A stretch of DNA of 64,000 nt from the NCBI GenBank assembly GCA_001179505.1, contig CDMY01000305.1, positions 434,001 to 498,000 of the forward strand, written 5' to 3'. This DNA comes from Vitrella brassicaformis CCMP3155 (lineage: Eukaryota > Protista > Chromerida). The notes beneath the pieces are model-generated. The model did not search any database, was not told where the DNA came from, and saw only the letters and a program-made list of their open reading frames with translations. A program made the translations under genes and the position numbers. Within the stretch, counting starts at the first letter, position 1; every line of letters begins with the position of its first letter. Shown in pieces: positions 1 through 64,000 of this stretch.

Positions 1-3000
1 CATGGGGCGAGGCTGGACCGACTGACAGTGCAGGAGCGGCTGGACGACACGCGGGAGCAGCGTGTGCTGGAGAGGTTCAAGCGGGCGAATGCCGATTGGC
101 AGGGGCTGAGGGAACGGCTGGCGCAGAGGTCAGGGAGTGGGTGTTGTGTGTTGTATGAGTGGATGAGATGATTGAGCTGGATGAGCATCGATTGGACTGT
201 CTGTTGCCTCATTTCATGGACATGCAGGCTGAATGTTGGCATCGAGGACTTGGCCGTCTCCCGGGCGGAGGAATATCGGGAGAAAATCGAGGTGACAAGA
301 CGGAAACACATGCAGATCAGATCCACTTCACCACTCCTTCTTAGAATCACGACATCATGTCTCTCTCCATCTGTCCACCAGGTGCTCGAGTTGCTGGATG
401 AGTCCATCCCGGTGGCAGACAAAGGTTGGCAGGCGCCGACGACCACAAGAGGCAGGCTTCTATTCGTCGATCTTGATGTCTCTTGTCTGTGGGTGCAGGG
501 GGCTACAGCTGGTTCATGTCGCTGCGCAACAATGACTCACAGCTCATCAACGTGGGCAACCGCTTCTCGGGCCTCACGCTCGAGATCAAGAAGGAGTGGA
601 GCAAAGTCAAGGAGCTCATCAGAAAACCATGGCAAGCACACGTAAACGGTGTGAGACACAGAAGAGGCGTCTCGTTTTCTACAGGTTGACGGAGCTGCAC
701 ACATTGCGCAAGGCGTCCTCCCACCACCCGCCGCCGCTCACGCCCCTCTCCTACACGGCGGCCAAGTGGATTAACTTCGAGAAGACCGGCCGCACCTCGC
801 CAACTGATGCTGCCAGCTCCCACCATGGGATTGCGGGGCCAAAAGTGCAGATCAAGACGTGGAGGGAAAACAGATACCTCGTCGAGCGGTGCGGGCATTA
901 TTCGTGACGACAGATCAGACGGACCCTCCAGAGTCTGCTCGTGTGTGAGTGGATGCGTGCCGTGCAGGCTGGCCAAGTACGGCAGGAGGATGGAGAAGCT
1001 GTCTCCAGCAGCTGTGGCCGTCGATGACCACCTCACAGTAAGACTCTCCATGCACATACAAACATAAACAGACAGACGCACCTCTTTCTCCGCCTCTTCA
1101 CGTCTCAGCTGTATGGAGTGGGTCTGAACCCGATAGCAGAGGAGGGTGTCGGTGAGGGTGTGGGGAGTGAGTACCCGCAGAACGGCGAGGGCAGCCCCAT
1201 GACGCCATCACGCATGTCAAGACACTTCGAGGAAGAAATCGGTAAGCCGGCCGCCATCTCACCGACCGTTGGATCAGTGCTGCTGTGACTGATGTGCACA
1301 GAGCGTGGAGAGATCGCTCTTAAGACCTACAGGTAGGTCGCGGGCACAGCAGCTGTCTGTATGCGCCTGTCTATGGCGTTGTGCAGGCCAGGCGGGACAG
1401 TGCGCGGCAGCCTGAGCCAGCCAGAAGAGCTGGTAAAGGGGCCCAACATCCAGACATTCCCGCAAAAGGTCAGCGAGACACAGAGAGATGCACGCTCATA
1501 CGTGCCATCCATCCATCCATCCATCCATGTGTCTGCAGTTGTTGTTTGACACGCGGATCGGCAAGACGACCACCCAGACTGTTCGCCTGCGCAACACGGG
1601 CACATGTGTGCTCTTCTATGAGTGGATACTTCTCCCACACACGGTAGCTTTCTTCCAGAGCAACCATCCCTTCCCACATACACACACACACACACACAGG
1701 CATCCACCAATTGCACCGCATGAATGTCTGGCTGGCGGTGTCTTTCTCGCTGCTCTTAACGTACAGCGGTCGGTAGAGGTGGCGGATGGTGTGTTGCCAG
1801 CTCCTCCAGTGGAGCCACAGCGCTTCTTCTGTCACCACGTGAGCACCTGGCTTACACACATGAGTACGTCCCATTGCATGCCCTGTGTGTATTGGTTGCA
1901 GCCGAAAGGCTCTCTATTGCCTGGTTGTGACGTGGCGACCTACTTCGCCTTCCGATCAGAGCTGCCGGGCATGTTCCAGGAGACATACGTCCTCCGCACA
2001 AGGTATTGCATACACGCAGCATGATATGATGAATGGATAAGGCTTGTTTCTTTCTCATCCTCTTCAGCCCTGACGTCTTCTCGCCCCCAGACCCGTTGGA
2101 AGTCCGCGCAATCGCACACAAGGTCAGCAAAGTCATGCGTCAGTGAATGTATGACGATATGTGCGCATGTGTGTGTAGGCGGATGCCTTCGCGTCGGATC
2201 GCGAGGAGCTGGATCGTCGCGTGGCCCAACAGCAGCGCGTGCATGGTGTGGAGGAGGTGCTGGAGGACGTCCTCAGGCAGGCCAAGACACCGCCACCACC
2301 GCCACCAGACATGACGGATCGCACGTCAGCCCAGCCCTGTGCACACACGACACGACAGCACACACAAACATACACCACACCCAGACTTACTTAGCTTCCT
2401 CCCCTCATTGCCCTTGTCAGTGTGCAAGAGCGCGTGTTTGAGGAGAATGCATCTCCGCTGCCCCTGCACTACTCGCCGCCTCGTTATGACCAACTGTCAG
2501 CCATCTATGCCTCGACGGTCGCACAGCAACAGGAGGGGCAGGAGGCGATGATGGAGTGGAACGGGAAGGTTGGGTCGCTGTGGGATATTGTCGCGGAGAT
2601 AGCGGACGGTGAGGCCAAGAGGGCGTGCGAGGCTGCAGTCATGGACTCGCTCATTCAGGTGAGTCAGCGGGTCAACACACACGGCTGCCTCAGTTGGCGT
2701 GACCGACTTGTGATGCACATGATTTGCCCACTCAGTCGCTCAGTCGGCCATCCATGAAGGGTGCCTTCGCTGCGGAGCTGCCGGCTCTGCTGCAGGAGTG
2801 CATAGAGGACATACCGGCCACCATCAACGCCAAGAGGGAGGCGTTGGGTCTTGACGTGCTGCCCTTTATCGGCCCGCCACCAGATGAGCACGCAGACGAA
2901 GCCACACAACAGGAATACCAGGCACGCAATGTCAATCAAACACACCAACACAGACGCGATGACACAGACACGTGCATCTGCACATCAATCAGGACGCCCT

Positions 3001-5832
3001 CAATCGTTTTCTGGAGCTGCGCACACAGCAGCCGCCCACCACCGACAAGAAGAAGAAAGACACCAAAGACAAGAAAAAGGCAGAGGCAGTCGATGAGGCA
3101 CAGGACACCCAGTGGCTCACAGAGACCGTCGAAGCCACACTCGAGAGCATCAGCGAGGCGCTGGAGCAAGCTGACAATCGCTCCCGTATCCGTGCCTTTG
3201 AGCAGTCTTTGTCTCAGCACCGGCACGATCTCACTGATCGACTCAAGGTAAGCAAGCAGATACTTACAGAGCCTCACACACGTCTGAATCTCTCTGTCAT
3301 TTCAGCACTATCGTTGTCGGCTGTCGATTGACTCACCTGCATTGTCACTGCCCGGCAGTGTGGTGATGCTGCTGGTGGACCTCTCAGTGCCCTTCACCCA
3401 CACACAAGAGGCTGCGCAGTTCTTTGCTGCCAAGAAGGAGGGGAGGAGGGGCAAAGCAGAAGAGGAGAAAGACGTCGAGGCAGTGCTGGACGAAATCTCC
3501 GTCGAGTGAGCCGCCAGTGCCCATCCAGAAAAATAGCACATATGTGTCTCGTGTTGCAGCATCCTGAAGCGGCGACTGGCCATCCTTCCTGAGATGCTGG
3601 AGCAGGGCGTCCAGGCCGTCATCGTGGCAGCCCACCTGGGCCCCCCTCCCTCATTCACCCCCTCTACAAGCAACACAGACGACACAGAGGCGGCAGAGGG
3701 AGAGCACGATACAGAAGAGGAGGGCACCAAGCGAGATTGGTGGATGACCGGCGAGCGGCCTGTCAGCCCTGCGGGTGGCGACAGTGGTGTGTGGTCTCTC
3801 AAGCCATTCCTGGGTCTGGTGCAGGATGCGGTGGAGGGCAGCGCGGCGGTGTGTGAGTTTATCGAACACACCGAGTGGATGAGCGACGCGAACTACGCCG
3901 ACACACTGAGGTGAGTCACGGGTGGCATGCTACTACACAACAAACGGCAAAGCCACACATTTCTGCCTGTGTGTACTGACAGAGAGGAGCCGGAGGGCCG
4001 CGTGTATCTGCTCGAGAACCTGACCCACATCTACGAGCAGCACCCCCACTGGCAGAGCTCATCACCCGCACACTGCCGCCAGATCCCACTCGCGTACCGC
4101 CAGGCCTTCGGCCGCCACCTAGCCGCCCAGCTGCGGCCAGACTGCATAATCAACGACGACCTCTCCACCGCACACCAGTGCCTCACCGCCTCATGTCTCA
4201 CATGGGAGCCTTTCCACCATTTTCCTTTGCGTGTGATCGGCCCCTCTGTGAGGAGTGAGGTTGTGTCTATCGGAGAGATGGTGCTGGGCAACGTGCATCG
4301 GTGGCGTGAGAGGGAGGAGCCGCCGCCGCCCACTTGCCGAGTGGATTACCTCAGGCGATTTCTGCAGAGAGATGTTGGCGAGGTTGGCGAGCGAGTCCAG
4401 GAGGTATGTACATGAGCGTGTTCTGCGGCGGCCGGATCAGGTGTCGTGTGTGGACCCGTGTGTGCAGGTGATAGACGAGAATCAGGTGCGGAGGGAGAAA
4501 GAGATGGCGCACCAGTGTCTCCCGTTCCTCACCATCATCTCTGGACAACCAGACGCCAGCAGCCAGGAATCTTCCGCCACACACCTGGTGGGGCAGCTCA
4601 GGTCACTGCGGGACGCCCTCGACTTCTCGACGGCGATCTTCCTCTGCGGTGACATCGCCAAATGTGTGGCCCAACACGCATATGCTGTCGACTGGCCGTC
4701 AGCAGCACACGCAGACGCCAGCGAGGAAGACGCAGAGAAGGAAGACATCATCAAAAGGGCGGTTGTGGACCTCGCTCGGATGGCTGTCGATCGCAATGTG
4801 GAGCTCACCTTGCCGCAGGACGTCTCCTGCGAGTACACCGGCAAAGGGGAAGAAGGGGAAGGGGAGGAGTCGGCAGCTGAAGAGGACAAGGGCGAGCCCG
4901 CCGCTGAAGTGCCTGCCTACAAGGTTGGTGAAGTGCGCACATTTGCCGTCCCGCCACACTCACTGGAGGCCTCATCCGTACCAAGTGGCGAGGAGCAGCA
5001 AGCTGACGTCTTCGCGCTTGACGAAGACGCTGCTGCCCCCGCTGATGTCGAACAGCCACAGCAGGAGCAAGACAACACAGCTGAAGACAACAATCATGAA
5101 GAAGGGGAGACACAGCGGGAGGCACAAGAAGCCGCGCCGCCCTCTCTGCATCCCGTTGTTCCCGCACGTGATGAGTGGGTGTTCCGAGATGTGGGTCCGC
5201 TGACCGTGCAGATGCTGGCTGCCAAGATGCGCAAGTGCAGGGGAGTCATGTGGATGGGCGGGGGCCTCGGGGCGGACGACAAAGCCACCAAGAAGCTGAT
5301 ACGCTACATGGAGCAGCTCACTCACCCGTAAGCACATCTCCCTTTTCGTGGAGGTGGAGACACGGTCGTTTATCTCTATCTGTGTGTCGCTGCGTATTCG
5401 TTGTGCAGCGAGGAGGAGTTTGAGCTGTCTGAGGATGAAGAGGAGGAGGCCGAGGAAGAAGAGGCCGAAGAAGAACAGGAAGCGGAAGAAGAGAAAGAGG
5501 AAGGCGAGGAACAGGGCGAGGGCGAGGAAGACAGGCAACAGGATGCTCAACAAGTAAGCCACCCGCATATATCTATAGAGACACACCATCATCCTGCCAC
5601 TCTTCAGGCCGCCACGCAGGAGACAGGTGCGGCCCCCGCACAGCCAGAGGAGCCCGACGTGGACCTGCAGCTCTCGTGTGTCATCGGCAAATCCATCCTG
5701 GCCCATGCGGTCCGCTTCCTCCGCCGCAGCGACGGGCTGACAGTCATGTCGGCTGCAGCAGAGGGGAATCTTTTCGGGGCGCCAGCCGGAGAGTGGCTGC
5801 CCGCGTTTGTGGCCATGGATGGGAGACAGTAG
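1..5832 (+). CDS. MYCBPAP: MYCBP-associated protein (MYCBPAP/FAP147-like) fused in frame to a C-terminal degenerate phosphoglycerate kinase domain; multi-exon, 5' end outside window
   Basis: Spliced exons give EQRVLERFKRANADW, SRAEEYREKIE, LFDTRIGKTTTQTVRLRNTGTCVLFYEW, PKGSLLPG..FAFRSELPGMFQETYVLRT and MEWNGKVGSLWD, which match my recollection of the MYCBPAP Ig-like domain and helical region. Downstream exons give PGK-like motifs in the correct order (see next feature). Stop TAG at 5830-5832. Confidence 0.8.
3307..5832 (+). other. Pseudo-phosphoglycerate kinase domain inside the MYCBPAP gene
   Basis: Collinear motifs, with canonical PGK in brackets: SIDSPALSLPGSVVMLLVDLSVP (GKRVLxRVDFNVP); KRRLAILPEMLEQGVQAVIVAAHLGPP (RI..LxxG.K.VIL.SHLGRP); SLKP; GRVYLLENLTH (LLENLRF); DCIINDDLSTAHQ (DVYVNDAFGTAHR); FLTIISGQP (FLAILGGAK); AIFLCGDIA (IIGGGMA); VELTLPQDV (LPVDF); RDVGPLT (LDIGPxT); VMWMGG (IVWNGP); GEWLPAFVAM (GKxLPGVxAL). 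Confidence 0.85.
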
Positions 5833-5960
5833 TGTGTCTGTGTGAGTATGTGTGTCTCAGTGCGTGACTGTCTTTTCATTCAATAGCACCGTGGGCTAAA
5901 GCTCCCCGCATGCATCGCTTCCAAGAAGAAGAAGGCCAAGAACAAGGTCCGTTCATGCCG

Positions 5961-6819
5961 TCATGGGAGCATACTGTAAAAGCCGTGCCACAGACGGGAG
6001 TCGTCGTGGCGCTTCATCCACTCCTTGTGGCCTGGACACACACACACATCCGTACCGAATCCAACCCTAGGTTCGTTGTCATAAAAGGAACCTGGGAAAA
6101 GCGTGCAAGTGTAGAGTCCAGAGAGTGCGTAGTGGGCCAAGGAGTACCCGCAGCTATGGTTTTGTCTATCACTCGAGTGTAGGGAGCGACGCAGAATGTC
6201 CCCTCGCCCGACGTAGGGAGGAAAGACAGAAGTCCCGATCTCGTCGCCTGCGCGTTCATCTGCTGTGTCCCACAGTAGTTGCCTCTCTTGTTGCGCTCGA
6301 GCCCCTTCTGATAGTCCTCTGCCGTTCCAGGTTGCGATACACACGTTCCTTGGCCAACCTGCACGTGGGAACACGTATGCAGGCATTTTTTGACCACGGG
6401 CATCAGGACTTACCGGTTGGTCGCTGTTGTCGATAACGGTAACGACACAAACATCTCCGTCGGCCGCGCAGACATCCATGGAGCTGGCGCCCATGTGTGA
6501 GACGACAACTCCGCCGGCAGCTGCGTATTTCTCCTCATCGCCTGCCCCACCCTCCGTCTCCTGAGTCTCCTGAGGCTCTTCTCCAGTGGCCTCCTCTCTG
6601 AGTTCCTCGGCGAACCACACACGACAGGGCTGGCCGGGCTGCATCATCATGTTGCGGCCGGCGTCTGCAGACAGACCGACCGCCATCCCTGCATCAACTA
6701 TTCCAAAAAGCGCAGCAACCGTACGTAATATGCATACCATTGTTGTCGACCGACTGAGTCACGTGATGGGCGGCCGAAAGGGACAGCACGAGCAGCGGTA
6801 GCAAGAGGAAAGCCCTCAT
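5961..6819 (-). CDS. Hypothetical secreted protein with signal peptide and several Cys
   Basis: ATG at 6819 gives MRAFLLLPLLVLSLSAAHH. GT-AG introns in compatible phases join it to GMAVGLSADAGRN.. and VGQGTCVSQPGTAEDYQKG..GNYCG. The 3' exon structure is uncertain. Confidence 0.55.
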
Positions 6820-7125
6820 GATTGCAGTTTGGAAGCGAGACGCCCCCAGCCCCCAGGTCCCAAAGAAGTTTACAAGAGGCGGAGGGAGCCAGCACGGGCC
6901 AGGCAGGCAAGGAAGAAAGCGCTCAGCTACGCTCAGCCCGCAGCAAGATACTGTACGGGTGATGATGCGCTGTTGCAGGCTTTCGCACTCGAGGCCGGTA
7001 CAGCGAGATACTCGTGGATTTTCCACTGTTTCGGCTGTGGATCTCTGCTGTGCAGCGGTCACCCGTCAGCACAGATGTCATCTCCGCCTTAGCGTCAGCT
7101 TTCATCTATCCTCATCGCTCATTTG

Positions 7126-9346
7126 ATGGACCAGCACGACGCATTCTCACCCAAGACGGGCGCTGCTCACGCTTCAAAGGCATATGCGTCGCCGGCCGCC
7201 TACCCGGCCGCCACATCGCACTACGCCGCAGTAGGGAACGTGCGGCCCAGCTATTCCTACATGCACCCGGACCACCACGGGACCGCCGGCTCGTCGGCAG
7301 TGGGGAGGGGCGGGGCATTTGGGGATGGTGCGGCCCGTGCTGCTGGTGAGGGAGGCAGGGGCGTGATGCTCAAGGGGCTGCGCACCAACGAGGAAATAGC
7401 GCTCGTGTCGGGGCTGCTCATCATCCTGGCACTCGTGAGCGCATGGTGCAAGCGAAAGGCTGACACACACACGTGTACATGGCCTTTTGTGTGTGTGTGT
7501 GTGTGTGTGCGTGTTGTCTGTATGTCAGCTGGTGATTTGGAACGCATCTGCGTTGGAGCGGTCGTACAATTTCACCTTCTGGGTGGGTCAGGAGCTGCCC
7601 ATAACGATGCTGGTGCTGTTTACCATGTTCCTGGCCTTCTATATCGTCACCATGATCGTGAGTCCGACTGAAAGAATGGCGGGCAGTGCAGTGAGTGCAC
7701 ATGGGATGGATGGATGGAGGAAAGGGAGGGACGTGTGTGCTGTGCTGTGCTGTGTGCAGATAATCTTCAAGACGACCAATTTTCTGCATCGCAATGACCA
7801 CACCATGATGCTCGTGGCGGTGAGTATATAGAAGCTTACACAGAGGGCTCGTTCGTTTGCCGATGCTTCGCTAATTTGGGTGTGGTGCAGCTGGTGTTTG
7901 CTACGTTGTTCGGCCTGGTGCTCATATACACGAGCATGCCCATTGGCCGGCTGGTGAGTACAGTACTCGGCTGTACGTCTGTCTGCAGTGCGTGTGAATC
8001 TATGCTCTTTCGTGTGTGTGTGTGTGTGTGTGTGTTGCAGTCGATGGACACGTACAACAATCTGATGTTCCGCTGCGACTTCTCCGACCAAACCGTGGGC
8101 AGCTCACAATACATCACATACACACATACATCATGATGCACACAGCGACAGCGTTGATGCATTCCTCTTCCTCTGCTACTTCCATCTCTGCTCTGCTCGC
8201 ATCGCAGTCGAAGGTCCACCAGACATGGCAGGGTGAGCCACCAAGACACATAATTTACACGCTTGTTTGCGGCCATGTCTGCCTATCTGCGCCGCGTCAG
8301 TTCTCTACAATATCCGGAAGCAGCCCGAGTGCGGCCGCCAACACTCGATAGAAGACTGCACCGAACAAGGCAATCACACAAGAACATACAACCACACAAA
8401 CACATACACTGCCCTTCCTACCAGGTTTCGAGCAAACGGCCGAGACGGAGTTCCTCAAGCGCATTGAGGACGATTTCCGCCGCTCGGGCTTCTGCTGGCC
8501 GACCGAGAGCAAGACGGCCACACAGGTCGCCCAGGGCCTGGCGCCGTCAGAGACACTGCAGAGCGTCAGCGAGAAGGCCGCACAGCCCGCAGAGGGGACA
8601 CTCATGGTGCAGACCAACAGCACCATTGCCCGGGACAAGCGGCATCATGGCCACCATGTGCACAAGAAGAGACACGTCAAGGGGGGGAAGCGAGAGAGAG
8701 AGGGCGGGGGGGCAATAATTATTGCGGCAGACACGGCTGAGAGAACTCATGTGAGAGGAGAGGAGGGGCAGACGCCGACACCGCCAGCACACCGACACTG
8801 TTCTCCAAATCCAACTATAGGTGAGTGAACTTAGGCGCACAAGCATCCAATCCAGCCTGGGGGAAAACATGGCTTCATACATGTCAGGGCCCGTTGCGCT
8901 CCCATGCTTGCGCGAGACATGAAGGTCAGCCCCACCCACTAGTGCATGCAATTGACTGGCACCTGGCTGGGCTGCCCTCTCTGTGTGTTGGTCCAGGATT
9001 TCGCGGCCGACATTGCCTTCACGACCTTCCAGCTGGGGATATCCCTCATCGAAGCTGCCGTGCTCGCAGGTAAGCCGCCAAGACGCAAACACGCATTCAT
9101 GGAGGGCTGGATGGATGGTTACGTGAGGCTGACTGAAGGGGGGGTGTGCGTGTGTCAGGTTTTCTGAAGCTCATCGTTATATGTTGGAGGAAGGACAGTG
9201 GCCAGCCGGGAGAGGCGACGTACCTGACAAGTATGTCTGTGAGCCGAGAGCAGCCGAATCGCCATCCATACACAAACTGGTATTGTTCACTGTGTGCCTG
9301 TGTGGGTGTGTGCAGGCGCCTACTGAGAGAAGGCCAGCCTTGTTGA
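7126..9346 (+). CDS. Four-TM membrane protein with a Cys-containing large loop (tetraspanin-like topology)
   Basis: Three N-terminal hydrophobic helices (IALVSGLLIILALV; ITMLVLFTMFLAFYIV; LVFATLFGLVLIY). Loop reads RCDFSD..PEC..IEDC..GFCW..ARC. The fourth TM, IAFTTFQLGISLIEAAVLAGFLKLIVIC, comes from exons at about 8996-9069 and 9159-9218. Stop TGA ends at 9346. Confidence 0.65.
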
Positions 9347-9659
9347 TATGGTTCCTTCGACACGAATGAATGAATGAACCGTGTCAGTCAGCATCTAGAG
9401 AGTCGACTGATGGGCTTTGTTGCTGCGCTGCATGGTGGATGGGCGGGTGGGTGGATGGATGAACGGACGGACGAATCGCATGCCTTCAGTGGTATGGATA
9501 CACACATGTCACAAAGCACACTCGCACACGTGACGTACGGACAGACCGCCCTAGCCACACCAACACCACACACGACACGACGAGACGAGAGAAGGGAGGG
9601 TGTCTACTCGGCCAATCACCACCACACGTGTCAGCCTCACCCACCCCTGCTCATTCAGG

Positions 9660-11400
9660 TCAGGCTGGTCTGAACAGCTGTTCGACGTCAGCAGGTGTCT
9701 GTATGGTCGCCATGGTCGCCAGCGTGTCGTCCAGCTCCAGCATCACCTGCCGTTGACACGTGTACGAGATCGGACCTGCAAAGGGGAGTGGAGTAAGATC
9801 AGCTCAGCCGATGGCTGGTACGGTACATGGATGCATCATGTCCGTTCGGCCAACCCCACCCAGATTTCGGCCATTCTCGAAAGGGTCTTCGATCCACATA
9901 CCACAACCTGCACACATCACGTATGAGTCCACACAGGAAACTAACATGAATGACACAATCCATCCATCCGTCCTCCATCCAACTGGTCTCACCTCTGTCC
10001 CAGTCGGCTTTTTCTCCCCAGTTTCCCAGCCCATCGCGATGCTCGGCAGCAGTAGGCACCACGGAGTCACCAGCCGGATGGTAGGGCTCCCTCCTCTGCC
10101 GAGACGGCCGCTTGACAGAGATGCCGCTGTTCCGTCGACAGTACTGGTATTCGCACGAGTAGTAATGCATGAACTTGTAGAGCAGGGCCAGCAGCCCATC
10201 CCCGATGTCGCCCATCATCACCGCATCCTCATCCTGCAGCCCGAAGGCCCGCCTCCGCGCCTGCTCCTCGTCGGTGGACATGATCGCCCCGGGCTGGCAC
10301 AGGAGGTCTTGTGTCTGCATGAGGGCCAGCGAGCGATCGGCCTCCTCGTGAAGCCGCTCTCTCAGCCCAGATGCCGGCGTGAAGATGGCCGAGTTGGGGC
10401 GCCTCTCGCTGGGTTGCCAGAAGAAGACGTCCATCGGTGGCTCGTCCACGAACACCTTGGGGTAAGGCTTGAAACAGATGTTTTCGGGCGGCGCCTGCAG
10501 GATGGGGAGGATGCCCTCGTGCTGCATGAAGTGGATGACGAGCAGCAGCCACGCGTAGGGAGACGGCAGGCCGTCCCGTGTGTCGGTGAGGGAGCGACTC
10601 TTGGCCCACGTCTTGACTAACACGCCAAGGCCGGCCACACGGTGGTCGAACTCCGCATACGTCCTAAGGAAAGGAAAGGAAAGGAAAGGAAAGGAAAGGC
10701 AAGGCACACACGGCATCACAATTGACACGCTGCCTGTATGTTTTTGTTTGTGCAGCCCCACATTATCTCCCTCACCTCAGCATCCGACTGTTGTGCACAA
10801 CGCATTCTTTTCCAAACGAGATGTCCATGTGTGTGTGCGTCCCCAGACCCCACTGGCACCGCAGAATCGGCACCCTCGCCCCGCTCACAGCCTCGGTGTT
10901 GAAGCCCGTCCTCTCCATCGGCCCCCGCAGCCTGTCGATGGCCTCCAGTACACGAGTACGGAAGGAGGCCCGGCCGCCCAGACCCACATCATCCAGGGGC
11001 AGCACCAGATCCAGGTCAGACGAGCGAGTGGCGAAGCCTGCATATGAACATGCACATCAACATCAAAGGGGTGTTTTTGGCCCAGATGGCTGCCTTGCAT
11101 TGCATGTGTGTAATTTTGCACTGCCAGTGTGTACCGCACCTACCGCTCACAGCAGATCCATAGAGGAGCGGGGGGTAGCCGAAGGTCGCCTCGCACGCCT
11201 CACGAGCTGCCGCAGCACATAATATCACCGACACACTCACACGTATGTATATTGATGGTGTTCTCGACGTGTGGATCTGCCCGCCCACCTTTGCCATAGG
11301 CCGCCATGTGTCTGTTCATGTCGTCCTCAGTCGGCTTGTTGCGCCTCACAACCTTCCACAGCTGCGCCTCACACGCATCACGCGCATCAGATCTCGCCAT
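9660..11400 (-). CDS. Cid1/GLD2-family non-canonical terminal nucleotidyltransferase (TUTase / poly(A) polymerase fold)
   Basis: Spliced motifs LYGSAVSGFATRSSDLDLVL (GS plus DxD), ARVPIL, MDISF (third Asp), HNS, VKTWAK, LPSPYAWLLLVIHFMQ, LLYKFMHYY and WIEDPFENGRNLG. Ends QLFRPA with TGA at 9662-9660. Confidence 0.9.
10667..10700 (+). repeat. (AAAGG)n pentanucleotide microsatellite in an intron
   Basis: Direct reading aaggaaaggaaaggaaaggaaaggaaagg. It forms the pyrimidine tract of a minus-strand intron. Confidence 0.9.
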
Positions 11401-11711
11401 TCTCACAACCAATATCTGTGTGCAGCATCAATTTCTCTCCCGAGGTGCACTGGAGACCCGACGCGTCGCCCAGCCCCTCTGCGCCATTCCAGTGCGAGCT
11501 TTGACGACACGCGAGCTTTTCTTCCCTCTCTCTCTCTTTGACCGTTTTGACGTGACCCAAGGTTGGGGGTCTTGCCCTATGACAGACAGGCACCCGTCTT
11601 CTCGCCCCAACTCCCTCAGCATCAAGGGCGAGTTTTGTCCGCCTCGGTCAACAAGCATCCCTTTCCTGTGAAGGCTGTGGTGCAGTGAAGAAGAGTCAAG
11701 CAACTGCAGTG

Positions 11712-13236
11712 ATGGTGGACCACAGCGACGCGAGAATGCGGAACATCTGCAGGAGAACGGTGAGCACACACGCCTTCTTTTCCTCCAACGGACACTCAGC
11801 ACTGCCGGTGCTGTGCGTGGCTTGCTGCAATGCCTGCAGGCCGACAGCTACCTGGACCGTGCAGAGGCACTGTATGACTCGGCTGCTTTCGTCTACAACG
11901 GCACCATCGACGGCATCAGGGTGAGTGCGCAGGCATACAGGGAGGAGATTAATTAAGACACTGACGTCCTGACCTGCCTTTTGCGGTGGTGCAGACTGAG
12001 CGTCTGACGGTGCCGGGCCACCCTCCAGTCTTCCGCGGCTCCATCGACATTCCCCTGTCGACGGGCGTCACATTCACAGACGCATTCCAATACCTCAAAG
12101 ACCTCGAGCGGCGATGGTAGACGGAACGGGACTCTCACTTATGGGACGAAGGCACCCCTCCAGCTACCTACCGGCCATTGTCTGTGTGTGGTGTGGTGCA
12201 GTGAGTTTGACGCCATGTGTGAGGATTCGGTGTTTTTGCATCGGTATGAGGGCGAGAGCATCATGTCGTACCAGTCGTTTAGAGGCATGTACGGGCTCGA
12301 CGGCAGAGAATTCTATCTGATCGGGTGAGCACCCACAGACACACACACACACGCATTGCATTGGATTGATCCGTCTCTTATCTTGTTGTCTCTCTTGTTG
12401 CCATCCATGCCACCAGATTTGAGCGGTGGCCGAGTGCCGACCATGTGGTCCTCGCCGGCGGCAGCCCCAACGCCGCGGCCCCCCACCCCCTCCCCTCCTT
12501 CACTCCCACATCCAAGCCCACCCTCAGGGCCCTCACATCCACCATGGAGCGGCTCAAGGCCGCCCGCACACGCAACAGCAGGGCGGCCCTCAAGCGCCAT
12601 CACACCGGCCACATCTACCTGGCCTCATACGACATCGAGCTGGACGAGCGGGCCGGCGTCCTGCGGCTGCGGGCTCTCTCCCAGACGGACTTGGGCCGGC
12701 TGCCGCAGTGGATTCAGAACATGGTGACGACCAAGCATGTGACTTCACTGAGACGGATCGCAGAGAACCTGACGGCGATCGCAGCGACGGCCCGGCGAGG
12801 GGAGGGAGAGACAGAGCCAGACGGGCTGCCGACGGATGCGTCATGCTCGCCGTCGAGCGACGTGGAAGTCATGTCGACGTGCACGTGGATGGCCCTTGCG
12901 AGCACTGCCGTGGCGTCGAGCGACGCGACGGCTGTCAGCGATGGAGATGGCCTGTCGCCCATTCACAACCGGGGCGAGGGGGCCAGGGCCGACGGGGCGT
13001 TTTGCTGGGATGACGAAGGGCTCGCGACAGAGGCGGAAGGCAGCCTGGCTCAGCAGGTGCGCAGCGCACAGACAGACAGACCACTGTCGCTTGCGCAACA
13101 TCTGACCTGCATTTCTCTGTTTGCTGTGTGGGGCTTGCCTTGCTCGTTTCAGGTTCATTGTTTGTGTGCGCCGGCTCTGATGGATGGCCGGTCGTGTGTG
13201 GGCGGCCTCTGGCGAGAAGGGGAAGGGCGCTGCTGA
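11712..13236 (+). CDS. START/SRPBCC lipid-binding domain protein with a low-complexity C-terminal extension
   Basis: In-phase exons: MVDHSD..|ADSYLD..NGTIDGIR|..PVFRGSIDIP..FQYLKDLERRC|EFDAMCED..MSYQSFRGMYGLDGREFYLIG|FERW..VVLAGGS..GHIYLASYDIE..RALSQTDLGRLPQWIQN. The pattern resembles the START R-x-x-W-D, RDF and DPxGxxPxW elements. Confidence 0.7.
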
Positions 13237-14627
13237 CAGGCAGGCAGGCGGGCAGACAGAGGGGCATACACACAGGCAGTCCGGCCGGTTGGGTGTGTGC
13301 GTGTTGACGTACCTTTTGGATGAAGAAGCGGTCTCGCCGGCCACCCTGGGTGCCTGCCGCCGCATCAGCGATGGCCGGTGGTGGCTCATTGGATTTCTTC
13401 GTCCCGTCCGTCGAGCTGATGATGAAGACACAGATGATTTTCGTGCTGATACATCCACACACACACACAGAGAGAGAGAGAGAGATACATGCATATTGAT
13501 AAATTGGTCCTGTGGATATAACAAAGCACACCGCATAGGGGTGTCTATGTCTGTACTCTTGTTAAAGGGCAGCAGGGAGCGAAAGAGGGAGAGCTGTGTG
13601 TGTGTGGTGTAAAGAGGAGATGGCCAGATGGTCTTTGAATCCCCCCCGCCTGAGTGATTGAGTGATTGAGTGGTCTGTGGCTCGCCCCACCCCGCCCCTG
13701 TCTGATGAGATAGATGCATGCCGCGTAGAACGAACGCCTGAGAGAGGTTTTGTAGTGTTCTCTCTGATGGATGGATGGATGGCGGGGTGTGATGTGATGT
13801 GATGCTATGTGTTGTGTTGTTATGTGTTGTGATGTTTTGGAGGGCCGCTGGATGATATCGATGAGCATTCTATGCTATGCTATGGTGTCTTATATATACT
13901 CGTGTATGGTATGTAGTGTCTGTCTCTGCTAGTGGGCTGCGTCGATGGCCGCACCTCAGTAGCTAAGCAGCACAGCACAGAACGCACCGAAGCCGACGGC
14001 TCGCCTCTCTCTCTCTCTTGTGTCATGTCCAAGTGTCCCCGGGGCACTTACACACACACACATGCACATGAGGGGCCATGCCTTGCAGGTGGCGGCCTGC
14101 CCATCGATGGGTGGAGGGACACACATGGCCGCCGGCGTGCGTCTGTCCACTCATTGATCAAATGCCTCCATTCCATGCATCTGTGTGCCCTGCATTTGAC
14201 TTTTGGTGACTCATCCTCTCTCTCTCTCTCTCTCTCTCTCCAGGAGAGGAGCCTGGATTGCATTGCATTGCATGTGTGGAGGGTGGATGGGCGGTTTTGA
14301 TGAATTCCTCTGGTACCTCTGGTATAGACTCATAGACAGACAGACAACATCATGCGCTTTCGTGCATGCGCGTGTCACAGTCGTAGTTGCGTACACACCG
14401 TACACGCCGTGTGGTGTGGTATCCAGCAGGGTGGGTGGGTAGGGGGGGGTTGTTATGTTTGAGTACGTACGCGCTTGTCGGGCCTGTGAGGGGACACACT
14501 CATGCATGGCTGGCTGAAGGCGTACTTTTTAAAACTCAGCGGTGTCTCGTGGATCGCTCCCATTCTCGACTTTCTCCCATCTCTCCCCATCTCTCCCCCA
14601 AATCCCATCGCCTCGCCGCATTCAACC

Positions 14628-17600
14628 ATGGCGGAACGACACACTGTCACATTTCGTTCCTTGTCTGGCTCTGCAGCATCAGCCACCGAAGAAGACCTCA
14701 GGCAGCTCGGCCTCAAGGTCAGGCCCTTCGCGTCCCTCGCCGCCCCCTCCCGCCTCCCCCCTGTGCCCATTACATCCGTCCTACTCCCAAAGGTGCCCTT
14801 CCAGTCCTTTGCGTCAGTGCCCACACGAGAAGTGGACCTCACAATGAGTCCGAGCCGAAACGCGTCCTTTCTCACGGCCAGAGGAGGCAACGACAATCCC
14901 ATTGGCAAGGGGCGCCTGGTCAACGCGGGCGTTCCCCCTGCGCCAGCCGCTAGTTTGGCAGTGAGTATGACGAACATGAGTGTGGTGTCTGAGGGAGCCG
15001 AGGGGGAGGAGGAGAGGAGCCCGGTGGTGGTGGTTCCCCGACTGGCCCTCCCGGCTGGGAGGAAAGCCAAGGTCAATGACTGGTTCACTCACACAGGTGG
15101 GTGTAGGAAAGAAGAAAGGACGACAGACACAGATGGATGCACGTGTGATTCATGGTCTTCTCCCTTGGCTGGCTTCAGGGCGCAAGCGGTATGCAACGTT
15201 CTCCTTTTCCCTTGTGCTGCCGAGCATCAGCACTGCACGACAGCCTATACACGTGGGTGGGGTGGATGAGCCGCAGACAATGCTCTCTAACGTCACCAGG
15301 CAGGTACACGGCGGAGCGCTCATACGGGAGACACACACATGTTCATATGGATATATGCATTCGTCTGTGTGGTGGTCAGAGCAATGCAGCCCGTGCCCTT
15401 GAGGCGGCGGAGTTGAGGCAGACTGAGGAGCGGAAGAAGCTGCTAGATCTGGAGAGACAAAGGGGAGCATCTTCCGATACCATCCTGGAGAAAGGTGGAC
15501 TTCGGGAGAGGAAAAGCTCTCCCATGTGTCTCATGTCCCGATTTGTAGATGTTTTCGACCGGTACCGTGAATTCCTATTCCACCAACAGCCGCAGGGTTT
15601 CTCCCCCTCCCTCCTGCCTCCCCTGCTCGACTACCGGGACCTCCAGCCGTCCCCCGCGCTCCTCGTGCCGGCAACCGACAGCAGCGGCAGCAGCAGCAGC
15701 AGTGCCACCATGCACACCCTCCCCTCCCTCACAGACATGGCCGAGCACCGCCGGCAGCGCAAGAGAGGCCGGCACTTCGACTTCAGCCTCAATGAGAGGG
15801 CGGAGCTGCTGCGGGCAATCCAGTGGTACAACCAGGCGTCAGGTTGGCAGTGGGAGGGGGTGGTGGGGCGGAATGTGTTCTGCCGGTTTGTGGTGAATCT
15901 GGAGCTGCCTGGTCTTGAGACGAGCGGTCAGCTGTGGAGCGAATTCATCGACCGCTTCTTGTGGGTGGCCTGGGTGTTCGACGCTCATGCGACCATCATA
16001 CATGTCACGCGGCCACACCTGGTCATCATGCAGGTCAGTGACCGAGTGAATGGGGAGGAGAATCGATCTCTGTCTGTCTGTCTGTCTGTCTGTGTCTATT
16101 CCTGAGTCTCTCCCTCTGTGTGCTGTGCTGCCTTTAGAGGGGCCGGTCTGTGCTGACGAAAGCTCAATTCCTTTCTGTGATGGCAGAAGTCTTGGGGCAC
16201 CTCATGCAGCCGGTAAGTGCAATGCGCTCCCTCTGCTCGCCCACTCACACACACTCCACATCTCTCTCTCTCCCTCTCTCCCCTCCCCCCCATCTCTCTC
16301 GACAGATTCAGTCGAGGATGGAGTACTTCATCAGCTACCACCTCAAACGAGCCGTCCAGCGGGTGGCCCCCTCGCTGCTCGCCCGAAGCCCCACCTCCTC
16401 ACACCCACTCACCGACCACCAGGACTCACACACGCCACAGGGACTGCCACCAGCAGCAGCAAAGGGCAGGATGGGAGACAGGGAAGGCGGCACAATCAGG
16501 AGGAGAGGCTCACCGAAGGTGTGTGTTCTTGCGTTTCTGTGTGGTCGGCCCTTGTGCTTGGATGGATGAGTGTCTTTGCCTGTGTGTGTGTGTGTGTGTG
16601 TGTGTCTCAGGACAAGGAGAGCCGTAAGAGGGGGACTAAGGTCAGGAGGGACCCCGAGGGCGACCCCAGGGCGACACAGAGGCCCGACAAACGAATGGAC
16701 GCGGCGAGGCACAAAGTTATGGGGGTCAAGGCCATCAAAGACGCACCAAAAGCCGGGGCTGACGATGAGGTACACACAGCCACCCCATCTCTCGGACCCC
16801 TCCCCTCCCAGCCCCATTGTGTAGTGCGTCTCATTTGTGCAGACGGTGTCCACAGTGCCGACAGTCCGCATATTTCGGCACGTGCGTTACATGCTGCTAG
16901 AGCCGGAGGTGCTCGTCATGTGTGCCGCCCTCCTGCCAATCTTCAAGCGGCTCTTTGCCGTCTACACAGCGATGCCGCCCAAAGAATCGGGAGGCGCACA
17001 GCTGACTGACAGCAAGGCCAGCGGCTGGAGCGATGCTTCCATGCTGGGTGGGTGGGTGCGATGAGCGTTGGGCGTCCACCAGTCGGTTCATGTGTGTGCG
17101 TCTGCAGGTCACATGACTCAGCGTGAGTTCGTGGTCTTCTGTGTCGACTTCGACATTATCCCCCGTCTGTGCCATCGCAGCCGGGCGGCGGAAATATACA
17201 ACGACTCGCAGTGCCTCACATTCGTGGAGAGGAGGACATCATCGGATATCGCTGTCGCGCCCAGGCTACACAGGCGAGCATGGAGACCACCCTCCCCTCC
17301 CCACCCCACACACATGCACGCATAAGATGGTCATCTGTGTGTGTGTGTGTGTGTGTCTGTGTTTGTTGTCTTATCAGGTCAGCCACCGACAGCAATGTGT
17401 CTCTGGACTACCTGTCGACACACGCCATAGATGAGGAGACACAGAAGGACGACCAGGCAGCAGCAGCAGCAGCAGCGGATGACGCCAAGACCCCGCCGCC
17501 CTCCACGAACCCGCAGCAGAAGAGGTCGTCCATGGTGATCACCGGCACACAGCAGCAGGAGGCCCCTCCCGCCCTGCCCACACCACCACAGCCGACTTCC

Positions 17601-18928
17601 AAAGACAACAAGAAAGCCTTAGGGGCCGCAAAGGTGCTGGCTCCCTTGGCGTACGCGCGTCAGAATGGAGGATATGGACCGACTTTGTGGTGGGTGTGTG
17701 GTGCATGCAGGTGGGGGCTGGCGGCCGACGGCAGACGGGCAAGGACGAGAGGCCACCAGCGGTTGGAAGGGGGGTGGCTGACGCGCCGCCGGGCAAGAAA
17801 CGGGCTGACGTCAACAAACTGAACAAAGTACGTACAATTGTGGGGACAGCAGCCACTTGGTCGATGGATGGATGACATACATATCGGCCGGCGTGTGCGT
17901 GTGTTCCGACTGCGTGTGCGTGCAGCGGTTTGCGGTGGCGTCTCTGATGGAGACCGTCCTGAAGATTGCCTTCCTGTATCTCCACCACTACAGCACACAG
18001 CCACAAATGGTACACACACATTCATGCCTTGCCTACACGGATGTGTCCACTCATTGGGTGGGTGGGATGCTTCAGGCGTCTTCCTCCTATGTCAAGGTGG
18101 TGTGGCTCTACACCTTCCTTCTCTCACGCATCCACCACGTCAGGCAGCTGCAGCAGCATCAAGGCGCAGCCAGCGACCCTCGGTCGTCCCGCGCCGGGAC
18201 GGGCGTGACGGGATCGGCCGTCATGGGCAAAAGGGAAGGTCAGTATGTGTGTATCGGGATACATACGGCAGCAGGGAGACACGAACACCCACATTCCTCC
18301 GGGCGTGTGTGTGTGGTGTGTGTCTGCAGTGAGAAGCCCCAAGCTGCGAGAAGTTGCCAGTCAGCCAGAGATCTTCGAGGTGAGTACGCTCACACACGAC
18401 GAGAGACACCAGGACTTCTTCCTTTTGGTGTTTTGCATTCCTCAGCTGGACGCCCTGGTGACGTCGCTCATCCGTCAGAAGCTGGCCATCCAGCCATCGG
18501 CCCGCGACGCCCCCTCCCCCTCAATCTCTCCCACAGCCTCCTACCTGCCCCTCCTGAAGAGCGCCCGGCCCTCACCCCGCCCACCACCCGACGTCAGCAG
18601 CAGCTCATCCCTCTCCCACCTTCCCCAGCACTTCTCGCTGTCACCAGAGGAGTTTGTGTGGGAGAGACAGGTGGAAGCACGCACCCTCGAGGCACTCATG
18701 GCCAGGGTCAAGCAGAGTGGGGCTGGTGGGGGCGGGGGCGGGGGCGGTGTGTCGCCCGTCAGCCGCAGACAGAAGGGTGGGAGGGGTTCGTCAACTGCGA
18801 CGGTGGGGGACTTGCGTTTGTTTGTGGGTGTGGTTGGGTCTGGTATAGAGGGTGCGATGAACTGCAAGATGGGGGCGGGTGAGAAGGACGCTGTGCTCAT
18901 GCCCCTCGTTGCCGAGAGCTCCACCTGA
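14628..18928 (+). CDS. Large multi-exon hypothetical protein
   Basis: Long codon-biased exons with GT-AG boundaries. Conserved-looking helical blocks include MTQREFVVFCVDFDIIPRLC, CAALLPIFKRLFAVY and LMETVLKIAFLYL. No function assigned. Confidence 0.6.
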
Positions 18929-18987
18929 ATGTGATGTGATGCGACTCTGACGTGTGCTGTACTGTGCTTGGGGGGGGGGGGGGGGGG

Positions 18988-19287
18988 NNNNNNNNNNNNN
19001 NNNNNNNNNNNNNNNNNNNNNNNNNNNNNNNNNNNNNNNNNNNNNNNNNNNNNNNNNNNNNNNNNNNNNNNNNNNNNNNNNNNNNNNNNNNNNNNNNNNN
19101 NNNNNNNNNNNNNNNNNNNNNNNNNNNNNNNNNNNNNNNNNNNNNNNNNNNNNNNNNNNNNNNNNNNNNNNNNNNNNNNNNNNNNNNNNNNNNNNNNNNN
19201 NNNNNNNNNNNNNNNNNNNNNNNNNNNNNNNNNNNNNNNNNNNNNNNNNNNNNNNNNNNNNNNNNNNNNNNNNNNNNNNNNNNNNNN
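18988..19287. other. Assembly gap of 300 N flanked by poly-G
   Basis: N run with G homopolymers on both sides. Confidence 0.99.
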
Positions 19288-19689
19288 GGGGGGGGGACAG
19301 GGAGGGTGAGGGAGGGAGAGTTTGGACGGACTACTGCACTGAGTGTGTTGTTGTTAAGTGCTCTTTGATGCATGCTGTCTGAAATTCTGCTTTGACAGAG
19401 ACCGGTGCTCAAGCACACGTGGAGACGTTGGTTGAGTGAGACAGTCGCATAAAGCTTGCACACACACCTCACTCTCTACACACAGACATGAACGCACGCG
19501 CGTCTGTCTTTCGTCTCATCTCATCTTCTGCTGTGCCTTGACGCCGCCCCGGCTCACGGGTCCATCGGCTAGCTGCTCACATGACCGATGGAGTGGTGAC
19601 CCTGAGGTCCGTCAGGCACACTCGGGTCGTCCATCAAACCGGGCTCCCAAACTCCTCATCACGTCTCTTGCTTCGTCCAGTGGATGGAT

Positions 19690-21862
19690 CTATCTGTCTA
19701 GTCTTGACTCCACCAGCTGTCCGTCAGGCCGCAGGCAAAAGGCCTCCATCTCGCCCAACACCAACCCGCTCGCCTACACACACACAGGATAACAACCACA
19801 GCAACAGACAGACAGACAGACAGTACCCCCATTGGATGGATGCATGGATGTGTGTGTGCATGTGCCCGCGACCCACATACATACCAGTTCGACGCCCTGT
19901 TGGTCATCCTGCCGCTCGGCCTCGGCGAAGGCACATGGCGGGGTGGTGTGTGTGGCGACGTCGTCCTGCTCCTCCTGTTGCCCAGCTGCATGGCCGCCCA
20001 GCTGCCTCCTTCGCAGCTGTCCCAGGTGGATCAGATACACGTGGTGGCTGTTGCGGCCGGTCCGTCGACGAGTGGCCATCCGACTGCACCCGACACGCAT
20101 ACACACATGCGTCGATGAGGTGCCATTATTGGATCTCATGTCAGTGCACTGCGTGTTGTCCTCACCGAGCAAACGTCTCCAGGACAAGGATGCGACCGCA
20201 CAGCAGGCCGAAATGGGACACCTGTTGAGGCAGCCAAAGGCATATGAGAACTGCGGGAGCTCTCCACTGTCTGCCTCTCTCTCTGACCTTTCCCTGAATT
20301 CCAACGAGCGGTAGTCGAATGACTGCTGTGGGCAGCACGCCGTCCTCACGGATCATCCGCTGCCAGGGGGGCAGCCCACCCCGCCACCCCGTCCACTTGA
20401 GCCGTATCTCTTCGCAAGACGTCGGCCCCTCCTGCTGCGTGCCCTCGTGTTCGACGGACGCCTCCCTCTCCCACGCAACGACCCCCTCGTCGGCGTACAG
20501 GCGGCTGACGGCCGTCCCGTCACCCACTACCAGCTGTGTGTATCCGCACCCTCCCTCTTGCCGTGATGTCGATGTGGCTGGTGTGTGGGGTGAAAGCCGC
20601 CATGTGTGGATGTTGCCGAGGTCATCTGAGGCAATGACGTGATGCGCACTGAGCTCCACGTCCGTCAGCATGGTGTCGCGCGGGAGGGCCAGACGAGAGA
20701 TGCGCCGGGCGCGCTGGACGTCCCAAATGTCGATATGCGCCGTCGTGGAAGCAGCCGTGCTCCCCTCCTGCTGCTGCTGCAGCTGCATGGTGCCCAGCTC
20801 GCTGGTGTCCCATTGCGTGGACCACACGGCCAGATAGACAGACGGCGGAAAGGCGCAATTTGTCAGCTTGAACGACTGACACCGATCAGTCAGATGATGG
20901 TCCTCTTCGCCATCCCTCCTGGTGCTGCCCTGCTGCATCAGTTGTGAGAGCATCGCGGCGGCCGTGCTGGCGGGAGACGGCGCAGGGTGCGGTGGCAAGC
21001 TGGTGGTGGATAGGGGAAGGGCGAATGTGGGCGCGCCTGTGTTGGCGTTGAGGACGAAGCAGTGGTCGGACCTGCTGGTGGTGCAGGCGAACACTGGGGG
21101 AGAGGGAGGGGACGCCTCCTGCAGGTTCAGGAAGACGAAGTACTGGACAAAAGGGCCGAACGACCACCTTAGCTCAGAGCCGTCAAGCGCCCAGACCTGA
21201 CACGCGCACAGACACACATATTGGAAGCATGCCCGTGTGCAGACAGATGTACGTACCTCTTTCCATGTGGCCATATCGTCATCTCCACTAGAATCGGTCT
21301 GCTCGACCGTCACGGTGAGCACCAAGCTCTCGATGACAGGGAAGATCTCCACATCACGGACCTTCCTCTCCACTTTCTCTGGTGCATCCCCTCTTGCAGA
21401 CCGATAGACCCACTCCCGCGCCGTGCCATCCCTGAGATTCTCCACCAGCACATCCAGCCGCTCGGTGTCCACAAAGCAGCACAGGGACGACCGCACGTCG
21501 AACAAGCCCTTCTGTGCCCGTGACACCAGTCGTGAGCGGGCGTCGCCGTCGTGCCTGACCATCACGGGCGCCACGCCATCTCTCGCCTTGCTCATTGTCG
21601 AGTAGCACACGCGGCATACGTCCATCCACGAGGGCGCGGCGCCCCGCTGCAGCCCCTCGTAGGCGTGCATCATCGACGGGTCAGCGCTTAATCCGTCGTT
21701 GATGTAGAGAGGGCGGATGATGGCGCGTTCGGGTGTTTGCTGGACGTGCTGGTGCCATGGAGAGCAGACGCACACCATGTTCCTCAGGTCTGTGAGGGCA
21801 GCGGGGCCGGGGAGAGAGAGGATGATCTCGGTCAGCGGCGCTGGAGGCAGACCTTCCCACAT
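19690..21862 (-). CDS. F-box-like protein with a C-terminal beta-rich (WD40-like) region
   Basis: The N-terminus MWEGLPPAPLTEIILSL..DLRNMVCVCSPWHQ fits the F-box pattern (LP.E(I/L)...I...L...DL.....VC+.W). Later HIDIWDV and DDLGNIHTWRL resemble propeller strands. The 3' end is approximate. Confidence 0.65.
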
Positions 21863-21922
21863 CAGTCAACGGTGAGATCTGTAGCCAGGCGAAAATGAGG
21901 GATTAACTTACGATGACTTTGC

Positions 21923-24900
21923 ATGTCCTCGGGCGCCCAGAAAAGACGTACAAAGATCGTGAAGTTGCAGGGTTCTAAACCCTTGAACCCCAGCCCTGAA
22001 TTCATTGTCTTCATGATTCGGCGCGAGGATTCGGATAGCAGCGACGACAGCGATGCCCCCTTCTTCTGGAGAGTGATCGGCCGCCAACGCGATGACAGCA
22101 GCGAGGAGGAAGATGTCCCAGTTCGCTGCCCACTCTCCCACAGCGAGGTAGCAGAGGTGGAGGGAGCTGGCGGAGATGCGGCCAAGGGAGGCAGTTCCCC
22201 GGAGCTCGACGGCGGTGGCGGCGAAGACGAGGATGGAAGGAGTGCGGGGCCGCGTGATCGCCGTCAGTATCTGCCGAGCATCACCGAGTGGAACAAAGAA
22301 CGCAAGCAACTGGCACTGCAGTGAGCGGCACACGAAAAGATGATGGGTAGCAACGGCGTATATGGTACAAAGTTGTGAATGGGATCATGTCCGGTGAATG
22401 TGTGCACTGCAGGGAGTATGTCTGCGCGCAGGACGTGAGGCGCCATTTGGCACAACCCAAGCTCCTCGACGCCGCACTGGTGCGTGCGGGGCTGAAAGAT
22501 ACCGAATGGATCCATACGCTGTACACGTCGTGTGTCTTTCTTCTCTTCCAACAGGGAGAGGATCTGCTCAGGGAGGATGAGGACCTGACAGCTGCACGGC
22601 GACAGGTACTTACTGCAGGGCCCGCGGAGAAATCCACAATGAGCACACCACTCCGCTGTCCCGTTCGTTGCATGTGCGCGTGTGTGCAGTGGGAGAGTCA
22701 TTTGTGGGGTCAGATATCTTGTCTGAAGGAGCAGGTGGGCGGACTCATCGACCGGTGGACTGTCGAAGAGCAGCAGCAGCGGGAGCAACTCAAACACACC
22801 ACCGAACAGGTCAATACCAGACGATTTGTGACGCATGCTTGAGTGATGCCCGACACGTGTGGGTGGGTGCAGTCGCTGGCCACCTTCAAAGAGGTGGCAA
22901 GACAGGAGTTCGACATACTCGCCAAAGAGGAGGTGGCACTGCGCAAACAAGAGGCGCCCTCACACATGTATGTATGATGCACGTCCGCGTGTCCGATTGC
23001 AGGCAGCACTGTCCGCCGGTCTGAAGGACCTGAGCCGCCGCGTCCACAGCTGGACTGACGGGCCCCCCACGCCGCACAGCAGCAGACCACGGCCATCACG
23101 ACCTGCATCCGCGAGGCAAGGCAACCGCACAGAACATGCTGCAGCACACCAGAAGAAGACATTCCTTCCGCCCTTGCTGTTTGTTGCAGGGTGCGAGGTT
23201 CCTCGTTGTCGCATCGCAACTCTGGCGACCTTGGTCCGTCACAGGGCACGCTGACATCGACGGCGGCTCGTCTGCGGCTGTGGCGAGAGCAGTCTGAGCA
23301 CCCCAGGAGCAGGGGAAGGAGGAAGGCACTGTCCATCAAGGACCAGTTAGAGCAAGGTCGGCAGCACCAGGCAGCGGGCATCACAGCGCCATGGTGCGTA
23401 TCCTGTTTCCTTGCTGTTGGTTTGCAGCATTGGCGTGCCTGGAGGGCGTGAAGGAGGAGCTGAGGGGCGTTGACAAGGAGATTGAAACCAAGGGCGGCAT
23501 ACTGGTGTGTTACGAATAACCCACCCGCACCACACACAAACATGAGTGTGTTGAAATGAAATATGCAGGGTGGCTGGAGAGAGGATGACCACCAGATCTT
23601 CCTGAAGGTCAAGACCGCCTGCCGTGACCACATACACACACAGGTACATCCATCCATCCATCCACCTTCATGGCCGCCATATCTCCGTTTCTGCAGTCTT
23701 TCATGGACCGGCTGCTCTTGTCGCTTCCCAGTCGGACTCGCGAGGAGGCCGCGGCGCACATTGAGTGGTACGACCACTTCGCCATCCTGCAGGCGGAGCG
23801 GCGGCTGCTCATACAGAAGTGGCGGTCCCTCAAGCAGCAGATACACAGGCACCAGAGTAGACTGCAGCACAGCGAGGAGGCCAAAGACCCGCTGCTCGAT
23901 GACATGCACGTACACACAACACAGGCGGACGGGGTGCCACATGGGTGATCAAGTCAAGTCGATGTGTGTTTCCTTCCCTTCCTTCAGCTGACGCCAGCGG
24001 AGGAGCGCTATCGCAGAGAAAAGCAGGAGGCAAGCTAAGCTCGATGGATGTATCAGAAGAGTCCGAACGAAGATGGCCATGTGTTTCTGCCTTTCTGTCT
24101 GTGTTGCCCTGTGAATGGCTGGCAGGAGAGAGAGAGTCGCCAACAGGAGGCCAAGAGGCGGAGAGTGCAGGAGTGGAGACACATGAAAAGTGAGCTCTTC
24201 AAGTGGAGCCAGCCAGTCCATCTCTTGGCAACCCCACACCATGTATACCGTGGGCATCAGACAGACACAACTGATGTGTGTGTGTATGCTTCAGATACGG
24301 AGGAGGCCCAGCGTCGCGAGGAGGAGGAGAAGCGGAGAAAGGAGGAACAGCGCAGACACAAACTGCGCTCTCGGAGGTAATGCATGTGATGAGAGAGACT
24401 GCAGACGGAGAGACCAACATACTTGACTTGCTCATTTGGCTGGCGTCTGCACACATGCGTGTCTCTCTGTCTGTCTGTCTGTCTGTCTGTCTGCAGGGAA
24501 GCGGAAGAGCGGCGAGTGCTCCTGCGGGCCATCTACCACCACAAACAACAACAGCAGTACATCCAGCAGGTCAGTCACCAGCCAGACACACAGACAGAGA
24601 CACACGAAGGCAGGCCAAGGGATGATGTAACATGTCGTGTCCCAGCTGGCTGATGCCGCCAAGGCGACCATGAGGCCCACACTAACTGCCGAGGACAGAC
24701 AGCGACTGAGGGATCGCGAGCAACAGTGAGTTGGTTGAATCCCTCCCGCATCATTTGGCCCACCCTATAGATATGTCACCCACATCTTACCTATCAGGTT
24801 GTTTGAGCGTCGTTTGCGTGACGTAGAGGAGCTCCGGCGGCGCTCACAGTCGCAGGCCGCCAGCCCCCACCAGGGCCGGTCGGTCAGTGCGAGATACGCA

Positions 24901-25306
24901 CACATCGACGCCAGACTTCTCGACGACACAGGTAGGTACAATTGTGAATGAATGGATGGATCCATCCATCCGTGTGGGCGGCTTGGCGTCAGTCAGTAAG
25001 CCATTGTTCTGCCTGCCTGTCTGCCCACCATCATGATGCAGAGTCCCATGCGTCTCGTCTCGTGACGATCCAGATTGAGCGGGAGGAGCGCATGGGAATG
25101 CGGCCGTCGGCCCACACAGCAACGTGAGCAACCGAACGCAAATTAAGTGCACCCATCACCCGCCGGTGTCTCCCCGTATCTCTCTCTGTGTGCAGGATCG
25201 CGGGCAGCTTCGGCCACCGTCTGCCCGAGACCACTCGCCGTGTGCGGGCGACGCCCTCCTGGCGCAATGTCGCGGCCGCTGCAAACTCGATGCAGTGACT
25301 GAGTGA
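21923..25306 (+). CDS. CCDC112: Coiled-coil domain-containing protein 112-like
   Basis: GGWREDDHQIFLKV and LPSRTREEAAAHIEWYDHFAILQAERRLLIQKWR match the CCDC112 core (GGW..DH..FLK; H..WY..F..L...KK..I..W) as I recall it. An E/R/K-rich coiled coil follows. Confidence 0.7.
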
Positions 25307-26021
25307 CTGACTGACTGACTGACACAGACCGGGAGACAGGACGGGAGGTCTACCGATGTGCCGTGACGGGGCAGCTGCATGTCGACAACTGGCGTGCCCA
25401 GGGACTCGTGAGCATGTGATGTGCACATGATGTGTGTGAATGAATGGAGTGGGGTCAAACACCTCAACCTCGATTGGTCTGACACACGCCACATCGGCAG
25501 AAAAGAGCTGACTGAAAGGATGAATCACTAGCTAGCTGCAGATGTCGCATCCCGTGCGATCGATGCTGTGCGTGCCGTGTGTCTGTACGTCCGTCCGTCC
25601 GTCCGTCGTGCACTCACTGACTGACACGGATGTTCGGTCATGATATGCTGCAGGTCAGTCAAGTCGTGGGTATTGCAATCATTGACTGATCGAGTGGTCA
25701 ATGGTATGGATGTCTCGCTTCGGAGAAAGTATGTAGCGCTGCGTCCCCTCTCCCCGGTTCATAAAAGAGCCTGCCTGTGATGTGCGTGCGTGTTGTCGTG
25801 TCTTTCCTTCCCCCCGGCCATGCAGCCCAACCCGAAACACATATACATCTTCCCCTTTATCACTCCTGCCGTCCCTCCCTTCCGGCCCCGCCCCCTCATT
25901 AGTTAATTAAGGCATGCCGGTGCCGTGTGTGCCGACACAGAAGCTCAGCGACCGCAGCCACAGACGGCCCTCAGCACCACCGACACCACCCGCACCATCG
26001 CCCCCCGCCGCCCTGCCCATG

Positions 26022-27124
26022 TCACGCTCTGTGTGTGGGGCAGCTGGGCGACGGCTGCCGGTGGCCCTGGCGCGTACGGGAGTGGTCGAACGAGACCTGA
26101 CACAACACCACAAAGACCCGCCGCACAGCACACACACGTGTGGGTGGGTGGCTGAGCGGTTTGCCATGGCCGTGAGTGGTAACTGACCTTTTCAGCTGTG
26201 TGATGGGGGCTGGGTCTTCCGAGTGCATCACGGAAGCAGGCGGCTCACTCGGCAGCACCGCAGGCAATGCTGGAATAGACGGCAAGGCTGACCAACACAC
26301 ACACACACACACACATTGTACACTCGCATGCCAGGATGCACCTTGGCCACCGCACCGTTCATCGGCGTCTTATCGTTCCGTTGGGGGCCCGTCAACTCAG
26401 CTATGGTGGAGATGGTCTCTGAGAAGAGCGTACACAGGTGACGTAAAGAGCATGGCTCTCGATTCATTGTCCCTGCCACTCCCTACGTGTGTGTTTGTGG
26501 CTTCTGTCGGTGAGGGGCCAGGCGGCCATGTGGGTGGTGCTGGTGCCCCGCAGCTGTGCGTGCAGAGCCTCCTTGAGCAACTGATTCTCCTGGACGAGGG
26601 CATCGTTCTTGCGCACCTGCACACACATACGAGCCATCCATCCATCAGGTGTGTGGGTGGGTCCTCTGTGGGATTGTGTACCAGCTCTTGGTCGGATTCT
26701 CTGCGCTTGTCCTTGCGCAGCAGCATCTCGTAGATCTCACACCGCTCGCGCATCTCATCCTGACAACACACACACACACACACACAAACACACAATGCAC
26801 ACACACGCACAGTACCACCACACACAGCATGGACTGCCGCCCCGTTCCACTCCCTGCCTCACCATAGCTGCCTGCCATGCCTCCCAGCCGTCCGTGAGTA
26901 TGTCCGCCTGCACACCCACCCCCACACACGCCTTCGCAGCCACACGCACTATCGACGCACCGCCACCGAGGCGAGCTGCGGTTAGGGGCGGCGTCAGAGG
27001 ACTCTTGGTCGGTGAGGCGTCCTTCTGGTGCGCTGTGGTCGTGAAGAGTCGGCCGGGGAGAGAGCCGCGATCGCCCATAATGTCAGGGATGGCGAAGGGC
27101 CGGGTGTCTTTGAGAGTCCTGACA

Positions 27125-27157
<33 letters not shown>

Positions 27158-28368
27158 GGATGCATGGGTGTGGATGTTGGGTCTGTTGGTTGATGGTGTT
27201 GGTGTGTACTTGATCTCGTCCTGGAGGCTCTTCTCCTTCTGCAGCCACTTGTCCTGGAGGCGCTTCTCCTTCTGCAGCCACTCCTTCTCTGACCGACAAT
27301 TAATGACACCCAGAATGCGTCCATGGGTGGGCGGGTGTTGTGAGTGTGCTGATACGTGAATGCCTACCCTCCCTGTCGCGCTCTCGTTTGCTATCATTGT
27401 CGACCTTCTCGGCACCATCAGTCCGTCCGCGATGGTAGATCAACACACGCTCTGTGTCCGTCATCTGCTTGGCCTTATCGAGCTCGTCGTGCAGGGCTTG
27501 GTTCTCCTGACGTAGGGTCGAGTGCACACACAGGTCTCATTCTGCTGTTGATGCACACTTGCGTACCTTTCTCAGCCTTTGGCCGGTGTCCTCGCTGCGG
27601 CGTATGGCGTCACCCCTCTCCCTCAGGGCGGCCCGCAGCTGCTGCACACGCGACTCCTTGGCAGCCAACTTGGCAGCGCTGCATGAGTGGATGGATACAC
27701 AGACACATGGATGGATGGAGAATGAGGAGGGGCGCGGTGCGTACCATGTGTGTTGCAGCTCCTTGTACCATCTGTCCTTGGTATCCAGCTGCCGCTTCAA
27801 CTCCGCGATCTGATGAGTGACGCACACACACACACACACACACGCACACATCAGCACACACACAGCACAAAGCATCAACACACGTGGCCACAGTCGTCAT
27901 GCCCACCTGTACATAGGCCTGTTCCCGCGCCTCCTTCTCGGCCGCCTTGCTCAGCTCATGATCCCTCGCCAAGTCCGCACACCGCCCCGCCTCCATCTGC
28001 GCCGCCCTCTCACGCTCGGCGCGATGCATCTCTGTCAGATCCTGCGTCGGCGGCAGATCATCCCGCCGCACCGACTGCACCCACGGCATCCTCTTCTCCC
28101 CCTCCCTCGCCCTGTCCATGCTCGGCCCCCCACCGCTGCCGGCCTCATGACCACGACCATGCAGCAGCGAGCCCTGCGACGGTGCCTCGGCCATTTGCCG
28201 CTGCTGATGCTGCTGCTGCTGCTGATGGTACTGGCCACCGTGGCTCACAACTCCATGATGATAGCGGATAGGTAAGGGAGATACGTTATGGCGCTGGACG
28301 GCGTTGCGCATGGGGGAGGGGTTGACTGGGATGAACGACGAGTGGGGCGGGGGCGAGGCTACGGCCAT
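26022..28368 (-). CDS. Hypothetical coiled-coil protein
   Basis: ATG at 28368 (MAVASPPP). Exons read IAELKRQLDTKD, LRQENQALHDELDKAK, SEKEWLQKEKRLQDKWLQKEK and ALVQENQLLKEALH. The 3' end is approximate. Confidence 0.6.
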
Positions 28369-28735
28369 GTTTGAGTAGGGAATGAAGGCGGGAGGGGTGA
28401 CGTGGCGACCTGCAATGGATAACGACGAATCCAGTGAGAAACGCATGTGCATCCACTGTGCGTCTGGTGGGTGAGGCTGCTTACCATCCCGAGGCGTGTT
28501 TGGCGAAGGCAAGTGACCTGCCACCATCGTAAAAGGACAACGTCAGTCACGTGCATTTGATGGATGCATCCGCAGAGGAGCTCCTCATCTAGTACTTGAT
28601 GCGATGTATTCCCTCCCGCGCATGAGCCCGACAAAAAAGGAAAGCGCGACTTTCGCTAGGGTTCCCCAACCCTAGACCCCGAGCCTGGTCGAACGAATCG
28701 CTTTCAAGTGGATCATCCTGGCTCTTCATCTCCAG

Positions 28736-30397
28736 ATGCAGCAACAGCAACAGCAGGAGCAGGAGCAGCATCCCTTCTCGTATATCTTCGTTGGCCGCCG
28801 CACCTTCTACGTCTTCAGCAGCATCAAGGACATCGTGCGGCTGAGGGCCACCTGCACATGGCTCAGAGAACTCTTCGGAGCGGCGCAGCTGCGAGATCGG
28901 CTTCGCCACTCTGTCGGCTCAGTAAGCCCAGCGAGCAGCAGCAGCACCCCGTGTCATACCTATGTGTCGGCCGGAGGAGCCGCTACCTCCTCAGCATCAA
29001 GGACATCGTGCGGCTGAGGGCCACCTGCACCTGGCTGAGAGAGCTCTTCGGAGCGGCACAGCTGAGAGATCGGCTCAGCCACTCGCTGGGCTTACAGGCG
29101 GGGCTGCGGCGGGTGGTCAACGGGCAGCAAGTGCAGCTGCTGCGGTTCGACGACGACCACTTCGGCACATATGATCTGCTGGCGGCTGTGTGTGTGATGG
29201 AGGAGGGGAGCTGGGTGGAGATCGGCGAGATCATTGATTGGGCGGGGCAGTGCGGCAACTGTGACCTGCCGGTGACCCTCATGGCAGATGACATCAACAC
29301 ACACGGCGACAAGACGGTAAGACACACACACACAGGGGGTGGGAGAGAACAGAGAGGCCTCATCCATTCCCTCTGTGTCTGTCTGTGTGTGTGTGGTCCT
29401 GCGTGTAGGCGTATAGTTCGGTAGCTCGTGTGTTGGCGCAGCTGATGGTGGTCGGCCGCCACGTTGTTGGCCTGCAGATCTTCGGCCATGCCAACGGTGA
29501 GGTGCGGGCCATCGTCAACCCGCCCCTCCCTCCCCACCATCTGTATCAGCGGCACCGCATTCAGCATGACCCACCAGTGGCCAGCGACCTGTGCGAGTAT
29601 GCGTCTCTGTCGTCGTTGGCCAAGTGCAACATCCTCAGCCTCTTCGCCTGCACTCACCAGCCCAATCGCACATTGACTAGACTCTACAGGTAACACATCA
29701 ATGGCATCAGTGGGTGAGGGTGTGTGTGTTTGATTGTGTGTGTGTGTGTGTGGTTGGTTCAGGCGTGTTGGTGGCGGCCGTCTGGATGGCCTCCTCAACC
29801 AGTCGCCCCACACACCAGTGGCCGGCTGCACCACCACACTCAGCTGTCACGGCAATGTGCGGTGGCTGGTGCTCACCAACAGCAGCGACCCCTTCGTCGC
29901 ATGGATTACCATGACGGATCGAAACAACCTCAGTCAGGCCGGCAGATAGACGGCTCTGCTCGTCAAATGTTATCACTGTTTTTCTCTTTCTGACTGTCTG
30001 CAGTGAGTGTTGCTGTCATGACGACCGAGGCGCCCGTGGCGTGTGAGAGCAGTGCCTTCAAGGACCGCTTCCCCGTCACCACTCAGCTGGCCCGTGTGAC
30101 TCTGGGGCGAATGGCGCCATACGTCTTCGACGGACAAGTAGACGATGACAGCGACGATGACAGCGACGGTGCGGTCAGGGGAGGGAGGGACACACACATG
30201 GTGGCGATGGATGGATGGATGGATGGATGGATGGCATTTTGTCTCTGTCTGTCTTTTTGTATGGTGTAGATTTCGACGGCCATGGCGGCGGTTGGGATGA
30301 TATGGACGACGACAGCAACGGAGAGGGCGGCGGAGGTATACGGGAAGGTCAATCCGCATCACTTAGACGTCTGTGTGTGCCCGGGGATGGTAGGTGA
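28736..30397 (+). CDS. Member of a lineage-expanded hypothetical gene family (MQQQ..SYIFVG..KDIVRLRATC type)
   Basis: Blocks IKDIVRLRATCTWLRELFGAAQLRDRL, LLRFDDDHFG..LLAAVCVMEEGSW, SPHTPVAGCTTTLS and TTEAPVACESSAFKDRFPVT. I recall these from Vitrella paralog families but did not verify this by search. Confidence 0.65.
28760..29097 (+). repeat. Tandem imperfect duplication of the roughly 165-bp N-terminal coding module
   Basis: Copy 1 spans about 28760-28921 and copy 2 about 28936-29097. The shared core agcatcaaggacatcgtgcggctgagggccacctgcac..ctcttcggagcggc..gatcggct is nearly identical. Confidence 0.95.
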
Positions 30398-31794
30398 GGA
30401 TGCATTTGCCGACGAGGGGAATGGGGACTGATCAATCCAACCAGTCCATCAATACCGGGACACCACAGGTACACACGCCACATGGTGCCGCCGAACTTTC
30501 TGTCTGTATGCCATATGCGTCTGTGTTTGTCTTGGCAGAGTGTCTAGATAGCTGTCTGCAGCTGCTGGCTGCCCGAATCGACTCATGGCTGTCTGTAACA
30601 GAGAGAAGTCGTATATCACCTTCTCTGTAGAGAGACCAGCTGACACATGGATGACTCAATGGCTGTGGGTGGGCGACCTGTCTGCCTTGCTCCATCCATG
30701 TGCACTTCCCTCCCTCCCTCCCTCTCTCCCTCCCTCTCCTCCTCTCTGTGTTGAAACTTATGTGTCCTGCTGGCTGGCTTCGTGCCTGGCTGGGTTCGAG
30801 TGTGTTGTGCTCCACTGCTGGCCGGTTTTGACCTTACGCCTCGGCCTCTGTGTGTGTGTGTGTGTGTGTGTGTGAGGCCTGTCTGCCTGACCCGCTGCCT
30901 GGGTGATTCACATGGAGTGAGACCTTCTTACATGGTATTAACGGCACACATACCACCCTCCAGGTTTCTCCCACACCAGTTGGCCAACGAGCTGCATTGG
31001 GCTGACTGCCCGGCTGTGTCTGTGTGTGTGATGGTGTGGATGGACAGAAATCAACACAGGTGTACACACTCCAACATTCCTTGGCTGCCGTGTCCATCTG
31101 TTTTTGCCCCTCCCTCCCTCTCCGTCTGGACGGCTGAGCGGTCGGTGCTTTTGGTGGGCTGATGATTGACATCTTCTCTCTCTCTGAATGGCACAGACAG
31201 ATGTGACACAGACAGACAGACAGACAAACAGACAGGCCGATCGACGCACCACACACACGTTCTTTGTTTGTCCATCCATTGATCCACCTGCGACGCATTG
31301 TTTGCTCCATGCACACACACATCATACATCACACGTACGTGGCAGTGTGTGTTTCACAGTCGTGGTCCATCCACTCACACCATCACATCAGACGGACAGA
31401 CAGACAGACAGACCGACAGGCCGCTTCGATGCAGTCAGTTGGTTTTGCCTACTTGTTGGTTCCCTGGGGCTGTGTGCGGCTCCTGCATGGCACATCCGGT
31501 CATGTATCTGTAAGCATACGCAGCAGCACACCCTGCTTGGTCTGCGTGTGTGTGTCGCTCCAGCATGGGCGTCCCCCTGTGTTCCCTTTTTAGGCATGTG
31601 GCTGCACTTCCCGCATCACCCATATGTTTCCGTGCGCTCCATTATTCAGGCGGCGGAGCCTCACGAATGGACTCCGTATGTCTTTGAAAGATCCATGCAC
31701 GCGCGTGAAAATCAGTGACCCAAAACACATGATCCAGCTCACGTTCGCAAAGCCTGCCTGCCTGTCTGCGTGTCTCGCATGTGTGTTCAGTCAG

Positions 31795-34700
31795 TCAGTC
31801 ATCAAAGTGTCCCTGTTCGTACACTGGCCCCGATGCTCGTGCAGAAAACTGCTGGCGACAGACGGGGCAGAGCCGCTGACTCTTGTCAGGCAACGCCTTC
31901 AGTGACTCGAAACAACCTGAACGAAGCAATGCACACACAGCCTTATCGCCAGCCTTATCGCTTCCCGTGTCCTTCCTGCCTGCCTCCCTGGGTTCTCACA
32001 CGTACCCTTGCAGAGGCATTTGTGTCGACACGGCATGAGCACGACGTCATTTCGCTCGGCAAAACACGCAATGCACCATGTCTCGCTCCGCTTGGCCTTT
32101 TCTCTCTCATCTTCGAGTTGCTGCTGAATCTCCTGGATCTTGATTGCCGTCGCCTTCTCGTGTTTGCGCAGCTATTCGGCCGCCTCCCTCTCCCTGGCCG
32201 CCTTGGCGTCCTCGATCCGGCGCTCGACGTCACGCTGGAAGTGGGCATTCTCCAGGCGTTTCAGGTGCTCTGTGGCTAGCTTTGTCAGCTCCACGAGACG
32301 CTGGCTCTCCCGCAGGGCAGTCTGCTGGAAGGAAGCTACATCCTCGGGTGACTTGAGGGCGTGGAGCTTGGCCTTGGTCAATCTGAAAGACAAAGGAAGG
32401 GACCGTGATGTGTCTGTGTCTCTCTGTGTCTCCGTGTATTTGTGTGTAGTGCATCGCGAGCAGCTGTCATCTACCGGCTTTCTTCGCGTTGTTTGAGCTC
32501 GCTGTTCTGGTCACTTAGACCACAGAGCCGCATCGCGGTCACCTCGCGGCGTGTCACAGCTTTCCCAACCTCACAGGCCAGCCTGAAGCAGCAGCGTGCA
32601 GTCAATGCAAGGAAAGAGCACGTGATCATTGAGTCGCTCACCTGGCGATGTCCTGATTGATATTCTCCAGCTTTTGCGAGGCCATCGCGCACTGGTCAGG
32701 GATGTCAAGATCGCTGCTCTCCAGGTCCTCAAGCCACGCGACGGGAACGGCTGCAGCCGGCTGGATGGATGGCGGACGGATGACAGGGGAGGGAGTCCGA
32801 GCTGCAGGACCAGCTGATGTCGCGTTGGCTGCATTGGGGCCCTTGGTGAGGTGCAGAGCTCGCTGCAAGCACTCGCCGATGACTGACTGCAGTTCATTGT
32901 AGCGGCCGTCTATAACGCTCTGGAACAGCTTGACGTCGTCAGCGGAGGCCTTGAGGGCCAGCTCGTCAACACTTAGGCTGAATGAAGGCATAAAAGGAGC
33001 ATTGATGTGTGTGGGATTGGTGTGGGCCCATGTCTCGTGCGTGTGTGTACATGGGATTGGCCATCTCGAGTTGCTCGTTTTCTTGGATCAGCCGCTGCTC
33101 CTTGGCTTCAGCCTCGTCAGCCATGCCCACCTCTATTTCCAACTTGCGCTCCAGCCTGAGTGATAAATACACTCAGCCTCTCGGTGAGGAAGGCTTTGAT
33201 TGTCATGCATTCCTACCCCTTCTTCTGCGACTCGGCTGCGATGGCATCCGCTTTGATGGCATCCCATTGATTCGCGGCCGCCTGCATCGATGCGACGATC
33301 GCCTTCTGCTCATCAGCAGCAGCGCTGCAGACAGACAAATGAGCATACGCGTGCCGGGTGTTCGGAAATAAAAGGTCAATCCTTACTTGCCAGAACGGAA
33401 GGTGCCAGAACGGGCCGACTCGGGATGGAAAGAAGACCTGAAAGGAAAGAAACGGCAGACGTGGAACAGCCAGATGATCCCGGCCACAGATCATGAGCTG
33501 TTTGCTGCTCTATCTATGGTTACGAGCTTGAGGGCTGCATCGATGGCACATCCTCATCGGCCAGTCTTTTGTTCTTCTTCTTGCCTCTCCTGGTCTTGCG
33601 CCATCGCGACTGGCTACCAGGCAGCCTGGAAACGACAAGAAAGAGCTGGCTGTAGAGTCCTCTTGCAGCCAATCAATGCCTTACTCGTCCGCGACAGTTG
33701 CGTCCCTAGAAGGGCTGCTAGGTGACTCATCCTCGCACATGTCGCCGCGGCATTCCTCGCTTCCTTTCTCTCCCGCGTTAGGTGGACAGTGCGGCGACGC
33801 ATCCTCCGGCCCCCTGTTTTTTCCATACCCTCTCTAACCTTGCGGCTCTCTTTGCGAGCGACGTCAAGAGCCGTCAAACCCCAATCGTTGACAACCTCGG
33901 GGTCGACTCCTCGTTTAAGCAACCACCCGATCATGCCAGACCAGCCATAACGAGCCGCGAGGTGAAGCAGCGAGTTGCCCTTGTGGTCTCGGCAGTGCAG
34001 ACTGAGGATGGGCCCCTGTCTCCTCCCTCCCCTTTTCTTGCCGGTGCCGCGCGTCAGTCCTCGCGCCTCCAGGACGTCGAGGACGGCCACTGCACGTGAC
34101 TGCATCCTCTGGTTGTCGAAGGTTCCTGGTCCAGTCTCAACCGTTATGGGGATGGGATTCTTCTTGCTGCCAAAGGGCTCGTCATCGCCCTCATCTTTCT
34201 GCTGATCTTCTGGGTGGGAAGTGCCACCCTTGTCGGGGCACTTGCCCTTGCTGGCGGCGTTCTTCCGCCCATTCCTTTTGCTCTGGGGACCTGCACCGCA
34301 TAGGGAGACACGAAGTGCCTATCTGCGCATCGATGGTGGTCGATTGACTGACTTGTGTGCACTAATTCGATTGCTGACCTTCTGAGTCCTTTTTGCGGTA
34401 TTTTGGTACCACTAAGGGCGCCCCGATGCAAATGAGCTGCAGAAGGTTCAAACTATCGGCCGAAGACCGGACCCCTGATCGATTCATCATGGAATCACTA
34501 GTGGAATGCGTGTGGTGAAACGGACACGTTTCATTTGCGCGTACCTTTGGATTGCGGAGATGCAGATGCTGCCTGCACCTCAAAGCGGTCTGTGGGATCG
34601 ACCTGCGGCAACTCCAAGAGATAATCCAGAATCTCTGCGGACTGCCACATGGCGGCAGCGGCTGAACAGCAACAGATGATACAACGTACTAGGTTATTAA

Positions 34701-36217
34701 TTCGCGGGACATTCTCGTAGATACCGACGGCGGTTGTTTCCAAGCGCAACTTAGTCGAGCGCTGATCCACCGTATGCTTCTCGTTGACGTTAGCGTTCCA
34801 CTCGACCAACGTCTGCACGCCAGCAGCCATCCAATCGTATTTGTCCACCCCTTTGTACGGTATGCGAAGGTCACCTTGACGACATTTAGGACAGAGTGAG
34901 CAGGCAGATACTCGCAGGGCGATCTCGAAATCGCCTGGATCAATATGGGCGCCCCGGAGTGCAGCATCGAATCTGTCACGTTAAGGCATGGAGAACAAGC
35001 AAGTGAAGGCCAGCCACGCACCAGCCCCCTCCGTCTTACAGATATCGACAAAAGGCTCGCCCTCGAAGCACTCGGCATGACGAGGGCAGAGCTCAGACCA
35101 GCTGAGGACCGTGCCATACCGCGTTCGTATCTGCCCGACGAAGAGCTCCTCATACGCATTTCTCCAGACTGCTGGGCTGATGAGCTTCTCCTGCAGCAGG
35201 GCCTCGAGCGAATGGAAGGACGCATTCACGACACACGAATGAAGGGCTTGCTTGAAGAGGACGCCGTCCATGAAGGAGAGACGGGGGATGAACGGCTTGG
35301 GCAACGCAGAAGCGAGAAGCGCATGGTCTTCTACCAAGTCGAGCTCGTCGACAGGCGTGCGCTGCTCTTGTGGGGCCAATTGATCGTACGCGCACAGCTC
35401 TCTCATTGCCCTCGCCATTGCTTTCGTTTTCCCCTCTTCACAGTAGGCAGCGGCACCGGCGCGCTTTTCTCTCTCCTCGCTGAGAATGCGCCTGTACAGC
35501 CTCTGCATCTGCTCCCGCGTCGGCGTGGAATAGGAAGACGCCTTCTTTGATCGTGCAGCGGGCTTGCCATCGCCAAGAAAGACATCTCTCACGGTCTCCC
35601 GCAGCTCTTTGACCTCTTTTCGGTCTGTCTCTGGTGCCGGCAGAAGCGTTCGATTGTCTTGATCGATGTGGAACCAGTAGAATGTGCTGCCTTGAAGAGC
35701 CTTGTCCACGAGCGTCTTGAAGCAGTCGACCTCGACCATATCCTCAGCTCCACTGTCCAAGTACACGAACTTGCGGCTGTCTCCTTCGTGAATCTCTCCA
35801 AGTGCATCGCAAAGCAGGTTGACCGCCCCGTTGGGCTCTTTCGCCTCTTCGGCTTTCAATATTGAGACTGACACGTCAAGGACTTTTGGTGGAAAAGACA
35901 TAGTCCTCCACGAGGCACTGCAAGAAGCAATGAAGGTGCTGAAGAGGAGATGTGTCTACACTTACTTGTCTTTGTGGCCGTGTCTGTTCCAAGAAATGTC
36001 TCCAACTACGAGGCTCAGCTCGGCGGGCTCATCTTGACGATCTGGATGTACCGACACCGCGACAAGCACATCGTACAATCGACAATGCGTGACGAGCGAT
36101 CGCATGCACGCTGCTTCCGGGTTTCCGCGTACCTGCGTCGCTCCCTCCATCGTTTGCCTCCCCAGCAGGGGGCGACTGTGGTGCTGCTCCTTCCCCTGCG
36201 ACACTGCCCGGCATCAT
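31795..36217 (-). CDS. Ankyrin-repeat plus coiled-coil plus C-terminal C3HC4 RING protein, interrupted by one in-frame TAG at 32172-32174
   Basis: Ankyrin motifs TLVEWNANVNEK, AAAMWQSAEILDYLLELPQVD and GNSLLHLAARYGWSGMIGWLLKRGVDPEVVNDWGLTALDVA, followed by coiled-coil exons. After the TAG the frame continues LRKHEK..WCIACFAERNDVVLMPCRHKCLCK|GCFESLKALPDKSQRLCPVCRQQF..HFDD with TGA at 31797-31795. Some internal exon joins are tentative. Confidence 0.8.
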
Positions 36218-37190
36218 CGACGCCTGAGCCTCAGGACGCCCTCCCTCTAAAGACCGTTCATCAGGCTCCTGACAGACATGAAGGATCTTGTGTCCCGCCT
36301 ACGCAGAGCATTCTTTTGCCTACCTCGTGGTTGTTCTCGCCAGAGCGAGTCGGTTCCTCCATCGTCGCGCGCGAGGAGAAGCGAGCAAGAAGCGAGAGAA
36401 TCGCAGGCTCCGCCCCCTTGGGGGCAGGGCAGTCTCAAGCGCGCAATATCCGCCTCGCAGCAAGGCCCAAAACTGCCGGCCATCAAGACATGCCTTGTTG
36501 CCAAGGCGCTCGGGGTGGCCGCCTTGGACGGCTCGTGCACGCTTCGGGCGGGAGCAAGATGAAGTCAGCCAGTCCCAACCAAGGCACCGACACGTCTCAT
36601 GGAGTCTCAGGGGAGATCGGGGTGGTGCTCAACGTGAAGGACGTCACGCCGAAAAAGGTTCGCATGTGCGCACGCGTCTGTGCACACGTGCCGGACCGAT
36701 GTATGCATGTTGTATCCGATAGTGAAGAATGCCATTGATCACAAATATGAGCAATTCATTGTAGCTCCATCAACACACACACCAACACACACGATAGATA
36801 ATGTGCAGACATGTACAGTACACCACTCACCCACGACTGGCACCCAATACACAGACATCCCTGGCTGTCCCTCTCTAGATCTCTCTCACTCTGATTGTCT
36901 CTCGCCACTCAGCCACCCAAAGATGCACTGAGGAAAACAAGGAGATGAAGGACATGTAGGACCAGAAGCCGGTGGCAAAAGGAGCAAGAGAGAAGAAATC
37001 TGCACTCGATCCCCGAACACACAGAGAAGGAGAGAGACAGCATGCCGAAATGTATGAGCAATGAGTCAATGACCGACAGAGGCATCAATCAAAGAGACGC
37101 AGACACATCAATGCATTCAATGCACACAGGCGGGTAGATAAGTAACCCTTATACTCAACGCACTCTCACACGCAGTTTCATGCATTCACA

Positions 37191-40100
37191 TCACGGCGAG
37201 TAGTAGTGTGGGTGAGTGTCTCGTCTGAGCGCATCGATCACTTCATGCCCTTGCGTCGATATTTGTGCCGGCATTTGAAAATGCGACACATAATTCCCCG
37301 ACACGGACCTGCGGCGGACGTCGACGCCGCGCATCGTTGGAGATCCCTCATCCTCGTCTGTCTCATCTCCTGGGCTCTCGCTGTAGCCGAGCTGCACTCA
37401 CACACAGCGCAGTGCCACACGGACCGACCGAGACACGGTGTGCATGTACCCACCCGCGAGACGGTTGCCGTCTTTGATGTGCGTGGCTGGGATCTGCGCC
37501 GCCCCTGTGGTACCTCGTCGTCCTCGTCAACCGTCTCTTTGAGTGGAATGGGCTGAGGGCCGTTTGGCGCCGACTGAGGCCGATCAACCAGCTCTCGTGA
37601 CCGCCTGGCCGCCTCCCTTGCAGAACCGGCAAACGCTGTCGCACGCCGCGATGACGACGCAGAGTCGGCAGAGAAGTGCACACCATGCTTGTGGCTTGGT
37701 TCCGTAGGCGACTCTGTGGCCGATATGCTCTCGGCCGACTCCATGATGGTCATCTTCTTGGTGGCCCTGGCAACTTGTTCCGGCGTGATAGTGACGGATT
37801 GGTGCATCGGCGGCCGCGTCTGCATGGCGTCCTCCTCGTCGTCAGTGTCGTAGGTCAGCGGCTTGACGCGAGACGATGGCTCCTGCGGATGGGCTCTGCA
37901 GGCAGCACAGCCACAGTAAGTAAGTCGCCAATATCACATTAATTAGTGTGTGCTGAATTGAATTGGTCCGTGTGGTCTGCATGTGACCTTCTTCTGAGTT
38001 CCAGGACGGTCTTGAGCGTGAAATTGAAATTGCTGGGCAGCGGCAAAACGACCGCCCCACCCTCCCTGAGGCACACACACACGCACAAAAGGATACAGCC
38101 CATGTCTAACACAGGTGCTGATATCCACCCAAGCCCACTCACTCTTTGATTTGTATTGCCCTTTCGAGCGTCTCTTTCTCCTTTTTCCACTGCTCATAGT
38201 TGGCCTCGCCCTGCACCTGCAGCTCGCGAAGGGCGGGCAGCAGGGCTGCGAGACTGCGCCACTGCGGCAGGGCGACGTACTCGACGAAGCCGATCTGCAT
38301 CTTGGTCCTGGCGAGCTCGTCCCTCGCGTCCATGAAGGTGGTGATGGGAATGTTCTCGGCCCTCTCGCGGTCCACCTGGCCATTGAATTCCTCGACGATG
38401 AGCCCCGCCCACTTCATGTAGAAAGGTTCGGGCATCACTGGGTTGTTGACGTCAGCTGAGTGGAGGATGGACTCGACCAGCAGCAGACGATCAGAGTTGT
38501 TCTGCACGCTGATCGGGTCATCTGCACACACACCCTGGGTCTTGTCTTGCCGTTGTGGTCTGTCTGGAGCACTGCTCACCTGACGAGGCCCTGTCTTTGA
38601 GTTTGGTGAGCTTCTTGATGTGGTAGGCCATGTCGGTTGCCAGCACGGCAGCTATGAAGGTCTTACGGAAGTCCAACCTGCCCAATTGGACATGGAGACA
38701 TAATCAAGGGCCTTCCCCAATTTGGTGCTCGCTGTCAGATCGGCCTGCCTCTGTTCCTCGGTCAGGCTGATACGGAAATCACACGTTGGATTGGCTGTCA
38801 GCAGCCTGCGGCAAGGACAGTGAGCATGGTGATAAGTGGATGGACGCGCGTTTATGCCGTGTCGTGTGCCCCTACTTGAATGTGTGGGCGCAATGGTGGT
38901 TCTCCAGCACAGACTGGTCGTTGTACGTCAACGCCTGAAACAGTCGATGCACACAAACAGGATATGTGTGTCTCTGTCTCTGCGTATGTTGGCAGGCAGG
39001 CTGACCAGGTCGTCTTGTGCGGCGATGAGAAAGGTGTTGTTGACGCCTCGGTGGTCAATGTCGTGACACAAGGCTGCACACCAAAAGAGAGGGATATCCA
39101 GACAGGCACCATGCCATGGTTACCTGCGATGAGGAGTGTGAACTGGTCCAGCTCAGTGAGGTGCTCCCGGCAACCATACTTATACAGGACCAGAAAGCAC
39201 GACTGAAACACACGCAGAAAAAGTGACCATATCAGCCCCAGCTGCATGTTTGTCACGTCTGTCTGTCCAGACCTGGAAGACGTGCACTGCATGGTACATG
39301 TTGTGGAAGGGGTTCGTCAGATGATACGATGAGCTTAATACAGACAGAGCGAGAGGGAAGCTTTGCACTCTTGTTCATGGCTCTCCCTCTTCTTGTGCTC
39401 CCTTTCCCTGCTCACTCGACGCGGTGGAAGAATTCCTTCAGGGAGACCGTCCGCAGCGAGAAATATGTCACAAGTCCAAGACGAACGAGGCCGTCCGCGA
39501 AAAACTGGGCCATGGCCGACGTCGAGTAGTCCCATATGTCCAGACTCCAGCTCATCCACGGCTGCAACCGACTGTTCAATGCCTCATCCTACAAACATGC
39601 GCAAAACGGCACGCAGTGGGGTGAAAGCGACTGTAAAGGAAACCACCCGGGATGTTTTCATTCTCGACCTCTTCCTCCTCTTGTTCTTCATATTCCGCCT
39701 CCTCGGCGAACGCCTCCAGGCCGTCTCTCTTCTCGGCGCACGGCACGCTAAGGCCCCTTTCCCTGTCGACCACTCGATCCGCCTTGTCGCGGGACCTCCT
39801 GTGGCCGACAACCCCGTCGCCATCGGACAATGCGGGTGACGCAGGCACCTTGACGGCGCCCACGTCAGTTGTCTGGAACCGGCGCGGACGCATGGTGTTG
39901 CGGCGCTGGGTTGGCGGGGGATGGTGGGACTTGCTGAAGACTGTGGTGGACCTCCGTGTGTCCCTGCTGCTCGCCATTGGGGAGAGGAGGTTCTCGTCGA
40001 GGAGAGACACGCCAAGACGGCGGACCTGACCCCTGCGAACAAATGTTGGGTCGGCGGAGTGGTATGGGTGGGCAGATATCTGTGTGGTGGGATGTTTGCG

Positions 40101-41152
40101 TACTTGTCAGGGGCGATCCATGAGATGACGGAGTTAGGATTGGCAGCAATGATGACCTCAAGTGTCAGTTTGGTCAACTTGCCGCCGAACTGGTCCGCCA
40201 CCTCGTCTACCACCCTAGACACAACCCGCTCATCGTCTCTGAGACACAACACAAGCACCCATCCAGCTACAGACAGGCAGCTTATCCCTCCCACTCTACT
40301 TGGAGAATGACTGGAGCGGCTCCCACTCCTCCCGGTTGAACTTGTAGAGCTCCTTCCAGAAGGACTCGCTCACCACAGACGTCTTCATAGACTGAAATCA
40401 ATCCACACAAACAGAGATATAGCTCCCGACGCTAATATGTATGTACGCCCATCGATATCTCCCCAAACCTCACTGATGAGAGCCCGGTGGAGCCCATTGT
40501 CGGGCTTTTGGCGTCGGGAGACATCTCACCAAACCCAAATTGTCTGACGCCCTTCTTGGCCGCCGATGTTCCTCTCCGCGGCCCAGGCGATGACTGGGTG
40601 GTGGCTGGCGTGCCGAGGGACTTAGAGAGGAAGGTGGACCCCTTAAGGTGGCGGTTGTACTCTACCTCGGACGACATCTTGTTAATGAGGTGCACTATCG
40701 CCTTGACGTTGCCTCTGTGGTCATGTAAAGGCGCCACCATCGACGCTCTGGCACACAGACACAGACGCACAGAATCACGGAGAGTGTGGGGGGGTGCAGG
40801 TGTCATCTAATATATAGGGGGTCATGGGAACCTGGTGGAGATGCCCACAGCGTCGTCGAACTGCTTGTTCTGCATCCGCACTTCAGTGTCGGCTCGCCGG
40901 ATGATCTTGCGCGACTTGACGGCAGCGGCCAGCAGCGGGTGGGTGCTGAAGGGAAGAGTCATCCCGATCGCACTGCAGACAGATTGACACATGACACATG
41001 GCACACAACGAGAGAACGGCGCTGCTTGCCTTTTACTGACCCTTTCGGTCCGAAGTAACATATGAGGGAATCATTTGGGTAATCAATCGCATAGAACGCC
41101 ACCTGAACAACGCAGGATTGGCGATTGTGTCTCGCCGCGTTTTCTGTCCAGA

Positions 41153-41183
<31 letters not shown>

Positions 41184-43410
41184 GTCTCATTCAGTGACCT
41201 CTTGTGCCTTGGTGAGGTTGACGAGGAGTACAAGCAGCTTGAAGACGGTGTGCTCGGCGTCGTTGCTTTCGAGGAACACCCGCCGGTGCATGTGAATCAT
41301 CACCTGCGACTCACGCAACTCCCGCTGCAGCCTCTCCAACTCCAACGCGCGGATCAACAAGCCCTGCAGTCACCGAAAGACACATGCAATGCACAGAAAT
41401 ATCTGCCTCTGCCTGCTGTGTTCACCTGCACGGCCTCTGTGAGTCTGTCCATGAGCACCACGTCGGCCAGTGCGGGAGCGAAGCACAGGACCACACCTAA
41501 TGGCTTGCCGTGCCTTGGGTCCACCAGCCGCCCCGCCAACACATACACCCGCGGATGGTCGCGGCTGACCTCCCTCTCGAGCGCCTCACCCTCACCCTCA
41601 CCCTCGCCCTCCGCCTCCTCTTCTCTCTCGCTGGCGTATTCCCTGTTGCCGCCTTCGTCCCACCTGACACGACTGGCGTGCACCGTAGGTGACGTGTTGC
41701 GACGATCGCGGGATGGAGTCACAACCCTGACAGTGAGACAGACGGTGAGTTACAGGCTCTGAGTGGTTGTGTTGTCTGCTTACCCCGCTGGTGGCATGGT
41801 GGAGAAGTCAGGTACAGACTGCCTCTCTTTGGCGGTGGTCAGGTCGGACTGGGAGTCCTCCTCGGGCACCGTCTTCATCTGGCTCGGTGTGGCGCTCACA
41901 CACGACATGCGGCGGGAGTGGTACTCGAATCGACCGGAGGCCGCGTCGTACACCTGACAAGGCCATCCATGCCATGCACCCACACGTGATGGATCGATTA
42001 CACAGGCACACCGCCACGCTGACCTGCAGCGGCACATGACTGGTGGTGGCGCTCGTGGCCCTCGCAGGAGAGGCGGCCGTGAAGTCGGCCATCAGTGACG
42101 CAGAGCTTGAAGACGTGACTGAAGAGGGGACGGGCCCCATTGCTGGCGACCGCGACTCGTCTGCCCTGTGTGCGGCCGACAGTTTCTCGATGAGGAAATG
42201 CGAAAGAAGGACATCCGGCAGCTCCTCCTCCTGCACCGATGGGGGGTCGTTGAGCACCTCTGTCCACCGGTGCTTGGTGGCGGTGGACGGGGGGGTGGGC
42301 TGACCCGTTGGTGGGGTTGTCCACGGCAGCAAAAATTCCACAAACTGACAACGCATGGGCAGCCCTGGTGGACCCTGATATAGATAGCAATTGGTCCCGG
42401 CCACGCTTACCCGGGCGCCAGCAGAGTCATTAAGAATCGATCCAGCAAGCCCCTTTGATGACGAAAAATGCAAAATCTGAGAAGAGAAAGGAAACAAGTG
42501 AAATACATACGCATGCCCAATCATCGTCTCTGTGTGCCTTCCGCTCGCCTCGTGTGGAATGTCATAAGTCTGTCCGTGACTCTGCGCATGGTCTGGCTGA
42601 GATATCGTTGTCCTTTTCCTCTGGCCAGGCGAGCCGCCGTCCCCCTCCTTCGGCGTTGCGGCGCTGGGCGACTTTGGCGCCTTACCCCGCTGCTTGGCAT
42701 GTTCCTGTGCGAGTCGCGGGAGGTCTATCCATGTGCCCTCCAAGGGGTAAAACCCTATTAGCTCGTCATCCAGATCGCGGGCGAGACATAGCACAACGGG
42801 GGAGCCGAACAGCTGCAAATGGCAAGAAATGGACAATCCACAGAATTGGAAGTTGAGACGGGCAGCACGGTTGGCTCACCGTAGAGCAGCAAAAGGAGAA
42901 GTGCTGGCAAAACTCGAATGTTGTCATGTGGGTACATTTCGCTGCAGGCACAGCAATCGTCACACACTGAGGGCTGATTGATACTCGGCGTGCTCACCCT
43001 CCATGTGCATGTGAATGACATGCGCCTGCTTGACATAGGCGGCCTTGAGGGGCAAAGACGGGATGTCTTGGGAGCTGTGCGGACTCCCCTGAGCTGAACC
43101 GACAAGAAACAGACAGATGATATGCAACCAGGAAATGTCGTATGTAATGGGAAGGCATACATACATGGGAAGAGCTCCTCCAAGTGTGCCCGGAACTGTG
43201 GCAGAAAAACCAAACCACAGCATATCTCTCATGCCTTCGGCCCGTCCAATTTCCCTCCGTGCAACCGCCTCACGTGCTGTATGTCATCGGCCGATATGCT
43301 CGAGCCCTTCCGGACGCGAACATGCTCGCGGCTGGCAGACTGCATCACACACAACACGCACAAGCACACACAAGAGTGCGACTCCCTCCCCGCGGGTAGC
43401 TGCCTACCAT
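37191..43410 (-). CDS. Class I cyclic-nucleotide phosphodiesterase with N-terminal GAF-type regulatory region
   Basis: Catalytic motifs FHNMYHAVHVFQ, CHDIDHRGVNN, LENHHC, LATDMAYH, LHSADVNNP and MQIGFVEYVALP. The GAF signature is SMVAPLHDHRGNVKAIVHLINK. The start is probably the ATG at 43410, just before a GTAGGC donor. Confidence 0.9.
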
Positions 43411-43604
43411 TGTGCCCGTTTCTTGAGGGCCCTCTTCGTGCGTCCGGCTTCACAGCGCCTGCCTTCCGATCCTCGGTCAAAGCGGGAGCGCTTTCAGTTC
43501 TTCCGCTGTTCTTCCCTTCGAGCTCGCAGTCTCGCCCCCACGGCCTACAGAGATCGCAATTGGCAGACTCCCGCCGCCAGCCGCAGTGACCGCAAACCAA
43601 CAGC

Positions 43605-44463
43605 ATGTACAGCGTATTCACGCAAGAAAGACGGCAGCAGGAGGGAAGAGATACCGCTCGCATCAGGCGCCTCAACTTCCATCAGCCCGCGCACTCACCA
43701 CACGCAGCGGTTGCATCGCCTGTGATCCATGTCCACCATGACAGCGCAGGCGATTCAGCCAAGGCCGCCAGGTCCATCCGGCGGGTGTCCAGCTGGATAT
43801 CCACCGCCGTATATGCGAGCGCCGACAGACAAGCGGAAGAAGCGAGAGGTCAACAGGCGACGCACGCACGCGGTGCCCGCTTCTGGCCGGTGAAGAGGTA
43901 ATATGCATGCATGCTGTCCAGGAAGGTGCATGACGACAGCATTCCACGGTTGCACTGTCTGTTGTCTGTGTGCAGGTACGAGGAAGAGAGAACCCGCATC
44001 ATCGAGACTCTGGACAGGCAGAGCAGGGAGCTGCCGTCACGAGAACGTAAGAACGCTGTCCGCCCTCGGATCTGACTGATGCTGACATGACCTTCTTGTT
44101 GTTGCAGCCTATGCCGGCGGCAACCTTGCGAACGTGCAGCGCGACGTTTGCAAGTCCAAGCACATCGGGGCTACAATCAGGTGAGAGACATGCAGACACG
44201 CACACACCTCCTTGTTGCCCGTCGGTCACGATGACAGGCACAAGCCGAAGCTGGAGTCTGCCCGCATCAACGATTCTATCAGCCGGCAAGGCACCTTGTT
44301 CGTGTCGCGGCCCCTGCCGGCCCTTCCCCCGTCGTCCCACGACAGCACACTCTTGATGACATCGCAGTCCACATGGCGATTCAGCGGGGGCCCTTCGACA
44401 GAGAGGCCATCCACGTACAGACTGATGGTAGGCAAGGCGGCAAGGGAGCCAGGCATACACCAG

Positions 44464-44498
<35 letters not shown>

Positions 44499-45336
44499 GT
44501 AAGGGTGATCCCTATGCGTCGAAGAGCACCTTCTTCCATCCCGCCACCTCCTCCCTGCCGCCGCTGAGCTCCCCCCGTCCGCCGCTCCCCTTCGTCTGCT
44601 CAACCGCACGGCTGTCCTCGCCCCTCTCCAGCACCGTGATGGCCATGACCACGTCGTCACTCTGCTGGCCGCCCACTGAGCCATGCAAAGAGGCCGACAG
44701 TGTGGAAAAACAGCTTCTGCGAAAGGTGAGGTGCGCGAGAGACAGCACAAGGAGACACGATGGGTGGGTGGTGCATGTTGGTGGGTTGGTGTCTGCACTG
44801 CAGGGGTACAGAAAGTACGTCAGGAGGGGCGAGAGGGAGGCAGAGTCACCACCAGGGTAGGTGACATACGAGACAGAGACAGCCAGGCAATCAATCGATG
44901 TGCCAAACATGTGTGTGTGAATGTCTGTCAGTCCCGCGTTGGCCACCGCCCAGCCGTTTGTGCAGCTCGACCCCACGAGCCTTTTGGAGAGAAAACCAGA
45001 CAGAGACAAGCACCTGCACGGCGACTTCAAGACAATCGTGGCCCGACGCAAGACTGACGCACATCTCAAATCGCAGCGCACATCAGCTATCATCGCGAGC
45101 AGACCCGCACAGCTCCGCGACAGCCTTCTTGATGAAGAGGACGATCTGCTGGACGTGCTGGACGACGGTTGGGTGGGTGAGAGGGAGAGTGTGCGGGGCC
45201 GGGGAGGGCGGGCGCTGTCGATGTCGACGAGCATAACGGGAGGAGGGCTGCCGCCGCATTCAGGCATGACCACCACCAGCATGTCCACCAAATCAAGACG
45301 GAGGTGAAGACCGGGGCACAAACACACACAAACACG

Positions 45337-45372
<36 letters not shown>

Positions 45373-45600
45373 TTCGTGGATGATGTGCTCGTTGGTTGCA
45401 GGACTTACTTCAAATCGCTTCAGTCATTCGCCCTCGGTGGCGCCCTGACGCCAGCCAAACCATCGGAGGCGCTTGTAGGCAGCCACGCACCGACAAGGAT
45501 GCCCTTGTGTCTCTCTGGGCGTATTTCGTCGATGTGTGTGTGTGGTTGCCAGGAGGACTCACAACGGCGAGGTGCAAGGAAGCTTCTGTCTAAACTCACT
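43605..45600 (+). CDS. Hypothetical low-complexity protein
   Basis: In-phase exons ARFWPVKR|YEEERTRIIETLDRQ..|PYAGGNLANVQRD..|..DSLLDEEDDLLDVL. The 3' end is uncertain. Confidence 0.5.
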
Positions 45601-46269
45601 TCTGCTAGATAGGGGATGACACACGTGTGTGTGTGTGTGTGTATTGCTCCAGCCCATGTAGCCATTGGCGTAGACGTGGTGGTACATGAAGGGACTCATG
45701 CAGCCAAGGGGACTCGACTCGTGTGTGTGGAGATCATAGATAGCATTGACCCTATCGCAAATATCAAATCGAAGCTTGGCTTCACACCATTGTGTCTGTG
45801 TGGTCGTCGTGTCCCCTACTACGCCATCCATCGCCCATCCATCCCACCACGCCACACACGCACACAAAATCCTTTGCCGGAACGTACACGACTGCACATA
45901 TGTACACCCACTCACTCACACATCAATATCTTCATCATCCATCCATAGCCATCGACACGCACCAAGGCGGCCACCAGACAGACAGACAGACGGAGGGAGG
46001 GAGGGAGGGAGTCGCACAGCACACGAAGAATCCCTCCCTCTTGGAGCTCTTCCTTCCTGACTGCTCTCTTTTTCCACATCTTGCTTGCCGTCAGTCAGTC
46101 CAATCACGTGTGTCTCTTTCCACTTGCAGCGCTGCAGCCAGCGACCGGCCTCGCCGTGGTGGCCACAGTGCCATCACATCACCACAGCAAGAAGGATCGA
46201 TATATGCCGCGTTGAAAGCGAAAAGAGATCACACCAGACAGACCAGACCACAACAGTCAGTACACCCAT

Positions 46270-47745
46270 CAGTGTCCCCTCCTCTCCCCCCGTGTCAGCA
46301 AAGGCTCGTTTAGGGACACCAGCTGGTTGCCATCGCAGCTATCGATAATGCCGTCCTCACCCCCCCGCCGCCTCTGCACACCACCCGCCCCGGCCCCCTC
46401 GACATCAACACACACCGACATTTGGCCGATGTGGTCGGCAGCCGTGGGGTACTCATCGTTGCACTGCTTGTGTCGGTCTCTGTAGGCGGGGTATGTGACG
46501 GCCGCTCGGATGGCCATGGCGGCCACCACCACGCCACACAGCCCGATGCACAGGAAGCCCACATGGAAGCCCACTAAGCCGCTGATCAAGCCGCCGATCA
46601 GAGGGGCCAGCAATGTGCCGGTGCAGAAGCCCAGACCTATTTGTTTATTACGCACACACACACAGACACATGGGCGAGAAGCACTGACGCCTGCAGGCAG
46701 CGAGGGGGTCTCTCCCTCTCGCCCACCTACCTGTGAGTGCGTATGCCTTGCCGACGATGTCGTTAAGGTTCCTGTCGTTGCAATAGTGCCCCACAAATGC
46801 CTGGACGCACGCATCGGCCATCCCCAGCCCGACGCCGCTCACACACAGCCCCACACACTGCACCGCCTCTCTCCCAATGTAAAGCACTCCACAGACAGCC
46901 ACCGACTGCATCACGATGCCCGCAGCCACCAGCTGCAGCAGCGGCACCCCCAGCCAGTCCGACACAATGGGCGAGAGGAACCCACTGGCCACCTTGACAA
47001 TCGCCGACGGCAGGAACAGCGCCCCAACGACCTCGGGCGACGTGCCGAAATGTGTGTGCCAGTAGAGGGGCAGCAACGCCTGCAGCGTCAGCGTGGCGCC
47101 CCACAGGTAGAGCGTCGCGACAGTAACAGTCATGAAATGGTACTCCATCAGCGGGGCGAACGAGGACGTCGTTGTCTTGGCGCGGCTCGGCTAAGATGGC
47201 ACTGCATGGCCACTCGTGTCTGCCGTAGATGCCCCGCTGCTGGCTGGCGCGTCGAGAGATGCCGGTGTTACCACGTTAAGAGCAGAGGAAGGGGCCTCTG
47301 TCGTGGTGCCGCTGTCGTGTTCTTGCTGTGGCGGCTTCTGGGTCTCATCGGCCGGGAGGAAGGGATGCAGGACGAAGGCACAAATTAGGAGCAAAGAGCT
47401 GATGACGATGATTGTCAGGAACACACAGCGGGTCCCGCCGAGAGCAAACAAAACTCCCCCAACAACAGGGCCAATAACTGTGCCCACATCACTCGAATAC
47501 GCCTGCACGGCCAGAGAAAAGACGAACACACCACTTGCTCCCGAACACACGAGCGCGGTTGTCTGAGCAGTGCACTGCCCACCACTCCGAGAGCCGAGGC
47601 GACGATGGCCTTTGGGTGCGTCTTCGCGATGGCCGTGAGCATGAGCGGCCATACAACAGCGGACGAGATTCCGTGAAGTGCCCTGGCCACAAAGTAGCAC
47701 GGCAAGGAATTCTTGATGGCGAACACAATGCTGCCGGTGAGCAGC

Positions 47746-47783
<38 letters not shown>

Positions 47784-48177
47784 CGTGTGGCGTGTCTTAG
47801 CGCATTCCTGTATCCCTTTTGTGGCTTGCCTGGGTATGGGAACCAGAGCATTGTACGCCATCCGATGTGGTCGATGAGCCAGCCACTAAACGGAGTCAGG
47901 ATCAGGCTGGTGAGTGGGTGCCCGATGTACACCACACCCTGCACAGACAACACACACAGGCGCACACACACATACACTCACACATTCCCACGACGTGGCC
48001 GCGTTAATGCTACGTGTGTGTTTCGTTCACCTGATAGAATGGCGTCAAGTGCAACACTTCAGGTGTGATGGGAATGATGACGGTGTACAAGAGCGTCTCG
48101 AAGAATAGGGTGGCCCAGGCGAGCGCCAACAGGCCATAGTGGAAGCCCGAAGGAATGCGAAGGCGAAACAGCGCCAT
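46270..48177 (-). CDS. MFS transporter, SLC18 (vesicular amine transporter)-like
   Basis: About 12 hydrophobic segments. TM1 is LFFETLLYTVIIPITP (compare VMAT LLDNMLLTVVVPIIP). Other motifs are GWLIDHIGW (MFS motif A-like), VARALHGISS, GTVIGPVVGGVLF and GKAYAL..GLGFCTGTLLAPLIGG. Confidence 0.8.
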
Positions 48178-48498
48178 ATCCTTGTCACAACTGCAGTCTT
48201 CTCGTCATCTCTCAAATATATTATATATAGTTCTGATTCACAGACATTCAGGGTTCAGGGTATAGGGTTTCGAACCCGCTTTACCGCAGCAACTTGGGAT
48301 GGGAGCCTCAACCAGTACATGCGCGAATAGCACGGCAACACCAAGGACGCCAACGCCATTCCAATTGATTGCGCCGGACGCGCGAAATTAAATTTACGCT
48401 GTTTTGTCGTGCAGCTTTCTCCATCGGTATACGTATCTCTGTGTGAGTGAGTATACACATGTTAACGTGTGGGATGCCGACGCTTACGCCGCCAACAT

Positions 48499-51400
48499 GT
48501 TCGCCAAGGTGAAGGACGGCCAAGCCACAGGTGAGAGCACCGAGGTCGTCCAGCAACAGATGATGCATCCATCTGATGTCCATCCCACCCATCCGTTTGT
48601 TTGTCTGTTTGCTTGTCATTTGTTGCTGCAGGTGGTTTTTCGTTGCTCTCGTCGTCATCTGGTGCGTCGTCGTCTGGCGGCGGGCTGTTCGGCAGCAAAC
48701 CGTCCTCGCTCTTCGGAAACACAAACAACAGCAGCAGCAAGGCAAACACAGGTCTGCCATGACATGAGAAGCAATGGTCACCACCACACCATCACCGCAC
48801 TCTTCTCTTCGTTGGTTCATTGGTTGTGTCAGATTCGTCATGTGGCGGCTCAGTTCTCTCTTCTTCGGCCTTCGCAAGAACACCAAAAGAGGTACACACA
48901 CAGCACCATTGATTACCATCCTCATGTCATCCAGTTGCATCAATGCATGTGGTGCTGCTCGTTCACAGGGCGATACCTCAGGCGGTAACACAGAACAAGA
49001 GAGACCTACCTGAGACACAACATGCCTCTGGTTCATTCATTCATTTGTCGGTGTGCGCGTGTGCGTGTTCAGGATTCTTCGCAGCTGGAAGCGGCGGCTC
49101 ACTCTTCGCAGCCCTCCGCGCCCAGCATCAGCAGCAGCAAGGCCCTTCAGACTCATCATCAGACGCAAATGGTGACCACACCACCAAAGCCTCACATCGC
49201 GGCAGTGGTGGTGGTGGAGGGCTGTTCGCGGCGGCGTTCGGAGGGGGGTTCGGCAACTCGAAGCTGTTCAGCGGGGGAGGAGGAGGGGGAGGCGGGATGG
49301 TGGGTGAGAGTAAGCAGGCGCTCTTCGGCGGCCAGCGGCAGACGAACACCGGCGACAGCTGTGACAAGGACGACAAGTCGACGTCCGACCAGACCGTGCA
49401 GCAGAAGCAGCAGAGCGCGGACGGCCTCTCTGCTCAGAGTGGAGGATCAGGCACGTGGACAGGACAAAACTAGCCCCACACTCATGCACCACCTCCCCTT
49501 CTCTCTGTGTGTGCCTTCTTGTCAGGTTTGGCGTTTCTGTCGAGGCCGCCGGCTGCAGTGGACGACGCAACAGACAAACACAATGACGACACACAGAAGA
49601 GGTAAATCAAGGCGACATCATACACATTTGTGGAAGTATCCATCTGTCTCCCCTGTTTTCATTTTCAGTATGTTTGCGATGCACGAGGGCGAGTCGGCTG
49701 CCGCACACGCCATGACCGACCCCCGCCAAAACCAACATGAGAGACACGATAATGGTAGAATGGAGGCAGAGAGAAAGGCGCCTCGAAGGGTGTTGTGTAC
49801 CATTTCTGCTGTTTGTGTGTCGCACAGATGCCATAGGTGGTTCTGCTGGCGGCGAAGGTGCGGTGGCTGCGACGGACATGACGACGGATGAGGGCACCAA
49901 CCAGGAGGACGAAAATAAGGACAAGTCTACGACAGGTCAGCGCACACACACCGAGACACAACACACACACACTCGCCTTGAAACATTGCCTTTGTTCATT
50001 GCGCTTCAGACGGTATGGATGTGTGTGCGTTGTCGCCGGCCAAGCGTCCGCTGGGGGATGAGCACCAGCAGGAGAGCGGCGAGCCGCAGATCAAGCGGCC
50101 CAAACCACCACCCCGCCCCTCCCCATCCATCAGAGCTGCTGCTGCTGCTGCTGCCGTACACAAGCCGACACCCCACCACCATCTGACCACCGAGGCGACC
50201 GGAGCGAGTCATGTGATCGCCCGTCCCAAGGTGCCGCGGAGCTCACCCATCAGACCGCCCAAGACCATACGTCAGCCACCAATGACACCGAAGGAGGAGC
50301 CCAGGGATGTGAGTGCATTGTGTGTGTGTGTGTGTGTGTCAGTGTCGGGTGCGCCTGTGATTAATCAGCCCAAGAGGATGCCTAACAAGTTGGGTGCAGC
50401 CCCACCCCGACCCAAACACGCACCTGTCGCTAAGACGTAATAACGACACCGCCACATGACATGCATGGCACCCGCATGCACCCTCTCGTGTTTATATGTG
50501 CAGTCCCATTGTGCCTCGTCCGACGTCTCTGCTGCTGCCGTCGTCTAACCCTCGCGCGCCATTCCCCCCTCTCCCCGCCCATACCCTCAAGAAGCCCAAC
50601 ACACTGCTCAACGGCGGCAAGGCGCCGCCAGCCATCAATCGCAGCGGCCAGCAGCAGAGGGGCGGGGGTGGCGCGGCCACACCACAGACACCCGACACGC
50701 CAGACAAGGCCGTGAGCAGGGTGGGCACGGGTCTGACGATCGGCCGCAATCGCAACGTGTCGTCGGCGTCGCCACTCCCCGCTCCACCGCCCTCACCCAG
50801 CCACAACGCAAAGGCAGACACACAAGACAACACACAAAGGGTGACCTCCATGTGTGTGTGTGTGTGTGTGTGCAGCGTAAGGGGCATCCGCATGCATCTG
50901 TCGGCTCTGGCGCGGCTGTCCTGTCAGCGCTGCAGAAGGCCATCACTGGCGGGCAGGATGCACACAGTGGTACGAGGGAGACACACAAAGACCACAGACC
51001 AGAGACACGTTCGCTCGTGTGTCTGGCTCAGTTGAGGTGAAGGCAGCGAGTGTGGCGGCGAGCGAGCGGTCGTCGGTGCAGGGGAGTCCGCAGCCCGACA
51101 CACTCTCACACGCCATCGAGAGCTTCACAAACATGCAGAAACAGGTGGGTGACTGACATGCTTTCACAGGAGTGCGTACACATCTTACATCAGCTCAATG
51201 CAATGTGTGTGTGCTAGTTGAGTGTGGTGCCTACGAGTGATCGCATCAGCCAGATGGAGCAGCGGGACCAAATACTGCAGAAGACATTCCAGCAATCCAC
51301 CAACAGGTAAGTAAAGTCACACAGAAGAGCAATCAAGTTAGTTGATCAGGATGCACCCAATTGTGTGTATTGCAGGGAGAACGAGACGATGTGTCAGCTG

Positions 51401-51657
51401 GGCAAAATCGAAAAGGACATGGCACAACTGCAGGTCACAACCCCACACACGCATACACATCCACCCACAGAGCCGACAAGACGACTGCGTCTCTCTCTGT
51501 GTATGTGTATCTAGGAGTTGGCGACGGACCAGATCATGCGTCTGACTTTCATGACGATGGAATTCTTGCTGCTGCGCGACCCCTGCAGCGAAGACATGGC
51601 CATCGAGTGCATCCAACAGAGCGACCACCACCACACACACGACACCATCACCATGTG
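48499..51657 (+). CDS. Low-complexity protein with N-terminal FG-like repeats, a basic Pro-rich middle and a short C-terminal coiled coil (possible divergent nucleoporin)
   Basis: GGLFGSKPSSLFGN, GFFAAG, SLFAA, GLFAAAFGGGFG, KLFSG and ALFGG. An NLS-like KRPLGDE..IKRPK follows. The exons join in phase through the GTAATA donor at about 50437. The start is approximate. Confidence 0.5.
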
Positions 51658-51799
51658 ATAACATGACACAATGCGTGACACAAAACCTACAACACATGAG
51701 AGAACACCCATAAGCGACACAGACAGACAGACAGACAGACAGAAAGGCTCGAAAGAGTCCAGTGGTGGTGCACGTGGTTGTGAGTGGTTGTGTCTGCGC

Positions 51800-52618
51800 G
51801 TGAGGTGCGTGTGGGTTGGACTGCCAAGGCATCATATCATGCCGAGTGAGAGGACTCTTCAAGGACTCATGGACGTACACGGATGCATGACATGACGTGA
51901 ATGCGCGTGTGCCTGTGCCTGTTGAAGAGCTTATTTGGGTACGTCGTCAACCTTTCATCATATATATACAGATCGTGTGCACGCGTCGGCAGTATGCTGT
52001 GCTGCCATGTGATGTCCCTGTCTGCCAGGGCCCTCTCGTCAACCCACATGCAGGCAACGCGAGAGGCGCCTGGCGGACATCGGATTCACAGCACGCACCA
52101 CCACCTCAGTGCGTAGCTCAAAGGTAGGTACATCATCAATCTCGGGGTCACAGATACACACGTGCGAGCATTACACAGTCGCACCCATCCCGTCTAGATA
52201 GTCTATCTAAGATGGTCAGCGTGCCCCTCTCGCAAGCACCAGCCTGGCCATGAAGGGAGGAATGCGATCAGCGTCCTCGAGACCCTCACCCTGACAACAC
52301 ACGCACGTCATTGACCACACGAGCCGTACGTATCTGAACAGCATGCCCTGCGAAGCTCACCCTCTCATCAAAGTCCGTCCGCACCAGCGCATACCGCCGG
52401 CTGCCGTGGCCCTTTGCCAGCGTCATCTGGAACACCGTGCATCGGTTCTCGGTGGTCGAGCGCAATGTGAATGTGCCGATATCGTCATATTGCTGGGGCT
52501 GGGGGGGTGGTATCGCTCGAGAGGGGACGGGGGCCACTGGCGATGCGGACGGCGATGGGAGGGGGGGAGGGAGACGGGGCGACGGTGTGGCAGCACCAGG
52601 GGAAGAATCTGCCGACAT
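51800..52618 (-). CDS. Short hypothetical protein (tentative exon chain)
   Basis: ORF MSADSSPG..YDDIGTFTLRSTTENRC..VRTDFDER followed by a GTGAGC donor. Further exon-like blocks include ACMWVDERALADRDITWQHSILP. Confidence 0.35.
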
Positions 52619-52811
52619 TAATGAAAGAGAGAGGGAGAGAGATCACCATTGGATCGATGCACCGATGCGTGGTCTGACTGTGTCGCTCGAAATCGACTTT
52701 CCACCCGAGCAGCGTTTTGATGCCCTCACGATACGCCCTGACGACAACACCAGATCGGACAAGATCGAATCAGATCAAATCTGCCTGTCCGCCCTCTCCA
52801 TCTCTAGGTTC

Positions 52812-55320
52812 TCACTGCATGGTGTTCTGGTATTGCGTGTTTCTTCGTTTCTCTTGATCCACTCGTCTGCGACATTCGTCCAGGTCCTCTTTGAGCGACC
52901 GCACCTGGTTTGTCAACGACTCCCTCTCCTTCTCCATACGCACCTGCACACACATAGGGTATGACAGGCAAATGGTGCCGCTGTCTGTCTGTCTGTCTGT
53001 CGTGTGCGCGTCGCGTACTGTGTCTTTGTTGCCGGAGTGGCCGTCAGTGCCTTTGCTGTGTGGTGCTCGGTCGGGGTCTGGGAAGGAGGGGCTGCCCTTG
53101 AGGCGGGAGCGCTCCTCTGCATAAGCTGCATGCGATGGTCGGGCGGCATCGGTGTCGGCCCCTGCCAGTGATCTTGCCTCGCGCAGCTCCTGATGGACGC
53201 ATGGATAACATTTGCCACGTTTCACCCTGCCTACATCGGTTTCAGTCCTGCACCTGTTGCAGCCGCTTGTTCTCTTGTTCCAACTCGGCGATCCGTGACC
53301 TGTCGCGAGCGCTATGCGGGGGCTGACATGAGCGACGGGGAGATGACATGCCAATATGTATGGGCCCACATGTGCCTGCCTTGTGTGGATGGCTCATGCA
53401 TTACCTGCTGGTCGGCTACGACGCGTGTGCCTCGAGAAGGCGACCTGTCCTTCTGCCTGGCAAACACACACAGATGGACGGACCATTGATTGGACGGTGT
53501 CCTGTGTGTGTCGGCAGCTACATGCCTACCGCTGTCTTTGCGTCTGTTTGAGGTCCTCGCGCAGCCTCTGCATCTCACGCTCGTGAGCTGATATATGGAC
53601 AGATCCAGACAGAGGTCAGTCGAGCATGGAATACCGCCGGATGGATGCTTTCCAAGGCCTTTGCTTTGGTACCTCTTGCCTCCTGCTTGGCGGCCTCCGT
53701 GAGGCGCTGCGTGCACACGAACGAAAAGAACAAGAAGATGAAGAACACGACACTTACACTAGGTACCTAGATACCTTTCTGTCCTCCTCGTATCTCTTGG
53801 CCTCGGCCTTTCGCTGGTGGATAGATACCAACACAGACAGCACACATAATGACATCATGTGGTCTTCCCGGGTCGGTGTATATCACATCACCGACCGACA
53901 CACCCTGTCTATCTCTTCTTGCAGCCTGCGGTCGGCGTCCTGAAGCTCAGCGATGCGATCATTTGTCCGACGGTCGTCCGCCGACGGAGCCTGCATGGCA
54001 TGCATACGCACAAGAACAAACACCTTGGTGTTGATATGATGCAAGTGTGTTGTCAGTCACCTGTTCTAGTTTCTTCTGCAGGTTTGCGTATCTCTGTTTG
54101 TGCTCTTCCGCCAGCTCCTTCTCGAGCACCAGCTCCTCAGCCTTGGCGGCACACTCAGACCTGCAGGAAATACATACCCGCCCGCCACAGACCAAACGAA
54201 CCGCCACGTCACGCGTACTCATGTGGGTGCCTGCCTGTGCATCCGTACTGACTTGGCCTCGTCGTGTTCCTGCTGCAGGAGGTTCATCTGCGCCTCGAGA
54301 GAACAACACTCTGCACACACGACAGACACCTCTCACGTTCGCGTGCTGTCGATTGATTGCATCGCTTGGCTGAGTGTTTAGTTACTTGATCTCAGCTGAG
54401 TGAGTTCCTTCCTCATGTGGTCGGATTGCTCCTTGGCCCGCTGCTCAGACTCCGCCCGCGCCCTCGCCTCTCGGCTCGTCACATCCTGCCTGCGGACCGG
54501 GCACACATTTGGCGATATGATTACACGCAGGAATGGAATGTAGGCTGTGCAGTTGTGTCGTGCATTTGCGTAGCTTACGAGTGCCTGAGCTCCTCTACGA
54601 GCGACTCTTGGCGTGACGCATGCTGTTTGACACACAGGCATGGGCAGGTGACCTACGCGCTTACACGTCTGTGTATGAGTGCCGGCTGCCCACCTCTTGC
54701 GCCTCCCTGAGGCTGGTCTGCAGCTCCCTCACTCGCCCTTCCAGCTCGTCACACCTCGACTCATATGGACGATGGCGCTCCAACTCGGCCAGCGCATCTG
54801 CACAGAGAATGTTGATCAACACAATGCACATACAATACACAGACGGGCGTGCGTACGTACCATCTCTCTCTCTGATGACGTCCTGGTGCCTTCTGCCGTT
54901 GCGCTGCATCTGGGCGATTGCATCGCGGGCATCGGCAAGGCTCAGATAAGGAGCTCTCTCGCGCAACTCTGACAGCTGAACACAAGACATCCACACGCAC
55001 ACACACGGGATCATCGTGCTTGTGGAATTCTGCTGTTTGTTGACTACGTCTTGGGAGCTGAATTCATCGACGCAGTTGACAATGTCCTCGAGTGATCGTC
55101 GTAGGCTCCTCGTCTCCCATGCGCTCCCAGGCCCGCCAGACGGCGGCCGCATCGCAACAAACAGCGGCAACACACGTGGCAACACAAATTGCTGAGGTGC
55201 GATGCTCGCGGCGACCGAGGATTCTTTCAAGTGCTGTATACCATTAAGCCCTAGTACCTCCGCCAAAAGCTTGCAATCATCCCAAGGGCCGTTGAATGAC
55301 CGTTGGTGCACCGAACTCAT
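52812..55320 (-). CDS. Long coiled-coil hypothetical protein
   Basis: Heptad-rich exons such as CDELEGRVRELQTSLREAQE, EELVLEKELAEEHKQ and LTNQVRSLKEDLDECRRR. The true start may be the downstream MRPPSG at about 55152. Confidence 0.6.
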
Positions 55321-58300
55321 GGAGGAGGCCCTAGACGTCCCTCCCTACTCGCCTGATGGTCTCAGGCCTGCAGCGTACTTCTTCAAGTTTCTCGTACGCT
55401 CACAGATTCATCCACGCACACGTCTGTCTGTCTGTCTGTCTGTCTGTGTCTGTATGCGCGCACACAGGCCCGTGAGTCCATCCTTGGCAAGGCTGCGGTG
55501 GACAGCGCCGCCAAGAGAAAGGCACAGGAGGCAGAGGCGACGGGGCAGATGACACTCACTGGGCTTAAAGGGACCGCTCTGCAGGCCGCTGAAGGACGGG
55601 AGGCATGGATCATGGCGAATCGCCTGTAAGGTTCCGAAGGGATGCGCTTATTCTGTATGTATGGTGGCTGTTTTGTTGTGTGGTCAGGTATGTGTGGATT
55701 CCCGACACGATAGTGTTCAACGATGTGGGGAGGCAGGGGGGCATGGAGCAGCCGCCGCCGAGATGGTACTACTCCAACACTTCAGGACAGCTCACCTACT
55801 CTACCAAAGTCAGCACGTGACACCCAGTTACACAGAGACAGACAGACAGACAGACAGACAGACGGAGAGACAGACGGAGAGACAGACGGAGAGACAGACG
55901 GCAGCCTCATAATGATTCTGCCCCTGTGCATGGTCAGTTCAACCTCGAGACGATCCTCAGCAATCTGTCCAGAGGCACTTCGGGGCCCACCGCGCCCATA
56001 GCAGTGGTCAAGAAGATCGCCAAGAGCGCCACGACATTCCCCAAGGGTTGTGCGAGCCAGCTGATGACGGTGCACCAGCTGTCCAACTTCCTGCAGGGGG
56101 TCAAGGGCGCCACGGACCTCACCATCTGTGTGCAGAAGTTCATACCACCGCACGGCAGGAAAGCCACACTGCTCAGGTAAAAGGGACACAGAGAGGGAGA
56201 GGGGCATGACCTCCATGTAAATGAGCGTATCGATTTCTACCGGCCGCTCTCCTTGTTCTATTGTCAGGTGCAACTGGAGACGGGAACTCCCACCACAAGG
56301 TCTGTTCTCATCTTGTCTCTTTTCCGCCATCCTCTCCTTGTCCATCTGTCCCAACGATTCAGGCTGGTATCTCACAAATGGCTATTCTCTGAGCGAGCGG
56401 CGAGTGCCGCCATCAGCGAGGCTTCTGGTGTCGCTCAATCCCATCAAGGAGGTGGCGCAGAAGACGAGCACAGTAGGGGAGGCCGGGGAGGGTGCGGGGG
56501 GTGACGAGAGGAGGAAGGTTGCCGAGAAGAAGGTCGAGGTCACGCCTGCATACACGGCGGCCCTGCAGGAACCTACAAAGATACTCCAGAGTGAGACAGA
56601 CAGGGAGACAGGGGGAGAGGGTGGAGGGTTTCCGCCACCCTTTCTGTCCCCATATTGTGTGGTGGGTGTCATTACAGGAATTGCTGACTATGTGGGTCGT
56701 GTGTGCGGTCTGCGCTTCGATGAGCTCATGGGCGACTTCATCAAAGACAGCGCAAAGCAACTCTGGCTCATACAAGTAACCACACACAAACCCCCCCATT
56801 CACACCCACCCAGTCACTCCTCACACTGCCAGGTAAAGGCCTTCCGTCTGGTCGCCTCGCCCTACACCCAGCCGTCCATCGCATGTGAAGACTCGGCCAT
56901 GCTGGAAGAGGAGGATTATCACGCAGCGGGTGACAGGGAGGGGCGGGAGGGTGGGAGGGGCAAAGGCATTCCTGGCGATCGCAGCGAGCCGTTGCAGTGG
57001 CGGTGCGGCTTCTGCAAATGTGAATACAGGCTGGATGTGAGTAGGGCGGGGTGGGAGGGAGGAAGACATGGTCGACGTGTCTTCTCAATGCAATGCAGAA
57101 GTTGGCGTATCGGTTGACGCCTTCGATGGTGCTGAGATCGCAGGACCTGCTCAGACACATGGGCAGGTACTGATGTACACGCAGACACCCATAGAGACGC
57201 GTACTGTGTGTGTGTGTGTGTGTTGGACGGCATGACATGGCCTGCAGGCCGCTGTCATGGTATGAGGAGGAGCTGCAGTCGGCGTCAAGGCTGTCTGAGA
57301 AAGAAATATATCGCATGCAGAGGTGAGGCGTGGCAGGCGCAACACCATATGCATTTCAGCACCTGCTGCCATGTCTGTCTCTCTGAAGGGCGTGTCAGGC
57401 GTGTTACCGCCTCCACAGCGCCCTGCAAGTAGCCAACCACCATACCGTCAATCCACTGGCGGGCCCATATGCCTGTCTCCTTTCTGTTGTCCTACAGGAG
57501 CTAGAAGAGGTGGAGCTTCTCTTCCACACCCGGCTGGGCCTCCCCATTCCCCGCACCCCGCAGCACAGCGGACCGCCGCCACAACTCTCACCCAGGAGAA
57601 GACAACAACATCAGGCAGCCGCAGCCGCACCACAGCAGCCCGGCTCTTCCTGCCTGTCTCTCCCGGCCGCAGTGGCAGTGGGGCCTCTGACGTATACAGA
57701 GATCATGGCACACCACCCCGCACTCAGGGGGGGCTGGAGGGATAGAGATCGCGACACCCCACAAGAGATGGATCACGATGCGGACACTGAGGCGGCCCCG
57801 GCACGTGCAGTGCACATCCGCACGAGAGAGGACATCGAGGGCGGCGACAGTGTGGCCAAGAGGCAGAGAAGGAAAGACCAGCAGCAGCGGGGTGGCGGGG
57901 GTGGTGGGAAGAGGGAGAGGCGTGTCCTGGGGTGGGTAAGCGGGGGGCTCGCCAGGAGCTATAGAGGCTTAGTTGAGGGAAGAGGCAGACACACTCAGAT
58001 GGTCGGTGAGTGACAGACAACACATACACTAAGCCTGAATATCCGTTTGTGTCTGTGTGCGGGGTATTTCAGCACAGCGACGGTCTGTTTCCCTCGGCGG
58101 CCATCTCATCAGGCTGGGAGAAAGACCTCAACCTCCCCGACCTCATCACAGCCACACACGCCGCCACGCAGCCTCACACACAAGCCCCATCGGCAGCAGC
58201 AGCAGCAGCGGCGGTAGGCCGGCCATCCTTCTCCCTCTCACCAGGTCTCTCCCCAATGTCGGCAGAAGCCCCCGACTCGCCCAAAGCGCTCATGCGGCGA

Positions 58301-59760
58301 ATGATGAGCGACATGAGACTGGCGAAGGAGAAGGATGGACCCCGGGGCAGTGCCGACAGTGGAGATTCCCGCGTTGCTGATATTGTGGCGGGGGGCCGGA
58401 GGGGCAGTGTGGCTGTGGGAGGGGGTGGTGGTGGTGGTGGTGCGCAGCTGATGAGTGTGGTCGTCAACAGGGGCGTGACGAGTGAGGCCGGGTCGACCGC
58501 CAGGATGATGATGAGATACAGACTGTTCATTCTCCTGCAGGTACGCATTTATGCATCTGTCTCTCTCTGTCTTTCTATCTACCATTATCTGTGTGTCGTG
58601 TCGTGTGTGCCTCAGGAGCTCCGGAGTGTCCCAGCCGAGTACATAGCGACCCTCAAAGCACGACGGCAGTGTACGCTCCAGTTCCGCCTCTTCGGGCTCA
58701 CACACATCGTCCCCCTCACCCACCATGCCCCCGTCCTACACTCACAGGACCAGCAGCAGACGGACCAAAGACGAGAGGGCGACAAAGAGGGCGAGAAAGA
58801 GGGAGGGGGAGAGGGAGAGGGAGAGAGGCGGCGGACCATCGGGCGGTCGGACGTCCTGGGGACACAGCCCGTCAACTGCATGCGGATCGCGTATTTCTTC
58901 TCGCAGAATCCGAAGCGGCTGATGACGTTTGTCCATAAGATGAAGAGCCTTAACGTCACTTTCTGCTGGCGCAACCAAAGGTGAGCGTGTGTGTGTGTGT
59001 GTGGATGTCGCTCATTCATGTGCTGGCTGATCCGTGTGTCTGTGTGTGTGTGTGTGTGTGTCTGTGTGTGTGTGTGCATTATACAGGCTGGGTACGTGCA
59101 GCTTAGCCCTGCAGCCGTGTTGGCGGAAGTCGATCAGCCGGCAGAACATCCTCCACCCCTTCACCGGCACCCCCAGCAACCTCGCCACTCTCCAACTCAA
59201 GGTCACCCCCTCCACCAAGCCCATCCACACACAACACAACCATGTCTCCCTCTCCCTCTGTGTGCGTGTGTTGTGTGCAGGCAGTGGTAGGCGCGACGAG
59301 TGGTGTGATAGAGAACGTGCAGCCTTTATCAGTGAAGCTCTACCGCGGCGTGTTCGTGCCCTCCCCCTCCTACACCGCCCCCGAGCCGCTGCCGCCCGTC
59401 TGGCTGGAGATACTCTCCCAACACACCACCACAACCGCCACAGGCAACAAGAGCAGCGCTGCCGACAGCAGCACCGGCCAACCACAGCAGCAGCAAGACG
59501 AAGGTAAAGGAGACAGGGAGGATGAGTACGGTGCGTTTATCAGGCAGGAGAGTGACAGTGATGTTTCTAGTGACGACGGCGATGGGGAAGATGCCGTTTT
59601 GACCAGAGGGGAGGGGGAGGGAGAGGGGGATGCTGTGCACATGGCGACGGCCGCGCCTTTGCTGTCGGTGTATGAGAGTCATCCGTACAATAGAGACACG
59701 CACATTGAGGCCGGCATGGACCTGTTGAGACATATCGAAGAGACGGGCAAGGGCAGATGA
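55319..59760 (+). CDS. Hypothetical protein with a degenerate ATP-grasp-like region and CxxC motifs
   Basis: Exons WIPDTIVF..RWYYSN, ICVQKFIPPHG, LMGDFIKDSAKQLWLIQ|VKAF, CGFCKCEY and VCRVCYRL. Confidence 0.55.
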
Positions 59761-60030
59761 TGTGCTGTGTGGCTGATTCTGATGGGTCATGGCCTCTCTC
59801 TTTGATGTGACTGATCTGTGCCGATGGATGGATGGATCTATAGATGGACGTTTGCAGCCAGCGGCGATAGGCCGGTGTGTGGCTGATTTGATTGATGGGC
59901 AGTGACTCCACCGACCGATCGTTATGAATGTCAACCCATATGGCATATATGTATGATGTCTGTGTCATGAGGACAAAACCTGCACCACGCACACACCCAC
60001 ACATCACATACGCATGGCCAACATCTTGAC

Positions 60031-61930
60031 TCAAGGAGTGATAACCAAGGCAGTCGCTGCCGCGGATACCCAACCATCAATGAGAGCAATCGCAACCAAG
60101 ACGGAAAAAGTGAGACACACCATACCCAGCAAAACCACCGCTTCTGTTCCGCTCTTCGATTTTTTGGAAGCGACATCGAGCAGGTGTTCTTTTCGCTCCA
60201 TGATGGCCAGGTAGCGGTGAGCGAAAGGAACTTGAGCAACACTGATGGAGACACATGTGGCCAGGAGCCGTGCGGCGGTCAGACCGGCCAGAAGCATGCC
60301 CTTCGTGCTGCTTAGGGCTGTGCCGATCCACACGCCAATCAGCGCCAGCATTAGTCCATAACCCCAGAACTTGGTCCATCTGACCCCAAAAACTCTATCC
60401 AGCAGAAGCCTAAAGCCACCTTGGATGAGGTAGCCGCAGACAATCAGCTTGTTGCCAAATTCGGGGAGCTCTTGCCACTGCATAGAATTGGACCGAGAGC
60501 CGGGCCCGACCACTGCAGCGATCGCGACTGAAGTGATGACGATGTTGAGGCAAGACAAGGCCGCAAAACATAGGGAATCTCTGAAACATGCCCAGTGGGG
60601 CTCTCTCGCACAAAGCCGGTCCTGGGGCGGCTTGCTGACGACACAACGAAGGCGACAGACAGCTGATGCAGCTGATGCTCGTTCGTCAGTCTGTGTGCGC
60701 TATTTTGTTGCTTAAGCTCTGCAGTCGGCGCACTGGTAGTGTGCTGCATGAAGCGACAGAGAGAGGAGACACACAAGGAAAGGAAGATTGAGAGAACTAT
60801 GGGCCAACTCCCCTCACCTGGCAGAAAGTAGGTTGTCAAGTGCCGCTCGACAGCCGGCCGACGCCGCCATACAGCCATCAATGCCAGCAGAGACGAGAAC
60901 GTAAGCACGATAAAGCCGGTACAGCCCAAGAAAGCAGGTATGACGGCCAATACTCTCGACAAACAACATGCCGCCGCCAAGCTATGCGAAGACTGAAGGA
61001 GCCCATACAGCACACACAGCAGCTGGCGACCCGCCTGCTGCAGCACGTTTTGGCCACGCTGCATCGTAAGAAGTCGGCGGCGCATGCTGAAGTGGTCATG
61101 CGCCTTCAGGCTGATCGGAAGCAGCACCACAAAGCCGCAGACAAACAAGAGGGCAAACTCAGGGTCCCTCCAGGCCGATCCATCGGCTCCCAAGCAAAAT
61201 GCCAGCGACAGCAGCAGAAGGACGCCCCAACGCAGCTGTCGGCCGCTGACACACTGGGGATGTTTAGCAACCAGACACTCCAACAGATAGGAACTCAGGT
61301 ATATCAACGCTGGGCCGGGGAAGTACGTGGAGATCTCCACATCATCGGCGGCCCAGCGTGAGAATGAGAACGACAACAACGGCCTGAGTTTGGGAATGGC
61401 AGAGCCCCACAGTACTCTCCACCACAGGGCCACGAATGGCACAACCCATAGGCAAAGCATCTGGCAAAGGGCGTCCCAGCGGGTTGTTGTTCGCCCCTGG
61501 GGAGTACCGCCCAGCCAGGACTCGTCGTGCTCACTGCCACGACCCACAAACAGTGCAGGTAGAGTCGTCTGTCCCCGTGGTTCAGTTGGTGGCCTCACTT
61601 ACCTCTGGCAGATCTCACAGCTGGTCGGCCGCTGACCTGCACAGACCAGCAAAGCCATCCATTCCACACCATGGGCATCTACTCTACACATCTTGCCCGT
61701 TGTCTGCAGCCTCTGCTGCCGAAATGCCTCCAAACAGCCCGTGTGGACAAAACCTGCACGTGACAGGGATGGAAACGCCCAATGGCATGCATTAGGTGAT
61801 CATATGAGATCAGGCAGGCAACCTTACGCACGGTGCCGCGACAGCTGCAGGGCGAAACCAGGAGGCCTGTTTCGGTGGACTCCTCCCTATCGCCACAGAT
61901 GCGGCACGCGTCATCAAATCCGGGATGCAT
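60031..61930 (-). CDS. RING-CH (RINGv, MARCH/DOA10-type) E3 ubiquitin ligase with multiple TM helices
   Basis: The spliced N-terminus CRICGDREESTETGLLVSPCSCRGTVRFVHTGCLEAFRQQR..CEICQ is a C4HC3 finger. Many hydrophobic segments follow. One internal exon junction near 60700-60820 is unresolved. Confidence 0.85.
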
Positions 61931-62046
61931 CAAACAGCTGTTTCTGGGATTCTAGATCTCTTTCTGGCCAGGGCCAGGAGACGGCCCGCTTCTTTCTGAT
62001 CTCGCCCATCGTCCTTTCCCCGTGTGTTGTGGCGTTTTAGCTCCAG

Positions 62047-64000
62047 CTACCGTTTGTGAACAACTGTCTCACAGTACGTCATGCACATCACCGGTCCTCT
62101 TTGTCCGTCTCGACGATGCCGCCCCTTTGCCCTTTCCTTTGCCTTTGCCCTTGCCTTTGCCTTTGCCTTTGCCTTTGCCCTTGTCCTTGCCCTTGTTTGT
62201 GCTCCTCTTGCTGCTGCTGGCCTTGTCTGTGCTGTTCTCGTCATGGGTCACAATCACCTCTACACCCTCGTTGTCAACCACCTCGTCCTCAACGTCACTG
62301 TCTGTGTCTGACTGTGTGGCCGACGGGGGGATCAAGTCGTCCTGCTCGGCCTCCGGCACCACCGACACGCTCTGCACCTCATCTCCATCAGGCAGGCGCT
62401 GCACCAACACACCCGTCGCCGTCCGGCCCTGGTGGCAAACACACACACCATCGGGAAGCTCTGTGTTGTTGGTCGTTCTGGTGTGCCCATCTGAGTCACC
62501 TGCAGTGAGATCTCTCCGGCCTTCTGTCTGAGCACGGTGCCGCCGGCGGTTGAGAGCATGATCTCGTCGTTCAGGCGGCACACCCGCATACACGACACAG
62601 CGTCGCCGCCTAGCTTCTTCTTCTCGGCCGATGACGCCTTGTTGCCGCTGGTGTTGCCGCCATTGCCCTTTCCCTGAGGCTTGAACTTGGTGGCGATCAC
62701 ACCGAGGCCTCCGCGAGACTGCAGACGGAAGTGCGACGGCTTGATGCGCTTGCCTGACACACATGGACACGACACACAGATATAGGGAGAGAGTGTGGTG
62801 TGAACGGGCTGGAGTGGGTGGGGCTGGACTGTGTACCACAGCCGTTTTCGGTGACGGCGAGAAGGAAGAATTTGTTGGCGCCCTTGCCGTCGTCGTCCTC
62901 GTTGCCCGGCAGGATGTCAAGGTCGGCCACCTGGTCACCATCCCTACACACACGCATGCACACACAAGCCAGCCATTCATTGTGAGGATGGTCATGTCCT
63001 GCATTCAAACACGCACCCCTGCCCTGCAAAGACCTGATTTTGAGCGATTTGACCCCTCTGGATGTGCGCGAGGTCGGTCGAAGCTGCTCGCCATCGGTGC
63101 GGAAGCGGATCGCATAACCGCCACGAGTTGCTGCCAGCAGCACACACACAGCACGACATACACAAGTAGAATGGGCACCCATTGCCCCACTGCATGTGTG
63201 CGCACCAATGATGACGGAGTCGTCGTCAGTGCACCGCCGCACGAAGCGCAGTACGTCATCTGGCTCGAGGGCGATGAGTGTGAGCCCCCTGTTGGAGACG
63301 TTGGCGAAGGCCGCCAGAGGGGTCTTCTTGATCCAGCCCTTCTTGGTCAGCAACACCAGGTACTCATCCTCCTGACATGTGCATGTGACCAACACACACA
63401 CACACACGCGACAAGCCATCCGTCCATCCCTCTCTCTATCTCTCTCTGTGGGTGTGTCTGTGTCTGTGTGGGGGGGGGGGGGGGGNNNNNNNNNNNNNNN
63501 NNNNNNNNNNNNNNNNNNNNNNNNNNNNNNNNNNNNNNNNNNNNNNNNNNNNNNNNNNNNNNNNNNNNNNNNNNNNNNNNNNNNNNNNNNNNNNNNNNNN
63601 NNNNNNNNNNNNNNNNNNNNNNNNNNNNNNNNNNNNNNNNNNNNNNNNNNNNNNNNNNNNNNNNNNNNNNNNNNNNNNNNNNNNNNNNNNNNNNNNNNNN
63701 NNNNNNNNNNNNNNNNNNNNNNNNNNNNNNNNNNNNNNNNNNNNNNNNNNNNNNNNNNNNNNNNNNNNNNNNNNNNNNNNNNNNNGGGGGGGGGGGGGGG
63801 GGGGCACCTTACCTTGAACTGTGTGATGGGCAGGACAGATGTGATCCGGTCGTCCGCTGCGATGGGCAGCACCTGAGGCAGCGGGACCCCACGTGCTGTC
63901 CGTGAAGACAGAGGCACCTACACACACACATCACATCCCCCACCCATCCGACCACACGTGCCTTCCCTCCACACACACGTATACACACACGTGCACTGCA
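62047..64000 (-). CDS. gyrA: DNA gyrase subunit A, C-terminal beta-pinwheel domain (nucleus-encoded, presumably plastid-targeted); 5' part outside window
   Basis: Repeated blades: ITSVLPI, YLVLLTKKGWIKKTPLAAF..RGLTLIALEPDDVL, ATRGGYAIRF..RPTSRTSRGVK, LLAVTENGCGKRIKPSHFRLQSRGGLGV and MLSTAGGTVLRQKAGEISLQGRTATGVLVQRL. Confidence 0.95.
62121..62194 (-). repeat. Coding hexanucleotide repeat encoding (GK)n in the GyrA tail
   Basis: Plus-strand (cctttg/cccttg)n translates on the minus strand as KGKDKGKGKGKGKGKGKGKGKG. Confidence 0.95.
63486..63785. other. Assembly gap of 300 N flanked by poly-G, inside a gyrA intron
   Basis: N run with G homopolymers on both sides. Confidence 0.99.

What the first reader, a model, noticed from the sequence alone, without database searches (positions are those of the whole stretch)
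1..5832. Axonemal MYCBPAP fused to a catalytically dead phosphoglycerate kinase domain
Seen in sequence: the MYCBPAP-like exons run in phase (..DRLK|HYRCRLSID.., phase 0 to phase 0 across intron 3248-3306) into a complete, collinear PGK fold. Most catalytic or substrate residues are replaced: DFN to DLS, HLGRP to HLGPP, ENLRF to ENLTH, TAHR to TAHQ, GGAK to SGQP, NGP.GVFE to MGGGLGAD. The terminal GGG motifs are also lost. Established knowledge: MYCBPAP/FAP147 is a central-pair (C2a) projection protein, and other central-pair projections carry metabolic-enzyme folds (enolase and an adenylate-kinase-like domain in C1b). Inference: a glycolytic enzyme fold has been recruited as a structural or nucleotide/metabolite-sensing module of the flagellar central apparatus. 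I do not know of this fusion being described, but could not search for it.
Basis: partly seen in the sequence, partly recalled or inferred. Interest (0 to 1): 0.8.

Follow-up and report, generated by a model that had tools for sequence, protein, structure and literature searches.

The report
Known MYCBPAP–dead-PGK fusion, Vitrella copy
This is a real single gene of the alga Vitrella brassicaformis that joins a flagellar central-pair protein (MYCBPAP/FAP147) to a degenerate, almost certainly inactive phosphoglycerate-kinase domain, but the same fusion already exists in public databases for oomycetes and has been noted in print for Tetrahymena.

Summary
Window 1-5832 (+) holds 23 exons that reproduce residues 114-1528 of one annotated 1528-aa protein. 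That protein lies on assembly GCA_001179505.1, Vitrella brassicaformis CCMP3155. One contig joins the upstream exon to the first two PGK-like exons.

On the full protein, Pfam gives MYCBPAP at 115 bits and PGK at 30.6 bits (cut-off 27). A forced full-length alignment of the 733-aa tail to a PGK profile scores z = 8.9 against 2000 shuffles. A 95%-identical relative keeps all covered splice sites and gives dN/dS 0.43.

The fusion is not new. Searches found 15 other MYCBPAP+PGK proteins of 1600-2270 aa. They include many Phytophthora and Pythium entries that UniRef names "phosphoglycerate kinase". A 2020 review describes a Tetrahymena "MYCBPAP-PGK". The PGK motifs are degenerate in the nine other family members examined.

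What remains little explored is the reading as a pseudoenzyme module of the C2a central-pair projection, possibly a relic of flagellar glycolysis. Verdict: new member of a known kind, moderate interest.

The parts
1..5832 (+). 3' 93% of one protein-coding gene. It has 23 exons in the window and the stop codon at 5830-5832. The product is P0002, 1528 aa. The first 113 codons lie upstream of the window.
   Evidence: The spliced translation is identical to P0002 residues 114-1528. Eleven introns are RNA-confirmed. The gene is 3001-9258 of L083 on CDMY01000305.1.
52..2511 (+). MYCBPAP / FAP147 family domain (P0002 aa 131-599), spread over exons 1-15. It includes the ASH/Ig-like part in exons 1539-1643, 1767-1838 and 1902-2002.
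   Evidence: Pfam PF14646 scores 115.4 bits, E 4.2e-33. PDB chain 9ijj_v 'MYCBP-associated protein' matches at E 7.5e-14, aa 402-589 against 411-590. Language-model neighbours are HYDIN/CFAP65-type Ig clusters.
632..684 (+). GC-AG intron (donor GCAAGC), phase 2. This is the junction I could not solve with GT donors.
   Evidence: Sequence. It is required for the translation to equal P0002. No RNA contig covers it.
2512..3247 (+). Linker between the two domains (aa 600-795), with no Pfam family and a Lys-rich stretch. It contains the one intron (2922 or 2931 to 2992) that lies in the only RNA gap between the domains, roughly 2834-3034.
   Evidence: The coverage table shows bin 2801-3000 almost empty.
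3248..3305 (+).
   Evidence: X1 joint 3245->3304 (cut +2), with 82 nt on the shorter side, on the same contig as 3306-3505 and 3560-3910. The splice sites are conserved in relative L002.
3306..4403 (+). PGK-like N lobe (aa 796-1119; exons 3306-3505, 3560-3910, 3983-4403). It carries the motifs VDLSVP, AHLGPPP, LLENLTH and NDDLSTAHQ, plus three large inserts.
   Evidence: The best Pfam PGK stretch is aa 866-1079 against model positions 35-177. The N-lobe permutation test gives z 9.1. AF2 model residues 9-208 superpose on PGK residues 6-150 at Z 7.0, rmsd about 3.5 A, about 115 residues. dN/dS is 0.25.
4404..4467 (+). Inferred GT-AG intron (GTATGT...GTGCAG) that shifts the frame between the two PGK-like lobes.
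   Evidence: It is the only canonical short intron that keeps the ORF open. It is used in the public model. Its splice sites are kept in L002. No RNA contig covers it.
4468..5832 (+). PGK-like C lobe (aa 1120-1528; exons 4468-5327, 5409-5553, 5608-5832). It carries the motifs PFLTIISGQPD, FLCGDIAKC, LTLPQDV, RDVGP, WMGGGLGAD, CVIGKS and MSAAAEG. It has a long acidic insert in 4468-5327, and exon 5409-5553 is poly-Glu.
   Evidence: Pfam PGK scores 16.6 bits at model positions 277-313. All ten best named language-model neighbours are PGK clusters, at score 0.85. The C-lobe permutation test gives z 4.0. Introns 5328-5408 and 5554-5607 are confirmed in two RNA runs.

Best explanation
Shown. Window 1-5832 encodes most of a single 1528-aa protein of Vitrella brassicaformis. 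Its N-terminal 600 residues are a MYCBPAP/FAP147 domain. Its last 733 residues are a two-lobed domain derived from phosphoglycerate kinase. That domain is interrupted by long, partly acidic inserts and has lost nearly all residues PGK uses for catalysis and substrate binding. The tail is under purifying selection. The protein belongs to a family with the same architecture that is also found in oomycetes and, according to the literature, in Tetrahymena.

Inferred. MYCBPAP/FAP147 forms the stalk of the C2a projection of the ciliary central apparatus. The PGK-derived tail is therefore most likely a pseudoenzyme module carried on that projection in the zoospore flagellum. It would serve as a structural or docking body. 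Less likely, it is a ligand-binding sensor. It would be a relic of a once-active PGK tethered to the central pair, analogous to enolase on C1b. It probably does not catalyse the PGK reaction.
For: - One gene: the exon model equals P0002. The spliced RNA contig across 3248-3305 and ten other joints support it. The ORF is open over 1528 codons.
- Species: GCA_001179505.1 is Vitrella brassicaformis CCMP3155 (PMC5028923).
- Domains: MYCBPAP 115 bits, PGK 30.6 and 34.2 bits against a cut-off of 27.
- Collinearity: z 8.9 against shuffles.
- hhalign end to end: 382 columns, 26% identity, P 0.0066.
- Family tails against a PGK profile: probability 97.6%, E 3.8e-12.
- Family profile against the PDB: every match below E 0.001 is a PGK, down to E 1e-14.
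- Fold: the N lobe of the model matches PGK at Z 7.0.
- Degeneracy: a real PGK scores 471.6 bits on the same Pfam model. The motif table shows the losses.
- Constraint: exons are 96.3% identical to the relative and introns 91.2%. All eight covered splice sites are kept. The only exon indel is 21 nt. dN/dS is 0.43, binomial P 0.0006.
- Family: 15 further proteins carry the Pfam pair MYCBPAP+PGK.
- C2a role of FAP147/MYCBPAP: papers read.
- Ciliary context of Tetrahymena MYCBPAP-PGK.
Against: - No localisation, binding or activity data exist for this protein or any family member.
- The structure prediction is poor (mean pLDDT 42). The C lobe is not confirmed structurally. Z 7 is within the range the tool calls 'common arrangement'.
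- The Vitrella tail is barely similar to the oomycete tails: best domain i-E-value 7e-5, negative score for the whole sequence. Orthology of the tails therefore rests mainly on architecture and on the MYCBPAP part.
- RNA evidence is low-depth contigs. It leaves about 200 nt (about 2834-3034) between the two domains unbridged, and 4200-4596 uncovered.
- dN/dS of 0.43 indicates fairly relaxed constraint.
- Asp23, His62, possibly Arg38 and a Glu343-to-Asp change remain, so residual ligand binding is not excluded.
Confidence: 0.7

Rival explanations
1. The tail is a ligand-binding sensor. The dead PGK fold would still bind a nucleotide or 3-phosphoglycerate and pass metabolic state to the central pair.
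For: - Asp23 and His62 equivalents are kept, possibly Arg38 as well, and Glu343 is changed only to Asp.
- Oomycete members keep GGK...K and NG..G.VE in the nucleotide lobe.
- Other central-pair projections cluster nucleotide-handling domains.
Against: - In Vitrella the basic patch for 3-PG is gone (Arg65, Arg122, Arg170).
- The nucleotide-lobe residues Lys215, Lys219, Asn336 and Asp374 and both GGG loops are also gone.
- The lobe that keeps its motifs differs between lineages, which argues against one conserved ligand.
Confidence: 0.15
2. The tail is an active, highly divergent PGK that makes ATP locally in the flagellum.
For: - Glycolytic enzymes are known in flagella, and enolase sits on C1b.
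- UniRef names the oomycete homologues 'phosphoglycerate kinase'.
Against: - The tail scores 34 bits against 472 bits for a real PGK.
- The catalytic Lys215 position is Pro.
- Arg65, Arg122, Arg170, Asn336, Asp374 and the hinge GGG motifs are all replaced.
- Large inserts sit inside both lobes.
Confidence: 0.04
3. The tail is a neutral relic that is decaying without function.
For: - dN/dS is rather high (0.43 overall, 0.55 in the C lobe).
- The inserts are low-complexity.
- The tail diverges very fast between lineages.
Against: - Nonsynonymous changes are significantly depleted (P 0.0006).
- The reading frame and all covered splice sites are kept in the relative, and the only exon indel is in frame.
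- The tail persists in chromerid, oomycete and, by the literature, ciliate lineages at 700-900 aa length.
Confidence: 0.08
4. The fusion is a gene-model artefact: two neighbouring genes (MYCBPAP and a PGK-like gene) have been merged.
For: No RNA contig bridges about 2834-3034.
Against: - The ORF stays open in frame across that gap.
- A contig joins exon 2993-3247 to the PGK-like exons.
- 15 independently predicted proteins from other organisms have the same two domains in the same order.
Confidence: 0.03

Closest known systems
MYCBPAP-PGK fusion proteins of oomycetes (for example Phytophthora cactorum PC123_g12658, P. ramorum KRP22_007228, Pythium brassicae PybrP1_000297; P0009-P0019) and Tetrahymena thermophila TTHERM_00856750
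   Same: - The architecture is the same: MYCBPAP at about residues 130-650, a long linker, and a C-terminal PGK-derived domain of 700-900 aa with inserts.
- The PGK Pfam score is low (35-73 bits).
- The catalytic motifs are degenerate in all members examined.
   Different: - The Vitrella tail is the most divergent (30.6 bits).
- Vitrella keeps N-lobe motifs (DLSVP, HLG, LENL, TAH) that oomycetes lost. It has lost C-lobe motifs (GGK..K, NG..G.VE) that they keep.
- Tail-to-tail similarity is marginal.
- The Tetrahymena sequence could not be fetched, so that link rests on PMC7729029 only.
FAP147 (Chlamydomonas) / MYCBPAP (mammals), stalk of the C2a central-pair projection
   Same: There is a full-length match to PF14646 and to the ASH/Ig part of the solved 932-aa MYCBPAP chain 9ijj_v.
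   Different: These proteins are about 930-950 aa (97 kDa) and are annotated with MYCBPAP and ASH domains only. The family-tail profile finds no match in the solved MYCBPAP chain. They therefore appear to lack the PGK tail.
Trypanosoma brucei PGKL (Tb927.11.2380), an axonemal catalytically dead PGK (Brown et al. 2014, PMC4106842)
   Same: Both are PGK-derived domains without key catalytic residues, built into a large flagellar protein. PGKL was interpreted as a relic of flagellar glycolysis.
   Different: PGKL has the order PGK, then a cNMP-binding domain, then HTH, with PGK at the N-terminus and no MYCBPAP domain. No cNMP or HTH domain is found here. The paper does not mention MYCBPAP fusions. 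The two are probably independent recruitments.
Canonical phosphoglycerate kinase (PF00162; for example E. coli Pgk, human PGK1)
   Same: The two lobes are in the same order and all conserved motifs are collinear. 102 of 385 aligned positions are identical to E. coli PGK.
   Different: The domain is 733 aa against about 390-415 aa, because of inserts. It scores 34 bits against 472. The catalytic and binding residues are replaced.

Membership tests
MYCBPAP family (Pfam PF14646; FAP147 orthologues) | Match to the family model above its curated cut-off, over most of the model | tested here: met
   115.4 bits against a cut-off of 24.5, model positions 2-437 of 439, P0002 aa 131-599. Three separate exons match collinearly.
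MYCBPAP family (Pfam PF14646; FAP147 orthologues) | ASH/Ig-like domain homologous to that of a solved MYCBPAP | tested here: met
   PDB 9ijj_v, E 7.5e-14, aa 402-589 against 411-590.
MYCBPAP family (Pfam PF14646; FAP147 orthologues) | Location in the C2a projection and binding to FAP65/CCDC108 and FAP70 | not testable with these tools
   Known for Chlamydomonas and mouse only (papers read).
Phosphoglycerate kinase fold (Pfam PF00162) | Match above the curated cut-off | tested here: met
   30.6 bits on the full protein and 34.2 bits on the tail, against a cut-off of 27.
Phosphoglycerate kinase fold (Pfam PF00162) | Both lobes present and collinear | tested here: met
   Forced full-length alignment gives z 8.9; the N lobe gives 9.1 and the C lobe 4.0. 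hhalign covers PGK positions 3-385 of 387.
Phosphoglycerate kinase fold (Pfam PF00162) | Three-dimensional PGK fold | tested here: inconclusive
   AF2 mean pLDDT is 42. The N lobe matches PGK residues 6-150 at Z 7.0. The best Foldseek hits are PGK but only at E 0.09. The C lobe is not modelled.
Active phosphoglycerate kinase (enzyme) | Catalytic and substrate residues by human PGK1 numbering (from my knowledge of PGK structures): Arg38, Arg65, Arg122, Arg170, Lys215, Lys219, Asn336, Glu343, Asp374 and the two GGG loops | tested here: not met
   HLGRP is HLGPP, ENLRF is ENLTH, TAHR is TAHQ, GGAK is SGQP, WNGP.GVFE is WMGGGLGAD, GGGD is VIGK, and STGGGA is SAAAEG. Only Asp23 and His62 are kept, possibly Arg38; Glu343 is changed to Asp.
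MYCBPAP-PGK fusion family (oomycetes, Tetrahymena) | MYCBPAP domain N-terminal and PGK-derived domain C-terminal in one polypeptide of about 1500-2300 aa | tested here: met
   P0002 compared with P0006-P0021.
MYCBPAP-PGK fusion family (oomycetes, Tetrahymena) | Sequence relatedness to other members in both parts | tested here: inconclusive
   For the MYCBPAP part, BLASTP gives E 1e-18 to P0006. For the tail, only one HSP at E 0.005 and HMM domains at i-E-values 7e-5 and 6e-3 are found.
Trypanosomatid PGKL | PGK-like domain followed by cyclic-nucleotide-binding and HTH domains | tested here: not met
   No such Pfam domains are found in P0002 at E up to 1.

The most novel reading that the evidence does not exclude
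A PGK was tethered to the C2a stalk protein in an early ancestor of alveolates and stramenopiles, as part of a lower-glycolysis set on the central apparatus (enolase sits on C1b). It then became a pseudoenzyme that is retained as an integral, perhaps ligand-sensing, body of the C2a projection. Under this reading, SAR C2a projections contain a PGK-shaped density that Chlamydomonas and animals lack.
Probability: 0.25. Interest if true: 0.6.

Novelty: new member of a known kind. Interest (0 to 1): 0.38.

Why it matters
The finding gives a chromerid example of a little-noticed family in which the C2a central-pair stalk protein carries a degenerate glycolytic-enzyme fold. The only printed discussion (for Tetrahymena) read it as a Myc-related moonlighting PGK.

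Two links appear not to have been made in the literature I could search. First, the family is tied to FAP147/C2a. Second, the PGK motifs are degenerate in all ten members examined here, including Vitrella. Both bear on the old idea that ancestral flagella carried part of glycolysis.

The finding also warns that the UniRef name 'phosphoglycerate kinase' on these 1700-1900-aa oomycete proteins is probably a misannotation of function.

Tried and rejected
- Pfam on single exons: only 16.6 bits for PGK, and nothing for the N-lobe exons.
- phmmer of exon pieces against the PDB: no hit.
- phmmer of E. coli PGK against my spliced tail: 2.4 bits.
- A narrow gammaproteobacterial PGK HMM in local mode: 4.7 bits, barely above the best shuffle. 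Local scoring fails because of the inserts, so I wrote a forced full-length (glocal) alignment with cheap long insertions and a shuffle test.
- The whole-library phmmer search with exon 4468-5325: one hit only, the 93%-identical fragment P0001. Its cluster listing then gave the full-length protein P0002.
- AF2 of that exon alone: pLDDT 36, unusable.
- Language-model search with the N-lobe exon: no PGK signal.
- Long ORFs elsewhere in the window: no Pfam family, so they could not be used to name the organism.
- The scan's earlier notes held nothing relevant.
- The genome-contig scan returned only 72-97% identical gammaproteobacterial PGKs. My PGK profile is therefore narrow.
- I could not fetch the Tetrahymena, Chromera, apicomplexan or dinoflagellate orthologues.
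- My GT-only splice search could not solve the junction near 632-685. The public model uses a GC-AG intron there.
Full report
**Gene structure**

Six-frame reading of 1-6200 showed coding segments changing frame every 50-900 bases on the + strand, as expected for a eukaryotic gene with short introns. Public runs were laid on window 1-6000. Two runs (X1, X2) give contigs that skip 11 short stretches with GT..AG ends. Two DNA runs (X3, X4) are collinear with the window.

The RNA-confirmed introns are:
- 889-967
- 1839-1901
- 2003-2067
- 2123-2178
- 2325-2420
- 2659-2735
- 3248-3305
- 3506-3559
- 3911-3982
- 5328-5408
- 5554-5607

One 639-nt contig carries 3164-3245, 3306-3505 and 3560-3910 in a row. 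The last 'MYCBPAP-side' exon and the first two PGK-like exons thus lie on one RNA.

I inferred the remaining introns from frame and splice signals. A cluster look-up of the only database hit then returned the annotated full-length protein of this gene, P0002, 1528 aa. A 23-exon model in the window translates exactly to P0002 residues 114-1528. It includes a GC-AG intron at 632-684 that I had missed.

The gene lies on CDMY01000305.1 of GCA_001179505.1. A paper lists that assembly as Vitrella brassicaformis CCMP3155. The window cuts off the first 426 nt of the gene.

Two limits apply to the RNA evidence. It consists of low-depth contigs. No contig bridges about 2834-3034 or 4200-4596.

**The two domains**

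On P0002, Pfam gives MYCBPAP at 115.4 bits (E 4e-33, aa 131-599, nearly the whole model). It gives PGK at 30.6 bits (E 2.4e-7, cut-off 27), with the best stretch at aa 866-1079 against model positions 35-177. The tail alone (aa 796-1528) scores 34.2 bits. E. coli PGK scores 471.6 bits on the same model. The solved MYCBPAP chain 9ijj_v matches aa 402-589 at E 7.5e-14.

**Is the PGK likeness more than chance?**

Exon by exon the signal is weak, because 350 of the 733 tail residues are inserts. I therefore aligned all 387 columns of a PGK profile (27 gammaproteobacterial sequences) to the tail, with cheap long insertions.
- The score is 128.5.
- 1000 residue shuffles give 1.5 +/- 14.2 (maximum 72).
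- 1000 block-order shuffles give 3.9 +/- 15.8.
- The reversed tail gives -3, and the upstream 562 residues give -42.
- Taken apart, the N lobe gives z 9.1 and the C lobe z 4.0.
- 102 of 385 aligned positions are identical to E. coli PGK.

Further lines agree:
- hhalign aligns the tail end to end with PGK positions 3-385 (26% identity, P 0.0066).
- Language-model neighbours of the C-lobe exon are all PGK clusters, at score 0.85 (a lead only).
- A structure prediction with 16 family sequences is poor (pLDDT 42). Its better part, residues 9-208, superposes on PGK residues 6-150 (Z 7.0, rmsd about 3.5 A, about 115 residues, 21-23% identity). PGKs fill the first 28 rows. Foldseek also ranks PGKs first, but only at E 0.09.

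I take the PGK origin as established by sequence. The fold is only partly confirmed structurally.

**Catalytic residues**

In the alignments the motif changes are:

| PGK motif | Vitrella tail |
|---|---|
| DFNVP | DLSVP |
| HLGRP | HLGPP |
| ENLRF | ENLTH |
| TAHR | TAHQ |
| GGAKV..K | SGQPD..S |
| WNGP.GVFE | WMGGGLGAD |
| GGGD | VIGK |
| STGGGA | SAAAEG |

By my knowledge of PGK structures, these changes remove Arg65, Arg122, Arg170, Lys215, Lys219, Asn336, Asp374 and both hinge glycine loops. Asp23 and His62 remain, perhaps Arg38, and Glu343 becomes Asp. An active PGK is very unlikely. This is inferred, not assayed.

**Constraint**

A 3449-bp metagenome contig (L002) is 95% identical to window 2584-6046.
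- Exons are 96.3% identical and introns plus the 3' flank 91.2%.
- All eight covered introns keep GT and AG.
- The only exon indel is 21 nt, in the poly-Glu exon.
- The spliced ORF stays open.
- dN/dS is 0.43 for the tail (N lobe 0.25, C lobe 0.55). Nonsynonymous changes are depleted at P 0.0006.

The tail is therefore maintained, under moderate constraint.

**Relatives and prior knowledge**

With P0002 as query, the word-index searches found P0006 and P0007. From P0006's tail they found 14 more proteins of 1650-2270 aa. All but one carry PF14646 plus PF00162 in the precomputed Pfam column. Many are from Phytophthora and Pythium and are named 'phosphoglycerate kinase' or 'MYCBP-associated protein' by UniRef or NCBI.

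My own Pfam runs give MYCBPAP 124-221 bits and PGK only 35-73 bits in six of them. An alignment of 16 tails matches a PGK alignment at probability 97.6%, E 3.8e-12. In the PDB, every match of that alignment's profile below E 0.001 is a PGK; it finds no match in the solved MYCBPAP chain. The motif table shows that catalytic motifs are degenerate in all nine other members examined, though different ones survive in different lineages.

In print:
- Rojas-Pirela et al. 2020 list Tetrahymena TTHERM_00856750 as a multidomain 'MYCBPAP-PGK' and speculate about a Myc-type role.
- A 2025-26 preprint cross-links 'MYCBPAP-PGK' to a ciliary complex.
- Chlamydomonas FAP147 (97 kDa) is annotated with MYCBPAP and ASH domains only.
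- Papers on C2a in Chlamydomonas and mouse do not mention PGK.
- The T. brucei dead axonemal PGKL has a different architecture.

**Verdict**

What is little explored is its meaning. Linking the family to the C2a stalk protein suggests a pseudo-PGK body on the central apparatus of alveolates and stramenopiles, perhaps a relic of tethered flagellar glycolysis. That mechanism is inferred from homologues and is untested.

Noticed in passing
window 632-684 (and possibly 2922-2992): This is a GC-AG intron with donor GCAAGC. The public model also uses a GC donor at 2922, where a GT donor at 2931 (conserved in the relative) would add three residues (ARN). No RNA contig decides between them.
   Followed up: partly
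window 1496-1537 and 1667-1710: (CCAT)n and (CA)n microsatellites lie inside introns 1469-1538 and 1644-1766. The read tool skipped both as repeats, and the DNA contigs of runs X3 and X4 break at the first one.
   Followed up: no
window about 5961-6819, minus strand (L083 9387-10245): A convergent 204-aa gene without a Pfam family ends about 130 nt from the stop codon of the MYCBPAP-PGK gene. RNA depth rises in 5801-6000, probably from that neighbour.
   Followed up: no
L083 189-2783, minus strand (upstream of the window): The divergent upstream neighbour is a 614-aa NUDIX protein with a weak Zn-ribbon_NUD hit (an NADH pyrophosphatase-like architecture).
   Followed up: no
L002 (ENA metagenome ERZ893784, contig k147_5879470): An environmental contig is 95% identical to Vitrella brassicaformis DNA over 3.4 kb, so a close relative or another strain is present in that sample. 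Its gene caller split the exons into separate small 'proteins' (P0001, P0003-P0005).
   Followed up: partly
PDB 9io5_O: A 511-aa chain named 'Phosphoglycerate kinase', in a multi-chain entry, matched the family-tail profile weakly (E 0.068). It is longer than a normal PGK. I did not find out what assembly it belongs to.
   Followed up: no
P0006, P0016, P0021 linkers: The linkers between the MYCBPAP and PGK-like domains of some family members give sub-threshold Pfam hits to Nop53 or CDC45. These are probably charged low-complexity matches, not domains.
   Followed up: no
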